Source: Nanobdellota archaeon (GTDB taxonomy: Archaea > Nanobdellota > Nanobdellia > Parvarchaeales > Parvarchaeaceae). Taken from it: a stretch of 64,000 bases of DNA. Below, piece after piece: positions 1-64,000 of the stretch. The notes beneath the pieces are model-generated. The model had not been told where the DNA came from. It made no database searches and saw nothing but the letters and a program-made list of their open reading frames with translations. Where the stretch lies: NCBI GenBank assembly GCA_021807125.1, contig JAKAPK010000001.1, forward strand, positions 54,354 through 118,353, in the 5' to 3' direction. How positions within the stretch are numbered: position 1 is the first letter of the stretch; each line of letters begins with the position of its first letter. Position numbers and translations under genes: made by a program.

Positions 1-39
1 AGATACCAAAATTATTAAAGGATAAGCTCGGTTAAGCGG

Positions 40-693
40 TCAAAAGTCGTCCAAAGTCAAATTTTTTATGTTCTTGAAGGTTCTCCAGGTCTTTCTTATG
101 TATTTTCTTAGCTTTTCGTCCTCAAGCAGGCCTTCGTTCCTTAATTTTACCAAGAATTCCTTTGTGCGCGGGTCCGATGGATACCCGCTACCGAAATCGT
201 AGCCTATTTCTTTGACTATGCGCGACACTTCCCGTTCTCTTTCGGCTTTTGCCAGTATGGATGCAGCGCCGACTTCTATATAGTCCCTGTCAGCATAATT
301 AGCGGCTATTATCTCTTTGTCCCTTATCTGGATTTCAACGTATTTTTTTATTTTGGATGTATTTGCGCTTGGAGAGTCGATTATCAGCCTCTCTCCTGCG
401 AGCGATCTTGCTATGTTTATCATATTGTCAAGCTCCATATAATTCAAGTTCTTTTCATCGTCGAACCTATTGTCTATTTCTTCAGGGGACAATGCGACGA
501 CCTTGTATCCATTTGCAATCTCCTTTATTTTCGGCTCAAGTTCGTTTATTTTTTTTATCGAGAGAAGTTTCGAGTCTTTAACACCTAGGTCCTTAAGGGT
601 CTTCGCGTCCTTGTCCTCCAAAGCGACGCCACCGATTGTCAGAGGGCCTATTATCGAGCCGCGGCCGGCTTCGTCAACTCCTATCGTTATCAT
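40..693 (-). CDS. rnhB: Ribonuclease HII
   Basis: 217 aa. The N-terminus is MITIGVDEAGRGSIIGPL with the DEAGRG catalytic motif. DSK and the overall length are typical of archaeal RNase HII. Confidence 0.9.
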   Translation of the reverse strand: MITIGVDEAGRGSIIGPLTIGGVALEDKDAKTLKDLGVKDSKLLSIKKINELEPKIKEIANGYKVVALSPEEIDNRFDDEKNLNYMELDNMINIARSLAGERLIIDSPSANTSKIKKYVEIQIRDKEIIAANYADRDYIEVGAASILAKAEREREVSRIVKEIGYDFGSGYPSDPRTKEFLVKLRNEGLLEDEKLRKYIRKTWRTFKNIKNLTLDDF

Positions 694-1018
694 TTTTTAT
701 CTCTTTCGGCTTTGTTCTTTCGTCTGCCCTAAATTTTGCGTGTCCGAAATTTATCAAAAGTTTTATTCCTGCTTTGTCTAGGCCTATCGGGATGTCGCAG
801 GCTCCGTAATTGCTGCCACCCCATATGTAAACCTCCGCTGAGGTGTTGTTGGATATAAGTTCTGCTATGTCAAGTGCATGGAGTTTGAAACCGTCCGGAA
901 GTTGTATAGCGACCTTATCGTACTTCTTTTCCTTTATGCGGTCTATTATAGAATCAAAATCTATGTCGTATTTATTTACTAAATACTTCACTCCGTCGTT
1001 TTTTATGTCGTATTTCAT
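674..1018 (-). pseudogene. dph2: Truncated diphthamide synthase (Dph2)-like N-terminal fragment
   Basis: 114 aa. VAIQLPDGFK...GGSNYGACDI...LLINFGHAKF matches only the first ~80 residues of ~330-aa archaeal Dph2 (LQFPEGL...YGACD...HxGHS). Similarity ends after GH, and the ORF runs 20 nt into rnhB. Confidence 0.55.
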
Positions 1019-1092
1019 GCGCTATTATTTATATTCGTGACTGGGTATAGTTTATATACTTTTAGTATTTTACGGGCACTTTTAAAAAAGAT

Positions 1093-1782
1093 ATGCATAG
1101 CTACACTAAATCGCAGAGGCAAAAAGCAGTCGCACTGGCCAGGTTCCTTTCAAAAAGATATCCTGATGTAAGGCATCAGGCCGAGAGCCTGTTCAGGATA
1201 CTCATAAGAACGATAATATCACAACAAAACAGGGACGAGATGACAGACATTAGCTTCAAGAAGCTTTTTTCGCGTTTTAAAACACCGGAAGACTTTGCTG
1301 ATGCAGACGTAAGAAGTATAGCTTCACTAATAAAACCGTCCGGTTTGTACGCACAAAAGGCACGTGCGATAAAAGATACATGCATACAGCTGATATCCAG
1401 CTTCGATGGAAAAGTACCGAAGACAAGAGAAGAACTGATGAGCCTGAAGGGAGTCGGTGGCAAAACAGCGGATATAGTCATGGCTTACGGATATGGGCAG
1501 GATGTTATAGCGTGTGATACGCACGTTATATGGGTTGCAAACGCACTAGGGATAGTAAATTCCGCGAAACCAGAGGAGGTCAGAAGCGCTCTAATGGACA
1601 TTGTGCCAAAGAAGGAAAGAAGGATGCTTAACATAAGAACCGTGGAATTCGGCAAAAATATATGTATAAAATCAAGGCCGAAGTGCAACCTGTGTTCTCT
1701 AAGACGCGTCTGCGATTACTACAAAAACGTCGTTTTACCGAGCGGCAGGCTATCAAATGTTCTGTCTGATAAAGATTATTAA
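1093..1782 (+). CDS. nth: Endonuclease III (HhH-GPD DNA glycosylase)
   Basis: Helix-hairpin-helix LMSLKGVGGKTADIV. C-terminal 4Fe-4S ligand pattern CIKSRPKCNLCSLRRVC (C-x6-C-x2-C-x5-C). Confidence 0.9.
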   Translation: MHSYTKSQRQKAVALARFLSKRYPDVRHQAESLFRILIRTIISQQNRDEMTDISFKKLFSRFKTPEDFADADVRSIASLIKPSGLYAQKARAIKDTCIQLISSFDGKVPKTREELMSLKGVGGKTADIVMAYGYGQDVIACDTHVIWVANALGIVNSAKPEEVRSALMDIVPKKERRMLNIRTVEFGKNICIKSRPKCNLCSLRRVCDYYKNVVLPSGRLSNVLSDKDY

Positions 1783-1804
1783 TCCAAACTAACTTACCTT
1801 CTAT

Positions 1805-2566
1805 ATGGTCCAGATAGTCAGCGCTAAAAGGGCATTGATAAGCGGGCTTTCATTTTTGAGCCAGCCAAGAATGTGGTTGCCTTTCATAGGGATACTAGCC
1901 TCTACGCTGATATTCCTTTACTTCGGCATATACCAGTATCTGGGTCTTTATTTTCAGAACCCATTAAACAACGTGTACGCTTATCAGGCAGGGGATATGA
2001 CGGTTGCGATGTCGTTGTCATTTGTTCTCGCTTTTATACTGTTTTCAACCCTATTTATTGAATTTGCAGTAATGATAAGATACGCCGTCGACAATAACCT
2101 TAAAGCGAGCATTGGCAGGATATTTTTAATAAGCCTGAAGACTTATCCGCGTTTTCTGGTATCGGCGTTGCTTCAGGGGTTGCTGGCACTCGGCGGTGCG
2201 ATACTATTGATAGTACCGGTATTCTATCTTGGACCCAGGACGCTGTTCGTTTCCGTATTGACGGTTTATGAGGACCTCGGGCCTTTCACTGCACTTTCAA
2301 AGTCAAATAAACTGACAAAGCCGATATTTCTGCGCTGCCTGATGGTCTTTGCATTCTATGTCGTTCTTGGTTCGGCTCTTATGTATCTGTGGGGTAACGT
2401 CGGTTTTTCAACGTTTTATAAGTTCATTTTCGACGGCGCAACGCTTTCTTTCCTGCTTATAGCGTTTATGATAAGTACCATTTCCCTTTTTAATCAGTTG
2501 AATAAGAGCGCATATGCAAGAGGCGGATTTTCATATCTGGAATCGCATATAAAAAGCTTGGGATAA
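1805..2566 (+). CDS. Polytopic membrane protein, unknown function
   Basis: 253 aa with several long hydrophobic segments (e.g. WLPFIGILASTLIFLYFGIY, LLQGLLALGGAILLIVPVFYL). No catalytic motif recognised. Confidence 0.6.
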   Translation: MVQIVSAKRALISGLSFLSQPRMWLPFIGILASTLIFLYFGIYQYLGLYFQNPLNNVYAYQAGDMTVAMSLSFVLAFILFSTLFIEFAVMIRYAVDNNLKASIGRIFLISLKTYPRFLVSALLQGLLALGGAILLIVPVFYLGPRTLFVSVLTVYEDLGPFTALSKSNKLTKPIFLRCLMVFAFYVVLGSALMYLWGNVGFSTFYKFIFDGATLSFLLIAFMISTISLFNQLNKSAYARGGFSYLESHIKSLG

Positions 2567-2576
2567 TTATAATAAT

Positions 2577-3263
2577 ATGGCGAGTGATATTTGGCAAGAT
2601 TCAATTTCATTTTTGGAAAAAAACATTAAAGAATACGGGATCTTAGTCGTACTCTTCTTAGTGATTCTCGCAGTCATATATTCAATAGCCAGCGGACTAT
2701 CAACGCTGTTCTTCATCCTTTATGTGGGTAGCATAGGCTTTACTATCGGCTCTATAATCCTGTTTTCATTATGGGGGTTGCTGTACGCGCTAGTGACCGG
2801 CACATATATGTTCGCCCTTAAGGATGGAATAAATTCTTTGAACAAAAACCAGCAACTTAATTACGTGGGTTCAATTACAAATGGATTTAAGTCTATGACC
2901 AAGGACATGAATATGACCTACACGGTTTCAATAATAGGGCTCGTTAGCGGTTTTATTTATGGCGCATTCAACGCACTTTCTAATTATGGACTGTCAGTGA
3001 TAGGACAGATATTAAGCGGCGTAGTTTTTGCAGCCGCGATAGTGTTCCTGCTTTCAAAAATGTACGGTCTGAGCATTCCTAAATTAGTGGATAAGATAAA
3101 GAGTATAAACCACACGTCGCCGAACGCAGGTTTGTTCATGATATTGACGATAGTCTTACCGATAATACCTATAGTCGGTGCCTTGGAAATATTTATGCTT
3201 TCATTTGCCCTTGTAATACTCACGAAATCTCCCGGTCAGACCCAAGCGCAGACGAAAAGATAG
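2577..3263 (+). CDS. Polytopic membrane protein, unknown function
   Basis: 228 aa with multiple hydrophobic helices. It follows the previous membrane protein gene after 10 nt. Confidence 0.6.
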   Translation: MASDIWQDSISFLEKNIKEYGILVVLFLVILAVIYSIASGLSTLFFILYVGSIGFTIGSIILFSLWGLLYALVTGTYMFALKDGINSLNKNQQLNYVGSITNGFKSMTKDMNMTYTVSIIGLVSGFIYGAFNALSNYGLSVIGQILSGVVFAAAIVFLLSKMYGLSIPKLVDKIKSINHTSPNAGLFMILTIVLPIIPIVGALEIFMLSFALVILTKSPGQTQAQTKR

Positions 3264-3290
3264 GGCGTAAATATATAATTTTCCCGATAG

Positions 3291-3304
3291 AAAGCTTTAT
3301 ATAC
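3291..3304 (+). promoter_or_regulatory. Putative BRE/TATA element upstream of the rpoH operon
   Basis: AAAGCTTTATATAC lies ~50 nt upstream of the rpoH start and is followed by AAAAGGTAAC (SD-like). A near-identical arrangement precedes tfb at 62631. Confidence 0.45.
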
Positions 3305-3354
3305 TAGATATTTATACTCTAATAATAATCAATTACTTAGTGTAAAAGGTAACC

Positions 3355-3588
3355 TTGGATATCGAAATTTTTACCCACCGCCTATCCCCAAAGTATAGGG
3401 TTCTCTCAGACGATGAGGTTGAGAGTCTTCTGAATAAGTATAATGTTACAAAACGAGACTTACCTAAAATAAAGGCGAATGATCCTGCAGTTACAAAAAT
3501 AGGTGCTCAGGAAGGTGCAATAATCGAGATAGACCGTAATAGTCCTACCGCAGGGCAGGCAAAATATTACAGGTTTGTAGTAAAGTAA
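3355..3588 (+). CDS. rpoH: DNA-directed RNA polymerase subunit H (Rpo5)
   Basis: 77 aa. H..SPKYRVLSDDEVESLLNKYNV...LPKI...DP...GA..G.IIEI.R.S.TAG...YYR.VV is the RpoH signature. TTG start in the ORF track. Confidence 0.85.
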   Translation: MDIEIFTHRLSPKYRVLSDDEVESLLNKYNVTKRDLPKIKANDPAVTKIGAQEGAIIEIDRNSPTAGQAKYYRFVVK

Positions 3589-3591
3589 CTT

Positions 3592-5076
3592 GTGTTTATG
3601 GATAAAAGAATGGCGTTGTTGGATGCGGCAATCAAGGACATGAATATAGCTGAGCACCACATAAAGTCGTTTGAATATTTCATAGACAACGGCTTACAGA
3701 ACATAGTCAATAGCAATTCTACGATAGAACCAGTGATAAAACCGGCAGGAGTGACTGAATTTCTAATAAAACTTGGAAAAATAACGGTAGGAAAGCCAGA
3801 CATAAGAGAAATAGACAGTACCGTAAGGCCGATAATGCCTATGGAGGCAAGGATAAGAGACCTTAATTATGATGCATCCATGACATTGATGGTCTCCTAC
3901 ATCGCTGATAAAAAAGTAATAAAAGAGAAAGAAGTTGTCATAGGCAGAATGCCGATAATGCTGAAATCTAAATATTGCAATCTTTTCGGGCTTTCAAAAG
4001 AGGACCTTATTAAAATAAAAGAAGATCCAAACGACCCCGGCGGGTACTTCATAATAAACGGCACGGAAAGGATAATAATAACTACTGAAGATCTTGCACC
4101 GAACAATATCCTGATAACAAAAGACAGTCAGGAAGGGATACTGTATTCCGCAAAGATATTTGCAGATGCTGACGATATAAAAGTACCACACACTGTATCT
4201 CTGTCATCTAATAACCTACTTTATGTTACTTTCGGGAAAATAAAACGCTTCCCGGCGGTTACACTGTTGAAGGCGCTCGGAATCACCAGTGACGCAGAAC
4301 TGATAAAACTTCTTGCAGGCGGCAATGAAGATATGGAAAACACGCTGCATGTTAACTTAGTAGCATTTCCAGAGAAAACCGAAAAGGAATCTCTTATAGC
4401 AGTTGGTGAAAGTCTGCACTCGGTGCACCCAATAGAAACCGCGGAAACTAATATCGATTCGCTTCTGTTTCCTTTCTTAGGGAGGACGAATGCGTCGAGA
4501 GGACTTAAGGCTGAGTATCTTATATTTGTGTTACGCAGACTGCTCGCATCGGCTGAAGAGAAAAAGGAAGTCGACAAGGACCACTACTCAAACAAGCGCT
4601 TGCATTCAGAATATTACAATATGGACATGCTTTTTAGGTTTGTTTTCAGACAGGTTCTTAATGATGCGAAATATAATTTTGAAAGGGGCATAAGAAAGGA
4701 CAAGATACCCACACCAGAATATATATTCACAGCGGATCAACTGACTTCAAGATTAAGGTCATCATTTGCAACTGGACAATGGGTGGGCGGCAGAGTAGGC
4801 ATAACGCAACATCTTGACCGAAGAAGTTTTCCTTCTACAGTTTCACACTTAAGGAAGATAGAGTCTCTTCTTACTTCTAACAGAGAAAATTACCGTGCTA
4901 GGGATCTTCACGGCACCCACTTCGGAAGATTCTGCGCCGTTGAGACGCCAGAGGGTCCTAAAATCGGACTTACAAAGAATTTAGCGTTACTATCAAGAAT
5001 ATCAATCGACGGTGTCTCTGAAAAGGAGATATCCGCTGAGCTTAAGAAATACGGGGTAAAAGTGCTATGGACTTAG
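3592..5076 (+). CDS. rpoB2: RNA polymerase subunit B'' (N-terminal half of the split Rpo2)
   Basis: 494 aa. GGYFIINGTERIIIT and CAVETPEGPKIGL motifs. GTG at 3592 or ATG at 3598. Overlaps rpoB1 by 10 nt. Confidence 0.95.
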   Translation: MFMDKRMALLDAAIKDMNIAEHHIKSFEYFIDNGLQNIVNSNSTIEPVIKPAGVTEFLIKLGKITVGKPDIREIDSTVRPIMPMEARIRDLNYDASMTLMVSYIADKKVIKEKEVVIGRMPIMLKSKYCNLFGLSKEDLIKIKEDPNDPGGYFIINGTERIIITTEDLAPNNILITKDSQEGILYSAKIFADADDIKVPHTVSLSSNNLLYVTFGKIKRFPAVTLLKALGITSDAELIKLLAGGNEDMENTLHVNLVAFPEKTEKESLIAVGESLHSVHPIETAETNIDSLLFPFLGRTNASRGLKAEYLIFVLRRLLASAEEKKEVDKDHYSNKRLHSEYYNMDMLFRFVFRQVLNDAKYNFERGIRKDKIPTPEYIFTADQLTSRLRSSFATGQWVGGRVGITQHLDRRSFPSTVSHLRKIESLLTSNRENYRARDLHGTHFGRFCAVETPEGPKIGLTKNLALLSRISIDGVSEKEISAELKKYGVKVLWT

Positions 5077-6869
5077 TGTTTTTGAACGGAAAGCTAGTTG
5101 GAAAGAGCGACGACGGCAAGGGTCTTATAAAAGCGTTGATAGAAGATAGGCGCGCCGGAAAGCTTCCTTCTTCGTTAAACACCAGATATATAGAAGAAAC
5201 ATCGAGTGTCATGATAAATACCGATGGTGGCAGGCTTACGAGGGCGTTGATAGTCGTTAAGAACGGCAGGCCTTTGGTGACGGAGGAAGACGTCAAGCTG
5301 CTTGCAGAGGGACACATAACGTGGAACGATCTCATAAACTCCGGCAAGATCGAATACTTAGATGCGGATGAAGAAGAAGGTGCGTATACTGCCCTTTCAG
5401 AGGATGAAGTAACAAAAGAACACACACACCTGGAAATAACTCCTCTTTCAGTTTTCGGCACGCAGGCTTCGCTTTTGCCCTTTATAAATCACAGTAACGC
5501 GCACAGAAATGTTACGGCTGTAAAAAGCGTGCAGCAGGGTGTCGGGATATATTCCACTAATTATCTGATAAGGATGGACAATGATTCGATGATAGCCGTC
5601 GATCAACAGATACCTCTTGTTAGGACAAAAATATACGACAGTGAGAATTTCAGCACACACCCACTCGGGCAGAATATCGTTGTCGCAGTCATGTCCTATC
5701 TTGGCTACAATATGGACGATGCAGTAATAATAAACAAGTCCTCTGTTGAGAGGGGGCTTTTCAAATCTTTATTCTTCAGGCCTTACAAAGTCGAAGAGAC
5801 AAAATATATCGGCGGGCAGACAGATTCAATATGTGTGCCGGACAAGGACGTTATAGGTTACAGATCAGAAGATTCTTACAGGTTCTTAGACGATGACGGT
5901 ATAGTACCTCCCGGTGCAAAGATAGACAGTGGAGATGTCCTTATAGGCAGAGTGTCTCCTCCACGATTCGTTTCATCAGTAGATAAATTCAGGCTCGGCT
6001 TACAGAAGCAAGTCGAATCATCGGTGGAATGTAAGACAGGAGAAGGTGGTGTGGTCGACAATGTTTTCGTTACCTCCACAGCGGATGGTAATAAGTACGT
6101 TTCATTAAAAGTAAGACAGGACAGGACACTGGAAGTAGGTGACAAGTTTGGTACTAGAAGCGGACAAAAGGGAGTCGTCGGCATGCTTTTGAATCAGGAA
6201 GATATGCCATTTACATTATCAGGAGTAGTGCCCGATCTTCTTTTTTCTCCATATTCATTACCATCAAGAATGACCATGGGTTACTTGCTTGAGCTTATAG
6301 GCGGTAAAGTAGGCGCTATGGGGGGCAGGTACATAGATGGAACTTCGTTCACTGGCGAAGACGAAGAATCTCTAAGAAAGGAATTAGCTTCTTTCGGTTT
6401 TAGAGAAAATGGAGTAGAGCTTATGTATAATGGTATAACCGGCGAAGAAATGAAGGCAAGAATATTCGTTGGTGACATGCTATATATAAGGCTTAAGCAC
6501 TTCGTAGCAAACAAGATACAGTGGAGGGCGAGGGGACCGATACAATTGCTTACCAGACAGCCGACAGAGGGAAGATCGAAGAGCGGCGGTCTTAGACTTG
6601 GAGAGATGGAGAAAGACGTATTTGTGGCGTATGGTGCTGCACTTTCTCTTAAAGAAAGGTTCGATTCAGACAAGGTTACAATACCAGTTTGTTCAAAGTG
6701 CGGGCTTATATCTGTTTATAATGTAAGAAAAAGGACGGGATACTGCCACCTTGATGGTGAAGACGCACCGATTAAACTTATAGAGGTGTCGGCATCTTTC
6801 AAGATACTATTGGACGAACTGAAATCGATAGGCATATATCCAAAGATACTGCTTGGGAGAAAAGTATGA
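5067..6869 (+). CDS. rpoB1: RNA polymerase subunit B' (C-terminal half of the split Rpo2)
   Basis: 600 aa. VGDKFGTRSGQKGVVG, GLRLGEMEKD, and a C-terminal Zn site CSKCG...C. Confidence 0.95.
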   Translation: MDLVFLNGKLVGKSDDGKGLIKALIEDRRAGKLPSSLNTRYIEETSSVMINTDGGRLTRALIVVKNGRPLVTEEDVKLLAEGHITWNDLINSGKIEYLDADEEEGAYTALSEDEVTKEHTHLEITPLSVFGTQASLLPFINHSNAHRNVTAVKSVQQGVGIYSTNYLIRMDNDSMIAVDQQIPLVRTKIYDSENFSTHPLGQNIVVAVMSYLGYNMDDAVIINKSSVERGLFKSLFFRPYKVEETKYIGGQTDSICVPDKDVIGYRSEDSYRFLDDDGIVPPGAKIDSGDVLIGRVSPPRFVSSVDKFRLGLQKQVESSVECKTGEGGVVDNVFVTSTADGNKYVSLKVRQDRTLEVGDKFGTRSGQKGVVGMLLNQEDMPFTLSGVVPDLLFSPYSLPSRMTMGYLLELIGGKVGAMGGRYIDGTSFTGEDEESLRKELASFGFRENGVELMYNGITGEEMKARIFVGDMLYIRLKHFVANKIQWRARGPIQLLTRQPTEGRSKSGGLRLGEMEKDVFVAYGAALSLKERFDSDKVTIPVCSKCGLISVYNVRKRTGYCHLDGEDAPIKLIEVSASFKILLDELKSIGIYPKILLGRKV

Positions 6870-9391
6870 AACTGGACACAAATTTTGTATACAATAAGAT
6901 AATGGGTATAGAATTCGGGCTTCTTTCGCCGAAAATCATACAAAAGATGAGCAGTGTTTCTGTTACATCTTCAGAGTTGTATGATATAGACGGTTTTCCG
7001 ATAGACGGCGGTCTAGCAGACTTAAGACTCGGGGTTACCGATCCAGGCCTTGCATGCAAAACATGCAACAATACTATAAGGGACTGCCCCGGACATTTCG
7101 GTCATCTTGAACTGGCAAGGCCAGTCTTCAACGTAAAGACGGTACAATACGTCTATAGCATAATAAACGCTACATGTAACTCATGCGGCAGGATACTTAT
7201 CCCAGAAGCTTCGTTGAAGAAACTGAGTGAAAGCATACTCAGGATAGAAGCTCAAGAGGGAGTCCAGAAAAAGAATAAATTCATAAAAACGATAATAAAA
7301 CACGCTAAAAACATAGCCATATGTCCGTTCTGCAGGGAAAAACAGCAGAAGACAAAACTGGAAAAGCCTTACACGTTCCTTCTTGCAGGCCAAAAACTTA
7401 CGCCTGTTGATATACTCGAACGATTGGAGAAGATAAAGGATTCAGATCTGCAGTTTCTTGGTTTGGATCCGGACTATTCAAGACCAGAATGGATGATAAT
7501 AACCATATTGCCAATACCACCGATAACTATCAGGCCGTCGATAACTTTGGAAAACGGCCAGAGGAGTGAGGATGATCTTACGCACAAACTTACCGATATA
7601 GTAAGAACTAATCAAAGACTAGCGGAAAACATAAAATCTGGTGCTCCAGAAATAATAATAGACGAGCTTTGGGATCTATTACAGTACCATGCTACTACTT
7701 TTATATCGAATGGCGTCGCGCAGGTACCTGTCGCCAGACATAAATCCGGCAAGAAATTAAAGACACTCGAAGATAGGATAAAGGGAAAAGAAGGAAGATT
7801 CAGGGGATCCGTGCTTGGGAAGCGTGTGAATTATGGTGCAAGGTCAGTAATAGCCCCAGACCCGTTCCTGCGTACTGAACAAGTCGGTGTACCAATAACG
7901 GTTGCAAAGGAACTCACATACCCGGAACATGTTACGGAATTTAACTTGAATAGGTTAAAGAAACTCATAGAGAACTTCAAAGAGTATCCAGGTGCAAATT
8001 ATGTCATAACACCAGATGGTATAAAGAAGAAAATAACCGACACGACAGTGAAAAACATCGCGGATGAAATTAAGCCAGGCTATATCGTAGAAAGACACCT
8101 TATAGACGGCGACATGGTACTTTTCAACAGGCAGCCATCCCTTCACAGACTATCAATAATGGGACATTATGTAAAGGTTTTACCATATAGAACATTCGGT
8201 ATAAACCCTACCGCTACGCTCCCATACAATGCAGATTTCGACGGGGACGAGATGAACATACACGTTTTGCAAAACGAGGAAGCACTCGCAGAAGCAGACA
8301 TGATAATCAATATAAAACACAACATCGTATCACCAAGGCACGGACTTCCACTTATCGGAGCTGCACAAGATTACATATCCGGATGTGCATTGCTGACCAA
8401 CAGAGACATTCAACTTTCAAAAGAGGACGCAGAGTTTCTTCTTGTAAACATAGGAATGGAAGTTGATCTGACTAAAGAAAAATACGCAGGAAGAGAGATA
8501 TTCAGCATGCTTCTTCCAAAGGACTTGAACTTTGACAGCATAAGCAGCACCTACAAACTGTCAAAGGAAGATGACGATTACGTTAAAATAAAGAACGGTA
8601 GGCTTGAAAGCGGAGTCATAGACAGCGCTACTATAGGAAAGGAAAATGGAAGTCTTCTTCAGTTCCTGTTCGTAAGATACGGCTCGCAAACAACTGCAGA
8701 TTTCATAGACCACGCAACTAAGTTGGGGCTAATGGTACTTTTGAAATTTGGTATGAGTGCCAATATATCAGACTTCGACTTGCCGTCAATAGCGGACGAG
8801 AAAATAAGAGAAGTCATAGACAACGGCGAGAAAGAGGTAGACGCTCTAATAAAGAACTATGACGAGACCACTGAAATAAGGATAATTAACCTTACTAACA
8901 AGCTTAGAAGCAGAGTAAGGAACGTAATAGACACCTTCATAAACAAGAAAGGCAACATGATAGAAACCATGATAACGACCGGTGCAAAGGGAAGCGTAAT
9001 AAATCTTATTCCAACGGTAGGTGCTGTAGGACAGCAGCTATTGAGAGACGTCAGAATAAGTGCCGGATTCGAAGGCAGACTGACATCACACTTCAAGAAA
9101 TATGATAAAAGTCTTAAGGCAAGGGGTTTCATAACCTCAAATTACAAGAAAGGACTGAACCCGGTGCAGTACTTCCTACACTCCGCAAGCGGTAGAGAAG
9201 GTTTGATGGACAACGTGATAAGAACACCGATATCTGGTTACATGCAGAGAAGACTGTCGTCCGCGTTGCAAGACATAAAAGTTTATAATGACAGATCCGT
9301 AAGGCTAGGTAACAAGAAGATAATCCAGTTCACGTATGGAGAAGACGGCCTTGATGTGTCTCTAAGCGACAAAGGAGATTTGAAGATATAG
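6866..9391 (+). CDS. rpoA1: RNA polymerase subunit A' (Rpo1N)
   Basis: 841 aa. N-terminal Zn motifs ([15 protein letters not shown]) and the catalytic [10 protein letters not shown]. Confidence 0.95.
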
Positions 9392-9396
9392 ACAAT

Positions 9397-10521
9397 ATGG
9401 AAATACCTCAAAAATATATTGAAGCTTACCGCAAGAAGTATGGGGAAGATGCGGATATTGAAGAACTTAGGAAAGTTTACGAAAGGTCTTTGATAACTAC
9501 GGGAGAAGACGTCGGTGTAATAGCTGCACAAAGCATAGGTGAGGCAAGTACTCAGCTTACGTTAAGAACAAAGCACGCCGCGGGTTTGACGGCAATAAAC
9601 ACAACGTCAGGACTTCCAAGATTGGTTGAAGTGTTCGATGCAAAGAAGGAGATATCTACACCGACAATGGAAATATATCTAAAGCCGGAGCAGGGACATT
9701 CAAAACAGAAAGCTTACGATTTTGCGAACAGTATAATAGAGGTAAAAGCGAAGGAACTGTTCTCTTCATACGCCCTTTCATTGAGCAAAAAATCCATAGA
9801 ATTTTATTGTAATAGGGACGCAATAAAGGCCTACGGTTTGACTTTAAGGGATATACAGGCAAAATTCGAGAAGCTGGTAAAAAGCATGTCCGTAGAGGGA
9901 GATACTCTGATAATAAAAGACAAATCGGCGGATTCAGTAAAGAAACTCATAAAACTTAGGAATAAACTTAACGATGAGACAATATCGGGAGTATCAGGGA
10001 TACACCGCGCGATAATTAATTCGACACAGGACGGCGAATTTTGGATAAAAACGGTCGGAAGCAACCTTCAGCATGTGCTTTCGCTTGAGGAGGTTGACCA
10101 AAGCAGGACCTCGTCCAACGACGTTATGGAAGTTGCAAAGGTGATAGGGATAGAAGCCGCACGAAATCTTATAATCGAAGAAGTCGCAAAAGCACTTCAG
10201 ACCGGCGGTCTTACTGTAGACTACAGGCATATACTTTTAATAGCTGATGCGATGTGCGTAGACGGCGAAGTAAGGGGAATCGGAAGGTATGGGTTGAGCG
10301 GTGAAACAGAATCTGTTTTTGCGAGAGCATCGTTTGAAATACCATTGAAACACCTTATGGAAGCTAGCATGTTCCATGAAACCGATGCATTTAAATACGT
10401 TGCTAATAATGTTATGTCTAATCAGGTAATCCCAATAGGAACTGGTTCAGTAAAGTTAGTGGTAAAAGAGAATGGAAAAGAAGCTAAAACAGATGATACA
10501 GGAAAAGATAAAGGGCAATAA
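9397..10521 (+). CDS. rpoA2: RNA polymerase subunit A'' (Rpo1C)
   Basis: 374 aa. [23 protein letters not shown] trigger-loop region. Position directly after rpoA1. Confidence 0.9.
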
Positions 10522-10729
10522 AGTCTACATAGGACTTAATTCTACGCTTAGAGCATCAAAGAGCGGTCAGGTGTCAGCAATAGTATTCGCTTCGAATGCA
10601 AGCGAGGATCTTATAAACACACTTAACACTTTAGACATTCCAAAATATGAATATGAGGGTGACAGTGAAGCGCTTTCCATCGCGCTTGGAAAATCGTTCA
10701 ACATAGTCGTTCTAGGTCTTAAAAAGTGA
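10472..10729 (+). CDS. rpl30e: Ribosomal protein L30e (eL30)
   Basis: 85 aa. [23 protein letters not shown]...[19 protein letters not shown]. Conserved position between rpoA2 and nusA. The true start may be the ATG at 10493. Confidence 0.8.
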
Positions 10730-11136
10730 AATATATGAATATAAAACTAGACAGCGAAACACTATCTTCCATGAGCGTATTCTCGAACACAACGGGCGTT
10801 ATGCCTAAAGACTGTATGCAACTGGATGATAAGTTCCTATTCGTCGTTAATCAGGGCCAGGCTGGAATGTCTATAGGAAAAAACGGCGTCAACGTCAAGA
10901 TGCTCGAAAAGATGTTCAGCAAAGAAGTATTGATAGTCGAGTATGCAGACGATCCAGTAAGGCTTCTGGAAAATATAATAAGACCAGTAAAAGTGCTTTC
11001 CGGTTACGTTACGGAAACAACAAACAGCAAAAAAATACAGGCTTCTATAGATGGCAAACTCGCTTTAAGCAGGCTCAGGATAGCAAAAACTCTGATGCAA
11101 AGGTATTTTAATATAACTGATATCAATATTAAATAA
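10726..11136 (+). CDS. nusA: Archaeal NusA-like protein (two KH domains)
   Basis: 136 aa. A KH-type GKNGVNVKMLEKMF motif. Canonical position L30e-NusA-S12. Confidence 0.8.
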   Translation: MKYMNIKLDSETLSSMSVFSNTTGVMPKDCMQLDDKFLFVVNQGQAGMSIGKNGVNVKMLEKMFSKEVLIVEYADDPVRLLENIIRPVKVLSGYVTETTNSKKIQASIDGKLALSRLRIAKTLMQRYFNITDINIK

Positions 11137-11140
11137 ATTT

Positions 11141-11575
11141 ATGACAAAAACACGCGGATTATTCAACGGAAGGATGTTGCTAAAGAGAAAGGCAAAAGTC
11201 AGATTCAGCAAGAGAAGAAGTAAGGCACATTTTATAGGCTCTTGGAGGAAATACGACCCCCTTGAAGGAGCACCGCAGGCAAAAGGCATAGTTCTTGAAA
11301 AAGTCGAAATAACTCCTAAGAAGCCATCTTCTGGTAAAAGAAAATCCTGCAAAGTGCAGCTTACTAAGAACGGAAAATCAATAACGGCATACATTCCATT
11401 CAGCAAGGGAGTCTCATTTGTCGATGAACACAATGACGTAATGGTAGAAAGGATAGGCGGAGCACAGAAGGGTGCACGCGGTGATCTCCCAGGGGTCAAA
11501 TTCATAGTCACTAAGGTTAACGGGATATCAATAAAGGAACTTGTAAAGGGCAGGAAACAGAAGCCAGTAAGGTAG
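11141..11575 (+). CDS. rps12: Ribosomal protein S12 (uS12)
   Basis: 144 aa. DPLEGAPQAKGIVLEKV.ITPKKPSSGKRK.CKVQL..NGK.ITAYIP is the classical uS12 sequence. Confidence 0.95.
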   Translation: MTKTRGLFNGRMLLKRKAKVRFSKRRSKAHFIGSWRKYDPLEGAPQAKGIVLEKVEITPKKPSSGKRKSCKVQLTKNGKSITAYIPFSKGVSFVDEHNDVMVERIGGAQKGARGDLPGVKFIVTKVNGISIKELVKGRKQKPVR

Positions 11576-11580
11576 ATCTA

Positions 11581-12276
11581 ATGGAAGAGCAAACAAACGA
11601 AAATGTGAATAAAGAGCAGCCAGTGCAAGTCCAGGAAAAGACAGAGACAAAGAAAGAGAAACATAAAGAGATTAAGGAAGAGGTCTTCAGTAACATAAAA
11701 CTTTTCGGTAAATATTCTTTGACAGCAGAAGTTAAGGATGCTGGTCTGAAAAATGTAATTGGGCTCAAGCCGCTTGTTCTCCCAAAGAGCGCAGGCAGAC
11801 TTTCTCAGCAGAGGCTTGCAAGAACTAGAGTAAACATAGTGGAACGTTTGATAGGTCACTTAATGGTACCTGGCCATAAGGGAAAGAAGCACCTTCGAAC
11901 ATCAAAAATCATGTCAGGGAGATACTACACAACGTATAAACTTGTTGAGGAAGCGTTTGAGAAAATAAGTAAAGCTGGACAGGATCCTATAGAAGTACTA
12001 ATCAGGGCAATAGAAAATTCAGCGCCAAAAGAAGAAGTGATGGGATTGCTTATCGCAGGACAGAGGCTTTCGAAACAGGTAGATGTTTCTCCTATCCGAA
12101 GAGTAGATCTTGCACTAAGATGGATTGCCCAGGGCACATTCCAATCATCGTTTTCAGGTAAAAAGGCTTCGGATGCGCTTTCTGAAGTGCTTATGTCTGC
12201 TGCACAGAACAAAGATGTGTCTTTCCCGGTATCAAAGAGGATCGACACGGAACGTCAGGCAGCATCAAGCAGATAA
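11581..12276 (+). CDS. rps7: Ribosomal protein S7 (uS7) with a ~38-aa Lys/Glu-rich N-terminal extension
   Basis: 231 aa. The conserved core starts at IKLFGKYSLTAEVKDAGLKNVIGL. There is no internal ATG/GTG/TTG between the annotated start and the core. Confidence 0.9.
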   Translation: MEEQTNENVNKEQPVQVQEKTETKKEKHKEIKEEVFSNIKLFGKYSLTAEVKDAGLKNVIGLKPLVLPKSAGRLSQQRLARTRVNIVERLIGHLMVPGHKGKKHLRTSKIMSGRYYTTYKLVEEAFEKISKAGQDPIEVLIRAIENSAPKEEVMGLLIAGQRLSKQVDVSPIRRVDLALRWIAQGTFQSSFSGKKASDALSEVLMSAAQNKDVSFPVSKRIDTERQAASSR

Positions 12277-12283
12277 ATTTAAT

Positions 12284-12808
12284 TCAAAGAATCTGTTCTA
12301 TCGTTTTTATGTACTTGCTATAGTCTACTCTGTCAGATACGGTTTTTCCGGCTATGGCAAGCTTCATCTTTTTTACAGTCTTACGCAGATTGCTTGTGTT
12401 GTCTATCTGCATAACCTTATCATGCAATTCGCACGCCTCTATATATTCGCCGTCAATCGCTTCGAATAATACGTTGTCACATATTTTTTCTTTGCTGTAT
12501 CCCCTTTTGGACAGTCTTTTAATTAGCACGTCCGGCCTACACCTTAGCACTACAAATAACCCAATCTTATTTGACGTTAAAAAGTGCGACATGTGAGACA
12601 CTATCACGCTGTTGTCCTTTAGTCCTAGCCCGACCAACTTGTTTAGTTCCGCAGGACTTATTTCCTTTGTTAAACCTCCCGAACCAAGCAATTTATTCAC
12701 GTCAACTACATTATAGCCAGTTTCACGAGAAAAAAGACTAGCTACAGAATGTTTTCCAGTACCTGGGACGCCAGTCAAAGCGATAATCATAATATAAATT
12801 CTTGTCAC
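12284..12808 (-). CDS. Adenylate kinase isoenzyme 6 / Fap7-like NTPase
   Basis: P-loop IIALTGVPGTGKHS, then VSHMSH and VLRCRPDVLIKRLSKRGYSKEKI.DN, typical of Fap7/AK6. The likely start is the ATG at 12790 (MIIALTG). Confidence 0.8.
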   Translation of the reverse strand: MTRIYIMIIALTGVPGTGKHSVASLFSRETGYNVVDVNKLLGSGGLTKEISPAELNKLVGLGLKDNSVIVSHMSHFLTSNKIGLFVVLRCRPDVLIKRLSKRGYSKEKICDNVLFEAIDGEYIEACELHDKVMQIDNTSNLRKTVKKMKLAIAGKTVSDRVDYSKYIKTIEQIL

Positions 12809-12824
12809 ACCTTATAATAAGTTT

Positions 12825-14204
12825 ATGTCATCCAGCTCAGACACACCTGATGAATATAAAATAGCAGTCGCGTTGTCGCAGGACGACAGTGACTTGGAGA
12901 AATTATTAGCTGATTATCCGAGCCTCCTAAAATACAGGAATTATCTTAATTCTAATGCGGCAAAAAAATATGGAATTCGTGGCGTATACCGCTTTTATTC
13001 AGGTCTGATAGGCGTATTAGCACCGGAACTCATAATACGCCACGGTACGGTGAAACCACACGGACTAAAATATAAAATAAAAAAAGCGATTGGGTTGCTT
13101 TCCCCGTTAAACTCAAGCACAGCCGTATACAATAAGCTGGGGAATTACACAAAAAGTGATTCAATACTTAATGGGGTAAGGGTATCCTCGCTTCTAGCCC
13201 ATTTTATGGCTTATTTCTTGCCGGCGCTATTTTTCATACCAGCGCAGCTTATGGCCGGCAATGGCGAGCAAACACTTACAGAGACCCTTCTTTCTCAGAC
13301 CGGCCTATACATGTTCTCTTCGATAGCCCTTTCTGGTTTTTTGATGGGTTCGCTCGCAAATTACGTAGTAAAAAAAGTTAGTTTTTGGAAGAGAAATAAA
13401 GTTTCGATTAGCGAAGAAGAGATATCAGAGGACTTAGCTTCATATTCAGTTGAACTTAATCGAATAGTTAACGATTATAAAATTAGATTCTCCAACGACA
13501 AAGAAACGGCAGTAACTCTAGAAGAGTTTGTCGGTCTGTACAAAATGCTGTCTTTTCCCATATCAATGAAGACAGAATGGGACATAGCTGAGACAAGAGG
13601 ACAAGAAGAAAAAACGTTAGCTTCCATAAAAAATGTTTTAAAAAAAGTGCCAAATCGGAAATCTATCAAATACTCGTTTTCTAATTCACCAAACGATGTA
13701 GGAAGCGCATTCTGGTTTAGGCCGTTTCTGGGCAGGCTTCATAAACGGAAAATAGTCGGAAAAACGACCATAAACATCAATGATGTCGGAAGCAATCTTG
13801 AGTATTCCTTATATCTTGGACACGAGTTTTCACACTTAGCCGGAGCCGCTAGCGAACCAATAGCCGAATTTTATGCGAAGAAGATATTGGAGGATCTGTC
13901 CGAAAATTACCCGCACGAAGGATATGACATGTTACGCGCAACCGAAAGATTATGCGATGTAATAAACGCATTCTACTATCTTGTAAGGGACCCAAAAAAA
14001 CTGCGTAAATCCCTAAAGAAAGCGGGCGTTCCCTTGTTCATTTTGGAAGCGTTTGACAATGATTATAACTCCATCCCAATCCAATTTTATACTTCGGAGG
14101 AAGACATATACAATCCAGATCTATTATATAAGTCATTTGTGTATTACGTATCGAAACGAGAAGAAAGGGGCGAATTAAAGTTAAAGAGGGGCATATATAG
14201 GTGA
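12825..14204 (+). CDS. Membrane protein with HExxH zinc-peptidase-like motif (DUF3810-like), copy 1
   Basis: 459 aa. Central hydrophobic helices. The C-terminal region has LGHEFSHLAGAASEPIAEFYAKK (HExxH plus a downstream E). Paralogous to the next gene. Confidence 0.6.
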   Translation: MSSSSDTPDEYKIAVALSQDDSDLEKLLADYPSLLKYRNYLNSNAAKKYGIRGVYRFYSGLIGVLAPELIIRHGTVKPHGLKYKIKKAIGLLSPLNSSTAVYNKLGNYTKSDSILNGVRVSSLLAHFMAYFLPALFFIPAQLMAGNGEQTLTETLLSQTGLYMFSSIALSGFLMGSLANYVVKKVSFWKRNKVSISEEEISEDLASYSVELNRIVNDYKIRFSNDKETAVTLEEFVGLYKMLSFPISMKTEWDIAETRGQEEKTLASIKNVLKKVPNRKSIKYSFSNSPNDVGSAFWFRPFLGRLHKRKIVGKTTININDVGSNLEYSLYLGHEFSHLAGAASEPIAEFYAKKILEDLSENYPHEGYDMLRATERLCDVINAFYYLVRDPKKLRKSLKKAGVPLFILEAFDNDYNSIPIQFYTSEEDIYNPDLLYKSFVYYVSKREERGELKLKRGIYR

Positions 14205-14233
14205 GAATTCGCTATTCACAATGCCTATGAATC

Positions 14234-14246
14234 AAAGTTTAAATAT
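14234..14246 (+). promoter_or_regulatory. Putative TATA element upstream of HExxH paralogue 2
   Basis: AAAGTTTAAATAT lies ~35-45 nt upstream of the ATG at 14280. Confidence 0.35.
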
Positions 14247-14279
14247 CTGTTGCAATATTAATTTTTTAATACAATTTAT

Positions 14280-15626
14280 ATGGTAAAGACAAAAATAAGA
14301 CTTGAACAGTTAATCCCAAACGATTATAAAACTGAATATTTGGATTACATAAACGACGCTGCCATATCCAGATACGGGATGGAGGGCGGACTAAGATTTT
14401 ACGAGGGAGTAAAGGAGACTTTCTTAGGTATGCAAGACCATACTCTCGTTAGACATCCCAACAGACCGAAGAAGACAAGTCTTCTATCAAAACTCTTAAC
14501 TATCGAACCTATACATTTTTTCCTAACTGTTTTCGACCGAACGGTGGCTAAATCGAAGCACAGGCTTCTTTCCGCATCTGCAGGCGCCTTCGCTCTTACA
14601 ACATACTTGCAAAGTATTATGTTCTCTTTAGGTGCCTTAAGTGCGCAGGCAGCGACCGGTTTGCCTATACAAGAAATTTTTAGTTCAATACCTTCTTCGG
14701 TACTTATCTCTATGTTTTTAGTAGGTCCAATTAGTTCTGCCGTCTTTATAGGCGCGGCTCAATCAACACTGGTAGGTTTTAATAAGATAAGAAATAGTGG
14801 CAAAGGAATAACACTTGAGGAAATAGAATCGGATATACAAAGATACTCCAGTGACTTTAGGAAAGTATGGGATTCTTACGTAGATAACTTTTCTAAAAAT
14901 AAGACCGAGGATCCTTCAGTAGCAGAGATAAACGGCATGTACATGCTTGTCACCACACGAGAAAGTATTTTCGCAAACAAGAACAAGCGCAACTTGAAAG
15001 TGCACGATAGATCGATACTAGATACCATAAAGAGAGTGTACAAAAAGGAGATTTCTTCAAATGTTATTTTTCATCCAGATATAAGAAATATAGGTGGGGT
15101 GACTTTATTACCATCCGTTCTTTTAGGGCTTTCAACAAGAAAATCGGATTATATTTTCGGACCGGTTATATTAAATAAGTTAAGACTATACGCGAATCCG
15201 AATTATGACGATGCACTTGCCCATGAACTAGCGCATGCGGCAGGGTTTATGTCAGAATCACGCGCAAATTATTTTGCACTTAAAGTCATGGACGAGTTAA
15301 ATCACGAGCACCCGCTTGAAGGATATGATATATACTCTTCTGTAAATAGACTATGTTTTGCAGTTTCGGCCTTATCAGATAAATTAAAGGACGAAGAGCG
15401 GTTTCAAGAGCGGCTCACCGCTTTAAGCGTGCCGAAATTCGTATTTCAGGCGATAAGATCTCCGTTTTCGCCGGAAATATCGCCTCTTCCCGGTCTAGAG
15501 GAAGCCCTTTCTGGGGAATTTGGCAAAATGAACGCCGAATTCTCAAAACAATATTCTACCAACACTTACTATGTGACTAAAAAGGTAGAAAAAGGCATGC
15601 TAAGACTCGATATGCATTCTTACTGA
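14280..15626 (+). CDS. Membrane protein with HExxH zinc-peptidase-like motif (DUF3810-like), copy 2
   Basis: 448 aa. LAHELAHAAGFMSESRANYFALKVM. It shares motifs with copy 1: RYG..G..RFY.G, P.EGYD......RLC, YYV.K..E.G.L.L. Confidence 0.6.
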   Translation: MVKTKIRLEQLIPNDYKTEYLDYINDAAISRYGMEGGLRFYEGVKETFLGMQDHTLVRHPNRPKKTSLLSKLLTIEPIHFFLTVFDRTVAKSKHRLLSASAGAFALTTYLQSIMFSLGALSAQAATGLPIQEIFSSIPSSVLISMFLVGPISSAVFIGAAQSTLVGFNKIRNSGKGITLEEIESDIQRYSSDFRKVWDSYVDNFSKNKTEDPSVAEINGMYMLVTTRESIFANKNKRNLKVHDRSILDTIKRVYKKEISSNVIFHPDIRNIGGVTLLPSVLLGLSTRKSDYIFGPVILNKLRLYANPNYDDALAHELAHAAGFMSESRANYFALKVMDELNHEHPLEGYDIYSSVNRLCFAVSALSDKLKDEERFQERLTALSVPKFVFQAIRSPFSPEISPLPGLEEALSGEFGKMNAEFSKQYSTNTYYVTKKVEKGMLRLDMHSY

Positions 15627-15665
15627 CTACCCGCACATTATCTATAAATAATAACTCTATAAACT

Positions 15666-17198
15666 ATGTATATGAACGTGGATGAAGCAGTGGCAGCACT
15701 GAGTTCGAATGATAAGCGCATACTTAAATGCCTGTCCGATAACTCAAAATATGCTGGAGACATAGCTCTTGAAATACAACTTGACAAGGCTTCAGTCCTT
15801 TCCTCTTCGAGAAAATTGCTCGAATTTGGGCTTGTAACTATCAATAACGAAGTCTCGATGGTCTATACGCTTACGGACATCGGTAGAGGTTATTTAAGCA
15901 CGGGTCTGCCGGAGCTGATAATCACTAGGAAGTTGGTTGAAAAAGGAAATGTTTCGCTTTCCGACGCCTCAAAATTAGGACTTGAAAAGGAAGAACTTAA
16001 CGCATCTATAGGCTTACTTAGAAAACAAGGCATAGTCGAACTAAAAGCAGGGACGTTGATATATGCCGGTAAAGGTGCGGAGAATATCGAGTCTAAGTCA
16101 AGGCTTTTGTTAGAGATAAATCATGGAGAGGTTCCCGCCGATACAGAAAGCATAAACGAGTTTTTGAGAAGGAAACTAATAGTAGCTAACGAAAACATAA
16201 AAGAGAGTCTTAAGATAACTTCGCTGGGTACGTCCGTGTTGCGTTCGAAAGAGTTCGATAAAGAAGTTGTTGATAAACTTACATCAGACATAATAAAGAA
16301 TTGGAAAGGCATCGCTTTTCGTAGATACTCTCTAAATGCGAGAATACCGACGCCAGTTTACGGCAAGAAACACATAACAAAACAGTTCATAAAAATGCTC
16401 AGGGAAAATCTTACTGCGATGGGCTTCGAGGAGATGCAGAGTAACTACGCCGAGGCCAGTTTTTGGAATTTTGACGTTATGCTTTTTAAGCAGGATCACC
16501 CGGACAGGGACATACAGGATACGGTTTACCTCGACGGAAGAGTTAATAACCTTCCTCCAGAGCTTCTTTCAAAGGTGAAAAACGTGTATGAAAATGGCTT
16601 CAAAAGAAATTCAAAAGATTTTTCTGTAGGCTATCGTATGCCTTTTGATGAAAAGAAAAGCAGGGTCCTAATAATGCGTGCACACACGACAGCGACTACC
16701 TTTAGGTATTTTTACGATAAAATATCAAAGAATAAGGATAAACCTGCAAGATACTTTTCGATAAGCAAAGTGTTTCGCAACGAAACTTTGGATCCAACCC
16801 ATCTGCCAGAGTTTTACCAGATTGAAGGGATAGTGTATGACGACGGGCTCACAGTATCGGATTTGAAGAGCTACATAACGGAGTTCTATAAACGAATGGG
16901 GATAGACAAGATAAGGATTAAACCCACTTATAACCCTTACACGGAGCCCAGTCTAGAGATACAGGCATTCAGTCCAAAGCTAAACAGATGGCTAGAGGTA
17001 GGTAATTCCGGAATGTTCAGACCAGAGACTTTGGAGCCGTTCGGGATAAAAAAGAACATAATAGCATGGGGATTTGCATTGGAAAGGCCCCTATCACTTC
17101 TGCTTGCAACGAACGACCTAAGGCTTATCTACGGCGCGTTTTCAGATTTAGACCTGCTTAGAGAAATAGAGTACGCAAGGCTCTCTAGGAAACTCTGA
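15666..17198 (+). CDS. pheS: Phenylalanyl-tRNA synthetase alpha subunit
   Basis: 510 aa. Class II motifs FRNETLDPTHLPEFYQIEG and GFALERP. N-terminal winged-helix repeats. Confidence 0.9.
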   Translation: MYMNVDEAVAALSSNDKRILKCLSDNSKYAGDIALEIQLDKASVLSSSRKLLEFGLVTINNEVSMVYTLTDIGRGYLSTGLPELIITRKLVEKGNVSLSDASKLGLEKEELNASIGLLRKQGIVELKAGTLIYAGKGAENIESKSRLLLEINHGEVPADTESINEFLRRKLIVANENIKESLKITSLGTSVLRSKEFDKEVVDKLTSDIIKNWKGIAFRRYSLNARIPTPVYGKKHITKQFIKMLRENLTAMGFEEMQSNYAEASFWNFDVMLFKQDHPDRDIQDTVYLDGRVNNLPPELLSKVKNVYENGFKRNSKDFSVGYRMPFDEKKSRVLIMRAHTTATTFRYFYDKISKNKDKPARYFSISKVFRNETLDPTHLPEFYQIEGIVYDDGLTVSDLKSYITEFYKRMGIDKIRIKPTYNPYTEPSLEIQAFSPKLNRWLEVGNSGMFRPETLEPFGIKKNIIAWGFALERPLSLLLATNDLRLIYGAFSDLDLLREIEYARLSRKL

Positions 17199-17199
17199 T

Positions 17200-18849
17200 A
17201 TGGTAGTCATAAACAGCTCTATAGACGAAATGAACGGCTTGTTGGGAGCAAAACTGACATTAAAAGATTATCAAGACATATCTTTCAAGTACGGGCTTGA
17301 TCTGGAAAGCGACGGAGAATACCTAAATTTTGAATTGACTTCGGACAGGACGGAGCTAATATCAAAATACGCATTGGCATTTCTTTTAGCACAGTTTTTT
17401 GGTTCTAACGTAAAAAGACACGATAAGCTTTCCTTAACCAAGGATAAGAACATAATTATAAAAAAAACTGATAGGACATTTGTAAATATATTAAGAGTTA
17501 AACTCGGAAAGCCAATAGGCAACGCGCTAAAAGATTTGATTGGAATAGAAGAAAAATTGGATTTTGTAGTTGGTAGAAAAAGAGCCTCCGCGGCAATCGG
17601 GATGTTTGATGTTTCAAAAATAAAATTCCCGATAACTTATTCTGAGGTTGATAAGAGTGATGTTAACTTTGTGCCATTAGGCAAGACGGAGACGCAGAAC
17701 TATAAAGAAATAATTAATGGAACAGAGCAGGGAAGGACTTATTCCTCTTTAGTCGGTACAAAAGCAGTTGTGTGGCTCGATTCGAAAGGCAGGATTTTTG
17801 CGATGCCGCCGATAATAAATGCTGATTTCTCTTCTATAACAGAAGATACAAAAGAGATACTTTTAGATATAACCGGGCCGAGCAGAAGTGCAGTAAATAC
17901 TCTTACAAAATCATTGATTTTTAATCTGCAATTCTTTGGAGAGGTCACAGTAATACAACCTTCCCAAGCATCAGGTTCCATAGACACCAAACTGTCGTTT
18001 GAGCAGGCCAATTTCAGTTTGGACACAGATTATGTTAAGAGAACGCTCGGAATCGACGTGCGCATTGCAGATTTAGTCAAAGTATTGAAATCCGCGGATT
18101 ATAAGGTTTCCATATCAAACAAGAATTTGGTTGTGACTCCAAAATTCTATAGACAGGACGTTATACATCAAGTCGACATATTAGATGACATACTTAGGTT
18201 TTTAGGTGTAGACAAACTATCGACCCCACCAATACGTACGTATACCGCGGGCAAAAAACTAGACGGAACGCATGCCCAAGATGATATAAGGGATACTCTA
18301 ATCGGCTTGGGCTATGAGGAAATGGACCTAAACGTACTTACAAACAAGTCTACCCAACTTGAAAAGACGGCGGTAAAATCAACAGATTACGCCGGAGTAA
18401 TAGAGTCCAAGAGCGGAGAAATTAATATGGTAAGATTGAATCTTTTTCCAGAAATGTTACGATTCATATCAAACAATATGCACAAGAGGTTTCCACAAAA
18501 CCTGTTTGAGATAGGTACAATAATAAAAGCGGAAAACTGTGATGTATCGTTTAAAAACAGAATCAAACTATGTATCGTCTCCTGCAGTGAAGTTTCAAAT
18601 CTAAGTGTCGTAAGACTTGCGCTTGAACAGGCGTTAAAGAATTGCGCAGAAATAAAGGATATATCACTGGATGAAAGCGAGTATTTACAGCCGGTTAGAG
18701 ATGCTTTTATAGACGGCAGGGTAGGGGCAGTCAGAATAAAAGATAAGGACGTAGGTTTCATCGGAGAAGTGCATCCACATGTACTAAACAATTTTAGACT
18801 AGAACTGCCAGTATCTGTTGCAGAGATATTTTTAGACGAAATATTATGA
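17200..18849 (+). CDS. pheT: Phenylalanyl-tRNA synthetase beta subunit
   Basis: 549 aa. Starts immediately after pheS. B3/4 and B5-like regions. Length is typical of archaeal PheT. Confidence 0.85.
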   Translation: MVVINSSIDEMNGLLGAKLTLKDYQDISFKYGLDLESDGEYLNFELTSDRTELISKYALAFLLAQFFGSNVKRHDKLSLTKDKNIIIKKTDRTFVNILRVKLGKPIGNALKDLIGIEEKLDFVVGRKRASAAIGMFDVSKIKFPITYSEVDKSDVNFVPLGKTETQNYKEIINGTEQGRTYSSLVGTKAVVWLDSKGRIFAMPPIINADFSSITEDTKEILLDITGPSRSAVNTLTKSLIFNLQFFGEVTVIQPSQASGSIDTKLSFEQANFSLDTDYVKRTLGIDVRIADLVKVLKSADYKVSISNKNLVVTPKFYRQDVIHQVDILDDILRFLGVDKLSTPPIRTYTAGKKLDGTHAQDDIRDTLIGLGYEEMDLNVLTNKSTQLEKTAVKSTDYAGVIESKSGEINMVRLNLFPEMLRFISNNMHKRFPQNLFEIGTIIKAENCDVSFKNRIKLCIVSCSEVSNLSVVRLALEQALKNCAEIKDISLDESEYLQPVRDAFIDGRVGAVRIKDKDVGFIGEVHPHVLNNFRLELPVSVAEIFLDEIL

Positions 18850-19280
18850 ACTGCGAGCTTTGTGGATTTAACGACAAAAAATTCTTTGAAGTTGACATAG
18901 AAGGCTCAAAGATGGTGGTCTGCACAGAATGCGCAAAATCCGGTAAAGTGATCAAGGAGCTGTCAGATGAAAGCGCACCAGTAATAAAATCGGAGCGCGA
19001 AGTTTCTTTTGTAACCGATTACGAAAAAGTTCTTTCTAGCGCGGCGGCAGGAAAACACATAACCGTTGCAGAAATAGCCGATAAGCTAAAAGAATCTCCT
19101 TCAACATTAGATAAGATTTTCTCAGGTAAGATATTACCAAGCGAGGAGCTGTCTAGAAAACTGGAGAAACTATTAGATATTAAGTTGTTTGAATCAATAA
19201 CTTACAAGCAAAAAACGAAGGCGAAGGACGCCAATCTTACAATAGGCGACGTAGTAGAAATAAAGCACAAGCAGAGGTAG
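18846..19280 (+). CDS. Archaeal MBF1-like protein (N-terminal Zn ribbon plus C-terminal HTH)
   Basis: 144 aa. CELCG...18 residues...CTECAK Zn ribbon. The HTH segment ITVAEIADKLKESPSTLDKIFSGKILPSEELSRKLEKLL is XRE-like. ATGA overlap with pheT. Confidence 0.7.
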   Translation: MNCELCGFNDKKFFEVDIEGSKMVVCTECAKSGKVIKELSDESAPVIKSEREVSFVTDYEKVLSSAAAGKHITVAEIADKLKESPSTLDKIFSGKILPSEELSRKLEKLLDIKLFESITYKQKTKAKDANLTIGDVVEIKHKQR

Positions 19281-19353
19281 CGAAGCGGTCAAACGCGTAA
19301 GGCTTAGGACCTTATGGCTCAGGCCTTCGTGGGTTCAAATCCCACCCTCTGCA
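19271..19353 (+). tRNA. tRNA-Leu (anticodon TAG)
   Basis: Hand-folded. Acceptor GCAGAGG/CCTCTGC plus discriminator A. Anticodon arm TAAGG-CTTAGGA-CCTTA. Long variable arm. T arm GTGGG-TTCAAAT-CCCAC. No encoded CCA. Confidence 0.85.
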
Positions 19354-19354
19354 A

Positions 19355-19360
19355 TTTTTT
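19355..19360 (+). terminator. Oligo-T tract after tRNA-Leu
   Basis: TTTTTT starts 2 nt after the tRNA 3' end. Archaeal RNAP terminates at oligo-T runs. Confidence 0.4.
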
Positions 19361-19418
19361 ACAAAGACGTTAACCTCTATGGACTTAGAAAGGGACATTA
19401 TATTATAAAAATAACTTT

Positions 19419-19934
19419 TTAAGTTATTTTTAGATCTGTATATCTAGATTTTATAGTTTCTGAAGACTTCTCATTCAATTTTATCGTTTTTATCCCTACA
19501 GTGTCTAAGAACTTCACGCAACCTTCGCATGCCCTATAGTGACCTATCAAATAGAGAGTTGCGCCGCTGAGCTTATTAAGTTCTTCTTCCGAAAAAGCTG
19601 CACGAATGTCGCTTTCTGATAAGCTCAAATGGCTCGCGTACTTTCCAAGTTCAGAGTAGTTTCTGTCCTTGCGGATTCCCAGTGCCGCGACAACTTCCGC
19701 GTGGATCGGCTTGCACAGTTCATAATTTTTACCGGTCTTAATTGCCATTCTCGGGCAGCATGAAAATTTTTCCCTATAATCGTATCCTTCAGGAGCGCAG
19801 AAGTTACAGCCGACAGATAAGACTTCATTGTCCTTGATTATAGCGGCAGCAGTCTGTGTCTTTAGGCAGGTAGAACTTGACAATATCTCATCCAATTTTT
19901 TCCATATAGCTTCATCAGAAAGCCCCCTCATCAT
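19419..19934 (-). CDS. Cytidine/deoxycytidylate deaminase-fold protein (divergent dCMP deaminase-like)
   Basis: 171 aa. CKPIHAEVVAAL (HAE zinc/catalytic motif) and LIGHYRACEGC (a variant of PCxxC). Extra Cys cluster CNFCAPEGYDY...CCPR. Confidence 0.6.
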   Translation of the reverse strand: MMRGLSDEAIWKKLDEILSSSTCLKTQTAAAIIKDNEVLSVGCNFCAPEGYDYREKFSCCPRMAIKTGKNYELCKPIHAEVVAALGIRKDRNYSELGKYASHLSLSESDIRAAFSEEELNKLSGATLYLIGHYRACEGCVKFLDTVGIKTIKLNEKSSETIKSRYTDLKIT

Positions 19935-20067
19935 AATATCCAGTTAGAGATATTCTGTAGTATAAAAAGCTTATTTGAGTCCGCAAATGCTGGTATTAAT
20001 AATCGACATCGTCGATTTTACGCTTTTTATTATGTATACGTGGTCTTAGCACCTTCAAATTAAGGAT

Positions 20068-20079
20068 TTAAATATATAA
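20068..20079 (+). promoter_or_regulatory. Putative TATA box for sepF, with SD-like GAGAGGTG at 20111-20118
   Basis: TTTAAATATATA lies ~45 nt upstream of the ATG at 20123. GAGAGGTG sits 4 nt before the ATG. Confidence 0.4.
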
Positions 20080-20122
20080 TTGTTATCTATAGTATAGTAA
20101 AATAACTAATGAGAGGTGCGCT

Positions 20123-20503
20123 ATGGATTTACCAATAGATAAGTTCCTGAACGTCTTCAAGAGAAAAGTTGACCTTGAGGACTCGAATGAATATGTAGAA
20201 CTTGAAGTTGAACAGAAGGATAAGCCCACTACAAAGTTATTCGTGAAATACTATACTGTCAATAAGTTTGAAGATTCCGCGTCGGTTTTAAATGATATCC
20301 GTTCCGGATATACTCTTTCTTTCGTAAGAGTAAAAGATTTGAGAGAAAAGGGCGGCATAGACGAACTTAAGAGGACCATATCCAAACTTAAGAAAAGTGC
20401 GGATGCAGCCGAGGCGCAGATAGTCGGCATAGACGAAGATTACGTGCTTATAGTTCCTAATTTTGTAAAAGTCGAGAAGGGAAACGTTTTAACCAACGCT
20501 TGA
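20123..20503 (+). CDS. sepF: Cell division protein SepF-like (DUF552)
   Basis: 126 aa. Architecture F.DSASVLNDIRSGYTLSFVRVKDL......ELKRTISKLKKSADAAEAQIVGIDEDYVLIVP is typical of SepF. Confidence 0.75.
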   Translation: MDLPIDKFLNVFKRKVDLEDSNEYVELEVEQKDKPTTKLFVKYYTVNKFEDSASVLNDIRSGYTLSFVRVKDLREKGGIDELKRTISKLKKSADAAEAQIVGIDEDYVLIVPNFVKVEKGNVLTNA

Positions 20504-20839
20504 ATCGCCTTTTTCTTTGTGCGATTCTGCTACATAAGCTACGGCTATAGCCTTGTTTTCGTCCCTGTCCTTTACAATGTTTAGTTTCGTCAGCTTTTCG
20601 TCGGCTTCTTTAATATCTGTATCCTTAATCTCGCCTACTTTTACGGCATTGAAGGAATAATACACATCATCAAATAAATCCGCAGCACTGCCTTCAACAC
20701 CTACGACGTCTGGCTTTGCAGTTGAGAGTACCTTAAGCAAGTCGTTTACGTCCTTTAAGCGATATATCTGAACCGAGTTTCCTATTATTACGGCCAACAC
20801 TATCTGTTTTCGACTCAACAATATCCCTGCGCTTTTCAT
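20489..20839 (-). CDS. Hypothetical protein
   Basis: 116-aa ORF with no recognised motif. Its 5' 107 nt overlap the 3' end of the upstream methyltransferase ORF in another frame. Confidence 0.4.
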   Translation of the reverse strand: MKSAGILLSRKQIVLAVIIGNSVQIYRLKDVNDLLKVLSTAKPDVVGVEGSAADLFDDVYYSFNAVKVGEIKDTDIKEADEKLTKLNIVKDRDENKAIAVAYVAESHKEKGDSSVG

Positions 20840-21398
20840 GTATCCTTACAAGAATCAATTCCTCGAAGAAGAACTTCTTAGAATCAAGTATACTGTACTC
20901 TAAATTATTAGATTCTATCTCTTTATAAACTTTTTCCAAGCTGTGAGCACTAGACAGAATTAAGAAAGCCATGCCGCCCTTGTAAAGGTGGGATTTAATT
21001 TCTTTGATGACTCTTATGGTTAATTCTTGTCCCTCCTTTCCACCTATAGTTGACAAGTCCAGAGAAGTTGAAACAGAACTGTTATCCGGGAGATACGGCG
21101 GGTTCATCAATATTATGTCGAATTTCTCGTTTTGTAAATTTTTAAAGGCGTCAGATTTAATTACTCTTGCGTTTTTTATGCCGTTCTTTTTTATATTGTG
21201 TTTTATCAGTTTTATAGCCGCATCACTGATGTCAGTAAGAACTACGCTTTCAGCAGATTCCGAAGCATTCAATCCTATCACACCAGTTCCCGCAAACATG
21301 TCCAAAACCCTGCCGCGCGCATATTTTACGGCTTCTAATAATAGCAAAGAATCATCCGATACAGGGTAAACGTCGTCGCTTTCATCTATTTGTGCCAT
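20733..21398 (-). CDS. HemK/Mtq2-type (NPPY) SAM-dependent methyltransferase, probable release-factor glutamine methyltransferase
   Basis: 221 aa. DVYPVSDDSLLLLEAV, motif I VLDMFAGTGVIGL, motif IV DIILMNPPYLP, GGKEGQE. Similarity ends near LILVRI, about 35 aa before the stop. Confidence 0.8.
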   Translation of the reverse strand: MAQIDESDDVYPVSDDSLLLLEAVKYARGRVLDMFAGTGVIGLNASESAESVVLTDISDAAIKLIKHNIKKNGIKNARVIKSDAFKNLQNEKFDIILMNPPYLPDNSSVSTSLDLSTIGGKEGQELTIRVIKEIKSHLYKGGMAFLILSSAHSLEKVYKEIESNNLEYSILDSKKFFFEELILVRIHEKRRDIVESKTDSVGRNNRKLGSDISLKGRKRLA

Positions 21399-21407
21399 AC
21401 ACCGATT

Positions 21408-21830
21408 TCATAGGAGTTCGTTCAAATGGACTTCGTATTCGTTTTCAAATGGAAAGTAATGCCTTGAAGTTTTACAGGGCAATTTTTTGCCGGTTTTTCC
21501 GGCGTTTATAACATCTTCTTTTGTTATGTTTTTGTACTCTTCACGCCAATGACCTACTGTTATAGAATCGTCGCCGTAATCTACAGTTATGGCAGGAACG
21601 TATCGTGCGTTTAGCTTTTTCAGTGCGTTGTATCTATGATGTCCATCGAGTATAACCATAGACTTTGCGTCAACAACTATAGGTTTTACATAGCGGTTCT
21701 TTTGTATTTCTATCCGTAAGTCGTCCACATGTTTTGGATCAATCTCTTCATGTTCTTTAAGCAACCTTAGTTCAAGCAGACTAAATTCCATAATAGGATT
21801 AGATTTAATCCAAATTAAAGCTTGCTGCAC
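21408..21830 (-). CDS. ParB/sulfiredoxin-fold domain protein
   Basis: 140 aa. L.EHEEIDP..V..L...I.....V.PIVVD....VILDGHHRYNALKKL (ParB N-terminal-like DGHHR motif). Confidence 0.6.
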   Translation of the reverse strand: MQQALIWIKSNPIMEFSLLELRLLKEHEEIDPKHVDDLRIEIQKNRYVKPIVVDAKSMVILDGHHRYNALKKLNARYVPAITVDYGDDSITVGHWREEYKNITKEDVINAGKTGKKLPCKTSRHYFPFENEYEVHLNELL

Positions 21831-22088
21831 GCTTTTAAAACATTAATACGTAAGATATGCATGCAACATCCAATAACGATAGAGATAATACTTGCTTCTA
21901 TAGTGGCGTCATTCATAGAAGATTATATAGCTTCACTTTTCGGATATTTCATTTTTTCCCTTAGTTTAGCAACATTGATTTTTATAACGCTATTTGCTGC
22001 GGTAGAAATAGTACTTGCACTGTTTGTGCTGGAATTGCTTATACATTTCAAACGCAGGATTAAGACATACAGGGGGCTTTTGCCTTAA
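21822..22088 (+). CDS. Small membrane protein
   Basis: The 88-aa ORF has two hydrophobic helices. The likely start is the ATG at 21861 (MQHPITIE). Confidence 0.4.
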   Translation: MLHAFKTLIRKICMQHPITIEIILASIVASFIEDYIASLFGYFIFSLSLATLIFITLFAAVEIVLALFVLELLIHFKRRIKTYRGLLP

Positions 22089-22165
22089 TTATCGGCACGC
22101 ATGCCTCTCAATTCCAAATATATAGGGTAATCTATAAATACACACCACTGCAATTATCTGATAAT

Positions 22166-22681
22166 ATGAGAATACCCATGTTGATACTGATAGGATTGGC
22201 TGTATCAAGTATAGTGCTTATTTTAGCAGTCGGCCTCTTGTCTCCAAAGGGCAGCCAGGCCATATCCCCTTATTATTGGAATCAATCTTCGTCCGTTTCA
22301 GCCAGTCATAATTCTAATTACTCGTCCATAAATTATGTGTCTAATTGTACGTCACCGAATATTAATTTTTCTTATTATGGTGCTATATCAAACGTATCCG
22401 CCAAAACCGGATCCTCATCGATATCTGAGCTATATGTTACAAATAAAGGCAATGTTACTGAAAATGTAAGTATTTCTGCTACGCCAATCGGGACCGTGCC
22501 ATTTAAGGTTGAGGTGCCTGGGTCGGTCATGGACAACGTAAGTAGCACCGTTTATTTCCAATATGTGCTGCCTAACCTCCAGACAACAGGGCAATACCAG
22601 ATACAAATGCGCATAGTTGCCATACACGGAGACTGTGAGAAATCAGTTTCATTTCCTGTGTCGATAAACATAACAAGTTAA
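22166..22681 (+). CDS. Secreted or anchored Ser/Asn-rich protein with many N-x-S/T sequons
   Basis: 171 aa. N-terminal hydrophobic segment MLILIGLAVSSIVLILAVGLL. About ten sequons (NQS, NYS, NCT, NFS, NVS, NVT, NIT). The beta-rich C-terminal half resembles CARDB/DUF11-type domains. Confidence 0.55.
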   Translation: MRIPMLILIGLAVSSIVLILAVGLLSPKGSQAISPYYWNQSSSVSASHNSNYSSINYVSNCTSPNINFSYYGAISNVSAKTGSSSISELYVTNKGNVTENVSISATPIGTVPFKVEVPGSVMDNVSSTVYFQYVLPNLQTTGQYQIQMRIVAIHGDCEKSVSFPVSINITS

Positions 22682-22690
22682 TAAATATCG

Positions 22691-23032
22691 ATGGAAGGTA
22701 ACGTAATAAAAGAACGTAAAATAAGCGATATAAACATGGCAAACGACAATAGGGTGCGCGTTGTCGGCAAAATAGAGAAAATAGATCAAAAAACAGGCAT
22801 TTTTGTCATATCCGACGCAAGCGGTGCTAACCTTACATGCTTGCCTTCGCCAGTGCAGGAGAACATACCGCAGGCGGGCAGTTTGGTAGTATTGACAGGA
22901 AGAGCAACATCCGCTGGAGAAGAAGAAATTGAACTTCGCACTGAACATGTCGAACAAATATCCGAGAAAGAATATTTAAATTACTATAATTATTTAAATC
23001 TAAAGGAGGAACTGATTAAGCAATGGAAGTAG
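22691..23032 (+). CDS. OB-fold protein (single OB, RPA-small-subunit-like)
   Basis: 113 aa. VRVVGKIEKIDQKTGIFVISDASGANLTC...GSLVVLTGRA is a typical OB-barrel pattern. Overlaps the PCNA start by 10 nt. Confidence 0.5.
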   Translation: MEGNVIKERKISDINMANDNRVRVVGKIEKIDQKTGIFVISDASGANLTCLPSPVQENIPQAGSLVVLTGRATSAGEEEIELRTEHVEQISEKEYLNYYNYLNLKEELIKQWK

Positions 23033-23763
23033 AGATAAAAGACATAGAACTCTTCAAAAAATTGATGGATACTGTCGGCAGCCTGATGCAGGACGTGTCA
23101 CTTGACTTCAACGAGAGTGGATTCGCAGTTAGAGCGATGGATCCCGCAAACATAGCGATGATATTATTCGATGGTAAAAAAGGACTCTTCTCGAAGTTTG
23201 AAGTCGATAAACCAACAAAGATATCCGTTTCTCTGATAGATATGAACAGCATATTAAAGTTCGTTAGGAAGGACGACAGGCTAAAATTAACAGAAGCAAA
23301 AGGAAAACTGCACATGGATGTCCTCGGCAAAAATAAAATGAGTTTCGTTATACCTCTGATAGATGAGAATTACACCGCTCAAAAGATTCCGCAGCTTAAT
23401 TTCACCGCGGAAGCGACCCTTTTAAGTTCAGTCGTAAAGGAAGCACTAAAAGTAGGTTTAACAGTCGACGATTCTCTTTCATTCACTATAGATGGACACA
23501 AGCTATCATTAAGCGCAAAGAGTGAAGAGAAGGAATTTTTAGAAGAGCTGAACATAAACGAGAACAAAGAATTGTTTGACTTAAAGAGCGAAGGCCTGAC
23601 AAAGTCTAAATTCTCGATAGAGTACCTTAGCAAGTTTTTCGTTTCTATCGACCCGGAAAAGCAGGTCAAGCTTTCAATGTCTAACAACTATCCTTTGAGG
23701 CTGGACCACGAGTTCAGCGAAGACGCGAAGATAGCTATGGTTCTCGCGAACCGTCTTGAGTAA
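23023..23763 (+). CDS. pcn: DNA polymerase sliding clamp PCNA
   Basis: 246 aa. FKKLMDTVGSLMQDVSLDFNESGFAVRAMDPANIAMILFD and a two-domain length typical of archaeal PCNA. Confidence 0.85.
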   Translation: MEVEIKDIELFKKLMDTVGSLMQDVSLDFNESGFAVRAMDPANIAMILFDGKKGLFSKFEVDKPTKISVSLIDMNSILKFVRKDDRLKLTEAKGKLHMDVLGKNKMSFVIPLIDENYTAQKIPQLNFTAEATLLSSVVKEALKVGLTVDDSLSFTIDGHKLSLSAKSEEKEFLEELNINENKELFDLKSEGLTKSKFSIEYLSKFFVSIDPEKQVKLSMSNNYPLRLDHEFSEDAKIAMVLANRLE

Positions 23764-23778
23764 GCATCGACATTATAT

Positions 23779-24225
23779 TCACGGCCCTATAAAAAGCAAA
23801 CTGTCTTCATAGATATCTATATTTCTCAAAAGTTCAGGCAGACTTTGTATGTCCACACCGTAAATTTTGCCGCCAAACGAATTATACTTAAGCAGAGAGC
23901 TGCTTCTGTTTCTGGTTATCAATAATACAAAGATCTTTCTCTGGCCAAGGACACTTCTTTTTGCAATAAGCGCATTTGCACGGGAAACCTGACTTTTTAT
24001 AAAATCCTCTTCTTTTTTGGGAGATATATAAGAATGATCCTTGCAGTCTACTACGAAGCACTTGCCACTGTCGTAGGCTATAAGATCTATTTGGAACCGT
24101 TTCGGTTTATTTAGATGCAGGTCCTGTTCTACGGTGTAATCAAATTTATTGAAAATATCCGCTACATCATTTTCGAATTTTTTCCAATCTAATTTTTTCG
24201 CTTTGAAGTCCGCGTCAAAAAACAT
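23779..24225 (-). CDS. PD-(D/E)xK nuclease-fold protein (Hjc/Mrr-like)
   Basis: 148 aa. FENDVADIF (E), QIDLIAYD (D), FVVDCKDH (D-x-K), in the order and spacing of Hjc/restriction-endonuclease cores. Confidence 0.5.
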   Translation of the reverse strand: MFFDADFKAKKLDWKKFENDVADIFNKFDYTVEQDLHLNKPKRFQIDLIAYDSGKCFVVDCKDHSYISPKKEEDFIKSQVSRANALIAKRSVLGQRKIFVLLITRNRSSSLLKYNSFGGKIYGVDIQSLPELLRNIDIYEDSLLFIGP

Positions 24226-24251
24226 ATTATGTCTATACTATATATATGGAT

Positions 24252-24322
24252 TGCATCGACCGGGATTCGGACCCGGGTTACCACCGTGGCAGGGTGGTGT
24301 CTTACCACTGGACTATCGATGC
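24252..24322 (-). tRNA. tRNA-Gly (anticodon GCC)
   Basis: Hand-folded. Acceptor GCATCGA/TCGATGC plus A. Anticodon arm CCACC-CTGCCAC-GGTGG. T arm CCGGG-TCCGAAT-CCCGG, where the T loop has C at position 55. 71 nt, no CCA. Confidence 0.8.
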
Positions 24323-24642
24323 TTTCTTCTACCTTTAACTATCCTATAATATAGATATATGCCACTAATAAAATTATCTATCGTCTTCTCTATTTTAGAA
24401 ACGGTTATTAGCTCTATTACGAAAAGGACTGCAGCAATAACAGAGATTATAAGGGAATACGGGTAAAAGAAGTCTGCGTAATAAAAGACGGCAGAGACAA
24501 TTGCCGTCGTGGCCAAACCTACTTTAAAACCCTGTAAAAAACTGACTGCAGTGCCTATGAATATAAGAGCAATGAAACCGTAGAATACATCCGGATCGAA
24601 CTGCTGTAAGACCAATATACTGAATTCCAGCGCATTTACCAT
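24313..24642 (-). CDS. Small membrane protein
   Basis: 109 aa with three hydrophobic helices. The last 10 nt overlap the 5' end of tRNA-Gly. Confidence 0.45.
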   Translation of the reverse strand: MVNALEFSILVLQQFDPDVFYGFIALIFIGTAVSFLQGFKVGLATTAIVSAVFYYADFFYPYSLIISVIAAVLFVIELITVSKIEKTIDNFISGIYLYYRIVKGRRKHR

Positions 24643-24646
24643 AAAT

Positions 24647-25039
24647 CTACAATAGTTTCAACTTAGACGTTATAGAATCTATTTTATCACTGTAATAAGG
24701 TCCTATGCCTATAGCAGTTTCCGTGCCGGGAGGAACCTGTGTTTGTCCAGCGTCTCTTACTACAAAGTGAGGTATGCCACTGTTTTTAAGCAGTTTTTTT
24801 ATTTCTCCAAAGCTTTCTTCGCTTTCTGCTTTAAGCACTATCTTGGTCCCGCCTTCATTAAGCCACGTGTTAACCATGTCGCGATCGTTTTTTTCGGCCC
24901 TGATGAAACTTAGAAGACTCGCGTGACATGATTGTGCGGCGATTTTGCCAACCCCCATTTTAAGGTCTTTTCTAACTATTATAACCTGTTTTATTTCCGT
25001 TTTTCTGTCGACATTATCGCGTTTGCTGAACGTTTTCAT
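24647..25039 (-). CDS. pth: Peptidyl-tRNA hydrolase, archaeal type (Pth2)
   Basis: 130 aa. KQVIIVRKDLKMGVGKIAAQSCHASL...GIPHFVVRDAGQTQVPPGTETAIGIGP. Confidence 0.85.
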   Translation of the reverse strand: MKTFSKRDNVDRKTEIKQVIIVRKDLKMGVGKIAAQSCHASLLSFIRAEKNDRDMVNTWLNEGGTKIVLKAESEESFGEIKKLLKNSGIPHFVVRDAGQTQVPPGTETAIGIGPYYSDKIDSITSKLKLL

Positions 25040-25143
25040 ACCACTTTTCTGTTAACCCACAGCGTATAATTCATATATAGTATGTTAGTATTTAATAACT
25101 GAGGTGTAAAACTTATAAATACGAGTAAACATTAAAATTTACG

Positions 25144-25320
25144 ATGGAAGAAAATAAAGACACCAAGTTATGCGCATCGTGCGGCTTAGATATAATCGCA
25201 ATAAAGGATTCTGTAGTATTCAAGTGTCCAAACTGCTCCAATACTCTGTCAAGATGTGGGAAATGCAGGATAAAAGGGGTAAAATACACCTGTACTGTGT
25301 GCGGGTTCACAGGGCCTTAA
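25144..25320 (+). CDS. Zn-ribbon protein (COG2888-like, translation-associated), not in the ORF track
   Basis: My translation gives MEENKDTKLCASCGLDIIAIKDSVVFKCPNCSNTLSRCGKCRIKGVKYTCTVCGFTGP (58 aa). It has four CxxC pairs and lies directly upstream of aEF-1beta, a conserved archaeal neighbourhood. Confidence 0.65.
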   Translation: MEENKDTKLCASCGLDIIAIKDSVVFKCPNCSNTLSRCGKCRIKGVKYTCTVCGFTGP

Positions 25321-25323
25321 ATT

Positions 25324-25596
25324 ATGGCAAAAGTTATACTGAACATAAAGGCTCTGCCGAAGGATCCCTCACAGGATGTCAAAGTATTAAGTTCATCTGT
25401 AAAGGACTTCTTATCAAAACACGGAGTCGTGTACAAAATGGATGTACAGCCACTTGCATTTGGGCTCAATGTCCTTAATGTAACTCTGATAACTGAGGAA
25501 GCCGAGGGAACTTCTAAGCTGGAAGCGGCATTTCAGACCTTTAAGGAAGCGGAACTATCAATAACCGACGTCTCTAGGATGTTAGAAGAGCCTTGA
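25324..25596 (+). CDS. ef1b: Elongation factor 1-beta (aEF-1beta)
   Basis: 90 aa. MAKVILNIKALPKDPS......V.K..VQPLAFGLNVLNVTLITEEAEG. Confidence 0.8.
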   Translation: MAKVILNIKALPKDPSQDVKVLSSSVKDFLSKHGVVYKMDVQPLAFGLNVLNVTLITEEAEGTSKLEAAFQTFKEAELSITDVSRMLEEP

Positions 25597-25599
25597 ACC

Positions 25600-26664
25600 T
25601 TATTGCTGTTTAATGCTTGAATGAATTAGTTCTTTGAATTTCTCTATAAATCTATCCTTATCTTCTGCCCTTATAGTACAACCTGCTGCGGCATCGTGTC
25701 CGCCGCCTTCTCCCTCCATCGTCTGGAAGATTTGTCGGAAAATAGACGGAAGTTTTATTCTTTTGTCGTTAGTGCGCATGTTTAATCTTATGCTGTCACC
25801 GTGTATCTTTCGTATGAACACTATCACCTTATCATAATACTTTTGAGTATGACTGAGCGCCGTTGCAACAGAAGTCGAATACCTGCTTTTCTGTCCGCCA
25901 ATTTCGAAGAAATATATCAACTGATCTGAAGTTTCCGCTTCTTTTTCAAATTTTTCAGTTATTTCTTTGAAATGTCTGGCTATCTCTAGGCGCACTTTTT
26001 TTAGTTTTGGGTTGTTTATAAGTTCATCAACGGAATTGGCTATTAACAAATTTTCAAGAGCCTCTTCTAGGCCGCTTCTTCCGCCGTGTATCTGCATAGC
26101 GGTTATCGTTGAACTAGCACATCCAAAATCGTTGTCGTAGAGGAATACGTCATTCTTCAGTTTAACGTCGTATCTTTTTGCGGCCTCTTTTATGAATTCC
26201 GGGTTTTCTCTTCCACCTGAATCGCTGACTATGCCCACTGCAGCTATCCACATGGTGTCGTCACAGTACTCCCTCAATAGCTCGTATACAAGTAACGAAC
26301 AAGGTGTATACTTCTGGTCACTCCACATTTTAGGGTTTATGTAGAGTACGTTGCCGGGTTTAATAAGTTCATGGTGGTCAACTATACACAGATTGAATTT
26401 TTTAAAAAGCCGCAGATCGTCCTCCTTGACGAACATATCGCATATTATTATGTTATTATTGAATTCCGACAGATCCATGTTCTCAAAGTCTTCATAGTTA
26501 GTAGGTCGATAAGCGTATACGCTTTTTCCCATCGCGTTTATTGCTTTAGAAAGTATGGTAGCTGATGTTACCCCGTCACCATCAGTATGATAAAATATCG
26601 AGAAAGAGTCACCGGATTTTAGAAAGTCTATGAACTTGCTTCTTTGCTCGTCAAAATTAGCCAT
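25600..26664 (-). CDS. DHH/DHHA1 family phosphoesterase (RecJ/NrnA-like), copy 1
   Basis: 354 aa. FYHTDGDGVTSATIL (DHH motifs I/II), CIVDHH (motif III), GGGHDAAAG (DHHA1). Confidence 0.8.
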   Translation of the reverse strand: MANFDEQRSKFIDFLKSGDSFSIFYHTDGDGVTSATILSKAINAMGKSVYAYRPTNYEDFENMDLSEFNNNIIICDMFVKEDDLRLFKKFNLCIVDHHELIKPGNVLYINPKMWSDQKYTPCSLLVYELLREYCDDTMWIAAVGIVSDSGGRENPEFIKEAAKRYDVKLKNDVFLYDNDFGCASSTITAMQIHGGRSGLEEALENLLIANSVDELINNPKLKKVRLEIARHFKEITEKFEKEAETSDQLIYFFEIGGQKSRYSTSVATALSHTQKYYDKVIVFIRKIHGDSIRLNMRTNDKRIKLPSIFRQIFQTMEGEGGGHDAAAGCTIRAEDKDRFIEKFKELIHSSIKQQ

Positions 26665-26692
26665 TAGGGTTTATACACACCGCCCTGTACTC

Positions 26693-28816
26693 TTAAGAAT
26701 ATTTTGATTTTACTATTCTTTCTAGTCTTGAACCGCCATTCTCTTTTAATATTTCATGCATAGCCTGTGAAGGTATGAATACGTGCCTAATATAAGATGT
26801 ACCTATGTTTGTATCCGAGGGAACATAAGTCATTTCGAATCCTTTTGTGAAATCGTTCTTGGATATTATTTCGCTTTCAAAAGTCGTTCTGTCTTGTAAC
26901 GCTGCAGAAGTGCATGCGAACATAGTTTTCCATTTTCCCCCGACTTTCTTTGATACATAGACTGCATGTTCCTCGTGGCAGTCACCGGCAAAAGCGAAAT
27001 CTACATCGTTCCCAGCCTTTATTGCCTTTTTAAGCAATGCAGTACCTGCATCGACTCCACCACGATAACCAGGACTGTGTAGCATGTACGCTTTGTATCC
27101 TGCTATATCTACAGGGGAATTATCCCTAGACACTTGGTCAGTATATATTACGTTTGCGCCAGCAGCACTGAATACAGGCCCATACATACCAGTTTCGCTA
27201 GCATGTGATGCTGCCTTTTGTACATGGTTTCCCGGGGCTGCCGCAACGTTTTTATAATTCTTAGCTACTCTTGAGAATACTCTGCATGCCTGCGCATTTT
27301 GCATGCCCAAATCCGGTAAAGGAGTGCCATAAACTAGCCTTCTGAAAAGCTCTAATTTTTCTTCCGCAGAGCTGGAGTTCTCTAGTTTATCCAATAAATC
27401 ATCATATATCGGTCTCTTTGGCCAAAGTATATCGGTCCAACTCGCTTTGTCCCCTCCTGCATGAAGTATGTCGCCTAGGAGGAGCAACATTCTTTTGTCT
27501 CTAGGCATTTTACTCTTATTTGATATAATTTCAAATGCTTCCATTAATTCGTAAGTAGTTTCAAGACTTGGAGAACCGACATGCGTGTCAGAGAGATGTG
27601 TTATTTCATACAATTCTTTTTCTGGACTGCTTCTCAGTTTAGCAGTATTTATCTTGCCCTTTAACCCATCAAAACTTATGTGTTCCATATCGGCGATGTT
27701 GTTGTTATGTAGAGTGAATATCATCATTGCACTGTCTTCCGGTTGGTCTACACGTTTTGATTCCCTAGTTTTGTTCCAGCCGGTCATCTTTCGTATTTGC
27801 CCGTCTAAATCCTGTAACGGCCCGCAATTTAATAGGTATACCGGGTTTTTCTTCGATGGCTTATCCACGGATGTGAAACTAGTAGCAGATTCGTCGCCTC
27901 GAAGATATATGTCTGCTAGTCTTCCCTGTAATTCGTCTAAATTAAGTTTTTCTATCGACATTACCGTACCTCTTTCGGTAGGTTTGCCTTCACTGTTTCC
28001 TGCGTAGCGACCATTTATAGCGTGCATTGCCCTTATTTTTACGCCTTTGATTACTATGTCGTTTTCATATCTTTTTAGTGTGTTTATGTCACCGCTTTCA
28101 TCATCCCCAACTATTTCCAAATCAGCTTTGTTTTTACCTTCTGAGAATATAGACGTTATCCACTGTTTGTATATGTTCAATGCAGTGTCCTTTATACCTT
28201 GTTTGTCTTTGTTTTTCCACTGAGATGCCTTAACATTGTAACTTTTCTGTAAGAAATCAAGAAGATCTGTATCCACTCCCCTTATATTTGACGCAAGGGA
28301 TTCGTCTTTCTCTTCCTTTGATGATGACTTGTCAAAGTAAGCACTGACCTTTTCAAAAACAGATATCAGCGTTTCAACGTTCTTGTAATCATTTTCTGAG
28401 AAAATGTAGTATATTTTTGCGCCTTTCTTTCGCGATTGTGAAACAACTTCACGCATCTGTATCTTAGCTAGCCTCACTGCTTCTTCAAGAGAGTCTATAG
28501 AGTCCGAATCATTATTTTCTTTTACTGCTTTGTAAATTTTGTCGCCGTATCGTTCTTTTAAGCGATCCTCAAGTAAATCGAGTCTTTCACCGCGGCGCTT
28601 GCTGTATTTATTAGGAACTTCTGCAAGACCGCCGTTTATTACTATTGCATCTATCTTGCCGTTATATTGTCTTATTTGTTCACCGACACCGTATAATACA
28701 TCTGGGTCACTTAATTTTGTAGCTAGTTCGAGTTCGGACAGTAAAACTAATCTTAATTTTACGTTTTCTCCCTTATCCAAAATCTCATCTAACTTAGACG
28801 AACCCTTAATAGACAT
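26693..28816 (-). CDS. Tandem calcineurin-like metallophosphoesterase (degenerate N-terminal copy plus intact C-terminal copy)
   Basis: 707 aa. The C-terminal half has HLSDTHVGS, LLLGDILHAG, APGNHV, YMLHSPG and FAGDCHEEH, i.e. all MPE metal-ligand motifs. The N-terminal half has the same spacing with substituted residues (VLLSELE, VINGGL, FSENDY, RAMHAING). Confidence 0.65.
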   Translation of the reverse strand: MSIKGSSKLDEILDKGENVKLRLVLLSELELATKLSDPDVLYGVGEQIRQYNGKIDAIVINGGLAEVPNKYSKRRGERLDLLEDRLKERYGDKIYKAVKENNDSDSIDSLEEAVRLAKIQMREVVSQSRKKGAKIYYIFSENDYKNVETLISVFEKVSAYFDKSSSKEEKDESLASNIRGVDTDLLDFLQKSYNVKASQWKNKDKQGIKDTALNIYKQWITSIFSEGKNKADLEIVGDDESGDINTLKRYENDIVIKGVKIRAMHAINGRYAGNSEGKPTERGTVMSIEKLNLDELQGRLADIYLRGDESATSFTSVDKPSKKNPVYLLNCGPLQDLDGQIRKMTGWNKTRESKRVDQPEDSAMMIFTLHNNNIADMEHISFDGLKGKINTAKLRSSPEKELYEITHLSDTHVGSPSLETTYELMEAFEIISNKSKMPRDKRMLLLLGDILHAGGDKASWTDILWPKRPIYDDLLDKLENSSSAEEKLELFRRLVYGTPLPDLGMQNAQACRVFSRVAKNYKNVAAAPGNHVQKAASHASETGMYGPVFSAAGANVIYTDQVSRDNSPVDIAGYKAYMLHSPGYRGGVDAGTALLKKAIKAGNDVDFAFAGDCHEEHAVYVSKKVGGKWKTMFACTSAALQDRTTFESEIISKNDFTKGFEMTYVPSDTNIGTSYIRHVFIPSQAMHEILKENGGSRLERIVKSKYS

Positions 28817-28990
28817 CTGCTCCTCCCTCTTAATATTAATGATATTTGATATATTGAAACGTTTGATTATAAATACTTTTTAGATATTACGATTGTATTA
28901 CGCTAAGAAAAATAGAAATTAAATTTATTAAATTATGTCTAAATTTCGGTCGCAATAATTAATAAATACTAGGTGTAATCATCTGTTTTT

Positions 28991-30661
28991 ATGAATTTTA
29001 AGTTTATGTCTAAGAAAGGTCGCGGAAATACATTCAAACAGAGGTTAGACTATCTTCTCGACGGTAGTGTAAGTTATAGAACTAACAAAAGAAAAAACTA
29101 CACAATATATGATCTTGATTTAGACATGAAAGAATGCACACTTCGCCATGTAAATAACCCGCTATTTGAAAAGCTTAGCGAATTAGAAATAAACGAATTC
29201 AGTAACTTATTTGGAGCGAACCATGAGAGGGATCAGAAACCGGTTGAAAACCCGATATTTCTTTATAATAACTCCGTAGCTTTCCGCTCCTTATATATAT
29301 CCCTTGATAATCTTCGCTCGCTGGGAAGATTAGAAGGGGTCTTAAGGAGCGCCAGGGAAAGACTATCACAGGTTTACGGCGGGATCGAAATCGAATATAA
29401 CTATGATAGGATAAACCAAGAATCTGGGTTCAGTTTAGTAAAAAAATCAATATTCGGTTTAAAAAGCGAGATAATGGGCCTTAGCTTAACCCCCGTTCGC
29501 GTTAAACAAGATCCAAAATCTATCTTAAAATATTCATTCATCAACTTCAATGTAAACAGAAAATTTATAAAACATCATAATGAAATAATAAAGACCTTTT
29601 CAGATCTATGGGAATGTATGATTTTACCGGAGAAAAGCGAGTTAATAGACCTTGTAAATAAAGTTAATGAAAACGAGATGCAAAATGCCCAAAATAACCC
29701 CGGAAACGGTCTAAAAACAAAGAACGATTCGCAAGAATCAGAATCGCATACTCTTGAGGATAGAATGTCGATGTTAGGCCTAGTGGAATATCCAAAGACA
29801 ACGAGTATGGACAGCGTCGGCGGATATCAAAAAATAAAGGAACGACTGGAAAAGCAATTGTTTATACCCTTCTCAAATTCTAATATACTAGATGAAATAA
29901 TAGCCGCTTCCGGTGGTTTGAATCTCCCCCATCCAAAGGCAATGTTGTTTTATGGTCCGCCAGGAACAGGCAAGTCTCTGATGGCAAGGGCTTCAGCAAG
30001 CAAAAGCGGTATAAACTTTCTTTATCTCAATGCAATGGAGTTATACACAAAATGGTTTTCTGAATCTGCAAAGAGGATGAAAGAAGCACTAGATACCGTT
30101 TCAGAATACACTCAGAAACATGGAAAAACAATACTATTCATTGACGAGCTAGATTCTATAGGAAAAAGGATAGACCCTTCTTCTTCAACGGATACTGAAG
30201 ATAATCGAGTTGTGAATGTATTGTTGACGAAACTTAGCGGGTTAGATACTTCAGAAAATGATAAGAACCTTGCTCTAATAGGTGCAACAAACTTTTATGA
30301 CAAGAAAACCCTGGAGCCATTAATAGACGTGGCCCTGAAATCACGGATGGGGGAAAAGATATTTTTCCCACCGCCGTCATTTATAGATCTAAAAGCCATA
30401 TGGAAAGTATACGAACCAAGACTTTCCGATGACGACACAAGCATGTTAGCAAGAGAGTCCGATGGCTTTTGCGGCAGGGATGTAGAAATAACTATAAATA
30501 ACGCAAGAAACAATTTTTTAGCGGATATAGTCGAGAAAAAAAGTCAGGAAAGGAAAATAACCATAGATTATTATTTTAGGGCTATATCAGAGCTGAAATC
30601 AAATCCGGGACAAATTAAACAACAAGGCGAAAAAGAGAATTTGAAAAACTTATACTCTTAA
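28991..30661 (+). CDS. Classical-clade AAA ATPase with a ~280-aa unrecognised N-terminal region
   Basis: 556 aa. Walker A GPPGTGKS, Walker B ILFIDELDS, SRH-like ATNFYDKKTLEPLIDVALKSRMGEKIFFPPPS. The alternative start is at 29006. Confidence 0.8.
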   Translation: MNFKFMSKKGRGNTFKQRLDYLLDGSVSYRTNKRKNYTIYDLDLDMKECTLRHVNNPLFEKLSELEINEFSNLFGANHERDQKPVENPIFLYNNSVAFRSLYISLDNLRSLGRLEGVLRSARERLSQVYGGIEIEYNYDRINQESGFSLVKKSIFGLKSEIMGLSLTPVRVKQDPKSILKYSFINFNVNRKFIKHHNEIIKTFSDLWECMILPEKSELIDLVNKVNENEMQNAQNNPGNGLKTKNDSQESESHTLEDRMSMLGLVEYPKTTSMDSVGGYQKIKERLEKQLFIPFSNSNILDEIIAASGGLNLPHPKAMLFYGPPGTGKSLMARASASKSGINFLYLNAMELYTKWFSESAKRMKEALDTVSEYTQKHGKTILFIDELDSIGKRIDPSSSTDTEDNRVVNVLLTKLSGLDTSENDKNLALIGATNFYDKKTLEPLIDVALKSRMGEKIFFPPPSFIDLKAIWKVYEPRLSDDDTSMLARESDGFCGRDVEITINNARNNFLADIVEKKSQERKITIDYYFRAISELKSNPGQIKQQGEKENLKNLYS

Positions 30662-30682
30662 GAGAAGATTTGTAACCTTTTT

Positions 30683-31408
30683 TCACCAAACGTCCTTTTT
30701 TATATTTTCTTTTTTTACGCCTAAGACCAGTAGATAATCTGTCATTGCTTTGGTAAACTCATTAGATCCGCAAAGATAACAAGTACGCTCACCGATGTCT
30801 TCAACTTCTTTTTCTATCAGCTCTTTAGTTATCCTTCCAGTATATCCTTGCCAAACATCATTTTGTTCCGGCTTTGTGAGAGTTATTATTGTCTTAAGTT
30901 TTGTCCTTGATTTAATACTGTTCAGTTCATCGCGTTTTATTATTCCATTTGTCGTTTTTACACTGTATAACATTACGACATCTTCGTCAAGGCCATTGCC
31001 TTCTATACCTCTAAGCATAGACATAAATGGGGATATTCCGGTTCCAGCAGCTATGAAGAGTGATTTTTTATTTTCACTCTGGGAGAATTTGAATTTCCCA
31101 TAAGGCCCGCTTATATAATATAAGTCCCCTTTTTTAGCAGAATCCAATTTAGAAGTAAGTTTTCCACCCACCATACCTATATAAAATTCCAATATCTTGG
31201 AACCCGGCGCAGAAGCCACAGAATAAGCCCTCTTTATTTTTGAGCCATCGTTATCCCTATATTCTATCATAAAGAACATGCCCGGCTCGAATGCGACTTC
31301 CTGGTCGTTTGTAGGTGAAAATCTAAACATCTTAACATTTTGCGTCTCTTGCTCGACTTCATCTAGCTTATACGGAGACGATATTATCTGTTCTATACGT
31401 TCAGACAT
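30683..31408 (-). CDS. FNR-family FAD/NAD(P)-binding oxidoreductase
   Basis: 241 aa. RAYSVAS (RxYS FAD motif), GPYG, AAGTGISPFMSML (NAD(P) motif), YLCGS. Confidence 0.75.
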   Translation of the reverse strand: MSERIEQIISSPYKLDEVEQETQNVKMFRFSPTNDQEVAFEPGMFFMIEYRDNDGSKIKRAYSVASAPGSKILEFYIGMVGGKLTSKLDSAKKGDLYYISGPYGKFKFSQSENKKSLFIAAGTGISPFMSMLRGIEGNGLDEDVVMLYSVKTTNGIIKRDELNSIKSRTKLKTIITLTKPEQNDVWQGYTGRITKELIEKEVEDIGERTCYLCGSNEFTKAMTDYLLVLGVKKENIKKDVW

Positions 31409-31440
31409 AATATTTTATAACGGTCGAATTATTAAAATGC

Positions 31441-32196
31441 TTACTTTTTGTGAACTTTAAATATAATAGTAGGCGCGATCAGCTTTACCAACCGCATTGA
31501 ATATCCCTCTTCCCATATCCTTTCGCCGCGTTTTTTTATTTCGAACGGTTCTGTAACAGAACCCAATTCGAATCCAGAATCAAGCAGTTCGTTGATTATA
31601 TCGCTTACCTTTCTTTTGTAGAATATGAATCTATGTTTAGAGCCATCAGGCCACGTTTCTTTTTGAATTTTCTTTCCAGTGTCATAATAACTTTCTTCTA
31701 TCTTGTTATTTTTCGGGGACATTAACAGATAGAACGGATGTTCCAAACTGAAAACGAACGTCCCTCCTTTTTTTAGTACTCTTTTAACTTCTAAAAAGCA
31801 TTTTTTTAGATCTTTGATGTACATAAGGGTTAAAGCGGAAAATACGACGTCGAAATAATTATCACCCAACATTTTTAGGTTTTCCACGTTGCCCTTTATG
31901 AAATTAACTTCGACATTATTTTCAGAAGCGAGTTTTTTTGCAAACTCCAGCTGTTTTGATGATATATCTATCGCAGTAGGCAGAGCGCCTTTCTTTGCAA
32001 ATGCGATAGAGCATTGTCCACCACCACAGCCAAGCTCTAGTACTCGCTTTTTATTAACGTTTCCCAAAAGTTTCAGTGCGTTTTCATTAGGGGAGAACGG
32101 GCCGTAGTGGGCTTCTTTCGTTGGGATTTTAGTTTCTTCTTGATAATACTCTGATGCTTCATCCCACCACCGTTCAATCTCATTTTTCATAGACAA
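31441..32196 (-). CDS. Class I SAM-dependent methyltransferase
   Basis: 251 aa. Motif I VLELGCGGGQCSI. Post-I AIDIS. FDVVFSALTLMY. Confidence 0.8.
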   Translation of the reverse strand: MSMKNEIERWWDEASEYYQEETKIPTKEAHYGPFSPNENALKLLGNVNKKRVLELGCGGGQCSIAFAKKGALPTAIDISSKQLEFAKKLASENNVEVNFIKGNVENLKMLGDNYFDVVFSALTLMYIKDLKKCFLEVKRVLKKGGTFVFSLEHPFYLLMSPKNNKIEESYYDTGKKIQKETWPDGSKHRFIFYKRKVSDIINELLDSGFELGSVTEPFEIKKRGERIWEEGYSMRLVKLIAPTIIFKVHKK

Positions 32197-32227
32197 CTAC
32201 AAGACTGCAAAAAGTTTAAAAGCAAGT

Positions 32228-33010
32228 TCAGCTTAAAAGCGCCCCGCCGTCAACAACTATCTGGCTGCCAGTCATGTAAGAAGACATGTCAGACGCCAAG
32301 AACAAGGCAACTTTACCTATTTCATCAGGATTCCCAAGTCTTCTCATAGGTATTTTGTTCAAAAAACTCTCTAATATGAGTTTAGGATCCACACCATCCG
32401 GTAACGGCATGCTTTTCTGTAATCTTTGTACTCCAGGCGTTAATATGCCACCCGGTGCAATTGCGTTAACTGATATCCCATATTGAGCCAGTTCAAGCGC
32501 AATGTTTTTGGTGAATCCCCACAAGCCATGTTTTGATGCATCGTAGTGCGCAAGGCCAACAGAAGAAGGATGCAAAGCGTCTATAGACGTTATATTTATT
32601 ATTTTACCACCCTGCTTTCTTTTTATCATATCATCACTAGCATATTTCGTGCATAAGAAAGCACCTTTAAGGTTAACAGCTAGAACCTTTTCGAAATCCT
32701 GTATAGACATGTCTTTGAGCGGTATCGTAGGATATATTCCTGCGTTATTTACTAGTATGTCAATTGCACCATACTTGCTTATTGTTTTCTCCATTAAATT
32801 TTTTACGCTTTGCTCAACAGAAACGTCAGTATCTACAAAAATTGCCTTTAATCCTGCAGAAGCCAAGTTTTCCTCTGCAGATTTTCCAGCCTCTTCATTT
32901 CTTTCCGCAATAACTATACTGGCACCTGCCTGTGCTAGCCTGTTAGAGATGCCGTACCCGATTCCTAGCCCTCCGCCAGTGACTATTGCCGTTTTACCCG
33001 TAAGATCCAA
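32228..33010 (-). CDS. Short-chain dehydrogenase/reductase (FabG/glucose dehydrogenase-like)
   Basis: 260 aa. TGGGLGIGYG, NNAGI, catalytic YDASKHG, APGGILTP. Confidence 0.9.
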   Translation of the reverse strand: MDLTGKTAIVTGGGLGIGYGISNRLAQAGASIVIAERNEEAGKSAEENLASAGLKAIFVDTDVSVEQSVKNLMEKTISKYGAIDILVNNAGIYPTIPLKDMSIQDFEKVLAVNLKGAFLCTKYASDDMIKRKQGGKIINITSIDALHPSSVGLAHYDASKHGLWGFTKNIALELAQYGISVNAIAPGGILTPGVQRLQKSMPLPDGVDPKLILESFLNKIPMRRLGNPDEIGKVALFLASDMSSYMTGSQIVVDGGALLS

Positions 33011-33259
33011 AAGTTTATCGTTACTTATCTTATCCCTTTCTATTTAATGAAATATACACTGCAACCTTAAAAATGTTTTTAAATAAACCCATAGATAATG
33101 GTACATGTATTTTAATTATGTGGTGACGATTCAATAATTTCTTCGTTTTTTTATCTCGTAATCTAATTAATAATATTTACAAATAAAATTTTAGCTATTA
33201 ACTTTAGACCGTTTTTAGCGCAAAATTATGTTTTTATTGTATAAAATAAAATTAACTTT

Positions 33260-33625
33260 ATGGCTAGTATATCGGAATTACAAAAAGAAGCGCGCAAGTT
33301 TATAGACGACAGAGATTGGCGAAAATTCCAGACCGCAAAGGAATTAGCCGCAAATATATCCGTAGAGGCAAACGAATTGCTCGAACTCTTCCTTTGGAAG
33401 AATGAGAAGGATATTGACAGAGATATTCTAGGCGGAAATGACAAAGAATTACTTAGAAAAATTAAGAATGAGACCGCAGACGTTTTTTTAGGATGTTTAG
33501 CTCTAGCGGACCAGGCAAATTTCGATTTGGAAGAAGCATTTCTATCTAAGTTTGAAGAACTTAAGAAGAGATACGATCCTAAAAAAGTGAAAGGAGACCC
33601 GAGCAAAATACCGTCAAATGACTGA
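33260..33625 (+). CDS. MazG-like nucleotide pyrophosphohydrolase (dCTPase/YpjD-like)
   Basis: 121 aa. RDWRKFQTAKELAANISVEANELLELFLWK and ETADVFLGCLALADQANFDLEEAF, ending in KKRYDP. Confidence 0.75.
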   Translation: MASISELQKEARKFIDDRDWRKFQTAKELAANISVEANELLELFLWKNEKDIDRDILGGNDKELLRKIKNETADVFLGCLALADQANFDLEEAFLSKFEELKKRYDPKKVKGDPSKIPSND

Positions 33626-33653
33626 TTTCGTTGTATTAAATACGGCAATTATA

Positions 33654-33725
33654 TGGGCCCAAGGCGAATTGAACGCCTACCTCCCGCACGTCAAGCGGAC
33701 GTCATAGCCATTAGACTATGGGCCC
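33654..33725 (-). tRNA. tRNA-Val (anticodon GAC)
   Basis: Hand-folded. Acceptor GGGCCCA/TGGGCCC plus A. Anticodon arm TCCGC-TTGACGT-GCGGG. T arm AGGCG-TTCAATT-CGCCT. 72 nt. Confidence 0.85.
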
Positions 33726-33773
33726 ATACGAATGATAAAATAGGTTAAAATTTAAATACGTTTTATTGCTATT

Positions 33774-35039
33774 ATGCTTATGCAATACGACCTTAACTAC
33801 GTGAAGGAGAACAGGGAAGCTCTTTTGAAAAGTATGAAAAAAAGAGGTATAGACTACCCTATAGATGAAATTATAAGCGCTCATGAAAATGTGAAGCAGT
33901 TGAATCGTGAAATAGACGAGTTGAGACACAAGAGGAATGAGATAAGCAAGAACTTTAAAGGACAAAGTGAAGAGGACAGGAAACTAGTTAAAAAGACCAA
34001 AGAGGACATAGAAAAAAAGGAAAAACTGACCGGCGAACTTGCTTCTAAGGCGAATAGGCTGTTCCTTAGCATGCCTAACATACTTGATGAATCTGTACCT
34101 ATCGGCAAGGACGATTCAGAAAATGCAGAGATAAGGCGCTGGGGGGAATTGCGCAAGAGGCCTTTCGTAGTAAAAGGACATGAAGAAATAGGCATAAGTA
34201 AGGATATAATAGACATGGAGCGCGCCGCCAAAATCACCGGAAGCCGGTTCTTTTATTTAAAAGGAAAGCTCGTGAGACTGCAATTAGCGCTTGAAGCATA
34301 TGTCTTCGATAAACTCATAAAGAAAGGATATACTCCTATCATACCTCCTTTCATGATGCGTAGAGAGGGATACGAAGGCGTGACTGCCCTTGCAGATTTT
34401 GAAGATGTACTATATAAAGTCGTAGGCAGCGAAGATACAGGCGAATCCGACAGGTATCTGATAGCCACATCAGAACACCCAATGACAGCGATGTACATGA
34501 ATGAAGAGATACCGGAGGAAAAGCTACCAATAAAGTTCGTAGCCAGAAGCCCTTGCTTTAGGAGAGAAGCAGGTGCGCATGGAAAAGATACAAAAGGAAT
34601 ATTCAGGGTACATCAATTCGAAAAAGTAGAACAATTCGCGATATGTAAGCCAGAGGATTCTCCAAAACTGCAAGAGGAACTTATAAAAAACGCAGAGGAA
34701 ATATACCAGGAACTTGGTTTGCCGTATCATGTTGTAAATATATGCACTGGTGATATTGGCATAGTAGCAACAAAGAAATATGATATAGAAGCGTACATGT
34801 TCGCTCAAGAAAAATATCGTGAAGTGGTTTCCTGTTCAAACTGCACAGATTGGCAGAGTAGGAGGCTTAACATAAAATATGTTGATAAATCTGGCAAGAA
34901 AGATTTCGTTCATACGTTAAATTCTACAGCTATAAGCCAGAGGCCATTGGTAGCAATATTGGAAGCGTATCAAAATGAGAAAGGCTCAATAAAATTACCG
35001 GAAGTTCTTGCGAAATACGCCGGATTTGACGAGATTTAG
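33774..35039 (+). CDS. serS: Seryl-tRNA synthetase
   Basis: 421 aa. N-terminal coiled coil. Class II motif 2 FRREAGAHGKDTKGIFRVHQFEKVE. Motif 3 region TLNSTAIS.RPLVAILE. Confidence 0.9.
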   Translation: MLMQYDLNYVKENREALLKSMKKRGIDYPIDEIISAHENVKQLNREIDELRHKRNEISKNFKGQSEEDRKLVKKTKEDIEKKEKLTGELASKANRLFLSMPNILDESVPIGKDDSENAEIRRWGELRKRPFVVKGHEEIGISKDIIDMERAAKITGSRFFYLKGKLVRLQLALEAYVFDKLIKKGYTPIIPPFMMRREGYEGVTALADFEDVLYKVVGSEDTGESDRYLIATSEHPMTAMYMNEEIPEEKLPIKFVARSPCFRREAGAHGKDTKGIFRVHQFEKVEQFAICKPEDSPKLQEELIKNAEEIYQELGLPYHVVNICTGDIGIVATKKYDIEAYMFAQEKYREVVSCSNCTDWQSRRLNIKYVDKSGKKDFVHTLNSTAISQRPLVAILEAYQNEKGSIKLPEVLAKYAGFDEI

Positions 35040-35093
35040 ACGTTAACGCGATTAAAATTAACGTAATATATATTAAGCCCCCCAATAGCTGTT

Positions 35094-35567
35094 ATGTCAA
35101 GACTAACATGGGATGAGTACTTTATAAGCCTTATGCACGCCGTATCACAGCGTTCGACGTGTGACCGCGGCATGGTCGGGTGTGTTGTTGTAAAAAACAG
35201 GAGAATATTGTCTACTGGATATGCTGGTTCCCCGCCAGGTTTACCGCACTGCGATGAAGCAGGTCATCAGCTCCGGAAAATGCTGGATGAAAATGGAAAG
35301 GAAACACAGCACTGCGTAAGGACAATACACGCGGAACAAAATGCGATAGCACAGTCAGCTCGTTTTGGTACGTCAATAGACGGTTCGACTTTCTACGTAA
35401 AAATGGAGCCGTGTTACACCTGCGCTAAACTAATAATAGCCGTCGGCGCCAAAAGAGTAGTTTGTGAAAGCACTTATCATGCCGGAAAGGATTCCAGAGA
35501 AGTTCTAAATAACGCAGGAATAGAACTTGTCGTACTAAATGACCGCGAGTTAGACTATCCCAAATGA
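35094..35567 (+). CDS. Deoxycytidylate (dCMP) deaminase, ComEB-like
   Basis: 157 aa. WDEYF..LMHAVSQRSTC.R..VGCVVV, HAEQNAI, EPCYTCAKLI. Confidence 0.85.
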   Translation: MSRLTWDEYFISLMHAVSQRSTCDRGMVGCVVVKNRRILSTGYAGSPPGLPHCDEAGHQLRKMLDENGKETQHCVRTIHAEQNAIAQSARFGTSIDGSTFYVKMEPCYTCAKLIIAVGAKRVVCESTYHAGKDSREVLNNAGIELVVLNDRELDYPK

Positions 35568-36692
35568 TCAGAATCTATACTGGTGCCATTGGTTTTGTCT
35601 ATTATCGGGGTGTCTTTCTTCACTTATAACAAGGTCCCTTAAACGTTTTAGGCTATTCCCTCTAGGTTTTATAAGTGATACAAGATACATGATATCCGAA
35701 CCTTTGGCCGAATTAACAGCTTCGCCTATAATTTCCGCGTCCATATTTAAACAAGCCTCGCCGACATCGGCAGCAAGGTTCATCCTCAAAAATTCTATAT
35801 AGTCATTTTTTCCAGAATAATTCGCAAATGAAACGCACTTATAACCTGATTTGGATCTTCTTACGAGGGCGATCGGAAGGCCATTGTCTTTCTGTTCTTT
35901 TTCATCATCAGAATATGTCTCAGAATATTGATAGTACTCCCCGTTATTGATGGCAGGATATTGCGGAGTCTCCTCCTTTATCTGCAGAAACTTTGCAGCT
36001 AAAAGCGACAGCCTCTTCGAGTATGAATCTGCTATGTCTTCGACGCAGGTGCTATTAATGGATCCAGAACGTTTTTGTATGTCAACCATTTCTGAAACCC
36101 TATCTTTGAAGCTATCGACCTCTATAATTGATTTTCCGTTCACCTTCGAATCTTCAATAGAATTTAACGCTATTCCAGCCTTCAAGGCGGACACCGCCTC
36201 AGGAATCGTTTTTATTTCGTCGTATAACTCCTTAAAATCGTCTTTTCTTCTTATTATATATGATAACATATTGAAACAGTTTGAATCGCTTAGCGAGCGT
36301 GCGCATTTAGTCGCTATCGGCTGCAAAATGTCCTCTGTAAATTTTATGACCTTGTTAAAGTCACTTTCTGTTATTTCGTATAAATGCTGCCTGATTTTTT
36401 CAGTTGCCTTCATTATTTTGTCCCTGTCCGCCTTTTCTGATACCCTTGCAATTCCGGCAAGTGCATAGCACAGTTCATTGGCCGTAATGAGTATTATAGC
36501 ATTTTTACCGATAGTCCCATACAATGAAGAAATTGCAGGGAAATCCTTACCGGCAGAACCATTATATCTTTGATACATTTTTACCGCATTTGCGGCGTCT
36601 ATGTAATAGCCTGTCCCGGGTGCTTCGAGTATGGAATCTAAAGAGTCTCCGCTTATACGTGTGTAACCGGCGTAACCATGGCCACTTTCCAT
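35568..36692 (-). CDS. Hypothetical protein (no recognisable motif)
   Basis: The 374-aa ORF has coding-like composition. I could assign no family. Confidence 0.5.
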   Translation of the reverse strand: MESGHGYAGYTRISGDSLDSILEAPGTGYYIDAANAVKMYQRYNGSAGKDFPAISSLYGTIGKNAIILITANELCYALAGIARVSEKADRDKIMKATEKIRQHLYEITESDFNKVIKFTEDILQPIATKCARSLSDSNCFNMLSYIIRRKDDFKELYDEIKTIPEAVSALKAGIALNSIEDSKVNGKSIIEVDSFKDRVSEMVDIQKRSGSINSTCVEDIADSYSKRLSLLAAKFLQIKEETPQYPAINNGEYYQYSETYSDDEKEQKDNGLPIALVRRSKSGYKCVSFANYSGKNDYIEFLRMNLAADVGEACLNMDAEIIGEAVNSAKGSDIMYLVSLIKPRGNSLKRLRDLVISEERHPDNRQNQWHQYRF

Positions 36693-36840
36693 TTATCACA
36701 TTAGAACGCACAAGATATATAAATTGTAGTTTTTATTATAAAATAGACAAAAATCTGTAAAATATACAGCTAATTTTAGTTTAGTGATTATACGATAACT
36801 GTTCAGCCGATAAAATTTAGCGATTTATAGCGAAATTAAT

Positions 36841-37578
36841 TTACAAGACTTTAAGTTCTGAAACATTACTTGTTCTTATATCGTTCATTATCGTGTATAT
36901 ATCACCAGTAAGATACATCATAGTCTTAAAAAAATCGAAATTGTTCCTTTTAGCCGCAAAAAGGGCGATTCCCCTGCTTATGTACGCAGACCCTATAAGT
37001 GCCATGTACATGTCACGGCGGTCTTTTTTATCGCTTTTTTCTTCTTTCATCATTTCATCCATATATTCAGACAGTTTGCCGTCGTGCAGCGCTTCTAAGG
37101 CAGCCAGAGATTGTTTCCATTTATACTTTAAATAAAAAGTAATTATGTCCACCTTTTTTTTCTCAGAATGTTTCCTGTTGGCTTCGTAAAAAACCGCAAA
37201 AGCCTCAGCGGAAGACTCTTCAAATCCACGTATAAAAGCCGCGGTTTTTACATCATATCTTGACATTTCTTTCCATAAGTATCCAGAATAACCTATCATT
37301 GTTTGGACGTGATGAAAGTATTCGTGTGAAATCGCGAGTCTCAAAGCGTGTTTTTTGTCGTTTTCAACGATTTCTATCCTATAATCTCTGCTGAAATAGA
37401 TCCCAGCGTAAAGTCCCTGGTATTTAGAATTATCTACGAATTTTATCTTTGGTCTAACAATTTTTATATTTCCGTATAAAGACGAGGTCCTCAGAAAGTC
37501 AACGGAATCATCCAATATAGATTCAAGCGTTTTTGATTTTTTCTCAAACATAAGGCCCTTATAATTCCATAAATTCAA
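36841..37578 (-). CDS. Hypothetical protein with HExxH motif (putative metallopeptidase)
   Basis: 245 aa. LAISHEYFHHVQ followed by GFEESSAEAF (a possible third ligand). No signal peptide or TM segment seen. TTG start in the track, with a downstream ATG at codon 10. Confidence 0.5.
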   Translation of the reverse strand: MNLWNYKGLMFEKKSKTLESILDDSVDFLRTSSLYGNIKIVRPKIKFVDNSKYQGLYAGIYFSRDYRIEIVENDKKHALRLAISHEYFHHVQTMIGYSGYLWKEMSRYDVKTAAFIRGFEESSAEAFAVFYEANRKHSEKKKVDIITFYLKYKWKQSLAALEALHDGKLSEYMDEMMKEEKSDKKDRRDMYMALIGSAYISRGIALFAAKRNNFDFFKTMMYLTGDIYTIMNDIRTSNVSELKVL

Positions 37579-37741
37579 TCGTCGTTTGAAGGAAATTTAC
37601 ATTTACGTATACTGCATGTAAGTAAAAGCCTAAGAAGTACTTGCAACTGCACCAAGCAGCTAAAGTATCCATTATTTTATGATTCATTTGCAAAATAAAT
37701 AACGCGATGGTCGCAATTTACTGGCAAACATGCTGTAATTT

Positions 37742-39223
37742 TTAACCTTTTTTAAAGTAACGTTTTAGACGTTTTTTGTCCGGTTTCACATCTATTTCCT
37801 TTGCGAAAATCGAAAACAAAAGTACCGCTAAAAATCCCGCAATTGCTATATAAAAAGAATATTGGAAAGCCGCTTTCGACGGCAAAGAAACAAGATATCC
37901 TTGTATCGTGTATGTAGCCGTGAATGTTGACAATATCGAGCCGACGATAGGTGTGCCGATGCTTGCACCTAGATTTCTAAAAACACTGTTTAATGATGTG
38001 GCGAGGCCCATTTCATGCGGATCTACTGACAATACCAGGAGGTTCTGTGTAGCTACCATAACCACACCAAGTCCAACCGCTGCGATTACGAGATATTCAG
38101 CCATCTGCGTCGCGGTGTTCGCCGTGGATAACAAAAAGAAACCTACCGCACCTATAATGGCACCCAGAAAGATGAAACGCTTAACACCAAATTTTGATAT
38201 TAAGATCCCAACAGGATAAGCTACTACCAATATGGATACCGCCAAAGGTAACAAGTAAAGTCCAGTGGTAAGAATATCAAAACCAAAACCGCTTGGCGCA
38301 GGCCCTTCCATTTCATATGCGATAGAAAGAAATGCAAGATACATCGCTAAACTTAATAAGATAGCAATTGCATTTGCTACAAGCACGTTTCTTTTTGTTA
38401 GCAGCCCTATGTTAAGTATCGGATCTTTTATGTGTTGTTCTACAAAAGCCAAAGGTATCAATAGTCCTGCACCGGCTATTATCATAAATAATACCCCGAA
38501 AGATGACCAGCCCCAATTTGGACCTTCAGATATTCCCATGACTATCATAGCTAGCGATAATCCAAGCCATATAGCACCTACATAGTCCAGTTTTGCGTTC
38601 CGGTCTTTGAAGCTAGACTCCCTTGCGACGAAGAAAAGCAGTACGGTAAGAATTACTATGAATGGAAGCGCGATGTGATAATTTGCCTGCCAGCCAAACG
38701 AGTTTGCAACGTACGCGCCGGCAGGTAAACCTAGTGCGACCCCTCCGCCGAACATGCCTGCAAGCAGGCCCTGTGCCCGCGGCACCAGCTCACGTGGAAA
38801 TTCTTCTCTCACCAGACTAAACGCTATAGGAAATATGCTTAGCCCTATCCCTTGAAATGTCCTAGACAACAATAACAGGGAAAAATTCGATGTGAAAGAA
38901 GTTATGGCGACCATAGCAGAATATGCCACCAAAACTGAAATCAATACTATCTTCTTTCCGAATATATCGCCCAGTTTACCAACGACAGGCATCATTGCAG
39001 TACCAAAAACTAGGTATAAGGAGATTATAAGACTTGCCGTTGCGCTATCAACTCCGTACTGTTTTCCTATAGCTGGAAGCGAGGGAGTAAGCATTATGTC
39101 AACGTACATTACAAACGCAGCAAGAATAGCTAGGAGTATCAGAAGTCTATATGCATACTTTTTATCGAATCCATCGCTAGTAAATGCCTTCTTGATGGAA
39201 AAACCACTTTTTTGCGCTATCAT
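37742..39223 (-). CDS. MFS transporter (14-TMS DHA2/EmrB-like)
   Basis: 493 aa. About 14 hydrophobic segments. GKLGDIFGKK (MFS motif A-like) after TM2. Confidence 0.85.
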   Translation of the reverse strand: MIAQKSGFSIKKAFTSDGFDKKYAYRLLILLAILAAFVMYVDIMLTPSLPAIGKQYGVDSATASLIISLYLVFGTAMMPVVGKLGDIFGKKIVLISVLVAYSAMVAITSFTSNFSLLLLSRTFQGIGLSIFPIAFSLVREEFPRELVPRAQGLLAGMFGGGVALGLPAGAYVANSFGWQANYHIALPFIVILTVLLFFVARESSFKDRNAKLDYVGAIWLGLSLAMIVMGISEGPNWGWSSFGVLFMIIAGAGLLIPLAFVEQHIKDPILNIGLLTKRNVLVANAIAILLSLAMYLAFLSIAYEMEGPAPSGFGFDILTTGLYLLPLAVSILVVAYPVGILISKFGVKRFIFLGAIIGAVGFFLLSTANTATQMAEYLVIAAVGLGVVMVATQNLLVLSVDPHEMGLATSLNSVFRNLGASIGTPIVGSILSTFTATYTIQGYLVSLPSKAAFQYSFYIAIAGFLAVLLFSIFAKEIDVKPDKKRLKRYFKKG

Positions 39224-39257
39224 TTATTTTTAAATATCAAGCAGTATTAATAATTTT

Positions 39258-39740
39258 ATGCAGGAGTTGTTTCCTTTAAATGTTAGACTGAGCCAGATAC
39301 GCGGAATAACTAGGATATTGGATGAGTTTTCTGGTTCAATGGAAATATCGAGGCTTTCATCGGAGACGAACGAGGAAGTTGACGATCTTTTACCCATACT
39401 AAACGCGTCGAGGATGTTGGGCTTGCTAAAATTAAATGATGGCAATGTAACGCTAACAAAAGTAGGGCAGACTCTTGCTAGGACGACTTCCATAGATTCT
39501 ATAAAGACTAAATTAAAGCAACTTGAGCCATTTAAGACAACCTTATCAAGCGTGCGTTCCGAAAAGGGCATAACTACAAATGAACTAATAAAACGGCTTG
39601 AGAGCAAAGGATTCTTAGCATATCATGGCGACATGGGCAGACATGATCTAGTGCAACTCCTGTTAAATTTTGGCGTTAGGTGTGATTTATTAGAATATGA
39701 CAGGGGTAAAAACGCCTGGGAATCGAAGAAAAAAACTTAG
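39258..39740 (+). CDS. Stand-alone AAA-associated C-terminal domain protein (AAA_assoc_C-like)
   Basis: 160 aa. ISRLSSETNEEVDDLLPILNASRMLGLLKLNDGNVTLTKVG resembles the domain usually fused to NitT/TauT-type ABC ATPases. Its 3' end overlaps the convergent ABC ATPase gene by 4 nt. Confidence 0.55.
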   Translation: MQELFPLNVRLSQIRGITRILDEFSGSMEISRLSSETNEEVDDLLPILNASRMLGLLKLNDGNVTLTKVGQTLARTTSIDSIKTKLKQLEPFKTTLSSVRSEKGITTNELIKRLESKGFLAYHGDMGRHDLVQLLLNFGVRCDLLEYDRGKNAWESKKKT

Positions 39741-40501
39741 TACTGGCTTATTAAGGTGTTGTAGATATCATCCACATATCCAGAGAACCTCTTGTCATGT
39801 TTGTTTCTTGGATATTTCATATCTATCTCTTTTATCTCTTTGATTTTAGTAGGTTTTTCGGATAATATAACAATGTGACTTGACAATTCTACCGCTTCCT
39901 CGACGTTGTGGGTAACCATTATTACAGAATTTACAGATATGTCTTTGTTATGCAGCATAAAAAGGATGTCTGATCTTAGCGAATTCGCTGTTAACTCGTC
40001 AAGCGCACTAAAAGGTTCGTCCATAAGGAGCACACGAGGTTCGGATGCTATTGCCCTAGCGATACCAACACGTTGTTTCATGCCCCCGCTGAGAATATTT
40101 GGATACGCGCCTGAAAATCCTGACAGGCCAAATTTAGTAAGAAGATCAAGCGCCCTATTCGTCTTATCAGAATCGCTAAGATCCGAGTAGGATAGTCCAA
40201 GTTTTACGTTATCCAGAACGTTTAACCAAGGCATAAGCGCGAAATCCTGGAATACGAATGCTACATCCTTTATTGGGTGCTTGATTTCCGTGCCCTTGTA
40301 TAGCACTTTTCCGCTAAGCGGTTTTATAAGCCCAGCAATTATCCTTAGCATAGTACTTTTGCCGCAACCTGATGGACCGACTATTGAAACGAATTCGTCG
40401 ACGCCAGATGCAAAGGATATATTTTCCAATACCTTATGGTCTGGATTTCCATCGAACGAAAAAGATATGTTACTTACATTGATAAGGAATTGATTATCCA
40501 T
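39737..40501 (-). CDS. ABC transporter ATP-binding protein (NitT/TauT family)
   Basis: 254 aa. Walker A GPSGCGKST, signature LSGGMKQR, Walker B LLMDEPFSALD, H-loop VTHN. Confidence 0.9.
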   Translation of the reverse strand: MDNQFLINVSNISFSFDGNPDHKVLENISFASGVDEFVSIVGPSGCGKSTMLRIIAGLIKPLSGKVLYKGTEIKHPIKDVAFVFQDFALMPWLNVLDNVKLGLSYSDLSDSDKTNRALDLLTKFGLSGFSGAYPNILSGGMKQRVGIARAIASEPRVLLMDEPFSALDELTANSLRSDILFMLHNKDISVNSVIMVTHNVEEAVELSSHIVILSEKPTKIKEIKEIDMKYPRNKHDKRFSGYVDDIYNTLISQY

Positions 40502-42068
40502 ACACCGTTTCCACTTTATTATATAACTTGTTCCATACTAATCTGTTTATAACAACTATCAATATTACAAAGTTTATCAACACTATAAGCATCTGCAGAA
40601 GATTGCCGGAATTTAACGTTAGGTCTAATAATTTTCCTACGCCGATATTTACGGAGCTAAGTACCGTTCCATTTTGTATCCCAGAGCTCGTGAAATATTC
40701 AGCAACTATAGTCGCGTTCCATTCCGCGGCTATTGCAGTGACCGCACCGGTTATCAAACCGGGCGTTATCGCCTTTAAGTATATTTTTTTGAAAGCGAGC
40801 AGTCCGCGCACTCCAAATATGTTTTTTACTTCGTTAGTTTCTGAAGGTATACTGCCGTGGCTCGCTATAACACTGAATATCATGTACCATATCCCGCTAA
40901 GGAAGAGGACGACAAAGGCAACAATCTCAGAATGGAACGGCATAGACATGGTTGATCTGACTATTATAGGGAGGAGTATAGTAGCAGGAATCGACGCAAG
41001 TATCTGGAATAAGAGCACATATCTTCCTATGTTCTTTGTCAAGAATATTAAGTATATTGAAACTGGCACAGAAATCAGGAATATGGCGAAGAAAGTACCC
41101 CACACTCTAATGAAACTATAAGCCAGTGCATACAAAGACTGGTATTCGTACGATGCCAGCGTTCCGTTTAAAATATTTAATGCGTACAGGAAGCCTATCA
41201 ATGAAAGGACGACCAACAATGAGATAGCGAGTATGCGTCTATATTCTTTTACTGCGGCATAAATCGAGTTTATCCACGAACGCATGTTGCTTAATCCAAA
41301 CGAGCGCAAATTTGATTTTATGTATTTAACGAATGCACCGGCAGATGACTTCACGTTCCCGCCGGATATAAATTTAGTATGATCATCTTCAGTACTTACG
41401 TATTGTTTTTGCGTGCGATTAAAGTATTTTTCTAACGGAGAAAAAAATGCAAATCGAGTGATTATAACAAAGCAAAAAAATATAACTATCCCGATTATAT
41501 ACCCATAGTAGTTATCTGAGAAGGCAAGTCTTGTCAAGTCTACGCCTATGCCGCTTACGGTATAATTAGTACTTCCTGTAGAAAATATCTCGCTCGTTAC
41601 TAAATAAAACAAGCCTATCGACCACGAGAGTATAGACTGGCCTATGACGCGAGGCATAGCCGCGGGTATGAAAATTTTGCGTAATTTGCTAAGGATACCA
41701 AGTCTGTAAAGGTCTGCAACTTCTAATACTGCTTTAGGTATTGTCTTTATGGACTCGTATACTCCGAAAATGATATTCCATATCATGCTGGTTACTATAA
41801 GACCTATAACCGCTACATTAACTCCTACTGCACCCGGTACAAACAAGATGACTAGATAAATTGCAAAAGGGAAAAATGCAAGTATCGGTAGCGTCTGTAG
41901 TATATCAACCAAAGGCATGATTATTTTCTCTGCTCTCTTTGAACGTGCGGCATAAATGCCGACAAAGAGGCTTATGACTATGGATAACCCGAGTGCCAAG
42001 AACATGCGTATCCACGAGTATGATGTATCTATGAGAAGTGTAAGAGTCGTGGTTATCAAGTTCTCCAT
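40494..42068 (-). CDS. ABC transporter permease (duplicated, fused two-module permease)
   Basis: 524 aa. Two blocks of ~6 TM helices, each with an EAA-like loop region. Overlaps the ATPase gene by 8 nt. Confidence 0.8.
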   Translation of the reverse strand: MENLITTTLTLLIDTSYSWIRMFLALGLSIVISLFVGIYAARSKRAEKIIMPLVDILQTLPILAFFPFAIYLVILFVPGAVGVNVAVIGLIVTSMIWNIIFGVYESIKTIPKAVLEVADLYRLGILSKLRKIFIPAAMPRVIGQSILSWSIGLFYLVTSEIFSTGSTNYTVSGIGVDLTRLAFSDNYYGYIIGIVIFFCFVIITRFAFFSPLEKYFNRTQKQYVSTEDDHTKFISGGNVKSSAGAFVKYIKSNLRSFGLSNMRSWINSIYAAVKEYRRILAISLLVVLSLIGFLYALNILNGTLASYEYQSLYALAYSFIRVWGTFFAIFLISVPVSIYLIFLTKNIGRYVLLFQILASIPATILLPIIVRSTMSMPFHSEIVAFVVLFLSGIWYMIFSVIASHGSIPSETNEVKNIFGVRGLLAFKKIYLKAITPGLITGAVTAIAAEWNATIVAEYFTSSGIQNGTVLSSVNIGVGKLLDLTLNSGNLLQMLIVLINFVILIVVINRLVWNKLYNKVETVYG

Positions 42069-42129
42069 ATGATTGACTTAATCTTGAGCAATATATATTT
42101 AAAACGCTGCGGTTTCTCTATTTCGACAT

Positions 42130-43194
42130 ATGATACTTAAAATAGACCCTATAAATCCGGAAATGCCAAAAATACGTACGGCTGCAAAAGCAGTGCTAGA
42201 AGGGAAGCTAGTCGCAATACCCACAGAAACGGTATACGGCCTAGCAGCCAACGCCTTTGACGATAATGCGTGCAGAAAGATATTTAGTGTGAAGGGCAGA
42301 CCAGCGGACAACCCGCTAATAGTAACAGTCGGATCGTTCGACATGGCTAAAAAGATAGCATCCATACCAACCGAATATTTGGATACTTTGAAGAGGATAT
42401 GGCCGTCTCCAATAACGTTTGTTATGGAGGCAAAGGAAAAATTTCCTAAGTCAGTCACTTCTGGCCTGGATACGATAGCAGTTAGGATGCCCGCCCACCC
42501 AGTGCCTCTTGCGCTAATAAATGAATGCAATGTGCCGTTGGCAGCACCAAGTGCAAACATATCAAAGCATCCGTCCGCAACTAATGCATCGCATGTTATA
42601 AGAGATTTTGGTGATATGATTGATGTAATAATAGATTCAGGAGATTCTTTCTTTGGTGTTGAGTCAACTATAATAGATTTAAGAGATTTCAGCCTTCTAA
42701 GGCCGGGAGCGTTTTCGATCGAAGAAATAGAACGGTTTTTTGGAAAAAGCCCAAAAATAACAAACCCTTCGCGCGGTTTAAGCGAAGCAGAGTTTGCAAT
42801 AACTCCAGGTATGAAATACAAGCACTATGCTCCAAATACGCCGATAGCACTTTCCGAGGGTAAGATTCCGCAGATAATAAAAGAACTGGATGACGAGACA
42901 ATTAAAACACTTAAAGATAAATGTGCGCTTATTGCCTCCGAACAGTTATGCAGAAGTTTAGGCAGTAATTTTAGTAAAGTAATATCCCTCGGCGATGAAG
43001 ACAACCTATATGATATCGCTAGGAACTTATTTTCTTCGCTAAGGAAACTGGATGAAATTAAAGCCGATTACGGCTTAATAGAATCATTTACAGAGAGCGG
43101 CATAGGGCTTGCGATAATGAATAGGCTAAGAAAAGCAACATCACACGTTTCTTTTTCAGACAAAGAAAGTCTTAAATCATTCTTAAGGAATTGA
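42130..43194 (+). CDS. sua5: L-threonylcarbamoyladenylate synthase Sua5 (YrdC plus Sua5 domains)
   Basis: 354 aa. GKLVAIPTETVYGLAANAFDDNACRKIFSVKGRPADNPLIV, APSAN.S, RPG. Confidence 0.85.
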   Translation: MILKIDPINPEMPKIRTAAKAVLEGKLVAIPTETVYGLAANAFDDNACRKIFSVKGRPADNPLIVTVGSFDMAKKIASIPTEYLDTLKRIWPSPITFVMEAKEKFPKSVTSGLDTIAVRMPAHPVPLALINECNVPLAAPSANISKHPSATNASHVIRDFGDMIDVIIDSGDSFFGVESTIIDLRDFSLLRPGAFSIEEIERFFGKSPKITNPSRGLSEAEFAITPGMKYKHYAPNTPIALSEGKIPQIIKELDDETIKTLKDKCALIASEQLCRSLGSNFSKVISLGDEDNLYDIARNLFSSLRKLDEIKADYGLIESFTESGIGLAIMNRLRKATSHVSFSDKESLKSFLRN

Positions 43195-43205
43195 CTTAAA
43201 GAAAA

Positions 43206-43373
43206 TTACTTCTTTTGAGCCTTTTGCTCCTTTGTGCGTAACTCATTTTTAAGCGCTGCTATCTTCTTTTTCAATGCCCTGTACTTACCCGCATCAGCTG
43301 GCTGAAGACCCTGTGTCTTCTTTATGTTCATTTTCAGAAGCTCCATTTCCAGGTCTTTTAGATTCTCCTCCAT
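43206..43373 (-). CDS. rpl29: Candidate ribosomal protein L29 (uL29), not in the ORF track
   Basis: My translation gives MEENLKDLEMELLKMNIKKTQGLQPADAGKYRALKKKIAALKNELRTKEQKAQKK (55 aa). It has a coiled-coil L29-like pattern and the canonical position after S3. It overlaps the S3 3' end by 80 nt. Confidence 0.5.
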   Translation of the reverse strand: MEENLKDLEMELLKMNIKKTQGLQPADAGKYRALKKKIAALKNELRTKEQKAQKK

Positions 43374-44028
43374 CCTTAAATTTCACCTCACCAGGCATTT
43401 CCTTAGGCACTACTATCGTAACTTTTATGCCTATCATGCCTCTCTTAAGCAACAATTGTTTTCTCGTTTTCTTTACTCCATACTGTTCTAGCTGACCCGT
43501 CTTGGGAAGTACACCACCGTGCGGCCTGAACTTGAAATGTGCGGCGCGTTCCTTTATTACACCGCCTACTTCTACTTCCGCACCTATTGCGCCAGCCTGC
43601 ATCATCCGATCCAGCGCTTCATGCGCTACAGTCTTGTATTTCATTGGCCCGTATTTTGCTATTTTGAATGCGATTGAGTCGGCTATTACTTCTGGATCTA
43701 ACATTGGATCAATTGTCTCCTCGATGTCTATGTGTGGCGGCTCTTGTTTGAACAATTTGCCCAGCGTAGTGGACGCTTCCTTGAGCAATGAACCGGATCT
43801 GCTTATCAGCGATCCAGGTTTTGGTGTCTTGAGCACGACTTTTATGCCTAATGGCGTCTTTTCTAGATTTATCTCACTAACTCCATATCTGTTAAACGTC
43901 TTTGTAAGGTATTCCTTTGCTACATGCTCGTTTATTCTATTGTTTATTATCTTCTTTGGTAACATTCGAAGTCTCCTCCTTTGATTTTTCTTCACTTGTC
44001 TGTTTTTCTTCAGTTTTAGGTTTCTCAA
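43294..44028 (-). CDS. rps3: Ribosomal protein S3 (uS3)
   Basis: The 244-aa ORF has a KH domain (EINLEKTPLGIKVVLKTPKPGSLISRSGS) and a conserved C-terminal domain. The likely start is MLPKK at 43965. Acidic/Ser-rich C-terminal tail. Confidence 0.85.
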   Translation of the reverse strand: MRNLKLKKNRQVKKNQRRRLRMLPKKIINNRINEHVAKEYLTKTFNRYGVSEINLEKTPLGIKVVLKTPKPGSLISRSGSLLKEASTTLGKLFKQEPPHIDIEETIDPMLDPEVIADSIAFKIAKYGPMKYKTVAHEALDRMMQAGAIGAEVEVGGVIKERAAHFKFRPHGGVLPKTGQLEQYGVKKTRKQLLLKRGMIGIKVTIVVPKEMPGEVKFKDGGESKRPGNGASENEHKEDTGSSAS

Positions 44029-44425
44029 CTTTGTTTATCGAGGCAAATACGGTTAGATTTGTGCGTTTTCCGTGCTTGTACACGCGTCCGTTAGAAAATC
44101 TTGGATACGCACCCCTGCCCAAGTCATATCTGATTATGGTAGCATCGCTATCTCCGCCAGATACCACTTTAGCATTGGACTTTAATTCGTTTAGAATCTT
44201 AATTATTGCTCCAGATGCTTTTATAGGATAACCAACTGGTACCCCGCCAAGATGACCCTTGCTTGAATACTTTCTAAAAGGTACACGCGCAGTTTTTTTT
44301 CTTACTGCTTCTAAAAATAATACAGCAGCATCTATTTTCTTGCCTCTTATAGCTTCCATTATTTCATGAGAATGTTTCAGCGAAATGCTTAAACCTTCTC
44401 TTTTTGCAGAAACTTCGTTTAGCAT
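43937..44425 (-). CDS. rpl22: Ribosomal protein L22 (uL22)
   Basis: 162 aa. S.KHS.EI..AIRGK.ID.A..FLE.V......VPF. The position is between S19 and S3. Lys/Glu-rich C-terminal tail. Confidence 0.85.
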   Translation of the reverse strand: MLNEVSAKREGLSISLKHSHEIMEAIRGKKIDAAVLFLEAVRKKTARVPFRKYSSKGHLGGVPVGYPIKASGAIIKILNELKSNAKVVSGGDSDATIIRYDLGRGAYPRFSNGRVYKHGKRTNLTVFASINKVEKPKTEEKQTSEEKSKEETSNVTKEDNKQ

Positions 44426-44430
44426 ATTAT

Positions 44431-44823
44431 CTACTTTATCGGCACGAACCCGCTGGAACGTGTAGCTCTAAGTCCAGGCGCACCGTGTCTTACCTGTTTG
44501 GTCGTGAGCGAGAATTCCCCAAGTCTGTGGAATATCATGTTTGCTTTTATGTCAAGGGGAACAAATTCCTTTCCATTATGTACGGCAATCTTAAGTCCAA
44601 CAAAAGAAGGCAGTATAATCATTTCCCTGCAGTGCGTCTTTATAGTCTTATCAGCTTTAGATTTCTTAGTCTTTTCAATTCTTTTTAAAAGTCTATTCTC
44701 TTCTGGTGTGAAGCCTCGCTTCAATGAGCGTCTTAAATTCGACGACGTTATGTTTATTATTTCATTTCTGTCCATGTTTTGGAGTTCTTCCAGTGTTTTT
44801 CCTCTATACATGAAGTTTTCCAT
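44431..44823 (-). CDS. rps19: Ribosomal protein S19 (uS19)
   Basis: 130 aa. IKTHCREMIILPSFVGLKIAVHNGKEFVPLDIK..MI.HRLGEFSLT.KQVRHGAPG. Confidence 0.9.
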   Translation of the reverse strand: MENFMYRGKTLEELQNMDRNEIINITSSNLRRSLKRGFTPEENRLLKRIEKTKKSKADKTIKTHCREMIILPSFVGLKIAVHNGKEFVPLDIKANMIFHRLGEFSLTTKQVRHGAPGLRATRSSGFVPIK

Positions 44824-44825
44824 AT

Positions 44826-45524
44826 CTATCTTTTACCAGTTCTCCTAGGCGCTATGCTACCAACCTTTGCGCCTGGCGAGGCCATTCTAGCCGAACTCTT
44901 CGCTTTGTGCTGTGTACTTCTTCTTTTTCCGCCGAACTTGTGTTCATATGCATTCATAGCAACGGTTGCATTCATAGGCCAATATCTTCCTCTGGCTCTT
45001 ATCAAGTGATGCTTGTTTCCTGCTTTATAAAAGGGTTTCTCTATCCTTCCGCCGTTTGCTATCTTTCCTATCACCGCTCTGCATTCTGGATTTACGTTCA
45101 ATATTGAAGAACTAGGGAGGGCAACCGCAACGCGATCTTCACTCCTTTCCATTACCTGCGCACTCAAGCCTCCTGCTCGGACAAGTTTACCGCCGTCATT
45201 TGGCTTTAGTTCTATATTGTATACGGATGTCCCAAGAGGCACATCTTTTAACTTCGTTATCGCGCCATCGGAAAAATCATCCTTTAAGTATGTTACCATC
45301 TTGCCTACATAAGCTCCGTTGAATGCAGGCAGCAAGCATGTAGACCCATTTTCAAATTTTATTTCCATCATAGGAGCGGTCCTATATACATCTTTGACTA
45401 GTCTTATTATTCTGCCGTTCATAGGCTCATTGTTCTTTATTATACTGACCCTAGCGACGGCCCTAAACCAGTTTACCTGAAATATCCTGCTCTTTCCTCT
45501 TCTTCTCGATCGGGGTACTTTCAT
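44826..45524 (-). CDS. rpl2: Ribosomal protein L2 (uL2)
   Basis: 232 aa. GKLVRAGGLSAQV, GGRIEKPFYKAGNKHH, MNAYEHKFGGK (a diverged form of the MNAVDHPFGGG motif). Confidence 0.9.
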   Translation of the reverse strand: MKVPRSRRRGKSRIFQVNWFRAVARVSIIKNNEPMNGRIIRLVKDVYRTAPMMEIKFENGSTCLLPAFNGAYVGKMVTYLKDDFSDGAITKLKDVPLGTSVYNIELKPNDGGKLVRAGGLSAQVMERSEDRVAVALPSSSILNVNPECRAVIGKIANGGRIEKPFYKAGNKHHLIRARGRYWPMNATVAMNAYEHKFGGKRRSTQHKAKSSARMASPGAKVGSIAPRRTGKR

Positions 45525-45593
45525 AATAGATTTATTTTAAGCTATTTAATTATTTAAATGCGTTTTTGTCATATTTAAGCGTTATCGACCAAC

Positions 45594-46298
45594 ATGGACA
45601 TAGAAGATTCAAGAATACGATTTGCAAACGGACGACCGATCGGATATATCGACGAATATGCTATAATATCCGATATACACTTCGGTTTTGAGAATTCTTT
45701 GAAGGAAAGCGGTTACGACATAAAAGACATGACAAACAGCATAATAGAGTCGGTGAAATCGATTAACAAAAGAAAATTAATAGTTCTCGGAGACGTAAGA
45801 GACAGATTCGGCGAAATAAAGCCAGATGAAGGAGGAGCACTTCTCAGGGCGTTTTCGATGCTGGCTGACAACTTTGAAGAGATCATAATAACTCAGGGCA
45901 ATCACGATGCCGGTCTTTATAAATTGATAAATAAGTTTGATAATATCCGTTTGATAGACGAATTCATAGTCGGAAAGGTAGGTTTTCTGCACGGCCATAA
46001 ATTCCCCTCCGTTTCGTTATCCTCAGCGGTAGATACTCTATGCTCAGGACACATGCACCCCTCTGTAGTTGTCGAGGACAGCAATGGCGTACACTACAAA
46101 AAAGATTGCTGGCTTTTGTGTGATTTTGCGCTTCCAAAAAAAAGGTATGAGAATTCAACGATAAAATACCTGGTTATAGCGCCGAAATTTAATCCGTACA
46201 TAGGGAGCACGGATAAATTAAGGAAGACCGGCCTACTGAGATATGTTAAGAGAGTAAGTAAGGTTACTACTGATTTACTTTTTTTATTTGAGACTTAG
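45594..46298 (+). CDS. Calcineurin-like metallophosphoesterase
   Basis: 234 aa. IISDIHFG, VLGDVRD, QGNHDAG, LHGHKF, SGHMHPS. Confidence 0.75.
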   Translation: MDIEDSRIRFANGRPIGYIDEYAIISDIHFGFENSLKESGYDIKDMTNSIIESVKSINKRKLIVLGDVRDRFGEIKPDEGGALLRAFSMLADNFEEIIITQGNHDAGLYKLINKFDNIRLIDEFIVGKVGFLHGHKFPSVSLSSAVDTLCSGHMHPSVVVEDSNGVHYKKDCWLLCDFALPKKRYENSTIKYLVIAPKFNPYIGSTDKLRKTGLLRYVKRVSKVTTDLLFLFET

Positions 46299-47279
46299 AC
46301 CCATTTTCTTTATTTCTTTCAACAGGTCGTCTTCGTTTTTGAACATGTTGTCAACGAAATAAGGCGTGAACGGGCTGTATTTCTCGAATGGGAAGTACAA
46401 CAGTACCTTCTTTCCCGTAGTGTGCGCGTGCATTCTTTCGCTGTCGACTCCGCTTGAGTATACTAAATCAGAAAGGTGTATGACCACTGCGTCAGATTGG
46501 TCTATCAATCTGTAATCCCGGCGTACTGTCTGATTAAACACCAGAGTCCTCATTCTTTCATCGGCTTCTGCCTGCTTGTAAACACCGATGTCTATGCTTT
46601 TTGGATCAAAGACTATAGCGTATTTCCTTAACTTGTTAAGGAAAGAGTCCAGTTTTTCATAATTCTCCTTCCTGTGCTCCATAGCGAAGCTGGCATATAT
46701 TTTTATCTTTTTTCTGTTGTATATCAAATCATAAAAAGTCCTGGGATCCTCATCTGCACCCATTATGTAATTTTTTATGTTAAGTGCATGTCCTATTAAA
46801 TCAGCAGTGTATATCTCCACTTCCGACCATATAGCTATCTCGTATACATCAACCGTCTTGTCCATCCACTCTTTCTTTCGTTGCAAATCATTGAAGACGC
46901 TGTTAGGCGAAGTAGTTATCGTGACTATAAAATCAGGAGTAAACTTTTTGAAGTCATTAACGTTTATAAGACTCAGCGGACCGTTTTTCCACCAAAATGT
47001 CATGTGTCCGTCTATAAGATAATCTGTATCGGGGTTTTCTTTTATCTCATCCTCAATCGCATGAAATGCGCTTATCTTCAGCAGTTCCAGAGTCTTTATG
47101 TCCAGATTTGGAAGAGTAGACGAGTTTATGTATTTCTCGAAATTTCTTGCGCTTTTCAGCATTTCTTCTATGAAGTTTATTATTTTAAGTTTTTTACCGC
47201 TTCTTTCGGATAACTTAACAACTTCGCTTTCAAGCTTTTGTCTGTTTGAGCCCGCTGTAGCAGCGCTAAATATTATCAT
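46284..47279 (-). CDS. Fusion-like protein: degenerate archaeal adenylate-kinase (AdkA)-like N-terminal half plus nucleoside 2-deoxyribosyltransferase-like C-terminal half
   Basis: 331 aa. The N-terminal half tracks AdkA (LKIINFIEEML.SAR, YLIDGHMTF, PDFIVTITTSP) but the P-loop is replaced by SAATAGSNR. The C-terminal half has IKIYASFAM ... DQSDAVVIHL....SSGVDSERMHAHTTGKKVLLY, as in NDT-fold proteins. Confidence 0.45.
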   Translation of the reverse strand: MIIFSAATAGSNRQKLESEVVKLSERSGKKLKIINFIEEMLKSARNFEKYINSSTLPNLDIKTLELLKISAFHAIEDEIKENPDTDYLIDGHMTFWWKNGPLSLINVNDFKKFTPDFIVTITTSPNSVFNDLQRKKEWMDKTVDVYEIAIWSEVEIYTADLIGHALNIKNYIMGADEDPRTFYDLIYNRKKIKIYASFAMEHRKENYEKLDSFLNKLRKYAIVFDPKSIDIGVYKQAEADERMRTLVFNQTVRRDYRLIDQSDAVVIHLSDLVYSSGVDSERMHAHTTGKKVLLYFPFEKYSPFTPYFVDNMFKNEDDLLKEIKKMGLSLK

Positions 47280-47319
47280 ACTATTTAGTAGTGTCTCACG
47301 TTGATATTATGATTCTCCC

Positions 47320-47329
47320 TATTTAAATA
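47320..47329 (-). promoter_or_regulatory. Putative TATA box (palindromic TATTTAAATA) for the gene starting at 47279
   Basis: Lies ~41-50 nt upstream of the minus-strand start. An identical 10-mer is at 47456. Confidence 0.35.
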
Positions 47330-47455
47330 ACTGAAGTTCGACCGCAATCTTTAGAACGTGAGGATAATACAATAAATCATCGCATTTAGCGCCATAGAAA
47401 CCATATACAGTATGCGATTTTAGTTTAGTCAACAAATTTTATCATTAACAACCAT

Positions 47456-47465
47456 TATTTAAATA
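47456..47465 (+). promoter_or_regulatory. Putative TATA box (palindromic TATTTAAATA) for the SPFH gene
   Basis: Lies ~17-32 nt upstream of the TTG 47482 / ATG 47488 starts. This spacing suggests a leaderless or short-leader mRNA. Confidence 0.35.
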
Positions 47466-47481
47466 GCTTGGCATCATATAA

Positions 47482-48423
47482 TTGAATATGAGTCCGGCGG
47501 AATTGTGGGCCTTGCTTTTTGGAGTGGTCCTTATAGTTATATTGTTTGTAGTCGGGATGTTCATACCCGTCGTATTCTACGCATTTTTAGTCATAATGTT
47601 GATAATCGCTTTCATAATATTCTTTGTAACGATGGTTAAAAAGTACACGCAATTCGAGAGAGGAGTTATATTCAGGATGGGCAAATTCAACAGAATAGCA
47701 GGGCCGGGCTGGGCGATTGTTTTGCCATTTTTCGAACAAGAATACCAGCGGGTCGATGTGCGGGTCAAGATGATGGATGTCAGTTCTGACGAAATATTCA
47801 CCCAGGATGATCTTAGACTTTCAGTTGAAGGTACAATATACTACCAAATAACGGACCCGGAAAAAGCCACTTTGCAGATAGACAATTACGGGCAGGGATT
47901 ATCTACTTTAGTTTTATCAGCGGTAAGGAACGCGGTTGCTGGTCTTACTATGAGACAGGTATTTGGAAGCCTGGACAGGATTAATGATATTCTGGCAGAC
48001 GCAATAAGACACATGACTTGGAAATGGGGAATAGATGTACCTACGGTACAGATAAGATCGATAGCACCTCCTCAAGAAGTCATACAGGCTATGCAGCAGC
48101 CGGAGATAGCAGCTAACCTTCTTCAAGCACAGAGATTCAAGGCGGATGCGCAAAAGATAGTAATGGAAGCGATAGGAGAAGGAGGAAAATCATTGGACGA
48201 CAAATCAGTCATGTATCTGTACTTGCAGGCGCTTAAACAGATAGGTGATTCAAGTTCATCTAAAGTTGTTTTACCGATGCAGTTTATGCAAGGAATGGGT
48301 GGAATGGCAGGTATGGCAGGATTGTCCGCTGCGACCATGTCGTCTCTCGGTGGGCAGCAGAATGTGCAGAACGTAATCGATTCTATAAAACAGAAGATAG
48401 TACAAGCAGGTCAGCAAACGTAA
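47482..48423 (+). CDS. SPFH/band-7 (stomatin/prohibitin-like) membrane protein
   Basis: 313 aa. N-terminal TM helices, then YTQFERGVIFRMGKFNRIAGPGWAIVLPF and the SPFH core. Gly/Met-rich tail GMGGMAGMAG. Confidence 0.85.
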   Translation: MNMSPAELWALLFGVVLIVILFVVGMFIPVVFYAFLVIMLIIAFIIFFVTMVKKYTQFERGVIFRMGKFNRIAGPGWAIVLPFFEQEYQRVDVRVKMMDVSSDEIFTQDDLRLSVEGTIYYQITDPEKATLQIDNYGQGLSTLVLSAVRNAVAGLTMRQVFGSLDRINDILADAIRHMTWKWGIDVPTVQIRSIAPPQEVIQAMQQPEIAANLLQAQRFKADAQKIVMEAIGEGGKSLDDKSVMYLYLQALKQIGDSSSSKVVLPMQFMQGMGGMAGMAGLSAATMSSLGGQQNVQNVIDSIKQKIVQAGQQT

Positions 48424-49155
48424 TTATTCTTTAAGCCCGATTATTGCTATAAGCTCTTTTAGATCTGCTATGGTATAATCTGGAGCCAGATCACCAACCC
48501 AATCAGGATATTTACGATAAGCAGTAAACAGAACTGCTTTCATTCCTGCAGTCTTTGAATTAAATATGTCTATATCAGGTCTGTCTCCCACGAATAGTGT
48601 CTCGTTTGGCGGTACACCGAGCATTTCGGCAGTCTTTGTGAATGCGCTAACTTTAGTCTTATCTTCTGGTATGGTTTCCCTCGCGATGACTATAACATCA
48701 AACAGATGCATAACCGGGAGCCTTTCAAGCCTTTTTTTCTTTATTCCAGGATATAGCGCGGGACCGGTTAAGATACCAAGTTTTATTCCGGCATCGCTGA
48801 GCCTTTTTATGACTTCTTCCAGATGTATAGAGAGCTCTGTGTCGTTTATTAAACTGTTCTCAAAAAGATCAAAGTATTCCTCTATTTCCCCTCTCGAAAA
48901 GTTAAGACCTGTCTTTTTTGACAGTGTTTCATAAAAGAAGTATTTGTTTTCGTAGTTGTGTTGTTTTTTAACCAGCTTGTCGTATTCCATAGAGGTAATT
49001 TTCACAGCCTCTTCATACGCTCTTTCGTCTATCTTGTGCAGTTTACTCATCCGCGAAAATACGACTTTCCTCGCGCGTTCTATCGCTGCTATAGTGTTAA
49101 CGAGGGTGTCATCGAAATCGAATATAACTGCACGTATCGGTTTTTCACTGACCAT
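48424..49155 (-). CDS. HAD-superfamily hydrolase
   Basis: 243 aa. Motif I VIFDFDDTLV. Motif IV FVGDRPDIDI. Confidence 0.8.
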   Translation of the reverse strand: MVSEKPIRAVIFDFDDTLVNTIAAIERARKVVFSRMSKLHKIDERAYEEAVKITSMEYDKLVKKQHNYENKYFFYETLSKKTGLNFSRGEIEEYFDLFENSLINDTELSIHLEEVIKRLSDAGIKLGILTGPALYPGIKKKRLERLPVMHLFDVIVIARETIPEDKTKVSAFTKTAEMLGVPPNETLFVGDRPDIDIFNSKTAGMKAVLFTAYRKYPDWVGDLAPDYTIADLKELIAIIGLKE

Positions 49156-49165
49156 ATCAACTAAG

Positions 49166-49236
49166 AGCCTCTAGTGGGAGTTGAACCCACATCGCCTGAT
49201 TACAAGTCAGGCGCTCTACCGCTGAGCTATAGAGGC
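49166..49236 (-). tRNA. tRNA-Thr (anticodon TGT)
   Basis: Hand-folded. Acceptor GCCTCTA/TAGAGGC plus T. D arm GCTC-AGCGGTA-GAGC. Anticodon arm CCTGA-CTTGTAA-TCAGG. T arm GTGGG-TTCAACT-CCCAC. 71 nt. Confidence 0.85.
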
Positions 49237-49276
49237 ATAAATAATCTGATTTATATCTTGTCTATTATTAAAATCT

Positions 49277-50026
49277 ATGGAGCAGCCAAAGTTCGTTGAC
49301 GTCCATGCTCATTTGAGTGACGCTGCATTCGACATTGACAGGGAGAGTTTGTTAAAAAAACTTGAAGGATACATAATACTCAATGCAGGGGAAGAAATAG
49401 AAGAGAATGAAAGGATACTGAACGAAGGTGCAAGACACAGTAATCTTCTTCCTTGTATAGGACTACACCCAAATAAATTATCACACTATGACGATGCCGA
49501 TACAGACAAAGCACTTGCGTATCTTGATGAGAAAATACCTGCGGCGTTCGCAGTGTCGGAAATAGGCCTCGATTATAAACTAAAGGATGAGAAACAGATG
49601 CTTATTCAGCGGAAAGTGTTTTCAAAAATACTGGAAACCGCTGAAAAAAATAATAAAGTCTGTATAGTGCACAGCAGGAAATCTATGGATGATACTCTGG
49701 ATATTCTAGGCAATTTTAGCGTGAAAGCCGTACTACACAACTTCGAGGGGAACCTGGCACAGCTTAAGAAGGCGCTCGACATGGGCATAAATCCAAGTAT
49801 TTCAACAGGTTTCATCAGATTCAAAAAAGATAACGTGATAAGAGCCATGAAAAATGATGAGTTTTTTGTCGAAACGGATTCGCCGGTTCTTTCGCCAGAC
49901 CAGAACAGGAATACACCTATGAACATACCGCTTATTTTGGAGTATATCTCCAGTATAATCGGAACAAAACCAATCGAACTTAAGAATAGTATTTATCTAT
50001 CTTTTTGCAAGATGTTCTATGGATAA
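49277..50026 (+). CDS. TatD-family metal-dependent hydrolase
   Basis: 249 aa. FVDVHAHLSD, EIGLDY, VHSR, ETDSP. Confidence 0.8.
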   Translation: MEQPKFVDVHAHLSDAAFDIDRESLLKKLEGYIILNAGEEIEENERILNEGARHSNLLPCIGLHPNKLSHYDDADTDKALAYLDEKIPAAFAVSEIGLDYKLKDEKQMLIQRKVFSKILETAEKNNKVCIVHSRKSMDDTLDILGNFSVKAVLHNFEGNLAQLKKALDMGINPSISTGFIRFKKDNVIRAMKNDEFFVETDSPVLSPDQNRNTPMNIPLILEYISSIIGTKPIELKNSIYLSFCKMFYG

Positions 50027-50936
50027 CGTGATGCTACTAGGGACTTCTTCCGCATTTCCTACAAAGGAAAGGAACCACCCCGCGCTTTATATGTCGCTTG
50101 ACGGCAAACGCGTGCTTTTTGACTGCGGGGAAGGCACACAAAGGCAGATACGTGTAGCAGGTTTAAGCCCGTCCATAGATTATATGTTCCTAACACACTG
50201 GCATGGAGATCATTCCTTGGGAGTGGGTGGTATAATACAAAGCCTTAATATGATGAGAAGGAAAGAGCCACTCTATATATATGGACCACAAGGCACTGGC
50301 TCCAGTGTAAATCATATACTAGCTACATATCGATTTCATTCTGAGATACAGATAAAAGCAAAATCATTAGATCTAAAAAAAGAGACCTTTATAACGAAAA
50401 TAGGGCGATTCAGCGTATACGGCATAAACGTGATGCATACTACAAAGTGCATCGGCTATAAAATCAAGGAAGACGACCAGCTGAACATAAAACATGAATT
50501 TCTTAAGAAAAACAAGATAAAATCGGGCGTGTTCCTTCAAGCCCTTAAGAAAGGCAAGGATATAGTTTATGAGGGGAAGAAGTTCCTTGCTAAAGAAGCA
50601 ACTTATCTAAAGTGCGGAAAATCTTTGGTTTACCTTACAGATCTGGGTTATGATAAGAACCTTTATAGATTCGCACGCGGTGCAGATGTTCTCGTAATAG
50701 AATCTACGTGGTCCTCAGAGTTCGAAAACCAGGCCAAGGAATTTGGGCACCTTACTGCCAGACAGGCATTGGAAGTAGCGAAGTATGCAGATGTGGGAAA
50801 AGTCTATCTTACTCATTTTAGCCAGAGATATGAAGATATGTCAGTGTTTAAGGAAGAACTATCGGACATAGTAAAAAAGTTAAAACTAAAGCCGAAAGTA
50901 TTTGTATCAAACGACTTTGAGAGGATAAATTTTTGA
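50019..50936 (+). CDS. rnz: Ribonuclease Z (tRNA 3' processing, metallo-beta-lactamase fold)
   Basis: 305 aa. LLGTSSAFPT..RN, FDCGEGTQRQ, THWHGDH, THFSQRY. Confidence 0.85.
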   Translation: MDNVMLLGTSSAFPTKERNHPALYMSLDGKRVLFDCGEGTQRQIRVAGLSPSIDYMFLTHWHGDHSLGVGGIIQSLNMMRRKEPLYIYGPQGTGSSVNHILATYRFHSEIQIKAKSLDLKKETFITKIGRFSVYGINVMHTTKCIGYKIKEDDQLNIKHEFLKKNKIKSGVFLQALKKGKDIVYEGKKFLAKEATYLKCGKSLVYLTDLGYDKNLYRFARGADVLVIESTWSSEFENQAKEFGHLTARQALEVAKYADVGKVYLTHFSQRYEDMSVFKEELSDIVKKLKLKPKVFVSNDFERINF

Positions 50937-51023
50937 AGTTTTTGCCGTTGAATAGGCTAAGATTAAATATTTAAATTAAAGAATCATAATCTTATAAATA
51001 ATGGTTTTAAAATCGATTTTTAT

Positions 51024-52052
51024 ATGAATTCGCTTTCGGTAGCAGTAATAGGGCCGTATCATTCAGGCAAAACAACGCTTGTGAACAAGCTGCAACAGAA
51101 ATTAGGAGCCGAAGGCGATGTGTCTTTTTTCTCTTTTAAATACGGCGGGAAGAACATTACACTTATGGACACGCCAGGAGATACCGACAGCCCGGTATTA
51201 ATGGCATCTGTGCTAAGCGTAGCGGACGCGATGATATTCTGCATATCACCGGATGTAGGGATAACGTTCCAGGTAGGCGAAATAGTCGTGCTTGCGGATA
51301 CGCTTAAACTCGGTAAAGGCATAGTGTGTATAACAAAGACGGATATGTCGACCACGCAGGAGATAGACGCGCTAAAAGCTAAGTTGAAAGCGCTTTTGAA
51401 ATCAACAAGCATGGAGTCTATGGAGCTCTTTGAGATGAATATATACGATGATCAAAAGATAGCTGACATGCGGGCAAAATTGTCGAATTTACCATACGAA
51501 TCAGAAATGATAACTCGTCCATTCAAGTTTGCCGTGGATCACGCATTCGAATCAAAAGGAATGTCGGTAGCCATAGGCACTGTTATATCCGGCAAGATAG
51601 CTGTGCACGGCGATGCAGTGCTGACACCAGACCCGTTCACAAAAGAAGTAAACGTGAACGGTATACAGATAAATCAAGAAGACGTTCAATCAACCGAAGC
51701 CGGCGACAGGGCTGGTGTAAGCATAAAAGGCGTATGGCCCTGGGATCTCCCGCGCGGCACGGAATTGAGGCAACCCAAAACATACAAAGATGTAAAAAGC
51801 GGTAAACTTCAGATAAAGTTGTCCAAGTTATACAAGCAGGACATACAGGATGATACTAAATTGAATCTGATATGCAACTGGCAAAACTGTACGCTTACTC
51901 TAAATAATGTGAAGAAAGAAAACGACAAGATAAGCGCAGACTTTGAATCGGATAAGAACTTCGTCTTCGATAAATATGACAAAATGGTACTTGTAAACAA
52001 AGATCTGCCTATAAGAATGTTAAGGGTTGTCGGGTACCCGGAGATACTATAA
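51024..52052 (+). CDS. SelB-like/EF-Tu-like translational GTPase homologue with a degenerate G domain (aSelBL-like)
   Basis: 342 aa. G1 GPYHSGKT. G3 DTPGD, with Asp in place of the catalytic His of DxPGH. G4 TKTD. No RGITI-type switch I. An EF-Tu domain-2-like barrel (FKFAVDHAFESKGMSVAIGTVISGKI). Confidence 0.65.
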   Translation: MNSLSVAVIGPYHSGKTTLVNKLQQKLGAEGDVSFFSFKYGGKNITLMDTPGDTDSPVLMASVLSVADAMIFCISPDVGITFQVGEIVVLADTLKLGKGIVCITKTDMSTTQEIDALKAKLKALLKSTSMESMELFEMNIYDDQKIADMRAKLSNLPYESEMITRPFKFAVDHAFESKGMSVAIGTVISGKIAVHGDAVLTPDPFTKEVNVNGIQINQEDVQSTEAGDRAGVSIKGVWPWDLPRGTELRQPKTYKDVKSGKLQIKLSKLYKQDIQDDTKLNLICNWQNCTLTLNNVKKENDKISADFESDKNFVFDKYDKMVLVNKDLPIRMLRVVGYPEIL

Positions 52053-52053
52053 A

Positions 52054-52638
52054 ATGGAACGTACCCTTGCTGTAGTTAAACCTGATGGCGTAAGAAGAGG
52101 ACTGATAGGCGAAATAATAAGAAGATTTGAGAAAGCAGGTCTTAAGATAGTGGCTTTAAAGATGTTAAAACCAACAGAAGAACTCGCGGCCAATAATTAT
52201 CCCGACACGGATGAATGGTTCAAGAAAGTCGGTGAAAGGAGCAGTAAGACGTTCGCATCGATAGGTATGGACATAAAGAAAAAATTCGGTACCGATGATC
52301 CCATATTGATAGGAAAGACAATAAAGGGATGGTTAGTCAGATTCTTGTCTTCCGGTAATGTAGTAGCCATGGTATTGGAGGGTAATCGTGCAGCAGACAA
52401 TGTTAGAAGACTTGTGGGGGAAACAGACCCTCTGATGGCACAGGCAGGTACTATAAGAGGAGATCTCTCTATAGATAACGTCGTATTAGGCAATTCATCT
52501 AACAGACCGATGGTTAACGTAGTCCATGCGTCTGGAAACGCCGAAGAGGCGAAACAGGAAATAAAGACATGGTTTAATGATTCTGAGATACTAGAGTATA
52601 ACCGAGCAAACGAAGACGAATTTTATAGGGCGTGGTGA
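52054..52638 (+). CDS. ndk: Nucleoside diphosphate kinase, long form (copy 1)
   Basis: MERTLAVVKPDGVRRGLIGEIIRRFEKAGLKIVALKML, GTIRGD, NVVHAS (catalytic His). A ~40-aa insertion lies after the alpha-A region. The ATG is 2 nt after the GTPase stop. Confidence 0.85.
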   Translation: MERTLAVVKPDGVRRGLIGEIIRRFEKAGLKIVALKMLKPTEELAANNYPDTDEWFKKVGERSSKTFASIGMDIKKKFGTDDPILIGKTIKGWLVRFLSSGNVVAMVLEGNRAADNVRRLVGETDPLMAQAGTIRGDLSIDNVVLGNSSNRPMVNVVHASGNAEEAKQEIKTWFNDSEILEYNRANEDEFYRAW

Positions 52639-52640
52639 GG

Positions 52641-53153
52641 ATGGCAAAAGTGTTCATATTGATTAAACCAGACGGCGTAAAGCGCGGGCTAGTGGGCGAA
52701 TGCGTTAACAGGTTCGAAAACGCCGGGCTAAAAGTAGTTGCGATGAGAATGCTAAAATTGAGCGAAGCAATGGCCGATAAGCTTTATCCAAGCGACAAAC
52801 AGTGGTTAGAGAATCTTGGCATGAAAGCAAAGGAATCAATGAATAAAATCGGTAAGGACATAAAGGACGATAACGTTTCCCACGGTAAAAAGGTAAGACA
52901 ATGGCTTATGGACTACGTTCTGTCTAGCCCGGTTGTAGCAATGGTTCTAGACGGGAACGACGCCATGACGGTTGCGAGGAAACTAGTCGGTCCTACAGAT
53001 GGTGCCGCAGCATCCGCAGGAACAATACGTGGTGATTTCTCATCAGATTCTATAGTAACTGCTACATCCGATGGCAGGGCAAACATGAACGTTCTTCACG
53101 TGTCTTCTGACGAAAAGGAAACAGAAAACCAGACAAAAATATTTTTTGATTGA
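52641..53153 (+). CDS. ndk: Nucleoside diphosphate kinase, long form (copy 2)
   Basis: MAKVFILIKPDGVKRGLVGECVNRFENAGLKVVAMRML, GTIRGD, NVLHVS. The insertion is at the same position as in copy 1. SD-like GGTGAGG overlaps the copy 1 stop. Confidence 0.8.
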   Translation: MAKVFILIKPDGVKRGLVGECVNRFENAGLKVVAMRMLKLSEAMADKLYPSDKQWLENLGMKAKESMNKIGKDIKDDNVSHGKKVRQWLMDYVLSSPVVAMVLDGNDAMTVARKLVGPTDGAAASAGTIRGDFSSDSIVTATSDGRANMNVLHVSSDEKETENQTKIFFD

Positions 53154-53157
53154 AAGC

Positions 53158-53661
53158 TTAATTTGATGGCTCCCAATTAACTGCACATGCACCACCGCTT
53201 TGCAGCGCCCTCAAAACTCTGTAAATCTCTTTCGTGCTCCTGCCGACTTTGTTGTTAGATGCACAAGAATAGGCTATAAGCCCGTTGTTGTCTATTATGA
53301 ACGTGGCCCTTCTTGCCTTTTTTTCGTTTTTATCAAATACTCCATACATCGACGACACAACGCCATCATCATCTGCTATCAACGGAAACTTTATCGGTGT
53401 TTTGCTTTCTTTGACGAACTTTTCGTGAGTATGAACATCATCCGTGCTTATTCCGATAACCGCTGCGCCGCTTGCAGTGAACTTATCCAATTCCTGACTA
53501 AATGCCAATATCTCAGTCGGACACACCTTGGACAGATCAGCAACATAGAACAACATAACTTTCCATTTATTTTCCAGATCGCTCAATCCGAAGTCGCCCG
53601 CAGCTCCGTTGTTATAAGCCTTTGCGAAAAATCCCGGTGCACTTTCACCTACGTCAAGCAT
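53158..53661 (-). CDS. Peroxiredoxin (AhpC/TSA family)
   Basis: Starts at the internal MLDVGESAPGF. Peroxidatic FYVADLSKVCPTE. C-terminal GGACAVNW. The 5' extension of the ORF to 53940 has no similarity and overlaps infB. Confidence 0.85.
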   Translation of the reverse strand: MLDVGESAPGFFAKAYNNGAAGDFGLSDLENKWKVMLFYVADLSKVCPTEILAFSQELDKFTASGAAVIGISTDDVHTHEKFVKESKTPIKFPLIADDDGVVSSMYGVFDKNEKKARRATFIIDNNGLIAYSCASNNKVGRSTKEIYRVLRALQSGGACAVNWEPSN

Positions 53662-53706
53662 ATTAACTCGAAGCACATTTATAATAAATAAATTTACTAG
53701 CATGAT

Positions 53707-55422
53707 ATGAGATCTCCGATATGCGCGTTCTTGGGGCACGTCGACGCGGGAAAGACGTCGATAATGGACGCCATAAGAAACACAGCCTTTGCATATAAAG
53801 AAACCGGCGGGCTTACGCAAAACATAGGTATAACTGAGGTCCCTACAGATAGGATAAAGAAGATATGCGTCGAACTTCTGAAGAAACTTAACATTGCGAT
53901 AAAGGTGGACAGCGTAATATTCATTGACTCGCCCGGACACGAAGCTTTTGTTACCTTACGGGAACGTGGTGCGTCAATAGCGGATATAGCAATACTTGTA
54001 ATCGATGTAACAGAAGGGGTACAAAGACAGACTATAGAATCGATAGACATCTTAAAGTCCTATAAAACCCCTTTCATAGTTGCATTGACAAAGATAGACC
54101 GCGTTGACGGTTATATAGATAGAAAAGACATTTCGTTCATAGACTTCATGTCAAAACAAAACAGAAAATACTCAGAAAACCTCGATGCGGCCATATATAA
54201 GATGGCCGGAGAATTATCAAATTATGGTTTTCAGGCAGAAAGATATGATCGCGTCATAGATTTCACCAAACAGATATCGATAGTCCCAGTGTGTGCCGTG
54301 AACAATATTGGCATACAGGATCTTATTGTCATGCTGATAGGTCTTAGTCAGAGATACATAGACTTGAATAAACCCGCAGGCGACGAGGCAGCAATACTGG
54401 AAGAAAAGCAATTAAAAGGCATGGGTAAGGCGTACGATGCGATAGTGTATTCCGGCAGAATAAGCGTAGGGGACAAGGTAGTGATACAGAAAAAAGACAT
54501 GATATCAGAAACAAAAGTGAAGGCGATGTTCAAACTTGTTCCGATGGAGGAAAGCCGCGAGAATTTCGGGACGTATGAGAGTATAAAATCAGCAAGCGCC
54601 GCCACTCCGATAAGGCTTATACTACAGGACTCCGAAGTCTTGATAGGGACTTCAATATCTGTATTCCATAACGAGCAGGAAAAGAACAGGATAATCGGAG
54701 CCCTAGAAGGAGTAACAAAAGGTTACAATGATGAAAAAGCCAAGGGGATAGTCATTTGTGCGGATTCGATAGGCAGTATAGACGCGATAAAGAAGATAGG
54801 AGGAGCAAATTCCATACAGATAGGCATGACGAGGCTAGGCGAACCGACAAAACGTGAGATAACAACGGCCAAACTAAATGAGAAGGTAATTTTGTGTTTT
54901 AATGTGCCTATCAGCAAGCAGATAGAGGAGCTCTCAGCCATCGAAGGAGTAACGATAATAAGCAGCAACTCGATATACACAATATTCGAGAAGTATAACG
55001 AATTCAAATCTGCATTCAACAAGGAAGTCATTAACGACAAGACATCGGATATGACACTGCCCGCCGAGTTTGTGTTCATAAAGAGCAAGGTTTTCAGGCG
55101 GTCAAATCCATGCGTCATAGGCGTTGAGGTTCTTGCCGGCGAGATAAGGCCAGGCTATAGGGTAATAAATCATAAAGGCGCAAATTTGGGCAGAATACAG
55201 GAGATACAGGACGACAAAAAGAAATTGGATTCTGCAGTAAAGGGACAAAAGGTTGCGGTTAGCATAGACGATGCCGTGTATGACAGGAACCTATTTGATG
55301 GAGAGGTTCTTTATACAGACGTAAGCCTGCCAGACATAATTAAATTCGTAGACGTGAAGGGGATGTTAAGCGATGACTATAACGATGCGCTGCAAAAGAT
55401 ACAAAAAATAAAGCGTATTTAA
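53707..55422 (+). CDS. infB: Translation initiation factor aIF5B (IF2 family GTPase)
   Basis: 571 aa. G1 GHVDAGKT, G3 DSPGHEAF, G4 TKIDR, followed by beta-barrel and C-terminal domains. Confidence 0.9.
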   Translation: MRSPICAFLGHVDAGKTSIMDAIRNTAFAYKETGGLTQNIGITEVPTDRIKKICVELLKKLNIAIKVDSVIFIDSPGHEAFVTLRERGASIADIAILVIDVTEGVQRQTIESIDILKSYKTPFIVALTKIDRVDGYIDRKDISFIDFMSKQNRKYSENLDAAIYKMAGELSNYGFQAERYDRVIDFTKQISIVPVCAVNNIGIQDLIVMLIGLSQRYIDLNKPAGDEAAILEEKQLKGMGKAYDAIVYSGRISVGDKVVIQKKDMISETKVKAMFKLVPMEESRENFGTYESIKSASAATPIRLILQDSEVLIGTSISVFHNEQEKNRIIGALEGVTKGYNDEKAKGIVICADSIGSIDAIKKIGGANSIQIGMTRLGEPTKREITTAKLNEKVILCFNVPISKQIEELSAIEGVTIISSNSIYTIFEKYNEFKSAFNKEVINDKTSDMTLPAEFVFIKSKVFRRSNPCVIGVEVLAGEIRPGYRVINHKGANLGRIQEIQDDKKKLDSAVKGQKVAVSIDDAVYDRNLFDGEVLYTDVSLPDIIKFVDVKGMLSDDYNDALQKIQKIKRI

Positions 55423-56240
55423 GGCCAATTCTTCAGCGCCTTTTCATAAAGTTGCATGTTGTCGCAAGGCAGCCATTTCCCGCTGCACAGAAAACCGTTC
55501 AATTTGCCTTTTGTCGCAAGTTTCTCGAACAAACCTTCCATTGAAGATTTTCCTTCAGGTATAAGCGACACTATCAGAGGATTTAAAATGTAGATACCTG
55601 CGTTTATAAGATGGGTGCTCTGCATTCCAGTCGGTTTTTCCACGAATTTCGTTATTTTGTTTCCTTCCATCTCAACAGCACCGAACTGTGAAACGTTGTC
55701 TGTAGTAGTGAGCGCTATCGTTGCAAGGGACCTGTTCTTTTTGTGGAATTCGTACATCTTGTCTAGGTCGAAATCAAAAAGATCGTCTCCGTTTAGCATG
55801 AAAAAATCGTCATTGAATAGATTTGATGAAAGTCTAAGCGGACCGGCAGTACCAAGTGGAACCTTCTCTTCAAGGTATTTTATAGAAACACCAAATTTCG
55901 CCCCGTCTCCGAAGTAATCTCTTACCTTTTCGCCAAGATAGCCAACAGATATGACTATATCAGAAACCCCTGCTTCCTTGAGTTTATTTATCGCATACTC
56001 CATTATCGGTTTTCCTTTTATAGGCACCATCGGTTTTGGAAGTTCGTATGTGAGCGGCCGCAGCCTTATACCTTGCCCCCCAGCGAGTATGAACGCTTTC
56101 TTGATGCTTTTAGGAGAAAAACGCTCCTTCAATATCCTTTCTATCGCATTAGATCTGTTTAGTATATTTTCTCCATCGACTATCGAATCTAGCTCTTTAA
56201 GAATCTGTGGATTTAAACTTATGGTTATACGGGTTTTCAT
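55419..56240 (-). CDS. Ribbon-helix-helix domain fused to a sugar-1-phosphate nucleotidyltransferase
   Basis: 273 aa. Residues 1-40, MKTRITISLNPQILKELDSIVDGENILNRSNAIERILKERF, fit an RHH (CopG/Arc) pattern. They are followed by ILAGGQGIRLRPLTYELPKPMVPI (GxGxRL NTP-transferase signature). Confidence 0.75.
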   Translation of the reverse strand: MKTRITISLNPQILKELDSIVDGENILNRSNAIERILKERFSPKSIKKAFILAGGQGIRLRPLTYELPKPMVPIKGKPIMEYAINKLKEAGVSDIVISVGYLGEKVRDYFGDGAKFGVSIKYLEEKVPLGTAGPLRLSSNLFNDDFFMLNGDDLFDFDLDKMYEFHKKNRSLATIALTTTDNVSQFGAVEMEGNKITKFVEKPTGMQSTHLINAGIYILNPLIVSLIPEGKSSMEGLFEKLATKGKLNGFLCSGKWLPCDNMQLYEKALKNWP

Positions 56241-56261
56241 ACTGAGTATGATACAATCATA

Positions 56262-57419
56262 CTATTTATTACTTTTAGTTTTTGAAACCAGTCTTTCTAC
56301 AAGCGCGTCAAATCCCTTTATGAACCTCTTCTCGTCGTATTTTTCGGATTTTATAGCGCCTTTAACAAGTTTTGAATAGATTTTCTTTTCCGTTATCTTT
56401 ATCATTGCATAAGCCAGAGACTCTTCGTCTGCATCTATGACCACCCCATTACGTCCATTCTCAACGAATTCCTTCGGCCCGCCTTCATTAACGCATATCA
56501 CCGGTTTTCCGTACGCTAAAGATTCGAGAGGCACTAAGCCAGTATCCTCATTCATCGCAAGAAACAAAGTAGCGTAACACCTCCTGTATAGCCGTGATAT
56601 GCCTTCGTTCGAAAGATCCGTTTTTATTTCTATTGAAGGATTTCCTCCAGCGGCCTTTTTTACTTCTTCCAGATATTTTTGATCCTCAACGAAACCGCCG
56701 ACTATGAGTCTGAAGCCTTTTTTGTCCAGTCCGGATCTAAGGAAACCCTTTACAGCCAACACTTGCCTCTTATATCTTGTGAACCTGCTAGCGTAAAAGA
56801 AATATTTGTCGTGTACGCGGCTAGGTCCTATTCCGTTATATTGTATGCTTGGAAGTATACTAAATATTCTATTCGATTGCATTAGACCGTACGATTCTAT
56901 GCGTCTTCTAACTTCGTTGCTGTAAACAAATGAGTAGTCTATTTTTTTCCACGCGCCTCTCTCTAAAAGCCGATAAATAGGGATTATTAGAGGAAGTAGC
57001 ATCCGGTACTTTATGTTACTAGCTCTGTAATAGTCATACATGGAGTGGGCTATCCTAAGAGGGGTGTGAGTTATCGCGATCACAGGTACTTTAGGACTGT
57101 TTCGGTACACTATTAACTCCGCTAAGCCACCAGTTGAGATTATAAACAAATCATAATCTTTCAAAGGGATTTTTGTCGTGAGCATGTTATAAAACAACTT
57201 GAAACCTCTCATAAGCATCGAGCCGCTAGAACTTCCATTGAGTTCCTTTACGTTGAATTTCTTGAACTCTTTGAAGGTATTCTCTTTGTTATAAGTGAAA
57301 GTGTAAATGTCTATCTTGTGCCTGCTGTTCTTCAGGATGCTCAACATGGCACGCTCCACTCCGCCCTTGCTTTTTATCCACGGTACAAAGACAGCGATCT
57401 TCAATCGTTTTTTTATCAT
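56262..57419 (-). CDS. Glycosyltransferase, GT4 (GT-B fold)
   Basis: 385 aa. C-terminal EDTGLVPLESLAYGKPVICVNEGGPKEFV (E-x7-E region). Confidence 0.8.
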   Translation of the reverse strand: MIKKRLKIAVFVPWIKSKGGVERAMLSILKNSRHKIDIYTFTYNKENTFKEFKKFNVKELNGSSSGSMLMRGFKLFYNMLTTKIPLKDYDLFIISTGGLAELIVYRNSPKVPVIAITHTPLRIAHSMYDYYRASNIKYRMLLPLIIPIYRLLERGAWKKIDYSFVYSNEVRRRIESYGLMQSNRIFSILPSIQYNGIGPSRVHDKYFFYASRFTRYKRQVLAVKGFLRSGLDKKGFRLIVGGFVEDQKYLEEVKKAAGGNPSIEIKTDLSNEGISRLYRRCYATLFLAMNEDTGLVPLESLAYGKPVICVNEGGPKEFVENGRNGVVIDADEESLAYAMIKITEKKIYSKLVKGAIKSEKYDEKRFIKGFDALVERLVSKTKSNK

Positions 57420-57706
57420 GACATATCACACGTATAATTTAACTCGCAGTGTAAGCACATATTATGATGTCCTTCCGATTCCAGACACCATCCCGTTGAA
57501 GCCGAAATGTCCAAGGATGTTTCTTTCCGTTCTTTGTTCGTTTCCAGCTTGGCATATACACCGTCAACATATTACTAATTTATCTTTCATACGTTTATAG
57601 TTTCTTGTTCTTCTTGTCTTGTATAAGAGTGGCATGTGCTCGCCGTATACTCCGATTCTGATGGACGACACCCTAGATGATTTTCCTTTTTAAATAACCA
57701 AAAGTT

Positions 57707-60118
57707 CTACGACACAGTCTGCCAATAAGTTACATTTCTGACCAGGGTGTTATTCGTAAAGGCAGTGATCTTATATGTGCCAGCCGATAGGGTGGAAGTA
57801 TACATTGTTTTATTAATCGATAGGCTCTTTACGACTAGTCCATTCAAAGTTATCCCCACATAGCCATAAGGAAGAGTAGCAGTGAAGTTTGAGGCCACGC
57901 CGCCTGCTATGGAACTGTTTCCGTCCAGCACGCCGTTCAAATATAGGTAAGTCTTTCCCACTCGCCCTGAGGGCATTACGCCGTTAGGGGGGAAATCCCG
58001 TATCCTTGCCCATTTTAATGTCATCGCAAAGCCTCTCGTGCCGCCGGTATTTGTGAATTCCACGTAATTGTCAGCGGTAGCCGGCGCCTGCGCTTCTGAC
58101 TGGAGAGCATATTCCTTCGACATATTTGAATAGTTCAGAGAGTATACCGCATTTTTCCCATTGTTTGAAACAGTGAATAGATCTGGCGTATTATAAGCTA
58201 CATTGTAGTGGGTAGATGTAACGGAAGATCCGGAAGTAGTGTACCCCCATGAATAATTAGAGGTATACTGTGAAAGCCATCCATTTGCAGCATAATTTGC
58301 GCTGCTAGTCGGGTTTGAAGAATAATAAAGTCCATTGACCGTATAAGATCGTTTTGCAGCTTCGGTAAAGTTGCCGAGCCAGTCAAGCGTAGTGTTAGCC
58401 CCGAAATAAGAATTTGAATCAATGAACTCATTAACACTCGTCGATGCGGGAAGGTACACCCCGTGGTTTATGGTGACACTGGCACTTGTCCAGCCACTCG
58501 GCGCAGAGGGACCAGTAAAATTGCTGTATAATAGGTCAAAAACACTAGCGCCATCGTCATATTCGCCATAAATGGGCGATAACAGAGCAGATTCACCAGT
58601 CGTTAGTTTGTTGAAATCGTTCAAATTTGGATTCTGTATGACCATGAAGACGGTCTTTGTACTTAAAGCCGGTATCGTACCCACTTTCAGCCAGTATAAA
58701 CTGCTTTTAGATGCATTAGAGCCACCGTGCTCCAGCCACGAATCGACTACCGAGCCGTTCGGCCACATGAAATAAACGTTTGTGAGGCTCTTACTCTCTG
58801 CGTAACCGTATGCGGACGAGTTTATTGTCACATTCTGCTGAAAATCGGACAGAGTGGGAACATTTTGCGCGTTAGCAAAAGTTATTGGCAGCATCGGATT
58901 CCATATATGCAGAACTCTCGCTATAGAAGAAGGCGTATAATTCTGGTTGCCGTTTGTAGACAGATTGTAAAGATACGAACCCATATAAGTTTTGCTAGCT
59001 GTTCCCGAAAGTATGTTTTTATATATCAATGAGTTATTTATCGACATGTTTGCAAAGAGCTGGTTATTTACCGTCGTTATGCTGAACGTAGTCGTCCTAA
59101 GTACTCTGTTGAAAGTCGTGTTTTGACTTTGGGGAAGCGTCAAAGTCAGTATAGGGACAGCTTTATCTATTGTCTCCCAAAAAGTGATGTTGTTCACACC
59201 GCTGAGGTTGCTGAAAGCGGTGACTTTATACGTGCCGGCTGCCCGGAGTACCACATTTGTACTATAATTCTTTGCGAGTGGTGCGACAAGTACACCATTT
59301 ACGTAAATACCGACATATATTTTTATAGTGGAAGCGGTGAAGTTTGCATCCGTCCCGTATACTATGGAATTGTTAACGTCTTCAATACTGTTTAAAAACA
59401 GATTTAGCAGCGGCTTCTTTCCAGGTATACAGCTTGGAGATACAATATTGTACCCAGAAGGTACAATGTCTATCAGGTACGCATTGCTAAAGGAATTCAG
59501 TGTGATGTTGCCGTTAACGGTTCCGGTTGCGCCAGTGCTGAAGAGATAGCTCTGCATCTGTTGTCCAGACGTAGAGAGAACAGTAAGATTGAATTGCACG
59601 TTTGTAAGCACAGAGCCCGAATAATTGTAGAAACTGACTATGTACTGCATCTTGGAATTGTTGTATGTCTTGTATGAGTAATTTATGAATGATATGGGCG
59701 CGTTAACACCTATTTGTACTGCAGACGAGCCGTTGAACACAACGGTTTTAGCGTAAGCTGTGTATACACCAGTAGTAGTCGGTAAAAGCCCTTCAAGATA
59801 GACATTAGCATAACCAACGGCGCTGTGCGAAGATTCGCTTATTGTTATGGAATTCTGGCAGAACAGGCTGCCGCTAAGGTCAAGACTGCCAAATTGAAGG
59901 GGAAATGTCGAGATAGAACCTACTCCCTGGGATGAAACGTAGTTTGCCTCGGATACTATTGTATTAACGATGTTATTCGCTAAATTAGAGGCTGTGTTAT
60001 TATTTATCGCGGATGAATATGCAAAAAGATAATACATAAACGCCGCAATCACAGCCAAGCCTATACCTATGACTATCATGTATTCGGTATAAGTCTGCGA
60101 CTTTCTGCTTTTTCGCAT
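57707..60118 (-). CDS. Large surface protein with a class III (type IV pilin-like) signal peptide, a DUF2341-like domain and a duplicated C-terminal-type module
   Basis: 803 aa. N-terminus MRKSRKS/QTYTEYMIVIGIGLAVIAAF (Q+1, E+5, hydrophobic helix). Residues ~408-500 read PITFANAQNVPTLSDFQQNVTIN...LYWLKVGTIPALSTKTVFMVIQNPN. Asn/Ser/Thr-rich with ~35 N-x-S/T sequons by manual count. Confidence 0.7.
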   Translation of the reverse strand: MRKSRKSQTYTEYMIVIGIGLAVIAAFMYYLFAYSSAINNNTASNLANNIVNTIVSEANYVSSQGVGSISTFPLQFGSLDLSGSLFCQNSITISESSHSAVGYANVYLEGLLPTTTGVYTAYAKTVVFNGSSAVQIGVNAPISFINYSYKTYNNSKMQYIVSFYNYSGSVLTNVQFNLTVLSTSGQQMQSYLFSTGATGTVNGNITLNSFSNAYLIDIVPSGYNIVSPSCIPGKKPLLNLFLNSIEDVNNSIVYGTDANFTASTIKIYVGIYVNGVLVAPLAKNYSTNVVLRAAGTYKVTAFSNLSGVNNITFWETIDKAVPILTLTLPQSQNTTFNRVLRTTTFSITTVNNQLFANMSINNSLIYKNILSGTASKTYMGSYLYNLSTNGNQNYTPSSIARVLHIWNPMLPITFANAQNVPTLSDFQQNVTINSSAYGYAESKSLTNVYFMWPNGSVVDSWLEHGGSNASKSSLYWLKVGTIPALSTKTVFMVIQNPNLNDFNKLTTGESALLSPIYGEYDDGASVFDLLYSNFTGPSAPSGWTSASVTINHGVYLPASTSVNEFIDSNSYFGANTTLDWLGNFTEAAKRSYTVNGLYYSSNPTSSANYAANGWLSQYTSNYSWGYTTSGSSVTSTHYNVAYNTPDLFTVSNNGKNAVYSLNYSNMSKEYALQSEAQAPATADNYVEFTNTGGTRGFAMTLKWARIRDFPPNGVMPSGRVGKTYLYLNGVLDGNSSIAGGVASNFTATLPYGYVGITLNGLVVKSLSINKTMYTSTLSAGTYKITAFTNNTLVRNVTYWQTVS
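57710..57889 (-). repeat. Intragenic protein-level repeat, copy 2 (residues 744-803 of the 803-aa protein)
   Basis: NFTATLPYGYVGITLNGLVVKSLSINKTMYTSTLSAGTYKITAFTNNTLVRNVTYWQTVS aligns with residues 259-318. Confidence 0.6.
59165..59344 (-). repeat. Intragenic protein-level repeat, copy 1 (residues 259-318 of the 803-aa protein)
   Basis: NFTASTIKIYVGIYVNGVLVAPLAKNYSTNVVLRAAGTYKVTAFSNLSGVNNITFWETID. Shared pattern: NFTA...YVGI..NG..V.......T..L.AGTYK.TAF.N.....N.T.W.T. Confidence 0.6.
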
Positions 60119-60177
60119 ATAAGTGGTTGTTTTGCGCGCATTTAAGTTTTATAAGCCGTAACGCCCAAAATAAAAGT

Positions 60178-61224
60178 ATGACGTGGTACATATACACACA
60201 CAAAAAGGATTTGGACGGTATAACTTCTGCCGCCATTATGCAAAGATATCTCGATAAGAATAAGATAGCCGGACATATCGATTTTATAGATTATAGTCCG
60301 CTGGAAGAGTTAATGGAGATATTCGCAGGTGTCACAAAAATCCCAAAGGATTCTACATTGGTCTTAGTGGACTTCGGCGCGAACAAGACGATGGAAAGCA
60401 CCGCGCTAAAAGCATTTGAGGAGTTGCACGATAAAAACGTTAAAATATATTGGCTTGACCATCACACGTGGGACACAAAGTTTAAAGATGCTCTATCTAA
60501 ATACGCGGAGATAACGATTTCGGGCTCAAAAGAGCATTGCGGCGCCGAGTTGACTTACGCTAAGTTCATGCACGATGACAGTATTTCGGAGGGATTGGCA
60601 AAATTAGGAAGGGATGCGGACTTAGATATGTGGGAAAAACAGCCGCCGTTTCCAAATTTCGGTTTAACGGAATGCTTGGGAAACGTCATAACATACTATA
60701 ATTATATATCGAGGGGAGACATCAGAAAAAGACAAGAGCTTTTATTTTATATTGTAAAGAAGCTTTCAACGGCAAGTTTGGAGAGAATATTGACAAAGGA
60801 CTTTAAGAACCCTTTTTTGGACGAGCGACTGAAAGAGGACTATTTCGCATACAAGAGACTGGAGGAATCCGAACTCAGAAAATGCGTAGATTCCGCAGAA
60901 AACGTTAAATTTGGAAAGTATAAAGTAGTATTAGGTTTTGCAGAGCCGATAATTTCGACGACGATATCCGGAAGAAACTTAATATCACGTTACAATGCCG
61001 ATGTCGCGATAGTTCTAAGCGAATACGGCTCTTTTGGGATAAGGCGCAGTAATGAAAGAATAGAGGTAGACTGCGGCGCTATAGCGCGTCTTTTTAATGG
61101 TGGAGGACACGTGTTTGCGGCAGGCGGCGAACTAGGATTCAAGATAAAAAATAAAGAAGACCTTGAAAAAGCGAAAGAGCTTATAAAATCCAGATTAAAC
61201 CCGTTTTTTGCTGAGCATTCATAG
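60178..61224 (+). CDS. DHH/DHHA1 family phosphoesterase, copy 2
   Basis: Starts at MTWYIYTHKKDLDGITSAAIM (DHH motifs I/II), then WLDHH and GGGHVFAAG. The ORF-track start at 60127 adds 17 aa with no similarity. Confidence 0.75.
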   Translation: MTWYIYTHKKDLDGITSAAIMQRYLDKNKIAGHIDFIDYSPLEELMEIFAGVTKIPKDSTLVLVDFGANKTMESTALKAFEELHDKNVKIYWLDHHTWDTKFKDALSKYAEITISGSKEHCGAELTYAKFMHDDSISEGLAKLGRDADLDMWEKQPPFPNFGLTECLGNVITYYNYISRGDIRKRQELLFYIVKKLSTASLERILTKDFKNPFLDERLKEDYFAYKRLEESELRKCVDSAENVKFGKYKVVLGFAEPIISTTISGRNLISRYNADVAIVLSEYGSFGIRRSNERIEVDCGAIARLFNGGGHVFAAGGELGFKIKNKEDLEKAKELIKSRLNPFFAEHS

Positions 61225-61264
61225 ATCTGAAATAGCTTTTATCCTCCAGCAACATAATCAGGAT

Positions 61265-61390
61265 ATGTGCGACTGTTGTGAAGAGAGCCCCAACTGCGAA
61301 TGCCATTGCGGCAATAAGACTGCAGGGAATATAAATTCTGCCAGTGGGAAATGCGACAAGTGCGGTCACTATGCCGATCTAGGCAAGTAA
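61265..61390 (+). CDS. Candidate Cys-rich small protein (41 aa)
   Basis: MCDCCEESPNCECHCGNKTAGNINSASGKCDKCGHYADLGK has 8 Cys and 2 His in 41 aa. It is the inner ATG of the 60-aa ORF 61208-61390. No family recognised. Confidence 0.3.
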   Translation: MCDCCEESPNCECHCGNKTAGNINSASGKCDKCGHYADLGK

Positions 61391-61402
61391 ACGAACATTG
61401 CG

Positions 61403-61981
61403 TCACTTACCCAAGACATAGGCAACAATCGACTGCACAGCAGGATACAACTGCGCTATGTGAGTAAAGATAAGAAATGACATAATAAAGGTTATAGCGA
61501 TATCGAAAATCAGAGGCGCAAGATCTATTACAGGTATAAACCAAATCGCTTTTAGCAGTTTATCAGAGAAGTGCTTTACTAAGTGCAATATTATCAACAA
61601 CACAAGTATGTAGTAAGGTACTACGCCTATGGTTGATGACAACAAAGGAGACTTTATAAGAAAAAAGTTTGCGAACACGACAAATGCGTAAGAAATTATG
61701 CCCGGCAGACCTGTTGAAACCATAAGGAATGCAGTCAACAGAGCGGCAATTGATAAAGAGCCAATACTAGCAACGTATACCGTTATTGCCAATATAGCGA
61801 AAGCTGTAACGACTTGTATAAAGATTTTCTTCTGTACAAGGTTCGTCGCTAAAAGAATTATTAGATATCCCACTAACCATACGATGTTTATTCTTGTTAC
61901 AGCATAAATTACAAGTATGATAACGATGCTGGCTGCGTACAAATAATTCAAAAATTTCATATATAGACCGTTGCGATTCAA
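61403..61981 (-). CDS. Polytopic membrane protein, unknown function
   Basis: 192 aa, almost entirely hydrophobic helices. No GxGD or other catalytic motif seen. Confidence 0.55.
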   Translation of the reverse strand: MNRNGLYMKFLNYLYAASIVIILVIYAVTRINIVWLVGYLIILLATNLVQKKIFIQVVTAFAILAITVYVASIGSLSIAALLTAFLMVSTGLPGIISYAFVVFANFFLIKSPLLSSTIGVVPYYILVLLIILHLVKHFSDKLLKAIWFIPVIDLAPLIFDIAITFIMSFLIFTHIAQLYPAVQSIVAYVLGK

Positions 61982-62053
61982 GGAATTAAGCTACGATATG
62001 ATTTAAAGGCGAGCGAAAACCGTTTATTTATTTGATATACTTCTCTTTATAAT

Positions 62054-62572
62054 ATGAAGGTTTTCTCCGGTAGGCGCTTCGATGTAGAGACGAACAAGAT
62101 AATCCTGCCAAACGGCAATGAAATGAATGTGGAGAAAGCACACTCAGCAGAAGTTGCAGTAATATTGCCTATACTTAGTGGACAGGTAATAATGCTGAGG
62201 CAATTCAGGCCGGTTATAGGGAAGTGGATGTACGAATTACCGGCTGGACTTATAGACGCAGGTGAGAAGCCAGTAGACGCCGCCAAGAGGGAGCTCAGAG
62301 AGGAAACAGGGTTTTTGGCTGCAAAAATGCACAGAATTATCGACGTATTCTCGTCCCCAGGTTTCTCAGATGAGCATGTTTATATATTCTTTGCGAGCGA
62401 CCTTAAGGAGGTAGGGCAGGAATTAGAACCGTCCGAAAACATAAAACTTCTAAAAATCCCGATAGATAAAGCGATAGATATGGCTAAAAGCGGAAAGATA
62501 AAGAACGTTCATTCAGTCGCAGCGCTTATACTTTTCGATAAACAAAGAAAGAACAGGGCCGCAAAGCCATAG
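62054..62572 (+). CDS. NUDIX hydrolase (ADP-ribose pyrophosphatase-like)
   Basis: 172 aa. Nudix box GLIDAGEKPVDAAKRELREETGF. Confidence 0.85.
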   Translation: MKVFSGRRFDVETNKIILPNGNEMNVEKAHSAEVAVILPILSGQVIMLRQFRPVIGKWMYELPAGLIDAGEKPVDAAKRELREETGFLAAKMHRIIDVFSSPGFSDEHVYIFFASDLKEVGQELEPSENIKLLKIPIDKAIDMAKSGKIKNVHSVAALILFDKQRKNRAAKP

Positions 62573-62630
62573 TTACATAAAATTTTACCACTATTAATTC
62601 ATAAAATATTAAAATATTCTTTCATAATAG

Positions 62631-62644
62631 AAAGCTTTAAATAC
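62631..62644 (+). promoter_or_regulatory. Putative BRE/TATA element upstream of tfb
   Basis: AAAGCTTTAAATAC lies ~50 nt upstream of the ATG at 62681, followed by AAAAGGTTAC. It mirrors the rpoH upstream region. Confidence 0.45.
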
Positions 62645-62680
62645 AATACTTATTCATAATATAAAAAGGTTACTATATTT

Positions 62681-63604
62681 ATGAAGGTCATAACAGAAAA
62701 GTCAGCTTCTAAATGCCCATCATGTGACAGCAAAGCGGTAATATACGATAAGAGTACCGGCGAACTGGTATGTCAAAAATGTGGATACATAGTTGAAAGT
62801 GATGTTATAGACTACGGCAGGGAATGGAGATCCTTCGAGGATGAAAGAAACGAAGGAAAAGGCAGAATGGGCTCCCCATTGAGCTATGCAAAATATGATA
62901 AAGGTACTAGTACAGTTATAGGAAAAGCCAGTGAATCAATAAAACTTTCAAACGCAAACAGAAGAACTTTCTACAAGTTAAGAAAGTGGCAACCAAGGAT
63001 TTCGACGGCCTTTGAGAGAAACCTTAAATTTGCGCTTACAGAATTAAGACACGCAAGCAATCAATTGCACGTTTCAAATGTTATACAAGAAGAAGCAGCA
63101 AAAATGTATAGGGAAGCCATAAGCAGAAGACTTGTAAGAGGGCGCTCAATGGAAAGCGTAATAGCCGGTGCACTGTACGCTGCAGCAAGAAAATACATGA
63201 GACCAATAACCTTAGACGAGATATCTGAGACATTCAGCATAGAGAGAAAGGAGGTGGGCAAGGCCTACAGACTACTATGCAGGGAATTGGGTATAAAGAT
63301 ACTGCCAACTTCTCCAAAAGATTACATATACAAATTTGCTTCGGAGTTAAAAGTTTCCAATAAGACCGTTGCCGACGCATTAAAACTTCTTAAAGAAGCA
63401 GAGGATAAAGGACTTACAAGCGGCAAGGGGCCTATGGGCATAGCAGCCGCAGTACTGTACGTAGCAACTTTGATAAATAAAGAAAAGAAGACGCAGCGCG
63501 ATGCCGCCAAAGCAGCGGGCATAACAGAAGTAACCATAAGGAATAGGTACAAGGAATTGTACGAAGTGTTGAAATTAAAAGAACGATATAAGATAGAAGA
63601 ATAA
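62681..63604 (+). CDS. tfb: Transcription initiation factor IIB (TFB)
   Basis: 307 aa. N-terminal Zn ribbon CPSCDS...CQKCG. B-reader region. Two cyclin-fold repeats (RGRSMESVIAGALYAAAR, GKGPMGIAAAVLYVA). Confidence 0.9.
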   Translation: MKVITEKSASKCPSCDSKAVIYDKSTGELVCQKCGYIVESDVIDYGREWRSFEDERNEGKGRMGSPLSYAKYDKGTSTVIGKASESIKLSNANRRTFYKLRKWQPRISTAFERNLKFALTELRHASNQLHVSNVIQEEAAKMYREAISRRLVRGRSMESVIAGALYAAARKYMRPITLDEISETFSIERKEVGKAYRLLCRELGIKILPTSPKDYIYKFASELKVSNKTVADALKLLKEAEDKGLTSGKGPMGIAAAVLYVATLINKEKKTQRDAAKAAGITEVTIRNRYKELYEVLKLKERYKIEE

Positions 63605-63613
63605 GCTCCCAAT

Positions 63614-64000
63614 ATGCAGAGATTCAAAGAGGGAGAAGTAACTTTCTTTGCAGAAGACAATCAAACCAAAAAGGCAGGAGTATTTTTTAATCCCTCAAGA
63701 AGATTCGATAGAGACTTAAACGTGTCATTGATCAAAGCATTAGGCGCTAAGGATATAGTGGGAATAGATCTTTTTGCCGCAAGCGGAGTTCGTGGACTCA
63801 GGTTAGCAAAGGAAACCGGGGCGTTCACTAGTATTATTATAAACGACATAAAGACCTCGCACACGATAAAGAAGAATATCACCCTGAATCATATAAAAAG
63901 AACAAAACTAATACAGACTTGCATAAACGCAGCAAATGTGAATTCTTTGGAAGATGGCTTTGATTATATAGACATAGATCCTTTTGGATCACCCGTGCGG
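63614..64000 (+). CDS. trm1: tRNA (guanine26-N2)-dimethyltransferase Trm1, 5' part (runs off the window)
   Basis: My translation gives MQRFKEGEVTFFAEDNQTKKAGVFFNPSRRFDRDLNVSLIKALGAKDIVGIDLFAASGVRGLRLAKE...IDIDPFGSP. FYNP-like, ASG.RG.R and DIDPFGSP are Trm1 hallmarks. The frame is open to the window end. Confidence 0.8.
   Translation, partial: MQRFKEGEVTFFAEDNQTKKAGVFFNPSRRFDRDLNVSLIKALGAKDIVGIDLFAASGVRGLRLAKETGAFTSIIINDIKTSHTIKKNITLNHIKRTKLIQTCINAANVNSLEDGFDYIDIDPFGSPVR

Follow-up and report, generated by a model that had tools for sequence, protein, structure and literature searches.

What is the 707-aa protein that a Parvarchaeales genome encodes directly upstream of a DHH phosphoesterase, and do the two proteins work together? 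The locus lies within a 64,000-nt stretch of contig JAKAPK010000001.1 (the window), from a tiny, acid-loving archaeon of this order. On the minus strand, a 707-aa reading frame (26693..28816, stop codon included) is followed, after an intergenic spacer of 28 nt (26665..26692), by a 354-aa reading frame (25600..26664). An initial annotation had given these positions exactly, and had read the larger product as a tandem metallophosphoesterase-fold (MPE) protein whose C-terminal copy keeps its metal ligands and whose N-terminal copy has lost them; every motif block that it quoted for either half is present, and in order.

Canonical MPE (calcineurin-like) proteins carry the motifs DxH, GD, GNH(D/E), H and GHxH, in that order. 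All five metal-binding motifs occur in sequence in the C-terminal half of the protein (residues 399-707; 26696..27622, minus strand), as SDTH (409-412; motif I, D410/H412), GDILH (448-452; motif II, D449), GNH (529-531; motif III, N530/H531), LHS (579-581; motif IV, H580) and GDCHEEH (611-617; motif V, D612/H614). Across 29 full-length homologues (707-761 aa), D410, H412, G448, D449, G529, N530, H531, H580, D612 and H614 are invariant, and D410, H412, G448, D449, H531, H580 and H614 remain so in relatives of ~20% identity, N530 being replaced by Q in some distant family members. The claim that each ligand block had been kept needs correction in motif V alone, where H617, the final His of GDCHEEH, is not conserved among homologues and the conserved motif is G-D-x-H, aligned with the canonical G-H-x-H and reading GHYH or HNH in distant relatives. 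Motif II reads GGDMVDGG in the largest clade, which presumably resembles the GDxVDG of DP1, and we take the GDILH of the 707-aa protein to resemble the GDLFH of Mre11. Pfam returned a weak, generic Metallophos match and nothing else (PF00149, residues 405-532, E 1.1e-3, 19.9 bits, cut-off 21.5); relatives pass this cut-off (P0037, 28.3 bits), and 10 of 15 diverse family members match at E <= 1 (best E 2.9e-6). The C-terminal half is predicted from its motifs to be catalytically active, apparently with a complete two-metal site.

The N-terminal half (residues ~18-398; 27623..28765, minus strand) carries the blocks SELE (27-30), NGGL (61-64), SEND (140-143) and MHA (264-266), and its metal ligands are indeed replaced: SELE, NGG, SEND and GDES stand where DxH, GD, GNH and GHxH would be expected. 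When this half was modelled alone (pLDDT 77, pTM 0.81), 36 of the 37 top Foldseek matches in the PDB were MPE-fold proteins, led by Mre11 (E 3.2e-5, probability 1.00) and including Pol31, DP1, Dpb2, LpxH and Rv0805; polymerase B-subunits (Pol31, POLD2, Dpb2, Pol alpha B) recurred among them. The N-terminal half thus has an MPE fold by this model and, with its ligands replaced, is catalytically dead. Its kinship with the C-terminal half is apparent from profile alignment with hhalign (E 3.2e-5 over 273 colinear columns, spanning the full length), which pairs E28 with D410, E30 with H412, H265 with H580 and G307-D308 with G611-D612. This signal appeared only with a diverse alignment of 54 sequences (P 0.45 with the 29 close homologues alone), and BLASTP of one half against the other was not significant (best E 0.2). 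The 707-aa protein thus arose by internal duplication of an MPE domain, with one copy inactivated, as had been proposed from its motif order.

Loss of the ligands has not relaxed the N-terminal copy. Mean pairwise identity is 57% in this half against 52% in the C-terminal half, and 40 of its columns are invariant. In the models, strands 2 and 3 are separated by large helical inserts in both halves, and that of the N-terminal half holds an invariant WK(N/T)xDKxGIKD (residues 200-210); in the wider family, N146 and P279 are the only invariant residues of this half. Sequence conservation therefore indicates that the dead half is under purifying selection at least as strong as that on the live half.

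The family has no name and is very rare, with 41 matches among 1.84 billion representatives, and is centred on Parvarchaeales (ARMAN-4/5). The gene occurs in 35 species-level genomes, all labelled as Parvarchaeota, Parvarchaeum, Acidifodinimicrobium and neighbouring DPANN names, and this distribution, together with synteny with housekeeping genes, suggests a core function. No NCBIfam model matched the 707-aa protein, searches of PDB sequences with the protein and with its profile gave chance matches only, and Pfam identified no domain at all in ten more distant relatives, of which nine are 815-966 aa long. A literature search for tandem MPE proteins, or for an MPE-RecJ operon in archaea, found nothing relevant. 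The protein represents a tandem MPE architecture that has not been described previously and that no named family fits, bearing out the earlier view that it lies outside characterised families.

By structure, the nearest neighbours of the protein are ones that act on nucleic acids. With the AF2 model of the whole protein (pLDDT 83.4, pTM 0.87), Foldseek ranked DP1 of P. abyssi first (PDB 5ihe, 6hms; E 8.6e-7), followed by Rv0805, POLD2, Mre11 and Dpb2, and the top eight PDB matches were all DP1 chains (E 8.6e-7 to 1.5e-5), although the DP1 match, at TM 0.24 and rmsd 16 Å, marks a likeness at the one-domain level only. The E-value of DP1 was ~1000-fold better than that of Rv0805, in a range (E 1e-7 to 1e-3, TM 0.2-0.4) where nuclease-type MPEs are not separable from Rv0805, SMPDL3A, LpxH and purple acid phosphatases. 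Viral neighbours include some annotated as DP1-like and others as SbcD/Mre11-like.

DP1 has an OB-fold domain followed by a PDE domain, and it is this second, MPE (PDE) fold that the 707-aa protein shares. In contrast to DP1, the 707-aa protein lacks an OB-fold domain, has two MPE domains per chain with large helical inserts in both, and shows no detectable sequence similarity; the DP1/B-subunit model PF04042 matched none of 15 diverse family members at E <= 1, and no DP2-sized reading frame was present in the 64-kb window or within +/-10 kb of related loci. We therefore rejected identity with DP1, as the N-terminal half is an MPE rather than an OB fold and PF04042 is unmatched. In the B-subunits Pol31/POLD2 and Dpb2, the retained MPE domain is dead and serves as a scaffold, apparently like the N-terminal half here. 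Mre11/SbcD (T. maritima Mre11; PDB 4o43, 3qg5), the best structural neighbour of the N-terminal half, functions as a dimer, which brings together two MPE domains, an arrangement that the tandem protein could imitate within a single chain; unlike in Mre11, however, one of its two domains is catalytically dead. Identity with Mre11, a family marked by an adjacent Rad50/SbcC ATPase and by a capping and DNA-binding domain, was likewise rejected, since no SMC-type (Rad50/SbcC) gene lies beside the MPE gene, either in the window or at eight related loci, and Mre11-specific Pfam models matched none of the same 15 members at E <= 1. A canonical Mre11-Rad50 pair is encoded separately 1.5 kb from one distant member of the family. 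No Parvarchaeales-specific statement on canonical PolD or Mre11 was found in the literature.

The 354-aa partner contains DHH (34.8 bits, cut-off 28.1) and DHHA1 (50.6 bits, cut-off 25.9) domains with intact catalytic motifs (D28xD30, D76, D96-H97-H98, D148, G320-G-G-H323), which are conserved to at least 95% in 32 distinct orthologues. It had been described as RecJ/NrnA-like, and the first part of that description holds: its best NCBIfam match was RecJ_archaeal, and its best PDB sequence matches were MjaRecJ2 (E 5.4e-8), PfRecJ and GAN. NrnA identity was rejected on a score of 14.8 bits against a cut-off of 350 on the NrnA nanoRNase/pAp phosphatase model (NF053633), with E 0.33 for PAP phosphatase 8a8k. 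Compared with archaeal RecJ proteins (MjaRecJ2, PfRecJ, GAN/Cdc45-like), with which it shares both domains and all catalytic motifs, the partner is ~90 residues shorter and has no DHH_CID match in Pfam, the CID domain being characteristic of CMG-associated GAN/Cdc45. A full archaeal RecJ or GAN equivalog was rejected on the missing CID between DHH and DHHA1 and on scores below cut-off (NF053576, NF053575; RecJ_archaeal 94 bits against 360, GAN 29 against 850); the nearest relatives outside Parvarchaeales are 443 aa long, score 337 bits on RecJ_archaeal and bear DHH_CID. By its domains and scores, the partner is a RecJ-family nuclease of the archaeal RecJ lineage that lacks the CID and is not an equivalog.

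Conservation of the gene pair, an expectation of the initial annotation, was found within the order and not beyond it. The DHH gene lies directly downstream of the MPE gene, on the same strand, in 33 of the 34 Parvarchaeales loci with enough downstream sequence, and the pair is kept across loci where MPE identity falls to ~34%. Adjacency is lost in L044, a Parvarchaeales-like locus, and five distant members of the family have other gene neighbourhoods, with no DHH gene adjacent. This is weaker evidence than it first appears, because gene order is conserved across Parvarchaeales throughout the block that runs from SerRS to PCNA; besides PCNA, the block encodes a NERD-domain protein and a small protein with an OB fold, and the remaining neighbours are generic housekeeping genes (SerRS, EF-1beta, PTH2). 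The equivalent spacer is mostly ~20-70 nt in related loci, and no terminator-like site was found on the minus strand in the 28-nt spacer here; the two genes are probably co-transcribed.

We tentatively propose, with confidence that falls somewhat short of an even chance, that the pair is a lineage-specific two-nuclease DNA-processing module of Parvarchaeales, acting at replication forks or DNA ends. By structural analogy, the C-terminal copy would be the catalyst, a DP1- or Mre11-type exo- or endonuclease cleaving phosphodiester bonds. The N-terminal copy, having lost its ligands yet being under at least equal purifying selection, would most likely be a rigid binding platform for substrate or partner, a role with precedents in the eukaryotic polymerase B-subunits, whose MPE domain is dead, and in the second protomer of an Mre11 dimer. 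The RecJ-type DHH exonuclease would then degrade the single strand exposed by the MPE enzyme, or act with opposite polarity, and the pair could carry out end processing of the Mre11-plus-RecJ kind.

In inferring nuclease activity, a DNA substrate, coupling of the MPE and DHH proteins and the cellular process that they would serve, we counted in favour of the module that (i) both halves have an MPE fold, and the best structural neighbours of the whole protein and of its N-terminal half act on nucleic acids; (ii) the C-terminal ligands are complete and invariant in a duplicated protein whose dead half is the more conserved; (iii) the DHH gene is adjacent on the same strand in nearly all loci, across a short spacer lacking a terminator-like site; (iv) the partner is of RecJ lineage with intact motifs; and (v) genes for PCNA, an OB-fold protein and a NERD-domain protein share the block. 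The wider substrate range of MPE active sites, which extends to nucleotides, cyclic nucleotides and phosphomonoesters, counts against the module, as do Foldseek scores that do not set nuclease-type MPEs apart. So do the restriction of the adjacency to one syntenic order, with five distant members and L044 lacking the DHH gene, the housekeeping neighbours, the missing CID of the partner, and the fact that no PIP-box-like motif was seen on reading the sequences. A precedent that we counted for the module is the DP1-GINS15-GAN complex of Thermococcus (PMC6741145), a single assembly in which an MPE exonuclease, DP1, is linked via GINS to the RecJ-like nuclease GAN.

The main rival is salvage of nucleotides and oligonucleotides, in which the DHH protein would act like a nanoRNase/pAp phosphatase on short oligonucleotides and the MPE protein on (cyclic) nucleotides, dinucleotides or nucleoside phosphates, feeding a host-dependent cell that is unable to make nucleotides. 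Such a role would suit the limited metabolic potential of Parvarchaeales and their reliance on hosts (PMC10134863); NrnA-type enzymes are found among DHH/DHHA1 proteins of similar size, one source annotates a DHH orthologue as 'nanoRNase/pAp phosphatase', the partner lacks a CID domain, and the cyclic-nucleotide phosphodiesterase Rv0805 ranks fairly high in Foldseek with both the whole and the N-terminal models. We nevertheless consider salvage unlikely, if a serious contender, as the partner is RecJ-like rather than NrnA-like (94 against 14.8 bits; MjaRecJ2 at E 5e-8 against PAP phosphatase at E 0.33), DP1 precedes Rv0805 as the best structural neighbour of the 707-aa model by about three orders of magnitude in E-value, and a strongly conserved, 400-aa dead domain is hard to explain in a small-molecule hydrolase.

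Marginally less probable again is that the two genes are neighbours by inherited order alone and have unrelated functions, the 707-aa protein being a lone MPE hydrolase with an unspecified substrate. Adjacency inside a block that is syntenic across the order is not independent evidence of a shared function, and both the loss of adjacency in L044 and the distant members found in other contexts without a DHH gene agree with this reading; however, the pair has kept its strand and its mostly 20-70 nt spacing at 33 of the 34 loci even as MPE identity has dropped to ~34%, and the spacer has no terminator-like site.

The top-ranking DP1 chains, the recurrence of B-subunits among matches of the dead half and the presumed DP1 likeness of GGDMVDGG would fit a replacement or extreme derivative of DP1. 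In such a protein, proofreading for the replicative polymerase would fall to the live MPE domain, and the dead one would stand in as scaffold for the OB and N-terminal parts of DP1. Even though DP1 assembles with GINS and the RecJ-like GAN (PMC6741145), this is improbable, given an MPE rather than an OB fold before the active domain, PF04042 unmatched in 15 members, no DP2-like gene found in the window or flanks of related loci, and the reported presence of PolD across DPANN (PMC6355029), which means that a canonical DP1 is probably encoded elsewhere in these genomes.

A further reading, which we regard as a long shot, is that Parvarchaeales use the tandem protein, as a pseudo-dimeric nuclease in a single chain, instead of a canonical DP1 or Mre11, with its dead domain docked on the CID-less RecJ/Cdc45-like protein and thereby on the replicative helicase. 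If so, it would be a prokaryotic, independently evolved replisome scaffold made from an inactivated MPE domain, in parallel to the origin of polymerase B-subunits.

In genomes as small as those of Parvarchaeales and other DPANN archaea, a large, strongly conserved gene without a name is likely to encode something that the cells cannot drop. A dead MPE domain more constrained than its live twin would offer a clean natural example of a pseudo-enzyme domain turning into a scaffold, a step that also gave rise to the B-subunits of eukaryotic replicative polymerases. Should the pairing with a RecJ-type nuclease reflect a real complex, it would constitute a new nuclease module for archaeal replication or repair and show how reduced symbionts rebuild such machinery; should the pair instead serve nucleotide salvage, it would be relevant to the way in which host-dependent archaea exploit nucleic acids of foreign origin as food.

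Elsewhere, an 803-aa reading frame beside a second DHH gene was considered as an MPE paralogue and rejected; it resembles a surface protein. The region 5' of the MPE gene (28817..28880, minus strand) holds, as read from the sequence, a putative GGAGG-type ribosome-binding site ~5 nt 5' of the ATG and a candidate TTTATAAT box ~50 nt upstream of the gene.

The 707-aa protein is a metallophosphoesterase (MPE) built by internal duplication, in which one domain is live and the other is dead yet under constraint; it represents a known superfamily in a new architecture. These findings support the structural interpretation of the initial annotation. In the ORF listing its gene occupies 28816..26693 on the minus strand, preceded by a GGAGG-type ribosome-binding site and a TATA-like box, and is followed after a 28-nt spacer by the 354-aa DHH ORF (26664..25600, minus strand), exactly as first annotated. 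A minus-strand terminator-like site was sought in the spacer and none was found; the two genes are probably carried on one transcript. The remaining window holds archaeal housekeeping genes (split RpoB and RpoA, PheRS, aIF5B, RNase HII, an endonuclease III-like protein, PCNA, PTH2 and EF-1beta). Divergent from the MPE gene lies a 556-aa AAA ATPase (28991-30661, plus strand), whose N-terminal ~300 aa had no Pfam match and which was not found at the corresponding place in any other Parvarchaeales locus examined.

AlphaFold modelled the full-length protein with confidence (pLDDT 83.4, pTM 0.87; 77 and 0.81, respectively, for the N-terminal half modelled separately), and in the models both halves run through the same order of strand, helix, strand, four- or five-helix insert, strand, helix and a final run of strands. 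Foldseek searches with the N-terminal half alone returned MPE-fold structures almost exclusively, including Mre11 (E 3.2e-5), Pol31 (of Pol delta and Pol zeta), DP1, Dpb2, POLD2, SMPDL3A, LpxH and Rv0805, in agreement with the MPE fold proposed for this half. BLAST saw no duplication signal between the halves, nor did a profile comparison restricted to close homologues. With a 54-sequence alignment that included distant members, hhalign aligned the halves colinearly over 273 columns (E 3.2e-5), pairing E28 with D410, E30 with H412, H265 with H580 and G307-D308 with G611-D612. The block-by-block correspondence described initially is therefore right, and with it the claim of an internal duplication with one inactivated copy.

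Across an alignment of the window protein and 28 full-length homologues (29 sequences), D410, H412, G448, D449, G529, N530, H531, H580, D612 and H614 of the C-terminal half are invariant. The metal-ligand residues of the annotated blocks were thus upheld, but the final His of GDCHEEH is not conserved. Relatives at ~20% identity retain most of these ten residues, with motif V as GDxH, GHYH or HNH and motif III sometimes as GQH. Mean pairwise identity is 57% in the dead half vs 52% in the live half, and the former has 40 invariant columns, including WK(N/T)xDKxGIKD in the helical insert; the dead half is not decaying.

When 5.8 billion proteins were searched by word index, 29 homologues emerged, all full length (707-761 aa) bar one partial sequence; where a name is given, it is 'hypothetical protein' or clearly a misannotation. 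Only 41 proteins reached E <= 1e-3 in an exhaustive profile search against 1.84 billion cluster representatives, and no generic metallophosphoesterase was among them, so the family is rare as well as distant from its own superfamily. The Pfam Metallophos match of the 707-aa protein is sub-threshold (residues 405-532, E 1.1e-3, 19.9 bits vs a cut-off of 21.5), an NCBIfam scan gave no match, and querying the PDB by sequence, with the protein as well as its family profile, gave chance matches only. Among 15 diverse members, 10 matched the generic Metallophos model, and at E <= 1 none matched the DP1/B-subunit model or a model specific to Mre11. As first suggested, this is no characterised family: it is unnamed in every database consulted. 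Foldseek with the whole model placed DP1 of P. abyssi PolD at ranks 1-8 (E 8.6e-7 to 1.5e-5), followed by Rv0805, POLD2, SMPDL3A, MJ0936, Mre11 and Dpb2; at TM ~0.24 and rmsd ~16 A, the likeness lies within a domain and the architecture is not shared. Against viral models, the best matches were phage MPE proteins, several annotated as DP1-like or SbcD/Mre11-like.

The DHH partner passes the DHH and DHHA1 Pfam thresholds, and its best NCBIfam model is RecJ_archaeal (94 bits vs a cut-off of 360). Among solved structures it is closest to MjaRecJ2 (E 5.4e-8), another archaeal RecJ-like protein, PfRecJ and GAN; outside the order, its nearest relatives are proteins of 443 aa that combine DHH, CID and DHHA1 domains (337 bits on RecJ_archaeal). 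These affinities make the partner a shortened archaeal RecJ-lineage protein that lacks CID, not an NrnA. Of the initial 'RecJ/NrnA-like' label the RecJ part stood, whereas the NrnA part did not (PAP phosphatase, E 0.33). The catalytic motifs (DxD, D, DHH, D and GGGH) are conserved across 32 distinct orthologues, and the partner is predicted to be a catalytically intact RecJ-type nuclease. An identical protein is present in public assemblies on contigs of <= 367 kb. A second CID-less DHH/DHHA1 protein (365 aa; 60127-61224, plus strand) matches RecJ_archaeal weakly at its N terminus (41.8 bits), finds its best PDB matches in NrnA-like 'exopolyphosphatase-related' proteins (E 0.16) and shows a remote, motif-level similarity to the operon DHH. 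Divergent from it is an 803-aa ORF (57707-60118, minus strand), unrelated to the MPE family and without a Pfam match, whose Asn/Ser/Thr-rich composition and N-terminal hydrophobic segment suggest that it is probably a surface protein.

The tandem-MPE family is confined to one small clade of archaea. At least 35 loci carry the gene in GTDB r232 (one genome per species), a lower bound since the scan used two peptide patterns. Almost every record bears the label Candidatus Parvarchaeota, Parvarchaeum (ARMAN-4, ARMAN-5), Acidifodinimicrobium or 'Nanoarchaeota archaeon', the last from acid-mine and hot-spring samples. Distant members, from archaeal MAGs, share 19-22% identity (the aligned ones measure 681-854 aa) and keep the two-domain layout and C-terminal motifs. 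One of them, P0041, is separated by a ProRS gene from a canonical pair of Mre11-like (417 aa) and Rad50-like (785 aa) genes 1.5 kb downstream (locus L009, 9760-13363); this coexistence rules out that the family is simply Mre11.

We tentatively favour a two-nuclease DNA-processing module acting at forks or DNA ends, because nucleic-acid enzymes are among the closest structural neighbours of both halves, because dead domains have precedents (that of the 707-aa protein recalls the second protomer of the Mre11 dimer or the scaffold MPE of polymerase B-subunits) and because Thermococcus has a documented assembly of DP1, GINS and GAN (PMC6741145). Salvage of nucleotides or oligonucleotides by a host-dependent cell is an unlikely alternative. 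ORFs were called in every fetched locus and searched with the two window proteins: of the 34 Parvarchaeales loci with enough downstream sequence, 33 have the DHH gene immediately downstream on the same strand, usually after 20-70 nt (the exception, locus L044, has a different context). Conservation of the pair holds within the order, but five distant members, in other housekeeping contexts, have no DHH gene nearby, which weakens the evidence for a functional link. Adjacency is further weakened as evidence because the whole block (SerRS, MPE, DHH, EF-1beta, PTH2, NERD protein, PCNA and a small OB-fold protein) is syntenic across the order. That the pair reflects inherited adjacency of functionally unrelated genes is unlikely. 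Replacement of DP1, the top structural neighbour, by the 707-aa protein is very unlikely; PolD is reported to occur across DPANN (PMC6355029).

Within the block, a 113-aa OB-fold ORF (22691-23032, plus strand) with weak Ten1/RPA3-like Pfam matches shares 10 nt with the beginning of the PCNA gene (23023-23763, plus strand), and this gene pair recurs in related Parvarchaeales loci. The position of the 148-aa NERD-domain (nuclease-related) ORF (23779-24225, minus strand) is taken in related loci examined by a similar-sized ORF, in some with a weak NERD match. Elsewhere in the window, two tandem paralogous ORFs of 459 aa (12825-14204) and 448 aa (14280-15626), both on the plus strand with weak DUF3810 matches, are 25% identical (E 1e-25) and share an HE(F/L)xH motif suggestive of a metalloprotease-like site.

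Follow-up and report, generated by a model that had tools for sequence, protein, structure and literature searches.

The gene at the centre of this work encodes a protein of 803 residues in a tiny symbiotic archaeon from acid mines, a member of the Parvarchaeota (DPANN), and the question that it raises is whether so large a protein, which opens in the manner of a prepilin, belongs to a pilus, to the cell envelope or to some other surface structure. We propose that its product is a surface adhesin of modular, pilin-like build, a candidate role for which we put the chances as even. A surface or pilus-borne adhesin had been suggested in the first-pass annotation of the window (the whole stretch of DNA analysed, 64 kb) and is still the best reading of this gene, incorporation into a filament being a prediction. 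The coding sequence was confirmed on the minus strand with an ATG start, and a near-identical copy in contig ERZ27233560 k141_677403 differs from it at eight codons (four synonymous, four nonsynonymous). The spacing between the TATA-like octamer TTATAAAA and the ATG would be consistent with a near-leaderless archaeal mRNA. The features referred to below are as follows.

57707..60118, minus strand: the whole coding sequence, from ORF reading, 803 aa plus stop
60147..60154, minus strand: the TATA-like octamer, a candidate promoter 29-36 nt upstream of the ATG, read from the sequence
60098..60118, minus strand: residues 1-7, MRKSRKS, the basic leader, with a predicted prepilin peptidase cut between S7 and Q8
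59423..60097, minus strand: residues 8-232, the pilin-like module, defined by the alignment family, AlphaFold2 and PF04021 in relatives
59159..59422, minus strand: residues 233-320, beta module A, a paralogue of module B, predicted all-beta (pLDDT 58-70)
58904..59158, minus strand: residues 321-405, a beta-rich spacer module with 50-100 homologous stretches (pLDDT <50)
57953..58903, minus strand: residues 406-722, the conserved core, a DUF2341-like N-terminal part plus a concanavalin A-like jelly-roll
58616..58777, minus strand: residues 448-501, a stretch with a sub-threshold match to PF10102
57710..57952, minus strand: residues 723-803, the C-terminal beta module B, a paralogue of module A, with no membrane anchor
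56262-57419, minus strand: a GT1-family glycosyltransferase gene (Pfam family), same strand, downstream
55419-56240, minus strand: an RHH plus sugar-nucleotidyltransferase gene (Pfam families), same strand, downstream

The N-terminus, MRKSRKS/QTYTEYMIVIGIGLAVIAAFMYYLFAY, places K6 and S7 at positions -2 and -1 of the predicted cut, and Q8 and E12 at +1 and +5. It was judged by the class III signal criteria (a short basic leader charged at -2 and with G, A or S at -1, then Gln at +1 and an acidic side chain at +5) of two reviews that cover archaeal prepilin processing (PMC4371748) and the substrates of EppA (PMC3387779). Across 20 aligned relatives, the residues seen at -1 are G, A, S and T, and those at -2 are mostly basic (K or R); Q8 (+1) is invariant, as are Y13, C87 and C230, and E12 (+5) is kept in at least 90% of them and is D in one member. 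The Pfam model Class_IIIsignal (PF04021) finds no match in the window protein itself; it does match the N-termini of eight out of ten relatives, where no other Pfam family recurs, although only one of the eight, at 27.8 bits, exceeds the gathering score of 23.7 bits, four having E-values of 0.002-0.007 and the others of 0.1-0.2. Because the motif is conserved family-wide and the Pfam model matches in relatives, we consider the N-terminus to be, as judged by its sequence, a class III (prepilin-type) signal of the Q+1/E+5 kind recognised by EppA-like peptidases. The first-pass annotation was therefore right about the signal, and the Pfam search that it called for gives matches in most of the relatives, largely below the gathering score, and none for the protein itself.

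Residues 13-35, located after the predicted cleavage site, are the sole strongly hydrophobic stretch of the protein (Kyte-Doolittle 2.2-2.4), and a hydrophobicity scan of all 803 residues found no C-terminal membrane anchor. It is conceivable, if somewhat unlikely in our view, that the N-terminal helix, whether cleaved or not, does nothing other than anchor the protein, which would then be a membrane-anchored envelope glycoprotein, S-layer-associated or resembling a bindosome lectin, that never enters a pilus. There is precedent in the sugar-binding proteins of Sulfolobus, which are large, ligand-binding proteins with prepilin-type signals that are processed by PibD and yet are not pilins (PMC4371748). 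However, those are ABC-transporter substrate-binding proteins that lack a pilin-like globular module, whereas the post-signal region of the window protein is a conserved module that is also found alone. A plain anchor also leaves unexplained the invariant Q at +1, the acidic +5, the small -1 and the basic leader of 20 diverged members, as well as a 60-residue helix that is continuous with a beta domain.

That helix was seen in the AlphaFold2 model of residues 1-245 (pLDDT 88.2, pTM 0.78), in which a single helix spanning residues 5-64 is followed by 14 strands arranged as two beta-sandwich domains, and the only two Cys residues of the protein, C87 and C230, both lie within the pilin-like module. 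The model shows the extended N-terminal helix of ~50 residues, packed on a beta-rich domain, by which members of the type IV pilin/archaellin superfamily are recognised, and the predicted helix and beta domains match the 'lollipop' plan of pilins. The N-terminal module of ~225 residues is a new family that has no Pfam model. Foldseek matched this module only to tandem FN3/Ig domains of a generic kind (E≥1.3e-3, TM≤0.37) and to none of the solved pilins or archaellins, a lack of structural match that favours the envelope glycoprotein; with NCBIfam, PilV reached 16.8 bits against a cut-off of 52.2. In a profile search of the PDB the best match was to the N-terminal helix of an archaellin, with a non-significant E-value of 0.34. 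Identity as an archaellin was itself rejected because no archaellin family in Pfam or NCBIfam matches.

As claimed in the first-pass annotation, genes for a prepilin peptidase, an assembly ATPase and a platform protein are all absent from the window, and its proposal to look further could be followed for ~31 kb of flanking contig (~95 kb in all), where none of the three was found either. Nor was there any pilus machinery beside family members in any neighbourhood examined, and the presence of the gene among housekeeping genes in every such context speaks for the envelope glycoprotein. On the other hand, stand-alone pilin genes distant from the machinery are common in archaea (PMC4858521). A 192-aa membrane protein with six helices (61403-61981) matches no Pfam family and lacks a GxGD-type motif. 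In the near-identical strain, the contig that carries the gene contains, ~10 kb from it, a cluster of at least seven small prepilin-like genes, one of which encodes a protein of 145 aa starting MRKG/QIAIEQLL. Other small prepilin-like products encoded nearby are of 143 aa and ~50 aa, and a 518-aa protein (P0160) also belongs to the cluster. The existence of several prepilin-like genes in this vicinity implies that there is a prepilin peptidase.

That the protein is composite is indicated by its family. An exhaustive search of representatives returned 1225 family matches, where a word-indexed search with the whole protein had given only seven relatives, and a search for related loci with a five-sequence alignment found five genome loci and two metagenome loci. 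Stand-alone members of 228-237 aa end 1-3 residues past the second Cys, while extended members run straight from the pilin-like module into the core or the beta modules. Positional orthologues, encoded between the TFB gene and the GT1/NTP-transferase/aIF5B genes, are 229-237 aa long in four loci (L006, L007, L008 and L012), and the same position is occupied by longer versions of 568 aa (L019), 803 aa (the window) and 1160 aa (L016). Since the positional orthologues in sister genomes are stand-alone and others are extended, the window protein is a pilin module with further modules attached. A module that also exists alone and bears, through a short linker, a functional module on its C-terminal side is what is meant by a modular pilin in the sense of PMC8179133, and this is the arrangement found here. 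The GT1 and sugar-nucleotidyltransferase genes are conserved neighbours whose order is kept in L006, L007, L008, L012, L013 and L016, with intergenic gaps of -11 to +59 nt at these six loci compared with 287 nt in the window.

These data also bear on whether a lineage-specific filament is built mainly of the ~230-aa product of this locus, in which case each subunit would here be decorated by an adhesin extension of 570 residues. The stand-alone form is of archaellin-like size, the locus is fixed, the gene in relatives lies 1 nt from, or overlaps, the same-strand glycosyltransferase gene in an operon-like manner, and the best match among solved structures, non-significant as it is, was the archaellin helix mentioned above. 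We nevertheless regard this as quite improbable, since a single conserved filament lattice would hardly accommodate positional orthologues that range from 229 to 1160 aa; moreover, the canonical prepilin-like genes nearby, with products of 143-145 aa, are better candidates for the major pilin, and the absence of any archaellin family match in Pfam and NCBIfam counts against it as well.

The modules attached to the pilin-like module begin with a duplication. The first-pass annotation recognised two paralogous modules of ~60 aa; the paralogy is clear, but its true extent is ~90 aa, residues 226-318 and 713-803 having 43% identity over 93 aa (pairwise E=1e-20). Between module A and the core, the spacer is of a type common to giant surface proteins and is poorly modelled. 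The boundaries and conserved columns of the core were defined from alignments of relatives, and its C-terminal end is the conserved motif W-x-R-x-R-x-(F/Y)-P-P-N-G-V-M-P. Residues 226-803 as a whole are modelled only moderately well (pLDDT 64), and within the core the model is confident only at residues 406-495 (pLDDT 82-93) and 526-585 (pLDDT 74-91).

In the first-pass annotation the core had been likened to DUF2341, which is usually followed by a LamG-type lectin fold. The whole protein has no Pfam match at E≤1; with the segment 408-543 alone, PF10102 (DUF2341) is the sole Pfam match (residues 448-501, E=0.008), its 17.0 bits lying below the gathering score of 23.4. Over the aligned stretch the relatives score higher (P0006, 27.5 bits; P0007, 24.5; P0004, 23.4; P0002, 23.3; P0005, 20.3), and the positional orthologue P0022 has a precomputed DUF2341 match labelled 'weak'. 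Neither the whole protein nor the isolated segment matches Laminin_G_3 or LamG in Pfam; in paralogues at the second locus of the family (P0056 and P0024), PF13385 lies within an inserted domain that is missing from the window protein. The core alignment, searched as a profile against the PDB, had no matches. In contrast, the structure prediction and Foldseek search proposed in the first-pass annotation were productive: there were 25 matches to the core at E≤1e-3, all of them of the concanavalin A-like superfamily or multi-domain proteins that include such a domain, among them GH16, L-type lectin and botulinum toxin Hc jelly-rolls, the best having E=1.8e-5, a probability of 1.0 and a TM of 0.45-0.50 (target-normalised). 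The models thus support a core that consists of a DUF2341-like part and then a concanavalin A-like lectin-type jelly-roll, for which carbohydrate binding is predicted, so that the earlier description holds for the lectin fold and for the affinity to PF10102, although the protein's own score is sub-threshold and the LamG families do not match.

GH16 endo-O-glycanases and GH16-like proteins head the Foldseek list (E=1.8e-5 to 6e-4), as would be expected if the jelly-roll were a GH16-like enzyme and the protein a glycoside hydrolase, secreted or at the surface, with glycans of the host or the matrix as its substrate. We reject this as highly improbable because the catalytic E-x-D-x(x)-E motif is absent throughout residues 406-722. 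In addition, the GH16-like matches include Rv0315, a protein described as a pseudo-glucanase, lectins (Emp47p, VIP36 and botulinum toxin Hc) match the core comparably, and Pfam and NCBIfam find no glycoside hydrolase family.

Related cores are not confined to pilin-like proteins. They occur also in proteins, such as P0002, P0004 and P0005, that have a signal of the ordinary kind and are anchored in the membrane at the C-terminus, as the envelope glycoprotein would have it. Of 137 core-bearing cluster representatives, however, 35 open with a signal of class III type, the pilin modules that carry it being of two unrelated kinds, and from these sequences the architecture of pilin plus core is not rare. 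The view that the size of the protein is very atypical for one with such a signal was therefore not sustained, the more so as predictions of archaeal proteins of >1000 aa with a class III signal go back to 2007, as cited in PMC4371748.

The protein is rich in sequons. A recount by computer gave 32 N-x(not P)-S/T sequons, rather than the ~35 of an earlier count by eye, and the enrichment is real: shuffles of the same composition contain 19.2±3.7, with 32 or more in 17 of 20000 (p about 0.001), the reversed motif S/T-x-N occurs 21 times, and the density of 4.0 per 100 aa compares with 0.62 in the other 64 ORFs of the window.

A close parallel to the organization described here is found in bacteria. 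The modular pilins PilC and PilB of Streptococcus sanguinis (PMC8179133, PMC9934059) have a class III signal and pilin module, a short linker, and Ig-like and concanavalin A-like lectin modules, and they follow the same 'grafting' logic as the stand-alone and extended orthologues of the window protein. [quoted passage not shown] The window protein differs in that it is archaeal with a Q+1/E+5 signal, where PilC has the bacterial N-methylation motif IPR012902, in that its pilin module is far larger (~225 aa, two beta-sandwiches, one conserved Cys pair), and in that its binding role is predicted; there is no detected sequence similarity between the two. In archaea, the DUF2341 proteins of Epd-type (clade 1) pilus loci (arCOG03508 and others; M. 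maripaludis MMJJ_08210) are likewise large secreted proteins with a DUF2341-type domain and have been proposed as tip adhesins (PMC4858521), one being required for pilus-dependent transformation (PMC10133366), and the pilins associated with them carry the Q+1/E+5 type of signal cleaved by EppA. Unlike the window gene, which stands alone among housekeeping genes, they are encoded within pilus loci, and the window protein's own match to DUF2341 does not reach the threshold. The LamG-like proteins of the ARMAN archaeon 'Ca. Mancarchaeum' Mia14 (PMC5498576) are similar in being expanded in acid-mine DPANN symbionts and in their lectin-like jelly-roll fold; a role in host contact was proposed for them and some are tied to type IV pilus loci. 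They belong, however, to another phylum (Micrarchaeota), and an explicit fusion to a pilin module is absent from the available part of that description.

We now put forward a mechanism for the modular pilin-like adhesin. The precursor would be inserted via Sec and cleaved by prepilin peptidase between S7 and Q8, after which the hydrophobic first half of the long helix would keep the protein in the membrane until type IV pilus-like machinery loads it into a filament. Because the protein is bulky, it would most likely serve there as a minor subunit or as the one at the tip. Glycans or glycoproteins of another cell, such as a Thermoplasmatales host, or of a surface might then be the ligands of the lectin-like core and the beta modules. 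The window protein itself is probably N-glycosylated, to which the glycosyltransferase and sugar-nucleotidyltransferase genes located after it in every relative may contribute. Attachment of cells by the window protein is plausible but unproven, and proteins of this kind have already been predicted in such archaea.

A more far-reaching proposal is that the pilin-like module represents an undescribed pilin family of Parvarchaeota-type DPANN, on the C-terminus of which adhesin cassettes are docked, to be gained, lost and multiplied between lineages, and that the cassette at the tip decides the host; we think this unlikely as it stands. The family would occupy two fixed loci, one beside the glycosyltransferase/sugar-nucleotidyltransferase pair and the other between thymidylate kinase and pyruvate kinase. 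The cassettes would be the DUF2341/ConA-like cores and beta modules that are common to giant surface proteins, and their turnover would give products of 229, 568, 803 and 1160 aa at one locus. ARMAN cells have been observed by microscopy to be joined to Thermoplasmatales by pili-like connections, and the variable cassette would sit at the tip of these pili.

As DUF2341 or LamG proteins had earlier been put forward as type IV pilus adhesins in Methanococci and in DPANN archaea, DUF2341 for Epd-type loci and LamG for Micrarchaeota, we regard the protein as an incremental and well-documented example rather than a new principle. It extends the 'modular pilin' idea to archaea, which are nowhere mentioned in the bacterial work (PMC8179133). 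The family, with a copy number of one or two per genome at fixed loci, is a concrete candidate for host recognition and attachment in DPANN archaea, in which a pilin-type carrier may bear exchangeable lectin-like modules.

The reading frame placed at 57707..60118 on the minus strand by the first-pass annotation is exact, with an ATG start and a product of 803 aa. The octamer TTATAAAA, read from the window sequence, lies 29-36 nt 5' of this ATG; it fits a candidate archaeal TATA box with a near-leaderless transcript, and its position supports the called start codon. The protein is abundant in S, N, T, and Y, its only cysteines are C87 and C230, and it has one strongly hydrophobic segment (residues 13-35) and no C-terminal anchor. 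It is sequon-rich as first described, although the count by eye of ~35 falls to 32 N-x-S/T on computed recount; same-composition shuffles give 19.2 ± 3.7 and reach 32 in only 17 of 20,000 trials, the reversed motif occurs 21 times, and the density is 4.0 sequons per 100 aa versus 0.62 in the other ORFs of the window (GC ~40%). The copy in a near-identical strain (L001 10001-12412, ENA assembly ERZ27233560) differs at 8 codons, 4 synonymous and 4 non-synonymous (T316I, R695G, A738T, V763I). These strain differences all fall outside the pilin-like module described next, with three within the C-terminal 110 residues.

An exhaustive search over 1.8 billion cluster representatives returned 1225 relatives in two groups, the first of which aligns to residues ~3-235 and contains proteins of 547-1160 aa together with stand-alone proteins of 228-237 aa. 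A 20-member alignment shows no variation at Q8, Y13, G67, S84, C87, P113, G117, Y159, F163, or C230 and almost none at E12. Directly ahead of Q stands G, A, S, or T, itself preceded in most members by K or R. The family N-terminal consensus is a basic leader followed by (G/A/S)↓Q-x-x-(T/L)-E-Y-(L/I/M)-I-(I/V)-I-G, the arrow marking the putative cleavage point. A G, A, or S at -1 is required in all prepilins and a charged -2 residue by archaeal peptidases, while Q at +1 and E at +5 are conserved in the EppA subclass, formerly DUF361 and now Pfam Class_IIIsignal (PMC4371748; PMC3387779). The query agrees at every one of these positions and the motif is conserved across the 20 relatives, which supports the class III signal originally proposed. 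PF04021 gives no HMM match on the query itself; it is the sole family that recurs when the N-termini of relatives are searched, matching 8 of 10, of which one exceeds the gathering score.

Because the stand-alone members terminate 1-3 residues past the second invariant Cys, residues 1-232 constitute an autonomous module. A C87-C230 disulfide is probable in the 803-aa protein. The AlphaFold2 model of the module, built on the 20-member alignment (pLDDT 88.2, pTM 0.78), has a continuous helix at residues 5-64, after which 14 strands form two sandwich-like parts, a predicted layout in line with how type IV pilins and archaellins are generally built. Foldseek retrieved tandem FN3/Ig domains only (E ~1e-3) and no solved pilin or archaellin, the best match in a profile search of PDB sequences was a non-significant archaellin helix (E = 0.34), NCBIfam gave a PilV match only, far below threshold, and hhalign against a neighboring small prepilin-like protein aligned the signal and helix alone (32% probability). 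Since similarity to solved pilins or archaellins was not found, we do not claim homology, and the label "pilin-like" is supported by motif and architecture. This carrier module family, for which neither Pfam nor NCBIfam has a model, is new.

Coverage by 326 homologous stretches sets the boundaries of the remaining domains.

Residues 233-320: module A
Residues 321-405: beta spacer
Residues 406-722: core
Residues 723-803: module B

Modules A and B are all-beta by AlphaFold2 prediction and have their counterpart in giant relatives, for example P0014 (1960 aa), whose repeat unit is core-module-module. The internal duplication reported earlier is genuine and extends beyond its original limits (residues 226-318 versus 713-803, 43% identity, E = 1e-20). 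The core is a widespread element: 137 of the 154 top representatives have it, P0014, the sole multi-copy protein mapped, has as many as four copies, and it is also seen in proteins as large as 4757 aa. Over the DUF2341-like stretch of the core, three aligned relatives reach the PF10102 gathering score and two fall slightly under, and P0022, a positional orthologue, has a precomputed weak match; the query's isolated segment stays below threshold, PF10102 being its only match (17.0 bits, E = 0.008, residues 448-501). The AlphaFold2 model of residues 226-803 is moderate overall (pLDDT 64) and confident for 406-495 and 526-585. It gave 25 Foldseek matches at E ≤ 1e-3, essentially all to concanavalin A-like jelly-rolls, in agreement with the lectin-type fold predicted alongside the DUF2341 part. 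They include GH16-like pseudo-glucanases, the L-type lectins Emp47p and VIP36, botulinum toxin receptor-binding domains, MAM domains, and trans-sialidase lectin domains. The best match, to GH16 endo-O-glycanases (E = 1.8e-5, probability 1.0, TM 0.45-0.50), would favor an enzyme, but the core lacks the GH16 catalytic motif, so that binding is likelier than catalysis and we regard an enzyme as very improbable.

The pilin-like module starts 17 of the 137 core-bearing representatives, and another, smaller class III module (consensus QSALEYMMTYGWAILII, ~150 aa), which runs directly into a DUF2341 core, starts 18. Judging from these sequences, the carrier-core fusion is frequent and arose on at least two carrier modules, which speaks for prepilin-type display and the core being functionally linked. 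The window protein is therefore not exceptional in this respect, and the earlier description of its size as very atypical is not supported. What is unusual within its family, where the module usually runs straight into the core, is that module A and the spacer stand between the two and module B at the end.

The window gene order is TFB ... 803-aa gene, GT1 glycosyltransferase, RHH/sugar-nucleotidyltransferase; aIF5B is encoded on the other strand. We found the module at this site (locus 1) and at a second (locus 2) in the retrieved genome loci.

Window 55419-57419, minus strand: GT1 glycosyltransferase and RHH-domain sugar-nucleotidyltransferase genes, downstream of the 803-aa gene
L006, L007, L008, L012: locus 1, stand-alone module, 229-237 aa
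L013: locus 1, contig-end fragment
L019: locus 1, inverted version, 568 aa
L016: locus 1, version with several cores, 1160 aa
L003, L004, L014, L015, L017, L018, L024: locus 2, upstream of a ribosomal protein cluster

The gap to GT1 is 287 nt in the window and -11 to +59 nt in the same-strand relatives (L006, L007, L008, L012, L016), which suggests an operon in the latter. The glycosyltransferase/sugar-nucleotidyltransferase pair follows each locus-1 orthologue examined, suggesting a dedicated glycosylation link. At locus 2 the order is thymidylate kinase, gene, pyruvate kinase, and ribosomal proteins, and the paralogues are of 583-1227 aa, some with an inserted Laminin_G_3 domain. One of them, P0069 (583 aa), shares both its samples with the window's strain, which makes a second gene of this kind probable in the organism. 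New, besides the family's two fixed loci, is the clear occurrence of both stand-alone and extended forms as positional orthologues. The species-representative relatives are MAGs labeled "Candidatus Parvarchaeota" or "Nanoarchaeota" with isolate names of acid-mine type, NCBI assigns neighboring proteins on the window's contig to Candidatus Parvarchaeota, and a reduced-genome archaeon, as first assumed, agrees with the Parvarchaeota/Parvarchaeales DPANN origin of the window.

Several other window genes deserve mention. A DHH/DHHA1 phosphoesterase gene (60127-61224, plus strand) is divergent from the 803-aa gene, with ~60 nt separating the called starts, and has a paralogue at 25600-26664 (minus strand). 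The 192-aa product of 61403-61981 (minus strand), a gene between the DHH and NUDIX genes, is predicted to have six membrane helices and shows no Pfam match and no prepilin-peptidase motif; in L006, L008, L009, and L012 the corresponding place beside the pilin-like gene is taken by small multi-helix membrane proteins. A 171-aa ORF (22166-22681, plus strand) with an N-terminal hydrophobic segment, 9 sequons (5.3 per 100 aa), and no Pfam match probably encodes another glycosylated surface protein.

In agreement with the first-pass annotation, which saw no pilus machinery in the window, neither an A24 peptidase nor a FlaI/PilB ATPase nor FlaJ/TadC was found there, in the ~10 kb to its left, the ~21 kb to its right, or the neighborhoods of the other family members examined. 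The main rival explanation, in which the hydrophobic segment anchors an envelope lectin in the membrane and the protein never polymerizes, we consider possible though doubtful. The contig continues past the right end of the window (position 64000), and ~6-15 kb further on it carries a same-strand cluster of prepilin-like genes.

L020 17287-20924, minus strand (= L021 7279-12678), outside the window: prepilin-like cluster

It encodes five tiny proteins (47-59 aa) that start M-x-(K/N)-(K/R)-G with a hydrophobic helix directly after, a 143-aa protein starting NKA↓ASTIE, and three Cys-rich secreted proteins (166, 328, and 518 aa). Pfam gave no matches on the cluster, which is conserved in relatives (L016, L019, L006). 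Upstream, past the ribosomal L15e gene, are a MinD/ParA-type ATPase and a 145-aa protein, MRKG↓QIAIEQLL, by sequence a textbook Q+1/E+5 prepilin. From the abundance of such proteins we infer a prepilin peptidase in the genome. The cluster may encode the pilins of the organism, its ~50-aa members then being unusually short ones, and that the 803-aa protein is itself the major filament subunit seems unlikely to us. Pilins are reported for all Parvarchaeales MAGs and flaHIJ-type genes for a number of them that the source does not state (PMC10134863), as are pili-like connections between ARMAN and Thermoplasmatales (PMC5864196). A conserved cytoplasmic protein of 570-594 aa (L020 13387-15147; L001 2292-4052), for which Pfam gave no match, has homologues in L006, L008, L012, L016, and L019, and in all these genomes its gene adjoins the tiny-gene cluster or a Gins51-helicase pair.

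The closest functional and architectural analogue is S. sanguinis PilC, a tip-located, glycan-binding protein in which a pilin module is followed by an Ig-like module and a ConA-like lectin (PMC9934059); it is counted among the bacterial "modular pilins" in PMC8179133, which nowhere mentions archaea. Archaeal class III-signal proteins reaching >1000 aa are already predicted (PMC4371748), the large DUF2341 proteins of Epd-type pilus loci have been proposed as tip adhesins (PMC4858521), pilus-dependent transformation of M. maripaludis requires one such gene (PMC10133366), and LamG-like proteins are expanded in DPANN and tied to pilus loci in Mia14 (PMC5498576). Given these precedents, the window protein is a variation on a known theme. 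The pilus-borne or surface adhesin first suggested is partly supported, by the signal, module, and lectin-fold core, and the underlying observation is confirmed with small corrections. We give roughly even chances to the whole reading, a signal-processed, pilus-borne, glycan-binding protein. The precursor would be inserted via Sec and cut between S7 and Q8, with the hydrophobic half of the helix retaining the protein, which would then serve as a minor or tip subunit in a filament of type IV pilus-like kind and, itself N-glycosylated, may bind the glycans of a partner cell.
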